Below, piece after piece: positions 1-32,000 of a stretch of DNA of 32,000 bases (its first letter is position 1; every line of letters starts with the position of its first letter). Under the pieces are notes generated by a model. The model had not been told where the DNA came from. It did not search any database and saw only the letters and a list, made by a program, of their open reading frames with translations. The stretch is from the NCBI RefSeq assembly GCF_003324675.1, contig NZ_CP030918.1, forward strand, positions 1,260,001-1,292,000. The letters are read 5' to 3'. The position numbers and the translations under genes were made by a program. The DNA comes from Paracoccus suum. GTDB taxonomy: Bacteria > Pseudomonadota > Alphaproteobacteria > Rhodobacterales > Rhodobacteraceae.

Positions 1-104
1 CGCAGCGCGCGCGCGGTGGCGGCAAGCCGGCGGGCCTCGACGGCGGTCACAAGCGGCCGGCGCGGCGCCCCTCGCGTCAGCCCCGCGCACAACAGCGCGG
101 CTGA
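1..104 (+). CDS. 3' end of an unidentified upstream CDS (partial, frame 3, stop TGA 102-104)
   Basis: The open frame runs from the window edge to TGA at 102-104. About 28 of 33 codons have G/C at the third position, as expected for coding sequence in this genome. A strong hairpin terminator follows 20 nt downstream. The 34 visible residues are too few to assign a family. Confidence 0.3.
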   Translation, partial: QRARGGGKPAGLDGGHKRPARRPSRQPRAQQRG

Positions 105-122
105 GACGCCAGAACCAATGCG

Positions 123-151
123 AAAGGGCGGCCCCACGGCCGCCCTTTTTT
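123..151. terminator. Rho-independent terminator hairpin between convergent genes
   Basis: The stem is GGGCGGCC (126-133), the loop CCAC, and the return arm GGCCGCCC (138-145), followed by TTTTTT (146-151). An AAA on the other side gives weaker function for the minus-strand gloA, which ends at 172. Confidence 0.75.
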
Positions 152-171
152 ACATCCGCCGCGGCCCCGGC

Positions 172-594
172 TTACCAGTGGCCGGTGTTCGGCATGCTCG
201 CCCAAGGCTCTTGCGGGGGCAGGTGGCCGTCCTGCAGCAATTCGACCGAAACATTGTCGGGGCTGCGCACAAAGGCCATGTGCCCGTCGCGCGGCGGGCG
301 GTTGATCGTCACCCCGGCATCCATCAGCTTCTGGCAGAGGCCGTAAATATCGTCGGTGCGATAGGCGAGGTGGCCGAAATGCCGGCTGTCCGACGGCAGG
401 CCATCGTCGCCATCCCAATTGTAGGTCAGCTCGACCGGCGCCTCGGGTTGGTCAGGCGGCGCCATGAACACCAGCGTAAAGCGGCCCTTTTCATTCTCCA
501 TCCGCTGGATTTCCTCCAGCCCCAGCAGTTTGAAAAAGGCCATCGTCTTATCAAGGTCCAGCACCCGGACCATCGTGTGTTCGTAACGCAGCAT
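172..594 (-). CDS. gloA: Lactoylglutathione lyase (glyoxalase I), VOC superfamily
   Basis: The 140-aa ORF begins [21 protein letters not shown] and contains ELTYNWD and FGHLAY, typical of GloA. Its length matches single-domain-pair glyoxalase I. Confidence 0.85.
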
Positions 595-737
595 GGCTCA
601 CCATCCCAGTTGCAGCCCAAGGGCCGGATAGGCGCAATGTCGCACGGAGCGGGGACGAGGGCCACCGCCCACAGCCCGTTGCGCGAATCCCCCGAAGCCG
701 CCACAAGATGTGCCAACACCCCACGCCGGAGCCTGCC

Positions 738-1643
738 ATGACCCTAACCCCTGACCAGACCGCCGAAATCGACGCCGCCCGCGCGGCCGAATCGCGCACC
801 CTGCGGCCGGTCAGCCCGGGGATGGAGGCGCGGCTCTATACCGCGCATCCGGTGCTCGATCACGGCTTCGTCCGGGTTATCGACTACATGGGCGACGATT
901 CGGCCATCGTGCAGGCGGCGCGGGTCAGCTACGGCCGCGGCACGAAGAAGGTCAGCGACGATGCCGGGCTGATCGCCTACCTGATGCGGCACTGGCACTC
1001 GACCCCGTTCGAGATGTGCGAGGTCAAGTTCCACGTCAAGCTGCCGATCTTCGTCGCCCGCCAGTGGATCCGACACCGCACGGCAAATGTGAACGAGATC
1101 AGCGCCCGCTATTCGATTCTCGACCGCGAATTCTATATTCCCGCGCCCGAAAACCTCGCCGCGCAGTCCGCCTCGAACCGGCAGGGCCGGGGCGAGGCGC
1201 TGGAGGGGGACGAGGCGCAGCGCGTCCTAGACTGGCTGCGCGACGACGCGACGCGCGCCTATGACCATTACGAGGCGATGCTGGGGCAGGAAGGGCAGCA
1301 GGGCCTCGCCCGCGAACTCGCCCGCATGAACCTGCCCGCGAATGTCTATACGCAATGGTACTGGAAGTGCGACCTGCACAACCTGTTCCATTTCCTGCGC
1401 CTGCGCGCCGACCCCCACGCGCAATTCGAGATCCGCGTCTATGCCGAGGCCATGGCCGAAATCACTGCCGACTGGGTGCCGCTCGCCTACGCCGCCTTCG
1501 AGGACTACCGCATGGGCGGCGCGCAATTGTCAGCGAAGGGCGTGAAGGTGCTGAAACGGCGCTTGCGCGGGGAGGTGGTCTCGCAGGAGGATAGCGGGAT
1601 GAGCAAGGGCGAGTGGCGGGAGTTTGAGGGGGTGTGGGGGTGA
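738..1643 (+). CDS. thyX: FAD-dependent thymidylate synthase ThyX
   Basis: The ThyX signature [15 protein letters not shown] (RHRxxSxNxxSxR-type) is present, and about 300 aa is a typical ThyX length. I chose the start at ATG 738 (MTLTPDQ) rather than the ORF-track start at 708. Confidence 0.9.
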
Positions 1644-3199
1644 GGGAACTTGCACAGATCGAAAACTTCGGCGGAACCGACGCAGACGATGATCCACTTT
1701 TATTGGTCGCCTTTGAGGATCACCGCTCCTATATCGCAGTGCACGATCTGCGGCGATACGTCGTTTTAGGTCGCAAGGGATCAGGTAAGACCGCGATTTT
1801 CCGCAAGCTCTTAAACACGGATACCGGGAATGTTCTTGTGGAAGGCCACGTTTTTTCTGATTATCCGTGGCACCACCACGCTATGCAAAGATCGACAGGA
1901 GTCCCAGACGAGCTTTGCTATGTGTCGAGCTGGGAGTACCTCATAAATGTGTCGTTCGCAAAGATTTTATTGAATAGAGATGAGTCATATCCTTATGCGG
2001 AGGAGGCTTGGGACAGTGCTGCTCTCCTAGAGAGGTTCATTGTCGATACCTATGGTGTGCGTGATCCGCTAATCAGCAACGTGTTTACGCCATCCCATGG
2101 CATATCGGTGTCCGGAAAATTAGGCATTGATCTAAAGCTAGCAAGTCTCGAAGTTGCGGCGGAGCGAGTGCCCTTTGATCATTTGCCGACTATTGTTCAA
2201 GAGGTAAATCGCAACCTTTTGAACGCAATTTTGACGTCAGCGAACCCTGACATAAAATACATTGTTTGTTTTGATGAACTGGACTTGGGTTTCACGCCTG
2301 GGGACGCGGATTATGCTCACCGCCTCATGGGCTTGTTGGTAGCCGCGAAGCGCTTCAACAGTGACGCGAGGAAGATGAAGCGCTCTCTTCTCGTAGTCGT
2401 ATTCTTACGAACTGACATATTTAACATTCTGCGATTTGAAGATAGAAACAAAATCCTTGAGGGAGGAGCTACCACCATTTCATGGGACACTACTCCAGCT
2501 TCTGACAAGTTGTCATCTTTGATGGAGAAGCGTTTCGCTAGTGTCTTAGCTGCTGGCCGGAACGTGGCTTGGGATGATGTCTTCGAAGATCAGGACATGA
2601 CAAGCCGTCAGAGAAAATACTCGCATATGCTTGATCGGACATTTCTTCGACCAAGAGATATGATCAAATTTTGCAATGAGGTTCTTGTCGCCTATAAAGT
2701 CCGTGGCGGTTCTGGGAAGTTCTCCAACGCAGATATTATTAGCGCCCGCAGGCCCTATTCTCTTTACCTTTATAGGGAGCTAGAAGATGAGCTTCCAAAA
2801 CACTATCCAGATTACGCGATATATTTCGACATCGTTAAAGAAGTGGGAGTAACTCAATTCTCGAAAAATGCTTTTTCACTAGCATATGATCAGCATAAAG
2901 GCAGGTTATCAGAGGAAGTGCCGGCAGACGCGGTTCTGGCAAGACTTTTTGAGTTCTCCATCATTGGGTACTTAAAGTCAGGCGGAGGAGCAGTCGGTAG
3001 TCTATATGTATGGAAGCATAAGGACTCTGACGCAGTCTTCGACGATCGGGCACTCTGGTACCGAGTGCACTACGGGTTGGTAGAGTATTTGGAGCTGAGG
3101 AGACGCCAAAGGCGAAGGGAGCGTCTGGGAGTTGAGGAGTGCACTGACGTTGAGGCTGCCGTGGATGAGTTAGAAGCGGACGAGGTTCCTGACAACTAA
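1634..3199 (+). CDS. Orphan P-loop NTPase, KAP/Sll1717-like, with no recognisable effector domain; candidate defence or abortive-infection protein
   Basis: This is a 521-aa uninterrupted ORF in a low-GC segment. Walker A is GRKGSGKT (aa 46-53, nt 1769-1792) and Walker B is IVCFDELD (aa 210-217, nt 2261-2284). A sensor-like strand [10 protein letters not shown] and the motif [12 protein letters not shown] (aa 337-348) follow; the latter resembles the PRxxKRFxN motif of KAP-family NTPases as I recall it. Codons are A/T-rich at the third position, unlike every neighbour. The start is GTG 1634 or GTG 1640, and GAGGGGG at 1626-1632 favours 1640. Both starts overlap the thyX stop at 1641-1643. Confidence 0.85.
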
Positions 3200-3219
3200 G
3201 CTTCAAGCTTGAAACAACC
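1644..3219. other. Low-GC islet of ~1.6 kb, probably horizontally acquired, carrying a single gene
   Basis: Hand GC counts per 60-nt line are: 1681-1740 50%, 1921-1980 40%, 2401-2460 30%, 2761-2820 40% and 3121-3180 58%. Flanking lines 1501-1560 and 3301-3360 are both 63%. There is no integrase, transposase or tRNA at either edge. Confidence 0.75.
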
Positions 3220-3260
3220 CCCGTCCTCGTGCCACACTCCCCTCACACCCACGAGACGGG
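3220..3260 (+). promoter_or_regulatory. Stem-loop at the right-hand islet junction, 10 nt upstream of the operon start codon
   Basis: CCCGTCCTCGTG (3220-3231) pairs with CACGAGACGGG (3250-3260), giving 11 bp with one bulged C and an 18-nt C-rich loop. No T-run follows, so it is not a classic intrinsic terminator. It could be an attenuator, an operator or a recombination scar. Confidence 0.45.
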
Positions 3261-3269
3261 ACCGCCTGG

Positions 3270-5555
3270 ATGAAAACTCTCTGCCTCGGCGGAGGCCCCG
3301 CGGGCCTCTATTTCGCCATCTCGATGAAGCTCCGCGATCCCTCGCACGAGGTGACGGTGGTGGAGCGCAACAAGGCCAATGACACCTTCGGCTGGGGCGT
3401 CGTCCTCAGCGATGACGCGCTCTCGCGGCTGCAGCGGAACGATCCGGTCTCGGCCGAGGCGATCCGCAGCAAGTTCGCCTATTGGGACGACATCGCCGTC
3501 ATCAAGGAGGGCGAGCGCATCGTCTCGGGCGGGCATGGCTTTGCCGGGATCGGGCGCAAGCAGATGCTCATCATCCTGCAGGCCCGCGCGCGCGAGCTGG
3601 GGGTAGATCTGCAGTTCGAGACGACCTTCCGCTCGGCCGAGGAATACCGCGCCGAATATGACCTGGTGATCGGCTGCGACGGCCTCAACAGCGTCGTGCG
3701 CAAGGAATACGAGGACGTCTTCAAGCCGGACATCGACATGCGGCTGGCCAAGTTCATCTGGCTCGGCACGCATCAGAAGTTCGACGACGCCTTCACCTTC
3801 ATCTTCGAGAAGGCGCCCGAGGGCTGGGTCTGGGCCCATGTCTACCAGTTCGACGCCGACACCGCGACCTTCATCGTCGAGACGACGCAGGAGGTGTGGG
3901 AGCGCATGGGCTTCGCCGACATGAGCAAGGAGGAGATCGTCGAGAAGTGCCGGCAGCTCTTTGCCGACCACCTCGGCGGTCACGAGCTGATGTCGAACGC
4001 GGCGCATCTGCGCGGCTCGGCGGTGTGGTCGAACTTTCCGCGCGTGATCTGCGAGCGGTGGTACCACGAGAATGTCGTGCTGATGGGCGATGCCGCGGCG
4101 ACCGGGCATTTCTCGATCGGCTCGGGCACGCGGCTGGCCCTCGACAGCGCCATCGCGCTGGCCGACTACCTGCACAGCGAGCCGACGATGGAGGCCGCGT
4201 TCGAGCGTTACCAGGACGAGCGTCGGGTCGAGGTGCTGCGCCTGCAATCGGCCGCACGCAACAGCCTCGAATGGTTCGAGGAGGTGGAGCGTTACCTCGG
4301 CTTTGACCCGGTGCAGTTCAACTATTCGCTGCTGACCCGCAGCCAGCGTATCAGCCACGAGAACCTGCGCCTGCGCGATCCGGAATGGCTGCGTGGGGCC
4401 GAGGACTGGTTCCAGGGCCAGGCCGGGGGCCAGCCCGGCCGCGCGCCGATGTTCGCGCCGTTCCAGCTGCGCGACATGGCGCTGAAGAACCGCGTCGTCG
4501 TCTCGCCCATGGCGCAGTACAAGGCCGTGGACGGGACCCCGACCGACTGGCACCTGGTCCATTACGGCGAGCGCGCCAAGGGCGGCGCGGGTCTGGTCTA
4601 TACCGAGATGACCTGCGTCAGCCCCGAGGGTCGCATCACCCCCGGCTGCCCCGGCCTCTACACGCCCGAACACGAGGCCGCCTGGCGCCGGATCGTGGAC
4701 TTCATCCATGCCGAGACCGACGCCAAGGTCTGTTGCCAGATCGGCCATTCCGGCCGCAAGGGCAGCACGAACATCGGCTGGGAGGGGATGGACAAGCCGC
4801 TGAAGGACGGCAACTGGCCGCTGCTGTCTGCCTCGGCCATCGCGTGGTCGCCCGGCAACGCGGTGCCCAAGGCGATGGACCGCGCCGACATGGACATGGT
4901 GAAGAGCGAGTTCGTGGCCTCGACCGAGATGGCGGCCCGCTGCGGCTTCGACATGGTCGAGTTGCACGCCGCGCACGGCTATCTGATCTCGTCCTTCCTC
5001 AGCCCCGCCTCGAACATCCGCACCGACGAATATGGCGGCAGCCTGGAAAACCGGCTGCGCTATCCGCTGGAGGTTTTCCGGGCCATGCGCGCCGTCTGGC
5101 CCGCCGAAAAGCCGATGTCGGTGCGGATCAGCGCCAATGACTGGCTGGGCGACGAGGGCGTCACCCCGGCCGAAGCGGTGCAGATCGCCCGCGCCTTCCA
5201 CGAGGCGGGGGCCGACATCATCGACGTGTCGGCTGGCCAGACCAGTATCGACGGCAAGCCGGTTTATGGCCGGATGTTCCAGACCCCGTTCAGTGACCGC
5301 ATCCGCAACGAGCTGCACATCCCGACCATGGCGGTGGGGAACATCACCGACGCGGACCAGGTCAATTCGATCCTGATGGCGGGCCGGGCGGATCTGGTCT
5401 GCCTCGCGCGCCCGCATCTCGCGAACCCGTACTGGACGCTGCATGCAGCAACCGCGCTGGGCGACAAGGCGACGCCCTGGCCGCAGCCCTATGCCGCCGG
5501 GGGCGATCAGGCGCGCCGCCTGCGCGAGCGCGAGCAGGAGCAGTTCCGTGCCTGA
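3270..5555 (+). CDS. Bifunctional aryl-CoA monooxygenase/reductase (2-aminobenzoyl-CoA monooxygenase/reductase or salicylyl-CoA 5-hydroxylase type)
   Basis: The 761-aa fusion has an N-terminal FAD aromatic hydroxylase with [10 protein letters not shown] (GxGxxG), the DG motif [14 protein letters not shown] and the GD motif [16 protein letters not shown]. The C-terminal half is an Old Yellow Enzyme-type NADH:flavin oxidoreductase ([37 protein letters not shown]). This fusion architecture is characteristic of that family. Confidence 0.85.
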
Positions 5556-6288
5556 CCTTGCGGGCCGCGGCGTGCTGATCACCGGCGGTGGCAGCGGCGC
5601 CGGTGCCGACCTCGCCCGCGGCTTTGCCGACGCCGGGGCACGGGTCGTGATTGCTGGCCGGCGGCAGGGCCCGCTCGATGCCGTGGCGGCCGCCACTGGC
5701 GCCGCGGCGATCACCGCGGACGTCACCGACGAGGCCAGCGTTGCCGCCATGTTCGACGCCGCCGGCCCGGTGCAGATCGTCATCGCCAATGCCGGCGCCG
5801 CCGACAGCGCCCCATTTGCCCGCACCACGCTGGAGCAATGGAACGCCATGCTGGCCGTCAACCTGACCGGCGTGTTCCTGACGCTGCGCGAAGGGCTGCG
5901 GCGGCTGGATGGCTGGGGCCGGCTAATCAGCGTCGCCTCTACCGCGGGCCTCAAGGGCTATGCCTATGTCGCCCCCTATGTTGCTGCGAAACATGGCGTG
6001 GTGGGCCTGACCCGCAGCCTCGCGCAGGAGATTGCGCGCGGGCCGGTCACCGCCAATGCCCTGTGCCCCGGTTTTCTGGATACCGAGATGACCGACCGCT
6101 CGGTCGATAACATCATGCGGACGACCGGCCGCGACCGCGAGGCGGCGCTGAAGGCGCTGACCGCGACCAATCCCCAGCGCCGGCTGATCGCCCCGGCCGA
6201 GGTGACCGCCGCCGCCCTTTGGCTGTGCGGGCCGGGCTCCGAAGGGATCAACGGCCAGGCAATCGCCATCGCCGGGGGCGAGGTCTGA
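5548..6288 (+). CDS. Short-chain dehydrogenase/reductase (SDR), probably 3-hydroxyacyl-CoA dehydrogenase-like
   Basis: It has the cofactor motif [14 protein letters not shown] (IANAGA) and the catalytic YxxxK (YVAAKHGV). The start is GTG 5548, in frame and overlapping the upstream stop by 8 nt. The upstream part of track ORF 5443-6288 overlaps the preceding gene and was discarded. Confidence 0.8.
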
Positions 6289-6743
6289 TGGACAGCGCGG
6301 CCGAATCCCTCTCCAAGCGCAGGCTGCGGGCGTGGATCCGGCTTCTGGGCGTCACCCGCCATGCCGAGGCGCAGTTGCGCGACTACCTGCGCCGCGAGCA
6401 TGGCACGACCTTGCCGCGCTTTGACGTGATGGCCGCACTTTGGCGACGCAGCGCCCCGGTGCCAATGGGTGAGTTGAGCCGGATGCTGCTGATCTCGAAC
6501 GGCAATGCCACTGACGTGGTATCCCGGCTGGAGGCCGAGGGGCTCGCCCTTCGCACGCCCTCGTCCGAGGATCGGCGCACCGTGCTGGTTGCCCTGACGG
6601 ACGCCGGCATCGCCGCGTTCGAGGGAATGGCCGAGGGTCACGAGGGCGAGGTCGACCAGCTGCTTGGCACCCTCGATGGAACAGAACTGGACACGCTGCG
6701 GGCAATTCTGCGGAAAGTCTCGCCGGGAAGGGATCGGGAATGA
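6288..6743 (+). CDS. MarR-family transcriptional regulator
   Basis: This 151-aa protein has the winged-helix pattern [10 protein letters not shown]...[32 protein letters not shown] typical of MarR. ATG 6288 overlaps the upstream TGA by 1 nt (TGATG). Confidence 0.8.
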
Positions 6744-7564
6744 CATTCAACGGCACCACCATGGCGGGCCTGGCCCCGAGACATTTCCTCTGGTCGGTGG
6801 ACGGGCGCGTGGCGACGATCCGGCTCGACCGTCCGGACCGCAAGAACCCGCTGACCTTCGACAGCTATGCCGAACTGCGCGATACCTTTCGCGGGCTCGT
6901 CTATGCCGACGATGTCGATGTGGTGGTGATCGCCTCGAACGGGGGGAATTTCTGCTCGGGCGGGGATGTGCATGACATCATTGGTCCGCTGGTCGGGATG
7001 GACATGCGCGATCTGCTGGCCTTTACCCGCATGACCGGCGATCTGGTCAAGGCGATGCTGAACTGCGGCAAGCCGATCATCGCCGCTGTGGATGGCGTCT
7101 GCGTCGGCGCGGGGGCCATCATGGCTATGGCGAGCGATCTGCGCCTCGCCACGCCCGCGGCGAAATGCGCCTTCCTGTTCACCCGGGTCGGCCTTGCCGG
7201 TTGCGACATGGGCGCCTGCGCCATGCTGCCGCGCATCATCGGCCAAGGCCGCGCGGCCGAGTTGCTCTATACTGGCCGGGTCATGACCGCGGACGAAGGC
7301 GCCGCCTGGGGCTTCTGGAACGCGCTGCATCCGGCGGAAAGCCTCGACGAGGCCGCGCTGACGCTCGCCGGGCGCATCGCCTCGGGCCCGACCTTCGCGC
7401 ATGGCATCACCAAGACCCAGCTGAACCAGGAATGGAACATGGGCCTCGATCAGGCGATCGAGGCCGAGGCGCAGGCCCAGGCCATCTGCATGCAGACCCA
7501 GGATTTCGAGCGCGCCTACCGCGCGTTCGTCGCCAAGGAAAAGCCGGTGTTCGAGGGTAACTGA
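6740..7564 (+). CDS. Enoyl-CoA hydratase/isomerase (crotonase) family protein
   Basis: The 274-aa protein has crotonase features: FCSGGDV, the oxyanion-hole region [21 protein letters not shown], and ELLYTGR. It has an ATGA overlap with the marR stop. Confidence 0.85.
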
Positions 7565-7594
7565 CCCGGCGCGAGTGCCCGCGCCCGGAGATAT

Positions 7595-8761
7595 TTGGAT
7601 CAGGTCGACATGGATCGCAGCTTTCTGGACTGGCCGTTTTTTGAGGATCGCCACCGCGTATTCCAGCGCGACCTGAACGCATGGGCCGGGCAGACGCTGG
7701 GTCACGTCGATCATTCGGACACTGACGCCGCCTGCCGCGATCTGGTCACGCGGCTCGGGGCTGGGGGCTGGTTGCAGCCGACGGCGGGCGATGCGCTCGA
7801 CGTTCGCACCCTGTGCCTCGCGCGTGAGACGCTGGCCCGTCACGACGGGCTGGCTGATTTCGCCTTTGCGATGCAGGGCCTCGGCATGGGCGCGATCAGC
7901 CTCTTCGGCACCGAGCAGCAGCGCGCCTGGCTGGAGCGGACGCGCGAGGGCCACGCCATTGCCGCGTTCGCACTGACCGAACCCGGCGCGGGATCGGACG
8001 TCGCCTCGACCGCCACGACCGCCCGCCGCGAGGGCGAGGAATGGGTGCTGGATGGCGAAAAGACCTACATCTCGAACGGCGGCATCGCCGATGTCTATGT
8101 CGTCTTTGCCCGTACGGGCGAGGCGCCCGGCGCGCGGGGCCTCTCGGCCTTCCTGATGCCGGCAAACACGCCCGGTCTCGAAATTCTCGATCGCATCGAC
8201 GTCATGGCGCCGCACCCGCTGGCGCATTTGCGCCTGAACGGCCTGCGCTTGCCGGTCGACGCTCTGATTGGGCAGCCCGGGCAGGGCTTCAAGATCGCCA
8301 TGTCGGTGCTGGACGTGTTCCGCTCGACCGTCGGCGCGGCCGCGCTGGGCTTCGCCCGACGCGCGCTGGACGAGGCGCTCGCCCGCGCCAGCCGCACCCG
8401 CGCCGACGGCGGCACCCTTGCCGGATTCCAGATGGTGCAGGGCCACCTGGCCGACATGGCGCTGCAGATCGACGCTGCAGCGCTGCTGGTCTATCGTGCC
8501 GCCTGGACCAAGGACATGGGCGCGGCCCGGGTCAGCCGCGAGGCGGCGATGGCCAAGCTCTATGCCACCGAGGCCGCGCAGAAAGTCATCGACATGGCCG
8601 TCCAGTTGCACGGCGGCGACGGCGTGCGCAGCGGCCAGATCGTCGAGCGCCTCTACCGCGAAATCCGCGCGCTGCGCATCTACGAGGGCGCCAGCGACGT
8701 CCAGCGGGTCGTCATCGCCCGCGCCGTCCTCGACCAGTTTGCCGCATCGGATGCCTGCTGA
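7595..8761 (+). CDS. Acyl-CoA dehydrogenase family protein
   Basis: ACAD motifs are present: [19 protein letters not shown] and the C-terminal [15 protein letters not shown]. The start is ambiguous between TTG 7595 (5 nt after GGAG 7587-7590) and ATG 7610 (MDRSFLDW). Confidence 0.85.
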
Positions 8762-9183
8762 TGCCCTATTCCCGCGTGATCCAGGTCGAGTTCAACCACT
8801 GCGACCCCGCCGGAATCGTGTTCTATCCGCGGTTTCTGGAATTCGCGAACTCGGTGACCGAAAACTTCTTCGCCGATGTGGTCGGCCGCAGCTACGCCCG
8901 GATCATCGCGGACCGCAGCGGCGTGCCGACCGTCAGCCTCGAATGCGATTTCCGTCACCCCTCGCGCCTTGGCGACCGGCTGACGATGAAACTACGGGTC
9001 ACTGGCATCGGGCGCTCCAGCCTCGATCTGGCGATCACCGGACGAGGGAAGGGCGAGGCCGAGCCCCGCTTTTCCATTGCCAAGCGGGTCGCCTTTATCG
9101 ACGCCGCCGCCATGCGATCCACCCCCTGGCCCGAAGAAATGCGCGCCAACCTTGCCGCCGCGATGAAAGAGGACACGCCATGA
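8761..9183 (+). CDS. Hotdog-fold acyl-CoA thioesterase (4-hydroxybenzoyl-CoA thioesterase/YbgC-like)
   Basis: The 140-aa protein begins [25 protein letters not shown]. The early D plus the GIVFY pattern is typical of 4HBT-class thioesterases. ATG 8761 overlaps the upstream TGA by 1 nt. Confidence 0.75.
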   Translation: MPYSRVIQVEFNHCDPAGIVFYPRFLEFANSVTENFFADVVGRSYARIIADRSGVPTVSLECDFRHPSRLGDRLTMKLRVTGIGRSSLDLAITGRGKGEAEPRFSIAKRVAFIDAAAMRSTPWPEEMRANLAAAMKEDTP

Positions 9184-9587
9184 CCGACAGCCCGCACGAG
9201 TTCCTGAACCCCAAAAGCTGGACCCCCGCAGTCGGCTATTCCAACGGCGTCGCAGCGCGGGGCCGCCAGATTTTTCTGGGCGGGTTGATCGGCTGGGACG
9301 GCCAGCAGCAGTGGCATGCGGATGACTTCGTCGGCCAGGTCGAGCAGACGCTCGCCAATATCGTTGCCGTTCTGGCCGAGGCCGGCGCCCGCCCGGAACA
9401 TCTGGTGCGCCTGACTTGGTATGTGACCGACAAGCGCGCCTATCTCGACAATTTGCGCGAGGTCGGCCGCGTCTATCGCCAGCACCTTGGCAAGCATTTC
9501 CCGGCCATGGCCATGGTCCAGGTCGTCGCACTGGTCGAAGACCGCGCCATGGTCGAGATCGAGGCGACCGCCGTCGTCCCGGACTGA
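9180..9587 (+). CDS. RidA/YjgF-family reactive enamine/imine deaminase
   Basis: The 135-aa protein contains YSNGVAARG..IFLGG, EQTLANIVAVLEAAG-like, LTWYVTD and a C-terminal VEIEATAVVP, all typical of YjgF/RidA. It has an ATGA overlap with the upstream stop. Confidence 0.8.
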   Translation: MTDSPHEFLNPKSWTPAVGYSNGVAARGRQIFLGGLIGWDGQQQWHADDFVGQVEQTLANIVAVLAEAGARPEHLVRLTWYVTDKRAYLDNLREVGRVYRQHLGKHFPAMAMVQVVALVEDRAMVEIEATAVVPD

Positions 9588-9627
9588 CCGCCGCACCGAC
9601 CAACGCGAACCATCGGGGAGGATGGCG

Positions 9628-11262
9628 ATGCAGAACGAACCGCTCGGACCGACAGGCCATGTCGATACCTTCACCCGCGACCACCTGCCGCCGGCGGATC
9701 TGTGGCCGCTGCTCGATCTGGGTGATTTCCGCTATCCCGAATGGCTGAACGTCGGATTCGAGCTGACCGACGCCATGGTGGCCCGCGGCTTCGGCGATAA
9801 CACCGCACTGATCGGCAACGGGCGCCAGCGGACCTACAAGGAACTGACCGACTGGACCAACCGCATCGCCCATGCACTGGTCGAGGATTACGGGGTCAAG
9901 CCCGGCAACCGCGTCCTGATCCGCTCGGCCAACAACCCGGCGATGGTCGCTTGCTGGCTGGCTGCGACCAAGGCCGGGGCGGTGGTGGTCAACACCATGC
10001 CGATGCTGCGCGCGGGCGAGCTGGTCAAGATCATCGACAAGGCGCAGATCACCATCGCCCTCTGCGACACGCGCCTGATGGACGAGATGACCGAGGCCGG
10101 ACTGCGCAGCGACGTGCTGCAGACAGTGATCGGTTTTGACGGCAGCGCCAATCACGACGCCGAGCTTGACCGCGCCGCGCTGGGCAAGCCGGTGCGCTTT
10201 GATTGCGTGCGTACCGGCCGCGACGACGTCGCCCTGCTGGGCTTTACCTCGGGCACCACGGGCGCCCCCAAGGCAACGATGCATTTCCATCGCGACATCC
10301 TGATCATCGCCGACGGCTATGCGCGCGAGGTCCTGGACGTGCAGCCCTCGGACGTGTTCATCGGCTCGCCACCGCTCGCCTTTACCTTCGGCCTTGGCGG
10401 CCTCGCGGTCTTCCCGCTGCGCTTCGGGGCGGCAGCCTGCCTGCTGGAGACTGCCTCGCCGCCGAACATGATCGAGATCATCCAGAAATACCGCGCCACG
10501 GTCTGTTTCACTGCGCCCACCGCCTATCGCGCCATGCTGAACGCGATGGAGGAGGGGGCCGACCTTGGCAGCCTGCGCGCCGCCGTCTCGGCCGGCGAGA
10601 CGTTGCCTTCGCCGGTCTATGAGGATTGGCAGCGCAAGACCGGGCGGCCGATGCTGGACGGCATCGGGTCGACCGAAATGCTGCACATCTTCATCACCAA
10701 CCGCTTTGACGATCACCGGCCCGGCTGCACCGGCCGCCCGGTCGGCGGCTATCAGGCCAAGGTGGTCGATGCCGAGGGGGCCGAGGTGCCGCGCGGTACC
10801 ATCGGCAAGCTGGCTGTGCGCGGGCCGGTCGGCTGCCGCTATCTGGACGATCCCGACAAGCAGCGCGAATACGTCCAGAACGGCTGGAACCTGACTGGTG
10901 ACGTGTTCGTCCAGGACGAGGAAGGCCGCTTCCATTTCGCCGCCCGCAACGACGGCATCATCCTGTCGGCGGGCTACAATATCGCCGGACCGGAGGTCGA
11001 GGCCGCGCTGCTGTCCCATCCAGCCATCGCCGAATGCGCCGTCGTCGGCGCGCCTGACCCTGAGCGGGGCGAGATCGTGCAGGCCCATGTCGTGCTGAAA
11101 CCCGGCTATGAGGGCGATGCGCTGCTGGTTCGTGACATCCAGGACCACGCAAAGCGTGTCATCGCCCCCTACAAATACCCGCGCAGCGTCCTGTTCTGTG
11201 CCGCCCTGCCCAAGACCGAGAGTGGCAAGATCCAGCGCTTCCGCCTGAAGGACGCGCCATGA
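9628..11262 (+). CDS. AMP-forming aryl-CoA ligase (2-aminobenzoate/benzoate-CoA ligase family)
   Basis: The AMP-binding motif is [14 protein letters not shown], with GSTE, YRTGD-like NLTGDV and a terminal [11 protein letters not shown]. The start is probably ATG 9628, 6-7 nt after GGAGG (9617-9621); ATG 9622 is the alternative. Confidence 0.85.
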
Positions 11263-12203
11263 GCGACCGCGACCCGCCCAATGCTGCACCGCAGGGCGAT
11301 TCCACCAAGGCGCCCGGCTGTCCCCATGCTGCGAACCCGCGTCCGGAGGGCTATGACGGTGACGGTGTTCCGCGGCGCTACGATCCGGCGACCGAGGGCG
11401 CGCGCATGGGCTTTGAAGGCCGCATGTCCTACGGCGACTACCTCCATCTTGACCCGATCCTGTCCGCCCAGCATCCGCTGTCCACGGCGCATGACGAGAT
11501 GCTGTTCATCATCCAGCACCAGACTTCAGAGCTGTGGATGAAGCTGGCGCTGCACGAGCTCGCCGCCGCTCGCACCGCCATCGCCGAGGATCGCCTGCGC
11601 GCCGCATTCAAGGTGCTCACCCGCGTCTCGCGCATTTTCGAGCAGCTGAACAGCGCCTGGGACGTATTGCGCACCATGACGCCGAGCGAATACCAGCAGT
11701 TTCGGCCCAGCCTGGCCGAAAGCAGCGGCTTTCAAAGCTACCAGTACCGGCTGATCGAATACATGGTCGGCAACCGCAACGTCGCGCTGCTGAAACCGCA
11801 TGCCCACCGCCCTGACCTGCTCAAGGCGCTGGAGGCAGAACTGGAGCGGCCTTCGCTTTATGACGTGGTCCAGGCGCTTGCCGCCCGACGCGGACTGCCG
11901 ATTCCGGCGGACATCCTGACCCGCGATCACCGCCTCGCCTGGACTGCCGACGCGCGCGTGGAAGCCGCATGGTCCGCGGCCTATCGCGACCCGGAGAGCC
12001 ACTGGGAGCTGTACGAGCTGGCTGAGAAGCTGGTCGACTTCGAGGATTATTTCCGCCGCTGGCGCTTTAACCACGTCACCACGGTCGAGCGGATCATAGG
12101 CTTCAAGCGCGGCACCGGGGGCACCGGCGGCGTGCATTATCTGCGCAAGATGCTGGACACGGAGCTGTTCCCCGAACTCTGGCGCTTGCGCACAGGGCTA
12201 TAG
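11259..12203 (+). CDS. kynA: Tryptophan 2,3-dioxygenase
   Basis: The 314-aa protein contains [39 protein letters not shown] and [12 protein letters not shown], which are diagnostic of bacterial TDO. It has an ATGA overlap with the ligase stop. Confidence 0.9.
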
Positions 12204-12282
12204 GGCCCGCATCCGGGCTTTATACCAGGGCTGGAATGGTCCCTTTGTGGTGCAGCGCCAACCGCTGCCGAGGAGCCCGCCG

Positions 12283-12933
12283 ATGACGCCCACCATCACT
12301 GCCTTTGCACAATCCCCCGACCGCGGCCGGGGCTTGGCCCGCGACATGCGCCTGCGCTGGGCGCTCGAAGAGGTCGGCCAACCCTACGACGTTCGCCTCC
12401 TGACCATGGAGGAGATGAAGCAACCTGCGCATCTGGCGCTGAATCCCTTCGGGCAGATCCCCACCTACGAGGATGGCGATCTCGCGCTGTTCGAATCGGG
12501 CGCGATCATCCTGCAGATCGCCACCCAGCACCCCGGCCTTCTGCCCGATGATCCGGCCGCGAGGGCCCGCGCCATCGAATGGATGTTTGCCGCGCTGAAC
12601 ACAGTCGAGCCGCCCATCGTCGCGCGCTCGATGGCCACCATCACTGAGCGCGACGAGCCGTGGTATGACGCGCGCCTGCCAATTCTCACCGAAAGGGTGA
12701 ACACACGGCTGCGCGCACTGTCGGCACGGCTGGGAGAGGCGGATTGGCTGGACGGAGAATTCAGCGCCGGCGATCTGCTGATGGTCAATGTGCTGGAGCG
12801 TGCAAAGGCGATGGATATGCTCGCGGACTATCCGAACCTCGACGCCTATGTCGCCCGTGCTGAGGCAAGGCCCGCGTTCCGCCGCGCCTTTGACGCCCAA
12901 CGGGCGGTATTTACTGCAGCTATGTCCGGCTGA
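12283..12933 (+). CDS. Glutathione S-transferase family protein
   Basis: The N-terminal thioredoxin-like GST motif is LNPFGQIPTYEDGDLALFESGAIILQIA. AGGAG at 12271-12275 lies 7 nt before ATG 12283. Confidence 0.8.
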   Translation: MTPTITAFAQSPDRGRGLARDMRLRWALEEVGQPYDVRLLTMEEMKQPAHLALNPFGQIPTYEDGDLALFESGAIILQIATQHPGLLPDDPAARARAIEWMFAALNTVEPPIVARSMATITERDEPWYDARLPILTERVNTRLRALSARLGEADWLDGEFSAGDLLMVNVLERAKAMDMLADYPNLDAYVARAEARPAFRRAFDAQRAVFTAAMSG

Positions 12934-12939
12934 TCAGTA

Positions 12940-12969
12940 GAGGCTGGCCGGGAATGCCCGGCCAGCCTC
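12940..12969. terminator. Bidirectional hairpin between the convergent GST gene and pckA
   Basis: A perfect 13-bp stem GAGGCTGGCCGGG / CCCGGCCAGCCTC flanks an AATG loop, between the stops at 12933 (+) and 12979 (-). There is no strong T-run on either side. Confidence 0.6.
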
Positions 12970-12978
12970 TCGTCAACT

Positions 12979-14574
<1,596 letters not shown>

Positions 14575-14810
14575 GAGGGCTCTCCTGAACGGTGCGGAAT
14601 TATTGGCGACGCCGGGTCACCTTTGTGGCCGCTATAACACGGACCCATTAGGGCGAAAGACTTGCGCGTTCGCCGATAGCGCAAACATGCAGGTTTAGCG
14701 CAATCATCGCAAAGGTTTGGCATATAGTTGATAGGTTGCTGCGCCAAGCCTCTGCGCCGGGCTAGGGTTCGCAGGGCGATTCGCCTGGATTGAATGTGAG
14801 GTGTGGGGCA

Positions 14811-15221
14811 ATGATGGTGCATGGCTCGTGCGTGGCGATCGGCGGGCGGGCGGTGCTGATCACCGGGCCATCCGGGGCCGGCAAGTCGGCGCTTGCCCTG
14901 GCCCTGATGGCGATCGGTGCGGGACTAGTGGCGGATGACCAGACTGTCCTCGTTCGCCACGACGATGCAATCCTGGCCGACGCGCCACCAAGCCTGCGCG
15001 GCCGGATCGAGGCACGCCACGTCGGCATCCTCGGCGCCGAGCCTGTAGGTCCCGCCGCCGTCACGCTGGTGGTCGACTTGGGCGGCCCACGGTCCGGCCG
15101 CTTGCCGCAAGATGAGACAGTCGAGATGCTGGGCCTTCGCGTGCCCTGCCTTGCCGCGCGCGCCGCGCCGGAACTCGCCCCAGCACTGCGGCAATTTCTG
15201 ATAGGGGGACGGCTGGCATGA
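14811..15221 (+). CDS. hprK: Truncated HPr kinase/phosphorylase (alphaproteobacterial short form, C-terminal kinase domain only)
   Basis: It contains [30 protein letters not shown] and LVADD...[12 protein letters not shown], which are HprK catalytic-domain motifs. Its ~136 aa matches the N-terminally truncated alphaproteobacterial form. I chose ATG 14811 over TTG 14790. Confidence 0.8.
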
Positions 15222-16159
15222 GCGACACGCAAAACGAGCCGTCACTGGTTGCCGACGATCCGCGCGACACCCGGCAACGCCTGATTTTCGTGACCGGGCC
15301 AGCCGGGGCGGGGCGTTCGACCGCTATCCATGTTCTGGAGGATCTGGGATATGAGGCGATCGATAACTTGCCACTGTCGCTGATTCCGCGCCTGCTGGAC
15401 GGGCCGCCCCGTAACCGACCGCTGGCCCTTGGCATCGACGCGCGCAACCGCGACTTTTCCATCGCCAACCTGTCGGATCTTCTGGACCGCCTGTCGGTCA
15501 ACGCGAATTACGCGCCAGAACTGCTTTACCTGGATTGCAGTCCTGACGCCCTGGTGCGCCGATATTCCGAGACGCGCCGCCGCCATCCGCTCGCCCCCGA
15601 CGAGCCGCCTCTGGCGGGGATCGAGGCCGAGCGCGAGATGCTTGCCCCCATCCGCAGCCGGGCCGAGGTGCTGATCGACACCACCGACCTCTCGCCGCAT
15701 GACCTGAAGTCAGAGTTGGCGCGGTGGTTCGATCTGGCGGGGAATCACCGCCTCACGGTCTCGCTGCACAGCTTCAGCTACAAGCGCGGGGTGCCCCGCG
15801 GGCTCGACATGATGTTTGACTGTCGCTTTCTTGCCAACCCGCACTGGCGGCCGGAATTGCGGAGCCATGACGGGCGCGAGGGGCCGGTTCAGGACTATGT
15901 CACTGCCGATCCGCTCTATGCGCCCTTCTTTGACAAGGTGCGCGATCTTGTACTGTTCGTGCTTCCTGCCCATCTTGCGGAAGGCAAGGCGCATCTGGCT
16001 ATCGGCTTTGGCTGCACGGGCGGCAAACATCGTTCCGTCACATTGACTGAAAAACTGGGTGAGGCGCTTGCGCAGGCTGGCTGGCGTGTGTCTATAAGAC
16101 ACAGAGAGCTTGAGCATCGTGGCGCGGCCCTGCCCCTGAATGAACCCGCGCCGGCGTGA
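15218..16159 (+). CDS. rapZ: RNase adapter protein RapZ (YhbJ family P-loop protein)
   Basis: It contains [43 protein letters not shown]...D..FD.RFL.NP and GCTGGKHRS, typical of RapZ. It has an ATGA overlap with the hprK stop. Confidence 0.9.
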
Positions 16160-16217
16160 TCCGGACGGCACATCTGTTAGGGGCCGTCGACGCCGGGACT
16201 GTTGTAGGTATGTGTCT

Positions 16218-16661
16218 TTGATCGGAATTGTGATCGTCGCCCATGGCGGCCTGGCGCGTGAATATCTCTCGGCGGTCGAGCATGTCGTGGGGCCGCAAAT
16301 CGGCATCCGCGCTGTGACCATCGAGGAGGATCACGACCGGAACGCCAAGCAGGCCGAGATTTGCCAGGCGGCGAATGCCGTCGACCTGGGCGACGGAGTC
16401 GTGATCGTCACTGACCTCTTCGGCGGCTCGCCCTCCAACCTCGCGCTGATGGCCTGCGAGGCGCGCAAGCGGATCATCCTTTACGGTGCCAACCTGCCGA
16501 TGCTGGTCAAGCTGGCCAAGTCGCGGCAACTGGCGGTGGGCGACGCCGTCGCCTGCGCCAAGGAAGCCGGGCGCAAATACATCAACAGTTATGATGTCAC
16601 CGAGGGCAATCGGCACCGAACGCCGGCGCAGGCCGCGCCCGTGCACCGCGCAGCATCGTGA
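16218..16661 (+). CDS. PTS EIIA component, mannose/fructose family (ManX/PtsM-like regulatory EIIA)
   Basis: IGIVIVAHGGLAREYLSAVEHVVG carries the phosphorylatable His. TDLFGGSPSN and VKLAK are also typical of EIIA-Man. The start is uncertain (TTG 16218 or GTG 16212). Confidence 0.75.
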   Translation: MIGIVIVAHGGLAREYLSAVEHVVGPQIGIRAVTIEEDHDRNAKQAEICQAANAVDLGDGVVIVTDLFGGSPSNLALMACEARKRIILYGANLPMLVKLAKSRQLAVGDAVACAKEAGRKYINSYDVTEGNRHRTPAQAAPVHRAAS

Positions 16662-16942
16662 ACGCTGCTGCCGAGGTGGTGCGCGACCTGCAGGTCGTGA
16701 ACGAGAAGGGGCTGCACGCCCGCGCCTCCGCCCGCTTTGTCGAGACTGTCGAGCGATTCGATGCCCGCGCCTTTGTCGAAAAGGATGGCGAGCGGGTGTC
16801 CGGCGATTCGATCATGGGACTGCTGATGCTGGGGGCGCCACGCGGCAGCACGATCCGCATCACCACACGTGGGAATGACGCCATCGCCTTGGCCGATGCG
16901 CTGGAGGCATTGCTGGCCGATCGCTTCGGCGAAGGCGCCTGA
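16658..16942 (+). CDS. ptsH: HPr-family phosphocarrier protein (HPr/NPr)
   Basis: The 94-aa protein has the active-site GLHARAS, the regulatory-serine region GDSIMGLLMLGA and the typical HPr length. GTG 16658 overlaps the EIIA stop (GTGA). Confidence 0.85.
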   Translation: MNAAAEVVRDLQVVNEKGLHARASARFVETVERFDARAFVEKDGERVSGDSIMGLLMLGAPRGSTIRITTRGNDAIALADALEALLADRFGEGA

Positions 16943-16951
16943 GGCGGGCGG

Positions 16952-17563
16952 ATGCCAGCCGCCCGGCCGTATCACCACGGCAATCTTCGCGAGGCGCTGA
17001 TCGCGGCGGCTATCCAGCTTATCGAAACGCAGGGGCCACTCGGCTTTACCATGGCCGAGGCCGCGCGCATGGCGGGCGTGTCCGCCGCCGCGCCCTATCG
17101 CCACTTCAAGGGTCGCGACGATCTGCTGGCCGAGGTTGCCCGGATCGGCTTTGTCGAGTTCGGCGACAGGCTGGGTGCGGCCTTTGATGAGGGCAAACCC
17201 CGGCCCATGACCGCCTTCATGCGGGTCGGCCACGCCTACCTGGATTTCGCGGCGCAGCGGCAGGGCCTCTACATGGCCATGTTCGAAAGCGGCGTCAGCA
17301 TTTCCGGCAGCGATCCCGTAGGCCTCGCCGCGCGTCGTGCAGACAAGGTGCTGATGGACATGGCCAGATCCCTGATCGCCCATTTTCCCGAGGAGACGCG
17401 CCCGCCCGCCCGCATGGTTGCCGACCATATCTTCGCCATGAGCCATGGCGTGGTCGAGTTGTTCGCCCGTGGCCGAACCGGGGGCCGCTCTCCCATCGCC
17501 CCGGCGGATATGCTGGAAAGCGCGGTGCTGATCTATCTGCGCGGCCTGTCGGTTTCGGCTTGA
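16952..17563 (+). CDS. TetR/AcrR-family transcriptional regulator
   Basis: The N-terminal helix-turn-helix is YHHGNLREALIAAAIQLIETQGPLGFTMAEAARMAGVSAAAPYRHFKGRDDLL, a classic TetR-family pattern. Confidence 0.85.
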   Translation: MPAARPYHHGNLREALIAAAIQLIETQGPLGFTMAEAARMAGVSAAAPYRHFKGRDDLLAEVARIGFVEFGDRLGAAFDEGKPRPMTAFMRVGHAYLDFAAQRQGLYMAMFESGVSISGSDPVGLAARRADKVLMDMARSLIAHFPEETRPPARMVADHIFAMSHGVVELFARGRTGGRSPIAPADMLESAVLIYLRGLSVSA

Positions 17564-17653
17564 GGCAGGCCGCTCGGGCTATGCCTCGCTCAAGATCAGA
17601 AAAACTGCAGCGGGTATCTTGAAGGCTGAACAGCGCATCCCATCTTGAAGGAA

Positions 17654-17670
17654 TGTGAATGGCATTCACA
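17654..17670. promoter_or_regulatory. Perfect palindrome TGTGAAT-GGC-ATTCACA; candidate operator
   Basis: It has 7-nt inverted arms and a 3-nt spacer, and lies 23 nt upstream of the DUF2852 start and downstream of the TetR gene. It is preceded by two direct copies of ATCTTGAAGG (17616-17625 and 17642-17651). Confidence 0.45.
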
Positions 17671-17692
17671 CCATCCTTCTGAGGAGCCGCCA

Positions 17693-18133
17693 ATGCAAGT
17701 TACCACCCCCCTTGGCCGCGACGCGGTCACGTTTGCGCCAAGCCTGTTCGACCGGATCGGCATGGCCGCGGCCGGGGTGCGCGACTGGCTCGACGCCCGT
17801 GGGCGTCTGGCCTGGATCGCCGCCATGGTCATCGGTTTTGTGGCCGCCTGGCCGGTTGGGCTCGGCCTGTTGTTTTACATGATCGCGACCCGGCGTCTTG
17901 GCGGTGGCTGCGCAGAGCGCGGCAGCCGGCATCACCTGATGCGGCGCGGCCGCGGGACCGGCAACAGCGCCTTTGACGCCTATCGCGACGAGACCCTGCG
18001 TCGGCTCGAGGACGAGCATGCCGAGTTCCTGGCCTTCCTCGCGCGTCTCCGCGAAGCCAAGGACAAGGCCGAGTTCGACGCCTTCATGAAGGACCGCAGC
18101 GAGGCCCCCAAGCCTGAAGAGCCGGCTGCCTGA
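17693..18133 (+). CDS. DUF2852-like small membrane protein
   Basis: The 146-aa protein has one hydrophobic helix (LAWIAAMVIGFVAAWPVGLGLLFYMI) and then FDAYRDETLRRLEDEHAEFLAFLARLREAKDKAEFDAFM, which I recognise as the DUF2852 pattern. GAGGAG at 17681-17686 precedes ATG 17693. Confidence 0.6.
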   Translation: MQVTTPLGRDAVTFAPSLFDRIGMAAAGVRDWLDARGRLAWIAAMVIGFVAAWPVGLGLLFYMIATRRLGGGCAERGSRHHLMRRGRGTGNSAFDAYRDETLRRLEDEHAEFLAFLARLREAKDKAEFDAFMKDRSEAPKPEEPAA

Positions 18134-18155
18134 TTGGCCACTCTCTCATTACAAG

Positions 18156-18181
18156 GGGCCGCAGCTTTAAAGCTGCGGCCC
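18156..18181. terminator. Bidirectional hairpin between convergent genes
   Basis: A perfect 26-nt palindrome GGGCCGCAGCTTTAAAGCTGCGGCCC is followed by TTACTTTTG on the plus strand. Confidence 0.7.
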
Positions 18182-18208
18182 TTACTTTTGCGGCTTACCC
18201 CGCGAGGA

Positions 18209-19810
18209 CTACCGCTTGCGTCGATGACGCCGAACGAGGGCGATTGTCCCAACCGCGCCCAGAAGCCCCAGCCCGATGAAGGCATGCCGACTGGTGACAC
18301 CAAGCCGGTTCTGCGCGCTCTGTCGAAAGCGCGGATCGAACAGTTTGCTGTCGGCCAGCATGTCTTGCCACCAGCTTCGGGGTTTCGGTATCAGCACGCG
18401 CAGGCCCCGCTTCTCGGCCCGGCCCAAGCGGTCAAGGGTCGCGAGCAGGCTGCCGGTGTTGTCCATGGTCCGGGCCACCGCCTCAGCCGAGGTGCCCAGA
18501 TGCTCTGCCAGCAGCCGGTGCAGGACCGCCGCAACGCCCGCACGCTCGGCCTTGCTTTCGGCGATGACCGCGATGTCTGCCTCGGTGTCAAAACCCATCG
18601 ACCGGCGGTCGAGATTGGACGAGCCCACGCGCAGCATCACGTCATCGGCGATCATCAGCTTCGCATGGACATAGATCGGCGCTCCGGTGGTATCCGCCGG
18701 ATAGACCATGCGCAGGCGCCCCTGGTGATCGACGGCCTGCAGCTGTGCCAGCAGCTTGCCACGACGGCCATGCATCGCGGCGTCCTCCACCGCGTTGTGC
18801 GCCTCAAGCGGATTGACGATGACCACTTCCGGGCCATCCGCCTCGCTCAAGCGCGAGGCTATGGCGTCGGCGATCGAGCCGGCCGAAAAATACTGGGATT
18901 CGATATAGAGGAACCGCTGGGCGCCGTTGATCGCATCGATGTAGAGCCGCTCGATCTCGGCTACGATGGGGCTGTTCCGGCCGGGCGGCTCGGTTCGGGC
19001 GATCGCGACGGGAATCGCCTCGAAATCGGGCGCCGTGCCCTCGGCCCACAGACCGGACCGGGGCGTCACCGGCTCTGGCAAGGGGGTGTTCTGGCTGCGC
19101 TTCCACCGGTCGCGGGCCAGATCCCCCAGGGCGGCGGCGGCGGGGCCCGACACCATGGATGTCGCGTCGTGCCAGGGTGGGCAGATATTCTCGCCCGACT
19201 TGTCGGCGCGTCGGGGATCGTTCGGCAGATGATCGGGCGTGTCCCAGCGGCCGGAGGTGACGTCGATCCCGCCGCAAAAGGCCAGAGAGTCGTCAATCAC
19301 CACGATCTTCTGATGATGGCAGGCGCCGATGGGGTGGCTGCCGTCGAGCGCAAGGTGGATCTGATCGCCGCCCATCATGTTCAGCTTCAGGACCGGCCAC
19401 ATGCTTGCCGGCGCCAGCACGGCCCCGCCGCTCCACTTCAGCAGGTAGATATCGAGGCTGGGGCAGCGCGCGACGAGGGCATTGAGGAAGGGACCGACGG
19501 CGTTCGGCAACCCATCCGGCGCGTTGCCATCGGCGTCGCTTTCGCCAGGCAGCATCTCGATATCGAAATCGAAATCCCAGCCGATCATCAGGGCCGCCTG
19601 CCGCGCTTGCAGCAACCCAGCGCGCAGGGCGCGGAAATAGTCCGCGCCATCGACGATCAGGGACATCCGGTCCGCGTTGGCCACGCGCCAGCAATTGTCG
19701 CCCTCGCGAAAGGCGAGGGTGGGTCGGTCAACGGTTGCGGGATTGGAGGCGGTGGGCTCGGCGAGTGGGGTATCAGCGGGTAGGGATTGGTGTCTCGCCG
19801 CGATAGTCAT
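18209..19810 (-). CDS. Phospholipase D-family protein with two HKD motifs and a C-terminal membrane anchor
   Basis: HKD motif 1 is CHHQKIVVIDD...GGID. HKD motif 2 is VHAKLMIADD...GSSNLDRRS. An inter-motif FLYIESQYFS resembles the eukaryotic-type PLD IYIENQFF motif. The C-terminal hydrophobic helix is FIGLGLLGAVGTIALV followed by RRHRRKR. I preferred ATG 19810 because a G-rich RBS is present; ATG 19855 is possible. Either start overlaps the upstream gene. Confidence 0.8.
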   Translation of the reverse strand: MTIAARHQSLPADTPLAEPTASNPATVDRPTLAFREGDNCWRVANADRMSLIVDGADYFRALRAGLLQARQAALMIGWDFDFDIEMLPGESDADGNAPDGLPNAVGPFLNALVARCPSLDIYLLKWSGGAVLAPASMWPVLKLNMMGGDQIHLALDGSHPIGACHHQKIVVIDDSLAFCGGIDVTSGRWDTPDHLPNDPRRADKSGENICPPWHDATSMVSGPAAAALGDLARDRWKRSQNTPLPEPVTPRSGLWAEGTAPDFEAIPVAIARTEPPGRNSPIVAEIERLYIDAINGAQRFLYIESQYFSAGSIADAIASRLSEADGPEVVIVNPLEAHNAVEDAAMHGRRGKLLAQLQAVDHQGRLRMVYPADTTGAPIYVHAKLMIADDVMLRVGSSNLDRRSMGFDTEADIAVIAESKAERAGVAAVLHRLLAEHLGTSAEAVARTMDNTGSLLATLDRLGRAEKRGLRVLIPKPRSWWQDMLADSKLFDPRFRQSAQNRLGVTSRHAFIGLGLLGAVGTIALVRRHRRKR

Positions 19811-20648
19811 AGAACCCCCGACCGGATTTGCGTCCCAACCAGCCAGCTTCGACATATTTGGTCAGCAGCGGGCAGGGGCGGTATTTGGTGTCCGCCAGCC
19901 CCTCGTGCAGCACGTTCATGATGGCAAGACAAGTGTCCAAGCCGATGAAGTCAGCCAGTTCCAGCGGACCCATGGGGTGATTGGTGCCCAGCTTCATGGC
20001 GCTGTCGATGGACTCGACGTTCCCGACGCCCTCGTAGAGGGTGTAGACCGCCTCGTTGATCATCGGCATCAGGATGCGGTTGACGATGAACGCCGGGAAA
20101 TCCTCGGCTGTGGCCGCGGTCTTGCCGATTTTCCGGACCACTTCCAACAGGGTGGCGTAGGTTTCCTCGTCCGTCGGGATGCCGCGGATCAACTCGACCA
20201 GCTGCATCACCGGGACAGGATTCATGAAGTGAAAGCCCATGAACTTTTCCGGGCGGTCCGTGCGGCTGGCAAGGCGGGTGATGCTGATCGACGAGGTGTT
20301 CGAGGTCAGGATCGTCGACGGCTTCAGATGCGGCACCAACTCGGCAAAGATGGCGTGCTTGACGGCCTCGCGCTCGGTCGCGGCCTCGATCACCAGATCG
20401 CATTGGCCGAGGTCGGCCAAGGTCTGGGTCGTCGCGATACGGCCCATGGCGGCGGCCTTGTCGGCCGGGGTGATCTTCTGGCGGCTGACCTGCCGCTCGA
20501 GGTTCTTGTCGATCAGCGCGACGGCCTTTTCCAGCGCCTCGGCGCTGATGTCGGTCATCAGCACGTCATATCCGGCGAGGGCGAAGACATGCGCGATGCC
20601 GTTGCCCATCTGCCCCGCGCCGATCACGCCCACCGATTGAATCGCCAT
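19773..20648 (-). CDS. 3-hydroxyacyl-CoA / 3-hydroxybutyryl-CoA dehydrogenase (NAD-dependent)
   Basis: It begins MAIQSVGVIGAGQMGNGIAHVFALAGYDV (Rossmann fold) and contains the SNTSS, FHFMNPVP and PMGPLELADFIGLD motifs of the HBD family. AAGAGG precedes ATG 20648. Confidence 0.9.
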   Translation of the reverse strand: MAIQSVGVIGAGQMGNGIAHVFALAGYDVLMTDISAEALEKAVALIDKNLERQVSRQKITPADKAAAMGRIATTQTLADLGQCDLVIEAATEREAVKHAIFAELVPHLKPSTILTSNTSSISITRLASRTDRPEKFMGFHFMNPVPVMQLVELIRGIPTDEETYATLLEVVRKIGKTAATAEDFPAFIVNRILMPMINEAVYTLYEGVGNVESIDSAMKLGTNHPMGPLELADFIGLDTCLAIMNVLHEGLADTKYRPCPLLTKYVEAGWLGRKSGRGFYDYRGETPIPTR

Positions 20649-20766
20649 CTGATCCAGCCTCTTTCCCAAATGTCGCCGGACGATAGGGTGACGGCATAGT
20701 CGCCACAACGCAATTCCGCGGTTTCAGCTGCGGCCCCGGTCCGATGTACGATGCGGCAAGCACCAT

Positions 20767-20799
20767 GAAAAACCGCCCGCACCAAGGGCACGGGCGGTT
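20767..20799 (-). terminator. Rho-independent terminator after etfA
   Basis: On the minus strand, AACCGCCCG-N11-CGGGCGGTT is followed by TTTTT (plus-strand A-run 20767-20771), 19 nt after the etfA stop. Confidence 0.75.
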
Positions 20800-20817
20800 C
20801 CGGCAATTGCAGTCCGC

Positions 20818-21753
20818 TTACAGCTTTTCGGTCAACTCGGGCAGTACGGTAAAGACGTCTCCAACCAGGCCGTAGTCGGCAACCTGAAAGATCGGCGCCT
20901 CTTCGTCCTTGTTGATCGCGACGATCACCTTGCTGTCCTTCATCCCGGCAAGGTGCTGGATCGCGCCCGAGATGCCGCAGGCGATATAAAGGTCGGGCGC
21001 GACGACCTTGCCGGTCTGGCCGACCTGCCAGTCGTTAGGGGCATAGCCGCTGTCGACCGCCGCACGGCTGGCGCCGACGGCCGCGCCCAGCTTGTCGGCC
21101 AGCCGCTCGATGATCGCAAAGTTCTCCTTGCTGGCCATCGCGCGCCCGCCCGAGACGATGCGCTTGGCCGAGGTCAGCTCGGGCCGGTCCGAGGTCGCGA
21201 CCTTGTCCTCGACCCAGGACGACAGGCCCTTGTCCTCGCCCGCGACCTCCTGATGGTCGACCGGTGCTGCCGCGCCGCCCTTGGGGGCCGCGTCGAAGCT
21301 GGCGGTGCGAACCGTCAGCACCTTGACCTTGTCGCCTGACTTGACCGTCTGGATGCCGTTGCCGGCATAAACCGGACGTTCGAACGTGTCGGCATCGACG
21401 ATACCCGAGACGTCGGAAATTACCATCATGTCCAGCAGGGCCGCCACGCGCGGGGCGATGTTCTTGGCGCTCGCGGTCGAGGGAAAGACGATGGCGTCAT
21501 AATCGCCGGCCAGACCGACAATCAGATCGGCCAGCGGCTCGGCAAGGCCATGGGCGTGGGCTGCCGACGAGCGGCAGATGACCTTGGAAACACCGTCCAG
21601 GGTCGCGGCCTCATCGGCGGCGCCGTGGCAATCGTGGCCCGCGACCAGCACGGTCACATCGCCCAGCTTCCGTGCGGCGGTCAGGGCCTTGGCGGTCGAA
21701 TCGACGGCCAGCTCCTTGCCACCAGTGAGTTCGGCAACCAGCAGAACTGCCAT
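20818..21753 (-). CDS. etfA: Electron transfer flavoprotein subunit alpha
   Basis: It begins MAVLLVAE and has the C-terminal FAD-binding region [40 protein letters not shown] 21753 overlaps the etfB TGA (TGATG). Confidence 0.95.
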
Positions 21754-22511
21754 CACACGACCCCCGCTTCTTTCAGTTTCGCTACCAGCTCGTCGACCGA
21801 GCCGACCTTGATCCCGGCCTTGCGGCCGCCCGGCTCGACCGTCTTGACGACCGTCAGGCGCGGCGCCGTGTCGACGCCGTAATCCGCGGCCGTTTTCTCG
21901 TCGAGCGGCTTTTTCTTGGCCTTCATGATATTGGGAAGGCTGGCGTAGCGCGGCTCGTTCAGGCGCAGGTCGGCAGTCACCACCGCCGGCAGCTTGACGC
22001 TGATGGTCTGCAGGCCGCCATCGACCTCGCGCGTGACCTTGGCCGCGCCGTCCGCGACCTCGATCTCGGAGGCATAGGTCGCCTGCGGCCAGCCCAGCAG
22101 CGCCGCCAGCATCTGGCCGGTTGCGTTCATGTCGTTGTCGATCGCCTGCTTGCCGGCGATGATCAGCTGGGCGCCCTCGGCTTCGGCCACGGCCTTCAGG
22201 ATCTTGGCCACGGCCAGCGGCTCGATGTCCTGATGAACGTCCTCGGTGGCAACCACCAGGATCGCGCGGTCCGCGCCCATGGCAAGGGCCGTGCGCAACG
22301 TCTCGGCCGCCTGCTTGACGCCGATGGAGACGGCGATCACCTCTTCGGCGGCGCCTTTTTCCTTCAGGCGGATGGCCTCTTCGACGGCAATCTCGTCAAA
22401 GGGGTTCATCGACATCTTGACGTTGGTCAGATCGACGCCGGACCCGTCCGGTTTGACCCGAACCTTGACGTTATAGTCGATCACACGCTTGACCGGCACC
22501 AGCACCTTCAT
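21753..22511 (-). CDS. etfB: Electron transfer flavoprotein subunit beta
   Basis: [19 protein letters not shown] is the canonical EtfB N-terminus. I chose ATG 22511 (RBS GGGGAAGG upstream) over GTG 22517. Confidence 0.95.
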
Positions 22512-22633
22512 CGGCACCTTCCCCTATGACTGCGATATATCCGCCGGATTGATACAGGCTGCCCGTCGCCTGTGACAGGGGTAAAAACGGCTAAATCCGG
22601 CGCCAGATGGCCGCGCGGGGCCGATCTGGCGGA

Positions 22634-23209
22634 TCAGCGGCTGGCGCCGGGCACCCACAGCACATCGCCGCCATCCGCATTCGCCACGCGGGCCGCGACA
22701 AACAGCCAGTCCGACAGCCGGTTCAGATAGCGCAGTGCGGCCGGGTTGACGTCGCCAGAGGTCTGCGCGGCGAGTGCCACCGCGACGCGCTCGGCGCGTC
22801 GGGCAATTGTCCGCGCCAGATGCAGGTGCACCGCCAGGGGTGTGCCGCCCGGCAGAATGAAGCTGCGCAGCGGCGAGAGGCCCGCATTCATCGCGTCGAT
22901 CTCTGCCTCGATGCGGGCGATCTGGCTGTCGATGATGCGCAGGACGGGGTAGGGCGCAGTCGCATCCTCGGTATGGCCGGGCCGCGACAGATCGGCGCCG
23001 AGGTCGAACAGCTCGTTCTGGATCATGGCGATCTGGGCAGCCAACGCGCCGCTGGCGTGCTGCGCGGCAAGGCCCAGCGCCGCGTTCGCCTCGTCCACGG
23101 TGCCCATCGCCTCGACCCGAAGGTCATGCTTGGCCACGCGGCTGCCGTCCGACAGACCGGTGTCGCCGCCGTCGCCGGTGCGGGTGTAGATGCGGTTGAG
23201 GACCACCAT
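22634..23209 (-). CDS. PduO-type ATP:cob(I)alamin adenosyltransferase
   Basis: MVVLNRIYTRTGDGGDTGL is the hallmark PduO-type N-terminus, and ILPGG and the helical bundle regions follow. The start is ATG 23209. Confidence 0.9.
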   Translation of the reverse strand: MVVLNRIYTRTGDGGDTGLSDGSRVAKHDLRVEAMGTVDEANAALGLAAQHASGALAAQIAMIQNELFDLGADLSRPGHTEDATAPYPVLRIIDSQIARIEAEIDAMNAGLSPLRSFILPGGTPLAVHLHLARTIARRAERVAVALAAQTSGDVNPAALRYLNRLSDWLFVAARVANADGGDVLWVPGASR

Positions 23210-23409
23210 CAGCGATGCGCGACCGTGATGTAGAGCAGGATCACCGCGATCGCGATCGCCTGCGCGATGATGCGCCATCGCATCAGGCGGTTGGAGTTGC
23301 GGCGGTTAAACTCGCCCCCGCGGGCAAAGCCGCCAAGGCCGGTCGCGAGGATCGCGACGACCGCCCCGACTGCCACCACCACCAGGAAAAAGAGAGGTTT
23401 GTCTTGCAT
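23209..23409 (-). CDS. Twin-transmembrane-helix small protein (HIG1-domain family)
   Basis: The 66-aa protein has two hydrophobic helices separated by NRLMRWRIIAQA, matching the HIG_1_N pattern of alphaproteobacteria. Its stop overlaps the adenosyltransferase ATG (TGATG). Confidence 0.7.
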   Translation of the reverse strand: MQDKPLFFLVVVAVGAVVAILATGLGGFARGGEFNRRNSNRLMRWRIIAQAIAIAVILLYITVAHR

Positions 23410-23439
23410 GGGTCTGCGTCCTTGCCGCAAGCGGCGACA

Positions 23440-24267
23440 CTAGCCCCGCCGCGCCACCCAGTCCAGTGCGCGCGTCGGCAGCAAACGCCGCGCCATTCCA
23501 GCCAGGTGCGTGGGCACGGTCACGTAATAGCGCGGTCGGGGTCGCGCCGCCTCGATGGCATGGGCGATCACGCGGCTGACCGCCTCGGGCGGCAGTTCGA
23601 ACCGGTCCTTGGATTGCGGCCCATAAAGGCGCTTGCGCAACGTCTTGCGGTACTGATCGGCGCGGGCGCTACCCTCCCAGTCGATCCACCGCTCGAACTG
23701 CCGCGTAGCATTCACGCGAAAGCGCGAGGTGATCGGCCCAGGCTCGATCAGGACGACCCGGATCGGTGTGTCCTCCATCTCCAGCCGCAGGGTATCGGTC
23801 AGCCCCTCCAGCGCGAACTTGGTCGCGTTGTAGGCACCGCGCCATTTCAGCGCGACAAGGCCGAGCACCGAGCTGATGTTCACGATCGTGCCGCGGCCCT
23901 GGGCGCGGAAGTGCGGGATCATCGCACGGGTCAGGTCATGCGCGCCGAGGACGTTCGTCTCGAAGATATGGCGCAGCGCGTCGCGCGGCAGGTCCTCGAG
24001 CGCGCCGGGAATGGCGAAGGCGGCGTTGTTCACCACGGCGGTCAGCGGGCCCCCCGCAACTGCCTCGGCCACGGCGGCCTGCACGCTGTCCGGGTCGGCG
24101 ACGTCCAGAACGAGGCTTTCCAGCCCCTCGGCGCGACGTGCAGCGACATCGGCCGGGTCGCGGCAACTGGCGACCACGCGCCAGCCCCGGCCCGCGAGAT
24201 AACGCGCCGCGTCGAGGCCGATCCCGGACGAGCAGCCGGTGATGAGAACGCCGCGACCGCCCTGCAC
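23440..24267 (-). CDS. SDR-family oxidoreductase
   Basis: It contains VLITGCSSGIGLDAA, NNAAF and the YNATKFAL (YxxxK) motif. I preferred GTG 24267, immediately after the upstream stop. TTG 24309 is the track alternative and would overlap by 41 nt. Confidence 0.8.
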   Translation of the reverse strand: MQGGRGVLITGCSSGIGLDAARYLAGRGWRVVASCRDPADVAARRAEGLESLVLDVADPDSVQAAVAEAVAGGPLTAVVNNAAFAIPGALEDLPRDALRHIFETNVLGAHDLTRAMIPHFRAQGRGTIVNISSVLGLVALKWRGAYNATKFALEGLTDTLRLEMEDTPIRVVLIEPGPITSRFRVNATRQFERWIDWEGSARADQYRKTLRKRLYGPQSKDRFELPPEAVSRVIAHAIEAARPRPRYYVTVPTHLAGMARRLLPTRALDWVARRG

Positions 24268-24268
24268 G

Positions 24269-24763
24269 TTACGCCGGCGGCAGGTTGCTGAGGTAACGGG
24301 CTGAGACAAAGCCGTTCTGGCTGCCGTTCCGAACCTCGACCCAGCCGCCGACTGGCGGCCCCACCGGGGCGAGGGCTTGCCCCCGCTTCAGCTTGGCGAG
24401 AATCGCGGCGGCCTGATCTGGCCCAGCCCGCAGATTAACCGCATCCGAGGTGACATAGACGCTGCTGGTCTGCGCGGCCACTGTCTTCAGCGCCGTCGTC
24501 GCCGCATGTTCGGGCGACGGCTGCAGCGCAGGTGCCCCGCGCGACATCGCCGTTGGCGGGGCAGACAGCGCTGCTGTCATCAGCACTGCGGGGGGCGTAC
24601 CGGCATCCTCAGGCACCTGCTGCGCTGTTTCGATCGATTGCGGAGCCACGGCCACCTCTGCATTGGGCACATAACCTGCGTCAGTGCCGCTGAATTCGGG
24701 CGTCCCGAATAGCGCCAATACGCCAAATAACCCTGCTAGCGTCAAAAGAACCAGCCGCACCAT
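24269..24763 (-). CDS. Secreted or membrane-anchored bacterial SH3-domain protein
   Basis: The N-terminal signal or anchor is [20 protein letters not shown]. The C-terminal SH3b-like segment is [60 protein letters not shown] precedes ATG 24763. Confidence 0.7.
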
Positions 24764-24937
24764 AGCCTTCAGCCTCTCGCGACCGAACCGGCCACCTCGT
24801 GCGCCCGGCGTGCCTGCGGGGCGTTCACGGACAAACGCCGCTTGGGCCGCGGCGTTCCGCGCGAAAGGACCCATGATCGCCCGCCCGGGCCGTCTGGCCC
24901 TTGCCGCCGCCCCGCGCTTGGGACTATCCCGCAGCCC

Positions 24938-27181
24938 ATGTCTGACGAGCTTGATCCCCCGCTGCCCGACCTTCCGGCGGCCGATGCGCCCTCGACCCAG
25001 TCCGAGCCGCTCGCCCGCGCTATCGGCGAGCGGTACCTGAGCTATGCGCTGAGCACGATCATGAACCGGGCGCTTCCCGACGCGCGCGACGGGCTAAAGC
25101 CGGTGCATCGCCGGATCCTCTACGCGATGCGGGAATTGCGGCTGGCCCCGTCGGGCGGATTCCGCAAATCGGCCAAGATCAGCGGCGACGTGATGGGCAA
25201 CTATCACCCGCATGGCGACAGCGCGATCTATGACGCGATGGCGCGCCTCGCCCAGCCGTTCGCCATGCGCTATCCGCTGGTCGACGGGCAGGGCAACTTT
25301 GGCAATATCGACGGCGACAACCCCGCCGCCAGTCGCTACACCGAGGCCCGCCTGACGCTGGCGGCCGAGGCCCTGATGGAAGGGCTGGCCGAGGATGCGG
25401 TCGACTTCCGGCCCAACTACGACGGCACTCTGACCGAGCCTGTGGTCCTTCCTGCCGCCTTCCCGAACCTGCTGGCCAATGGCGCAAGCGGCATCGCGGT
25501 CGGCATGGCGACCAACGTGCCGCCGCATAACCTGCACGAGTTGCTGGACGCCTGCCTGCACCTGATCAAGTCGCCCGACGCCCGCGACGAGACGCTGATG
25601 AACTTTGTCCCCGGCCCGGATTTTCCGACCGGCGGCGTGCTGGTCGAGCCGCGCGAGGTGCTGGCCGAGGCCTATCGCACCGGCCGCGGCAGCCTGCGCC
25701 TGCGCGCACGCTGGGTGCGCGAAGACCTGGGCCGCGGCAACTGGCAGATCATCGTCACCGAGATCCCCTACCAGGTGCAGAAATCCAAGCTGATCGAGCG
25801 CCTGGCCGAACTGATCCAGGCGCGCAAGGTGCCGATCCTCGCCGATGTGCGCGATGAGAGCGCCGATGACATCCGCATCGTGCTGGAGCCTCGGGTCCGC
25901 ACCATCGACCCCGAGCAGCTGATGGCCGCCCTGTTCCGCATGTCGGAGTTGGAGGTCAGGTTCGGCGTCAACATGAACGTGCTGATCGACGGCCGCGTGC
26001 CCAAGGTCTGCTCGCTCAAGGAGGTGCTGCGCGCTTTCCTCGACCATCGGCGCGAGGTCCTGCTGCGCCGCTCGGCACACCGGCTGGACCGGATCGCGAA
26101 CCGGCTCGAAGTGCTGGACGGCTATATCGTCGCCTATCTGAACCTCGACCGCGTCATCGCCATCATCCGCCACGAGGACGACCCCAAGGCGGTGATGATC
26201 GCCGAGTTCGGCCTGTCCGATGTGCAGGTCGAGGCGATCCTCAACATGCGCCTGCGCGCCCTGCGCCGCCTCGAGGAGATCGAGTTGCGGGCCGAGCGTG
26301 ATCGCCTGTCCGACGAGCGCGCCGGCCTGCAGGCCTTGCTGGCCGAAGAAAGCGCCCAATGGGCAAAGATCGCCGAGCAACTGAAAGAAGTGCGCGCCCT
26401 GTTCGGCAAGTCCGCGCCCGGCGGCATGCGCCGGACCGAGATCACCGATCGCGAGGACGTCCAGCCGGTCGACATGGACGCCATGGCCCCGCGCGAGCCG
26501 GTGACCGTGATACTTTCGCGCATGGGCTGGATCCGCGCCATCAAGGGCCATCAGCCGCTGGACGCCGAGGTCAAGTTCCGCGACGGAGACGGCCCCTTCA
26601 TGGCGCTGCACGCCGAGAGCACGGACAAGCTGATGCTGTTGGGGCAGAACGGGCGGTTCTACACGCTGCCGGCCGCGACCCTGCCGGGCGGCCGGGGCCT
26701 CGGCGAGCCACTGCGGCTGATGATCGATCTGCCGAATGACGCCGCCGTGATCGACCTGTTTGCCTGGCGCGAGGGCGACATGCATCTGGTCGCATCCACG
26801 GCCGGCGACGGCTTTATCGTCGGCGCGGCGGACATCCTCGCCCAGACCAAGGCCGGCAAGCAGGTGCTGAACGGCGTTGCCTTGCTGCGCCGCAGGGTCG
26901 AGGGCGATCACATCGCCACCATCGGCCAGAACCGCAAGATGCTGGTCTTTCCGCTGTCGGAGTTACCCGAGATGGCGCGCGGCAAGGGCGTGCGCCTGCA
27001 GCGATTCAAGGACGGCGGGCTGTCGGATGCGACCTGCCTCACGCTGTCGGTCGGGCTGTCATGGAAGGACCCCGCGGGCCGCACGCGGACCGAGGCGGAC
27101 CTGTCCGAATGGCTGGGCGCCCGTGCTTCGGCGGGGCGCATGGCGCCCCGCGGCTTTCCGCGCGACAACCGCTTCAACTGA
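24938..27181 (+). CDS. parC: DNA topoisomerase IV subunit A
   Basis: It contains [33 protein letters not shown], the active-site region [10 protein letters not shown], and no GyrA-box. The ~747 aa length is typical of alphaproteobacterial ParC. The start is ATG 24938. Confidence 0.9.
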
Positions 27182-27372
27182 CCCGCCGGCCGCGCCCCGC
27201 CCTTGGCGGGCTATCGAGCGCGGCCCTTGTCACGGACGGGCAGGGGCCCTAGATAGCGGAGGCTACGTTTTCTGCTTTTGCCTCTCCTCCACCGGAACCG
27301 AGACTGCGATTGTTAGCGACCGGGCCGGGCCATCACGCTTCTGTGGATGGCGATTCTTGAGGAGGTATCACG

Positions 27373-27579
27373 ATGGCCAATGGCACCGTGAAATGGTTCA
27401 ACGCCACCAAAGGCTTCGGCTTCATCGAGCCGGAAGGCGGGAAGCGCGACGTGTTCCTGCACATCTCGGCCGTCGAGCGCGCCGGCCTGCAGCCGCCGCG
27501 TGACGGCCAGGCTGTCAGCTACGACATCGAAGCCGGCCGTGACGGCCGCGAGTCGGCGACCAACCTGCGCTACGTCTGA
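27373..27579 (+). CDS. cspA: Cold-shock protein (CspA family)
   Basis: MANGTVKWFNATKGFGFIEPEGG..DVFLHISAV carries the RNP1 and RNP2 motifs, in 68 aa. The ~190-nt upstream untranslated region is typical of csp genes. Confidence 0.95.
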   Translation: MANGTVKWFNATKGFGFIEPEGGKRDVFLHISAVERAGLQPPRDGQAVSYDIEAGRDGRESATNLRYV

Positions 27580-27603
27580 TTTTTCGGACTTTGTGACCAA
27601 GAG

Positions 27604-27634
27604 GGCCGTCCCATAAGGGGCGGCCATTTTCGTT
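27604..27634 (+). terminator. Rho-independent terminator after cspA
   Basis: GGCCGTCCC-ATAA-GGGGCGGCC (one G-U pair) is followed by ATTTTCGTTT. Confidence 0.75.
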
Positions 27635-27671
27635 TGAGCGTGGCGCAGGGGGTGGAAATTATCGCCCAGGG

Positions 27672-28064
27672 TTAGCCGGCAGCGCCGTGGAAGACTGCCT
27701 CGATATTGTTGCCTTCAGGGTCGAGGATAAAAGCCCCGTAATATCCGGGATGATACTGCGGGCGGAGGCCGGGCGCGCCGTTGTCCTTCCCGCCAGCCGC
27801 GATCGCCGCGGCATAGAATGCATCGACCCCCGCCTGATCTCTCGCGGCAAAGGCCACATGGATACTATGCGAAGCGGCCCTGCCGGTTCCGATCCAGAAG
27901 AACGGATTGTCGCCCTCGCCATAGCCGAGGTGCGCGCCGTGTCCGCCGGTCATCTCCTCAGTTACCTCCATGAGGCAGGTGATGCCGAGGGGGGCAAGCG
28001 CTTTTTCATAGAAACTGCGCGCGGCAGGGAGGTCGACGACGGTTAGCCCAATATGATCGATCAC
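27672..28064 (-). CDS. VOC-family (glyoxalase/bleomycin-resistance/dioxygenase) protein
   Basis: The 130-aa protein contains MIDHIGLTVVDL..AR.FY, HVAFAA and GYYGAFILDPEGNNIEAV, which are typical VOC motifs. Confidence 0.8.
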   Translation of the reverse strand: MIDHIGLTVVDLPAARSFYEKALAPLGITCLMEVTEEMTGGHGAHLGYGEGDNPFFWIGTGRAASHSIHVAFAARDQAGVDAFYAAAIAAGGKDNGAPGLRPQYHPGYYGAFILDPEGNNIEAVFHGAAG

Positions 28065-28211
28065 GTTGCTGCTTCCTTTCCTGGGGAATGGAGGCAGTAT
28101 CGAGCAGGCCTCCTGACAAATCGAGTCAGCAGCCGCTCTCTACTTGCAACGTCTGGGTCGACTGAAGCGTCCTGGTCAAAGCGTCCCGGTCAAAGCGGGC
28201 CATTCCATAGC

Positions 28212-28235
28212 AAAAGGCCGCCCCGAGGGGCGGCC
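28212..28235 (-). terminator. Rho-independent terminator after tuf
   Basis: The stem GGCCGCCC / GGGCGGCC spans 28216-28235. The plus-strand AAAA at 28212-28215 gives TTTT after the hairpin on the minus strand, 27 nt past the tuf stop. Confidence 0.75.
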
Positions 28236-28261
28236 CTTCAGTCTCTTTGTCAGTCCTAGTC

Positions 28262-29437
28262 TCAGGCGAGGATCTTGGAGACGACGCCGGCGCCGACGGT
28301 GCGGCCGCCTTCGCGGATCGCGAAGCGCAGCTTTTCTTCCATCGCGATCGGCGCAATCAGCTCGACCTCGAACTTCAGGTTGTCGCCCGGCATCACCATC
28401 TCGGTGCCTTCCGGCAGGTTCACGGTCCCGGTCACGTCGGTCGTGCGGAAGTAGAACTGCGGCCGGTAGTTGGCAAAGAACGGCGTGTGACGGCCACCCT
28501 CTTCCTTGGTCAGGATATAGGCCTCGGCCTCGAACTTGGTGTGCGGCTTGACCGAGCCCGGCTTGCACAGCACCTGGCCGCGCTCGACGCCGTCACGGTC
28601 CACGCCGCGCAGCAGCGCGCCGACGTTGTCGCCAGCCTCGCCCCGGTCCAGCAGCTTGCGGAACATCTCGACGCCCGTGCAGGTCGTCTTCTTGGTGTCC
28701 CGGATGCCGACGATTTCCAGTTCGTCGCCGACGTTCACCGCACCGCGCTCGATCCGGCCCGTCACCACCGTGCCGCGGCCCGAGATCGAGAACACGTCCT
28801 CGATCGGCAGCAGGAACGGCTGGTCGACCGCACGCTCGGGGGTTGGGATGTAGCTGTCGACCGCCTCGATCAGCGCCTTGATGCTGTTCTCGCCGATCTC
28901 GGGATCACGGCCTTCCAGCGCCGCAAGCGCCGAGCCCTTGATGATCGGGATATCGTCGCCCGGGTAGTCGTAGGACGACAGCAGCTCGCGCACTTCCATC
29001 TCGACCAGTTCGAGCAGTTCCTCGTCATCCACCTGGTCGACCTTGTTGAGGTAGACCACCATGTACGGGATGCCGACCTGGCGGCCGAGCAGGATGTGCT
29101 CGCGGGTCTGCGGCATCGGGCCGTCGGCCGCGTTCACCACAAGGATCGCGCCGTCCATCTGCGCGGCGCCGGTGATCATGTTCTTCACATAGTCAGCGTG
29201 GCCGGGGCAGTCGACATGGGCGTAGTGCCGGTTGGGCGATTCGTATTCCACATGCGCGGTCGAGATCGTGATCCCGCGCGCCTTCTCCTCCGGCGCGCCG
29301 TCGATCTGGTCATAAGCCCGGAACTCGCCGAAATACTTCGTGATCGCAGCCGTCAGCGTCGTCTTGCCGTGGTCAACGTGACCAATCGTCCCGATGTTCA
29401 CGTGCGGTTTGTTACGCTCGAATTTTGCCTTCGCCAT
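28262..29437 (-). CDS. tuf: Translation elongation factor Tu
   Basis: [40 protein letters not shown] and NKVD are present, in 391 aa. The 113-aa N-terminal extension in the ORF track (to 29776) was rejected. Confidence 0.98.
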
Positions 29438-29642
29438 GATGTCTCCAGATCGGCAGGTCGGCGGCGCAGCCCAGATGCACGCCCCGAGGTCATCGCATCG
29501 CGGCGATCTAAAGGCGCAGCAGCAGGAAATCAAGGGCGGCGCGGGGCCTGGTCTGCAATGCGGAACTCCGGCGCTCGACATTACGTTCAGCCCCCGGGAA
29601 GCTGTGCCGCCGCGCCTTTGCGGCAGGACAAGGAGATATCGC

Positions 29643-30587
29643 ATGAGCCTGATGAAAACCCTCGCCCGCGTTGCGGCTGGTGTGATCCTTGCCAAGGGGA
29701 TTGGCGGGATGATGCAGCAACAGGCCCGGCAGCAGACACCGCAGGGTGGCCGCCCGCGCACAACGGGTGGCGGCATCCTGGGCGATCTTCTGGGCCAGTC
29801 GCAGCGCGGCGGACAGACGGCATCGGCGCAGGGGCGCGGCGGCCTCGGGGATATCCTCGGCCAGGTACTCGGGGGTCAGCCGGCCGGCGGCGCCGGTACC
29901 GGCCGCCGCTATGGCGGGCCGAACACCCAGGGCGCCAGCGGGGGCCTCGGTGGCATGCTTGACCAGATGACCCGCAACAGCGGCACCACGCGCACGGCCA
30001 GCACCGGGGGCGGCGGCTTTGGCGATCTGCTTGGCGGGCTTGCCGGCGGCGCTGCTGCGGGCGGCCTTGGCGGGGTGTTGGGCGATCTGCTCGGCGGCGG
30101 CAACGCCCGCACGACGCAGGCGGGCGGGCTAGCGCGTCAGGGCGCCCAGGACCGCAACGACGCCTCGTTCGGCGAAGTCTTCAATGATGCCATGGTGCGC
30201 CAGGACGAGCCCGAAATTGCCCCGACGCCCGAACAAAACGCTGTCGCCGGGCTGATGCTGAAGGCGATGCTGCAGGCGGCCAAATCGGACGGCAAGATCG
30301 ACGAGCAGGAAAAGCAGCGCCTGATGGGCCAGGTCGGCGATCTGGGTGAGGACGAAAAGCAGTTCATCCGCGAGCAGATGGCCGCCCCCGTGGACGCTGC
30401 CGCCTTGGCTCGTGAAGTCCCCAAGGGGTTGGAGGAGCAGGTCTACCTGATGTCGCTGATGGCCATCGACTTCGACAACGAGCGCGAGGCCCAATACCTG
30501 CACGCCCTCGCCGACGCGATGAGCCTCGACCAGCAGAAGGTGAACGCGATCCACCAGCAGGTGGGCGTGCAGAACCTTTACGCCTGA
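29643..30587 (+). CDS. TerB-family / DUF533 protein with a Gly-rich repetitive N-terminal half
   Basis: The C-terminal half ([24 protein letters not shown]...[25 protein letters not shown]) matches the TerB-like DUF533 pattern. AGGAG at 29631-29635 lies 7 nt before ATG 29643. Confidence 0.75.
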
Positions 30588-30694
30588 CGTGCAAGAGGGC
30601 GGCGATCTTTCGCCGCCCACACGTACCGCCTTCCGCTTTGTCTGGAAAACGTGCACCATTCCCCACGGTTACGCACACCAGCCCGGAGGCAATC

Positions 30695-31153
30695 ATGCGT
30701 CTTTCCCTGATTACTGCCGCAGTGTTGTCGCTTACGCCCCTCGCGGCGCAGGCGGCTGAAGATACGCCCGAGCAGCTGGCGCTCGAGGCTCGACATGGCT
30801 TCATGCTGATGCTCGGGGCGAACATGGGCGTGCTGGCCGGTACCGCGAAGGGCGAGATTCCCTATGACGAGGCCGCGGTCGTCCACGCGGCGACCAATAT
30901 CGAGGCGCTGACGCATTACGATGTTGCCATGCATTTCATTCCCGGCACCGCCGAGGGCGAAATCGACGACAGCGAGGCGCTGCCCAAGATCTGGACCGAC
31001 ATGGCCGGCTTTGCCGACAAGTACAAAGGGCTGGTGACGGCCGCCGCCGGCGCCCCCGACGCAGTCAAAGGCGGTCAGGAGCAGGTTGCCGCCGTCGTCC
31101 AGAAGCTGGGCGGGGCGTGCAAGGCGTGCCATGACGAATACCGTAAGGACTGA
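30695..31153 (+). CDS. cycP: Cytochrome c' (class II c-type cytochrome)
   Basis: The signal peptide is MRLSLITAAVLSLTPLAAQA. A four-helix-bundle-sized mature protein follows, with a single C-terminal haem site CKACHDEYR. Confidence 0.8.
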   Translation: MRLSLITAAVLSLTPLAAQAAEDTPEQLALEARHGFMLMLGANMGVLAGTAKGEIPYDEAAVVHAATNIEALTHYDVAMHFIPGTAEGEIDDSEALPKIWTDMAGFADKYKGLVTAAAGAPDAVKGGQEQVAAVVQKLGGACKACHDEYRKD

Positions 31154-31757
31154 TCGCGACCCGGCAGGGGGAGCGCTCCCTGCCGGGGTCGAACGGCTGC
31201 AGATTTGGGACCCGGCGTTGCGCGCGGTCCATTGGGCGCTTGCACTGCTGGTGACGGCGACTTGGCTGCTGGCCCAGTTTGGACCGGCCAAGATGACGCT
31301 GCATTTCTGGTTCGGCTACGCGATCATAGCCTTGCTGGCCTTTCGCCTGGTCTGGGGGCTGATCGGCCCACGCCACGCGCGTTTCAGTCGGTTGATCCAT
31401 GGCCCGCGGGCGACGCTGGAGTATATCCGCGGATTCGCCAGGCGGGTGCCCAGCTACTGGCGGGGACACAACCCGATGGGCGGCTGGTCGGTCGTCGCCA
31501 TGCTGGCATTGCTGGTGATGCAGGTGGCGACCGGGTTGGTCAGCGATCCGGATGACTTCATCAATGTCGGCCCGCTCGCGTCCGAGGTCTCGCGCGCGAC
31601 CTCGCGCAAAGCGTTGTCGCTGCATCACCTGGGCGGGACGCTGATCCTGCTGCTGGTGCTGCTGCACGTTGGCATGATCCTCTATTACCGCCTGTGGAAG
31701 CGCGAGGACCTGATCCGGCCGATGATCACCGGCTGGAAGCTGGTGCGCCGCCGCTGA
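31131..31757 (+). CDS. Cytochrome b561 / Ni-Fe-hydrogenase b-type cytochrome family membrane protein
   Basis: It has four hydrophobic helices with conserved His residues (RAVHWALALL, HFWFGY, HNPMGGWSV, LHHLGG). It overlaps cycP by 23 nt, and this pairing with cytochrome c' is common. Confidence 0.75.
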   Translation: MTNTVRTDRDPAGGALPAGVERLQIWDPALRAVHWALALLVTATWLLAQFGPAKMTLHFWFGYAIIALLAFRLVWGLIGPRHARFSRLIHGPRATLEYIRGFARRVPSYWRGHNPMGGWSVVAMLALLVMQVATGLVSDPDDFINVGPLASEVSRATSRKALSLHHLGGTLILLLVLLHVGMILYYRLWKREDLIRPMITGWKLVRRR

Positions 31758-31773
31758 AGCGCTGCGTGCATAG

Positions 31774-31808
31774 AAAGGGGCGGCCCCGCGCGGAACCGCC
31801 CCTTTTCA
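31774..31808 (+). terminator. Rho-independent terminator after the cytochrome b561 gene
   Basis: AAAGGGGCGG-N12-CCGCCCCTTTT is followed by CATTT. Confidence 0.75.
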
Positions 31809-31822
31809 TTTAACCGTCGTGT

Positions 31823-32000
31823 TTACATCGCGGCCTTGTTGATCCCGCCCTTGACGGCCAGTTTGGTCATCGTCTCGTAACCCTCGTAGGTCGAGGCAGT
31901 GCATTCGTCTAAAACCTTCACGTCGTCACTGAACCCCAGGCGCTTGGCCCAGGCTTTCAGCGTGCCGTAGCCGGTGATGGCGTAATGGGCCATCCGCTGA
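31823..32000 (-). CDS. C-terminal fragment of a ferritin-like DUF892 (YciE/YciF-type) protein, partial at the window edge
   Basis: My hand translation of the minus strand gives ...QRMAHYAITGYGTLKAWAKRLGFSDDVKVLDECTASTYEGYETMTKLAVKGGINKAAM*, with the stop at 31823-31825. The E/H..A.YGTL..WA..LG pattern resembles YciE/YciF. This fragment is not in the ORF track because it is only 59 aa. Confidence 0.5.
   Translation of the reverse strand, partial: QRMAHYAITGYGTLKAWAKRLGFSDDVKVLDECTASTYEGYETMTKLAVKGGINKAAM

Follow-up and report, generated by a model that had tools for sequence, protein, structure and literature searches.

What does a solitary, AT-rich ATPase gene do directly behind thyX in the chromosome of Paracoccus suum, and does its position say anything about its function? 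The window, by which we mean the whole 32,000-nucleotide stretch of DNA analysed, has a single GC trough, and that trough is this gene, with 48.3% GC against 66.3% in the remainder of the window. The original prediction had described an islet of 30 to 50% GC whose codons end in A or T. The low GC content stands, the figure given for it being somewhat too low (43% to 51% in 300-nt windows within the gene), and the codon statement is half right: A or T occupies 49% of third positions, compared with 9% in a host gene (GC3 is 50.8% in the gene, 87% in thyX, and 91% in the downstream gene). The composition of the gene is foreign. The parts of the locus are as follows.

738 to 1643, plus strand: thyX (P0121), FAD-dependent thymidylate synthase of 301 aa, the conserved left anchor of the slot
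1627 to 1643, plus strand: coupling junction GAGGGGGTGTGGGGGTGA, in which GTG 1640 and the thyX stop TGA (1641-1643) overlap as GTGA
1640 to 3199, plus strand: FunZ/Sll1717-family P-loop ATPase gene, 519 aa from the NCBI start GTG 1640
1644 to 3174, no strand assigned: foreign low-GC cargo segment, bounded by composition and by blastn homology
3175 to 3269, plus strand: right junction, host sequence with the shared TAA stop, a 12-nt palindrome, and a C-rich tract

The longest open reading frame starts slightly upstream, at GTG 1634, and runs to 3199 on the plus strand; it is the intact 521-aa frame that had been predicted, and its residue numbering is used throughout. Because its whole length matches a curated family model (E = 3.4e-85), this open reading frame lies far beyond chance. 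The model is NF047389 ("P-loop ATPase, Sll1717 family"), which scores 286.9 bits against a curated cutoff of 75 bits and aligns residues 12-486 with model positions 1-454 of 454. The Sll1717-like assignment of the original prediction was therefore right, and it is also the NCBI annotation name of the protein (the P. suum record P0001 is 100% identical to it). The accompanying description as an orphan and an uncharacterised system does not hold, as clustering the family at 50% identity leaves about 4,000 clusters. The founding member of the FunZ family has been known for decades. Family proteins are about 500 aa long, mostly 480 to 510 aa, and a few rare fusions occur among them (P0241, P0250, P0252, P0317). 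Other resources had less to say: a PDB sequence search with the window protein found no match, PADLOC 2023, which lacks a model for it, gave PDC-M28C alone (E = 0.004), and the name Sll1717 was not found in the literature searched.

The function of the gene is best approached through two relatives with experimental phenotypes. The first is the founding member, Fun(Z) of phage P2 (Z/fun; NP_046777.1, 528 aa), whose record states, for the cloned gene, [quoted passage not shown] The same NF047389 model gives this protein 209.3 bits. It shares phrog_13260 with the window protein (4e-47 for the latter) and is found by BLASTP at 6e-13; hhalign of our own family profile against it gives 97.5% probability and E = 5e-12 over residues 19-494 versus 22-524. 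The two proteins are collinear from end to end, about 520 aa long, stand-alone, and devoid of an effector domain, and both genes are much AT-richer than their replicon (33% versus 52% GC in the case of P2) and occupy a variable cargo hotspot. They differ in that identity is only 22 to 25%, that the N-terminal FGGxDADxD and YPWHxH motifs of the P. suum clade are not conserved in Fun(Z), and that the P2 gene is carried by a prophage and has its own transcription, the P. suum gene being chromosomal and coupled to thyX. Neither the OLD paper nor the lysogeny-transcriptome paper mentions the fun gene.

The second relative is DS-41 ("AAA2," WP_033812887.1), a single 502-aa E. coli gene found with DefensePredictor (Science 2026, PMC13092281). 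It protected by 2.3 to 5.3 logs against T4, Bas1, Candy, Bas63, Bas3, Bas69, and Bas19, and the paper describing it reports a remote link to the Avs1B STAND ATPase (PMC13092281). We relate the window protein to DS-41 because both match NF047389 (92.2 bits for a truncated DS-41 sequence); hhalign to DS-41 alone is weak (27.8%), and DS-41 and P2 Fun(Z) are undetectable to each other in pairwise comparison. Walker A, Walker B (DxxD), SW(D/N), and the PR(D/E)-[LIM]-IK lid motif are collinear between the window protein and DS-41, each of them being the product of a single gene and about 500 aa long. On the other hand, DS-41 lacks the sensor-like arginine (FVWDAV, versus FLRTDI in the window protein), and its equivalog model NF053860 gives the window protein 22.8 bits against a cutoff of 370, over residues 280-421 only. 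On these profile comparisons, the window protein belongs to a branch related to DS-41 and is not DS-41 itself; the tested relatives all lie outside its own clade, which holds 45 to 50% identity across phyla. Because relatives in phage P2 and in E. coli block phage experimentally, the gene is a probable anti-phage gene, and probably a single-gene anti-phage ATPase of an already known kind rather than a new kind of system.

The surroundings of the gene in other Paracoccus genomes bear on the same question. Directly behind thyX we found nine kinds of content in ten Paracoccus genomes, FunZ being present in 2 of the 10. One content is a type II restriction-modification (RM) pair (MT-A70 plus a BglII-type endonuclease; MTase_II, 8e-91), one is a ParA-like gene with a SIR2 gene (ThsA/LmuA-like; ThsA, 6e-13), and five are cargos of unknown kind. 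The slot is empty in P. niistensis and holds broken ParA-like and SIR2 fragments in P. contaminans. The alternative cargos of about 425 aa are related neither to FunZ nor to one another and are matched by nothing in PDB, NCBIfam, or PADLOC. Since alternative, unrelated cargos that include known defence genes alternate with an empty state, the slot has the hallmarks of a defence hotspot. It recalls the Z/fun and old/tin hotspots of P2 and locus 31 of the Neisseria flexible islands, where alternative unrelated AT-rich cargos likewise share one chromosomal position (a flexible island of Neisseria meningitidis holds FunZ as one alternative among three cargos); RM, SIR2, and FunZ are among the cargos found across such hotspots. 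The Paracoccus slot is different in that it sits right against an essential gene's stop codon, has neither recombinase nor repeats, and lends several unrelated cargos a start codon embedded in the thyX end.

These results lend substance to the defence role originally proposed, given that P2 Fun(Z) and DS-41 pass the same family model and that the slot carries an RM pair or SIR2 remnants in other Paracoccus. We consider it likely that the product is a stand-alone anti-phage ATPase of the FunZ/Sll1717 family that acts by phage exclusion or abortive infection, and that the gene was acquired horizontally into a defence slot at the 3' end of thyX.

An alternative is that the gene serves a selfish or competitive function of a mobile element (exclusion of rival plasmids or conjugative elements, addiction, or maintenance) and that the chromosome is no more than its place of deposit. 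Family members do travel with such elements: 84 of 94 plasmid carriers are conjugative, copies lie in actinomycete contexts resembling integrative elements (with GntR, FtsK-like, and integrase genes), amid IS elements and in prophages, and others occur on P2-like phages and viral contigs. The copy in a Klebsiella Peduoviridae phage is near tail-fibre genes, in an arrangement not identical to the P2 Z position. Carriage of this sort, however, is just as typical of defence genes, the tested relatives act on phages, and the P. suum copy has no integrase, transposase, repeat, or tRNA nearby and lies in no recognisable mobile element. We therefore regard this alternative as unlikely. In favour of the anti-phage reading, transposases, integrative-element genes, and some defence genes are enriched among near neighbours across 80 related loci and not among far ones, FunZ of pXO2 adjoins a SIR2 protein and an integrase, and the conjugative plasmid carriers and the phage and viral-contig copies count as well. 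The enrichment for mobile and defence genes anticipated in the original prediction is thus present, although its defence part is modest and several copies sit amid housekeeping genes. Of 75 loci compared, 74 have a gene richer in AT than the flanking DNA, by 14 points on average. (The genome scan for loci used an alignment; single-sequence patterns gave no loci.) The gene had been described as lacking a partner on the islet, and indeed there is no second gene there, nor does any conserved partner or neighbour cluster recur across phyla in the 80 loci.

The thyX junction deserves closer attention, and we compared its sequence in five genomes. The last thyX codons supply both the Shine-Dalgarno-like GAGGGGG and the GTG start of the cargo gene, and no intergenic space separates the two genes. 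The GTGA start is also used by FunZ at locus L081 and by unrelated cargos at loci L091 and L096. Because no intergenic space follows thyX, the gene would have no promoter of its own, and the junction sequence indicates that its expression signals are borrowed from thyX through the GTGA overlap. The suggestion that the native upstream region could be cloned along as a promoter carrier accordingly falls away: there is no upstream intergenic DNA belonging to the gene, whose translation is coupled to that of thyX. Sequence homology with other Paracoccus genomes breaks off at the stop codon of thyX and picks up again near 3175; with Paracoccus sp. S-4012, blastn homology covers 170-1645 and 3175-5556 of the window. 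The final 8 codons of the gene lie in sequence common to a genome with an unrelated cargo. The 12-nt palindrome TTCAAGCTTGAA is at 3202-3213, inside a shared CTTCAAGCTTGAAACA block that is followed by the C-rich tract, and the right junction, upstream of an oxidoreductase operon, is probably the regulatory region of that operon. At the islet we found no tRNA, Rfam family, or flanking or att-like repeat, and no terminator was found after the gene.

Such tight coupling could mean that the protein is a regulator or sensor tied to ThyX and to thymidylate or nucleotide metabolism, which would also explain the FUdR phenotype of P2. Two Paracoccus species have the GTGA overlap with thyX, the P2 Fun(Z) record mentions sensitivity to FUdR, and two unrelated loci adjoin ribonucleotide reductase. 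Yet thyX is near none of the 80 other loci, the same slot and GTG start serve a ParA-like gene and a 423-aa unknown, RM genes occupy the slot as well, and foreign GC with sporadic distribution is unlike a housekeeping partner. Because unrelated cargos use the same slot and junction, we judge the link to thyX to be positional, and a ThyX-linked role to be quite improbable.

A third possibility is that the gene is a nonfunctional hitchhiker or decaying remnant, kept only by lying in the thyX transcript. The lack of a promoter and the origin of the last codons in junction sequence would fit this, and slot cargos do decay, as the ParA-like and SIR2 fragments of P. contaminans attest. Against it stand the full-length intact frame, a confident predicted structure, and the retention of every family-invariant residue in the elements listed here.

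1769 to 1792, plus strand: Walker A GRKGSGKT, residues 46-53, with K52
2261 to 2284, plus strand: Walker B IVCFDELD, residues 210-217
2393 to 2422, plus strand: strand-and-turn motif, residues 254-263
2642 to 2677, plus strand: lid motif, residues 337-348
2855 to 3109, plus strand: C-terminal alpha/beta module of winged-helix-like topology in the predicted model, residues 408-492
3110 to 3196, plus strand: disordered charged C-terminal tail, residues 493-521, pLDDT below 50

All four motifs lie at the residues first proposed. The GxxGxGK of Walker A is invariant in the alignment, including P2 Fun(Z), pXO2 FunZ, and DS-41. D214 and D217 of Walker B are the invariant acidic residues across the superfamily (alignments A1 and A6), whereas E215, named beforehand as a Walker B mutation target, varies: position 215 is Q in most close relatives (A1) and E, Q, G, D, or K across distant members (A6). 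Residues 259 and 261 (D261) of the strand-and-turn motif are nearly invariant in the family alignments, and P340 and R341 of the lid motif are invariant in those of the superfamily. In all, the window protein keeps GxxGxGK, DxxD, N242, W284, P340-R341, and G481 as superfamily invariants (A1 and A6). Moreover, pN is 0.20 and pS 0.86 in comparison with the Paracoccus sanguinis copy (given in place of dN/dS because synonymous sites are saturated), so that pN is far below pS, and the substitution pattern indicates that the gene is under purifying selection. We accordingly hold a remnant to be very unlikely.

The predicted structure (pLDDT 82) would make the protein an ORC/Cdc6- or STAND-like ATPase that has a lid and, probably, a winged-helix module. 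The best Foldseek match in the PDB is Cdc6/Orc1 (2qby_A; E = 2e-5, probability 1.0, with low TM-scores of 0.38/0.49), in an alignment that covers the ATPase, lid, and putative winged helix; further top matches are ORC and FtsH, and BREX BrxC is also listed. The C-terminal module is modelled with a pLDDT of 92.6 and, searched alone, has weak PDB matches (E of at least 0.23) that are nearly all winged-helix proteins, among them the Cdc6/Orc1 winged-helix domain (TMq 0.45). These matches make the winged-helix assignment suggestive, and the module may be a putative nucleic-acid-binding or sensor domain. A BFVD structural search returned generic AAA matches only (E of at least 5e-3). No Pfam family reaches threshold for the window protein; below threshold, family members match nSTAND3 (0.0018 to 0.023), NACHT (7.5e-5, under its cutoff), NB-ARC, ORC-CDC6-like, and AAA_16, and PF24389 is likewise subthreshold. 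The arginine at residue 259, which ends beta-4, would be sensor-1-like, as in STAND NTPases, and R341 is probably the sensor-2-type arginine of the helical lid, a role suggested by the ORC/Cdc6-like fold of the model. The arginine ending beta-4 and the lid-plus-winged-helix layout would be what the protein has in common with ORC/Cdc6 and STAND proteins. Unlike Avs/NLR-like proteins, however, it has neither TPR, WD40, or LRR sensor repeats nor an N-terminal effector, and its context is not that of a replication initiator. Profile searches found no effector domain in any family branch looked at.

Many KAP proteins carry transmembrane helices inserted in the P-loop domain. Like them, the window protein is an ASCE-type P-loop protein whose helical lid bears a PR-x-x-K-F-x-N-like motif. 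The original assignment to this family of membrane-associated P-loop NTPases, made from the resemblance of that motif to the one of KAP proteins, is hardly tenable and was rejected: KAP_NTPase (PF07693) does not match the window protein even at E <= 10, nor P2 Fun(Z), three plasmid copies, or DS-41 at E <= 0.05, the nearest subthreshold families are STAND- or ORC-like, residues 79-140 are predicted to be soluble helices, and the highest Kyte-Doolittle 19-residue window is 1.27, which leaves no transmembrane insert and bears out the lack of a transmembrane segment noted from the start.

Returning to the anti-phage reading, we propose that the protein would work as a nucleotide switch of the ORC/Cdc6 or STAND type, built from the P-loop core, the lid with its PR motif, and the winged-helix-like C-terminal module. 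It would be idle in the uninfected cell. Upon infection it would recognise a phage-specific cue and assemble on it in an ATP-dependent manner, after which phage DNA replication or expression would be blocked directly or the cell would be killed, with no separate enzymatic effector domain being involved. As a matter of speculation, the likeliest cue would be an abnormal DNA structure, because both phenotypes of P2 Fun(Z), T5 exclusion and FUdR hypersensitivity, involve DNA with nicks or gaps. The T5 genome is nicked at specific sites, and thymidylate starvation leads to repair nicks and gaps.

A bolder pair of readings, which we entertain jointly at a low probability, is that the thyX end is a promoter-less expression slot and that FunZ senses thymidylate starvation or nicked or gapped DNA. 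According to the first, unrelated defence genes may be swapped at the thyX end without recombinase or repeats and translated from the embedded Shine-Dalgarno sequence and GTG. If true, this would be an unrecognised means of securing constitutive, hard-to-silence expression of immune cargo. The second, if true, would tie FUdR hypersensitivity and T5 exclusion to the adjacency of thyX and of ribonucleotide reductase.

An ATPase of about 500 aa without a recognisable effector is a puzzle for phage defence. The P. suum locus amounts to a clean natural experiment, with a one-gene cargo in a sharply bounded slot and differing cargos in sister genomes, whose unknown members are cheap candidates for new defence genes. 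The otherwise anonymous annotation "Sll1717 family" is now connected with P2 Fun(Z) and DS-41, both anti-phage genes with experimental support, and this gives a concrete functional prediction for a large family found in some archaea and in thousands of bacterial genomes.

The reading frame that carries this argument is intact, as the original prediction had it, and the motifs quoted from its product were located at the residues assigned to them. The gene (FunZ, also the name of its product here) and its flanks are as follows.

172-594, minus strand: glyoxalase, upstream of thyX (synteny with annotated relatives)
708/738-1643: thyX, the upstream flank
1634-3199, plus strand: FunZ ORF, 521 aa from GTG
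3270-5555, plus strand: FAD_binding_3/Oxidored_FMN oxidoreductase, 761 aa (synteny with annotated relatives)
5443-8761: SDR, MarR regulator, enoyl-CoA hydratase and acyl-CoA dehydrogenase (synteny with annotated relatives)

The downstream flank, from the oxidoreductase through the acyl-CoA dehydrogenase genes, is identified by synteny with an annotated relative as an aromatic/acyl-CoA catabolic operon. In Paracoccus sanguinis and in P. contaminans, its place is taken by an alpha/beta hydrolase gene and fab genes. The NCBI version of the window protein (P0001, Paracoccus suum, 100% identity) has 519 aa and corresponds to a start at the GTG of position 1640; this codon and the upstream gene's TGA overlap in the tetranucleotide GTGA, and there is zero intergenic room upstream of FunZ for a promoter of its own. 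The gene is the sole GC trough across the 32 kb: it has 48.3% GC and the remainder of the window 66.3%, and its GC3 is 50.8% against 87% and 91% for the two flanking genes. The claim that its codons end in A/T captured a real contrast but overstated it, as about half of them do so, against 9% in a host gene. Searches of the islet for a tRNA, an Rfam match, flanking repeats, or a terminator found none. Within the gene (window 1860-2890), there are five sigma-70-like promoter matches, spread over both strands, where shuffles expect 1.1; this is what AT-rich foreign DNA typically shows in a GC-rich host, and such matches could drive spurious transcripts, internal or antisense.

The window protein belongs to the FunZ/Sll1717 family and has all of the defining features that could be tested. 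It matches the NCBIfam model NF047389 ("P-loop ATPase, Sll1717 family") at 286.9 bits against a cut-off of 75, with residues 12-486 aligned to positions 1-454 of 454. Pfam gave sub-threshold P-loop matches only, a PADLOC (2023) scan gave nothing useful (PDC-M28C matched weakly, E = 0.004), and a PDB sequence search gave no match. The KAP identity first proposed is not supported, with no Pfam KAP_NTPase match, and the protein is not DS-41, an E. coli single-gene relative (22.8 bits against 370 for the equivalog model). Nor is the gene an orphan: the family is large and tightly conserved, a word-indexed search gave more than 899 matches, and an exhaustive profile search (E <= 1e-3) gave 4,007 clusters at 50% identity, nearly all of 480-510 aa. 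Identity within the family is typically 45-50% across phyla, and its carriers are Proteobacteria, Actinomycetota, Acidobacteriota, Planctomycetota, Spirochaetota, Bacillota, and some archaea. Rare members are longer (P0241, P0250, P0252, and P0317); in one the C-terminal half is glycosyltransferase-like, two share a beta-rich extension of ~150 aa, and another carries a pair of helical adaptor-like repeats as an insertion behind Walker A. A Ralstonia "funZ protein" (L098:6578-8695, 706 aa) has a ~140-aa N-terminal extension and a basic tail.

The system had also been called uncharacterised, but two members of the same family have experimental anti-phage evidence. The name "FunZ" on one homologue led, by tblastn of phage records, to bacteriophage P2 fun(Z), whose record note reads [quoted passage not shown] P2 Fun(Z) is a full-length pass of the same curated model (NF047389, 209.3 bits), aligns end to end with the window family profile (hhalign 97.5%, E = 5e-12), matches the window protein directly (BLASTP, 6e-13), and shares phrog_13260 with it. 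The second member, DS-41 ("AAA2"), was reached through a weak NCBIfam match of the window protein to "DS41_1_antiphage"; it is one E. coli gene of 502 aa that the DefensePredictor study validated, with 2.3-5.3 logs of protection against T4, Bas1, Candy, Bas63, Bas3, Bas69, and Bas19 (PMC13092281). Its truncated sequence from the supplement scores 92.2 bits, above the Sll1717-family cut-off, and its motifs are collinear with those of the window protein, yet direct profile-to-sequence comparison with the window family is weak (hhalign 27.8%) and DS-41 and Fun(Z) have no detectable pairwise similarity. The three proteins thus represent three distant branches of one family. Two branches carry the experimental evidence, and the window branch would by analogy share their role; the analysis supports the core prediction, that a foreign islet here encodes a single-gene defence ATPase.

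The AlphaFold model of the window protein is confident (pLDDT 82.4, pTM 0.82). Among PDB structures it comes closest to Cdc6/Orc1 (2qby_A, E = 2e-5), ORC subunits, and FtsH; BREX BrxC is among the matches too, and the low TM-scores make this a class-level resemblance. Family members have sub-threshold Pfam matches to nSTAND3, NACHT, NB-ARC, and ORC-CDC6-like domains, and the likeness to STAND, as to ORC/Cdc6, is likewise class-level only. The C-terminal module is modelled with a pLDDT of 92.6, and its weak structural matches are almost all winged-helix DNA-binding proteins. Invariant in all three branches are Walker A GxxGxGK, Walker B DxxD, N242, W284, P340-R341, and G481; R259 and D261 are nearly so, and E215 is variable. 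No nuclease, TIR, SIR2, protease, or transmembrane domain was found in any branch.

Family carriage on mobile DNA is common. In 74 of 75 loci the family gene exceeds its flanks in AT content (mean difference, 14 points), and the same AT-richness is seen in viral-contig copies and in P2 fun(Z), at 32.8% GC against 52.2% for P2, in accord with an old remark that P2 lysogenic-conversion genes are unusually AT-rich. Conjugative plasmids account for 84 of the 94 plasmid records carrying the gene. It adjoins a SIR2 protein and an integrase on B. anthracis pXO2, lies near IS3 and AbiEi on an IncC Vibrio plasmid, is borne by a P2-like Klebsiella phage, and is one of three alternative cargos at a flexible island locus of Neisseria meningitidis. 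Among 80 genomic loci, no neighbouring gene is found repeatedly in different phyla; the biggest cluster of neighbours (9 loci, all actinomycete) comprises GntR, FtsK-like, and integrase genes, which are typical of integrative elements. Transposase and integrase domains are enriched within 2.5 kb of family genes, where matches to RM methyltransferases, DarT, Drt3a, and AriA-like proteins also occur; at 5.5-8 kb there is ordinary metabolism. The defence signal among neighbours is modest yet real.

In Paracoccus, the DNA that directly follows the stop codon of thyX is a hypervariable slot for cargo. Its contents are of nine kinds in ten genomes (the window, P. sanguinis at L081, and thyX loci sampled in eight more, L091-L096, L102, and L103). 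FunZ occupies two; the P. sanguinis copy (69% aa identity) also follows thyX with the same GTGA overlap, and its downstream gene differs. One genome has a type II RM pair (MT-A70 methylase and BglII-type endonuclease), the P. niistensis slot is empty save a hairpin, and P. contaminans (L091, 6897-8753) has decaying cargo, a ParA-like ATPase split into 65-aa and 255-aa pieces and a 142-aa SIR2 (ThsA/LmuA-like) fragment. The 65-aa piece matches the PADLOC candidate PDC-M28B (1e-6); together with the weak match of FunZ to PDC-M28C, this points to a possible FunZ-like component of the candidate system PDC-M28. The remaining contents are five kinds of unrelated, uncharacterised proteins.

L093 (Paracoccus sp. 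S-4012), 6911-8197: 429 aa
L096, 5903-7171: 423 aa
L094, 6143-6781: 213 aa
L103, 4902-5573: 224 aa
L102, 4969-5373 and 5560-6147: 134 + 195 aa

None of these has a Pfam match on record. NCBIfam gave no match for the 429- and 213-aa cargos and no credible one for the 423-aa cargo (Nramp far sub-threshold, 17.9 against 50 bits), PADLOC gave none for the 429-aa cargo, and PDB sequences gave none for the 429-, 423-, and 224-aa cargos. The 429-aa cargo is related neither to the 423-aa cargo nor to FunZ. Slot cargos are GC-poor in most genomes, as are all three uncharacterised ones measured (L093, L094, and L096), and no recombinase, repeats, or tRNA are present at the slot. This pattern is the signature of a defence hotspot, and by association with it the uncharacterised cargos are candidate new defence genes. 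Because the slot is a hotspot and thyX lies near the family gene in 0 of 80 other loci, the FunZ-thyX adjacency is positional. A ribonucleotide reductase gene adjoins two family members of different phyla, L080 and L016 (family gene 7791-9509; reductase 9677-12466, minus strand). Viewed post hoc beside Paracoccus thyX and the FUdR sensitivity that P2 Fun(Z) confers, the pairing hints at a link to nucleotide metabolism; the reductase adjacency probably reflects insertion beside conserved essential genes.

The slot's junctions are sharply placed, in the window at 1627-1643 and 3175-3269.

Embedded GTG start: window 1640 (TGA 1641-1643); L081 999; L091 6903; L096 5903
Right junction (last 8 ORF codons, TAA, and palindrome): window 3175-3213; L093 8176-8217; L091 ~8758

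On the left, the thyX stop codon is the exact limit of inter-genome homology. A GTG embedded in the conserved end of thyX, ...GAGGGGGTGTGGGGGTGA, serves as the start in four of the seven cargo-bearing genomes with junctions read (two FunZ copies and five other cargos). Its users are of three unrelated types (FunZ, the ParA-like ATPase, and the 423-aa protein), so that an essential gene supplies their ribosome-binding site and start codon. On the right, homology with S-4012, which has the same downstream operon, restarts at window ~3175, within the last 8 codons of the FunZ ORF, and continues through a common TAA into a block containing the perfect palindrome TTCAAGCTTGAA, unique within the window. 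The 3175-3213 segment is common to genomes with unrelated cargo, and the S-4012 cargo terminates on that TAA too, in the frame of the FunZ ORF. Either cargo was exchanged within what had been a FunZ tail, or the segment serves the downstream operon as an operator. The two FunZ copies are saturated at synonymous sites (pS 0.86; pN 0.20), against a pS of 0.34-0.41 in flanking host genes. Extreme codon bias in the hosts confounds this comparison, which is still compatible with the arrival of separate FunZ alleles in the same slot, rather than simple vertical descent.

FunZ may be an ATP-dependent switch that senses a phage cue via its helical or winged-helix parts and would then act either unaided, by occupying phage or host DNA or oligomerising on it, or through a host factor. 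T5 genomes bear site-specific nicks, and FUdR inhibits thymidylate synthase, provoking repair nicks. Both recorded P2 Fun(Z) phenotypes thus involve nicked or gapped DNA, and for this reason our preferred, speculative trigger is abnormal DNA.

These results provide an explicit bridge between a widespread anonymous annotation, Sll1717, and two validated anti-phage genes. Worth keeping from them are an effector-less ATPase as a puzzle of mechanism and a thyX-anchored cargo slot with a reused embedded start codon and several uncharacterised cargos.
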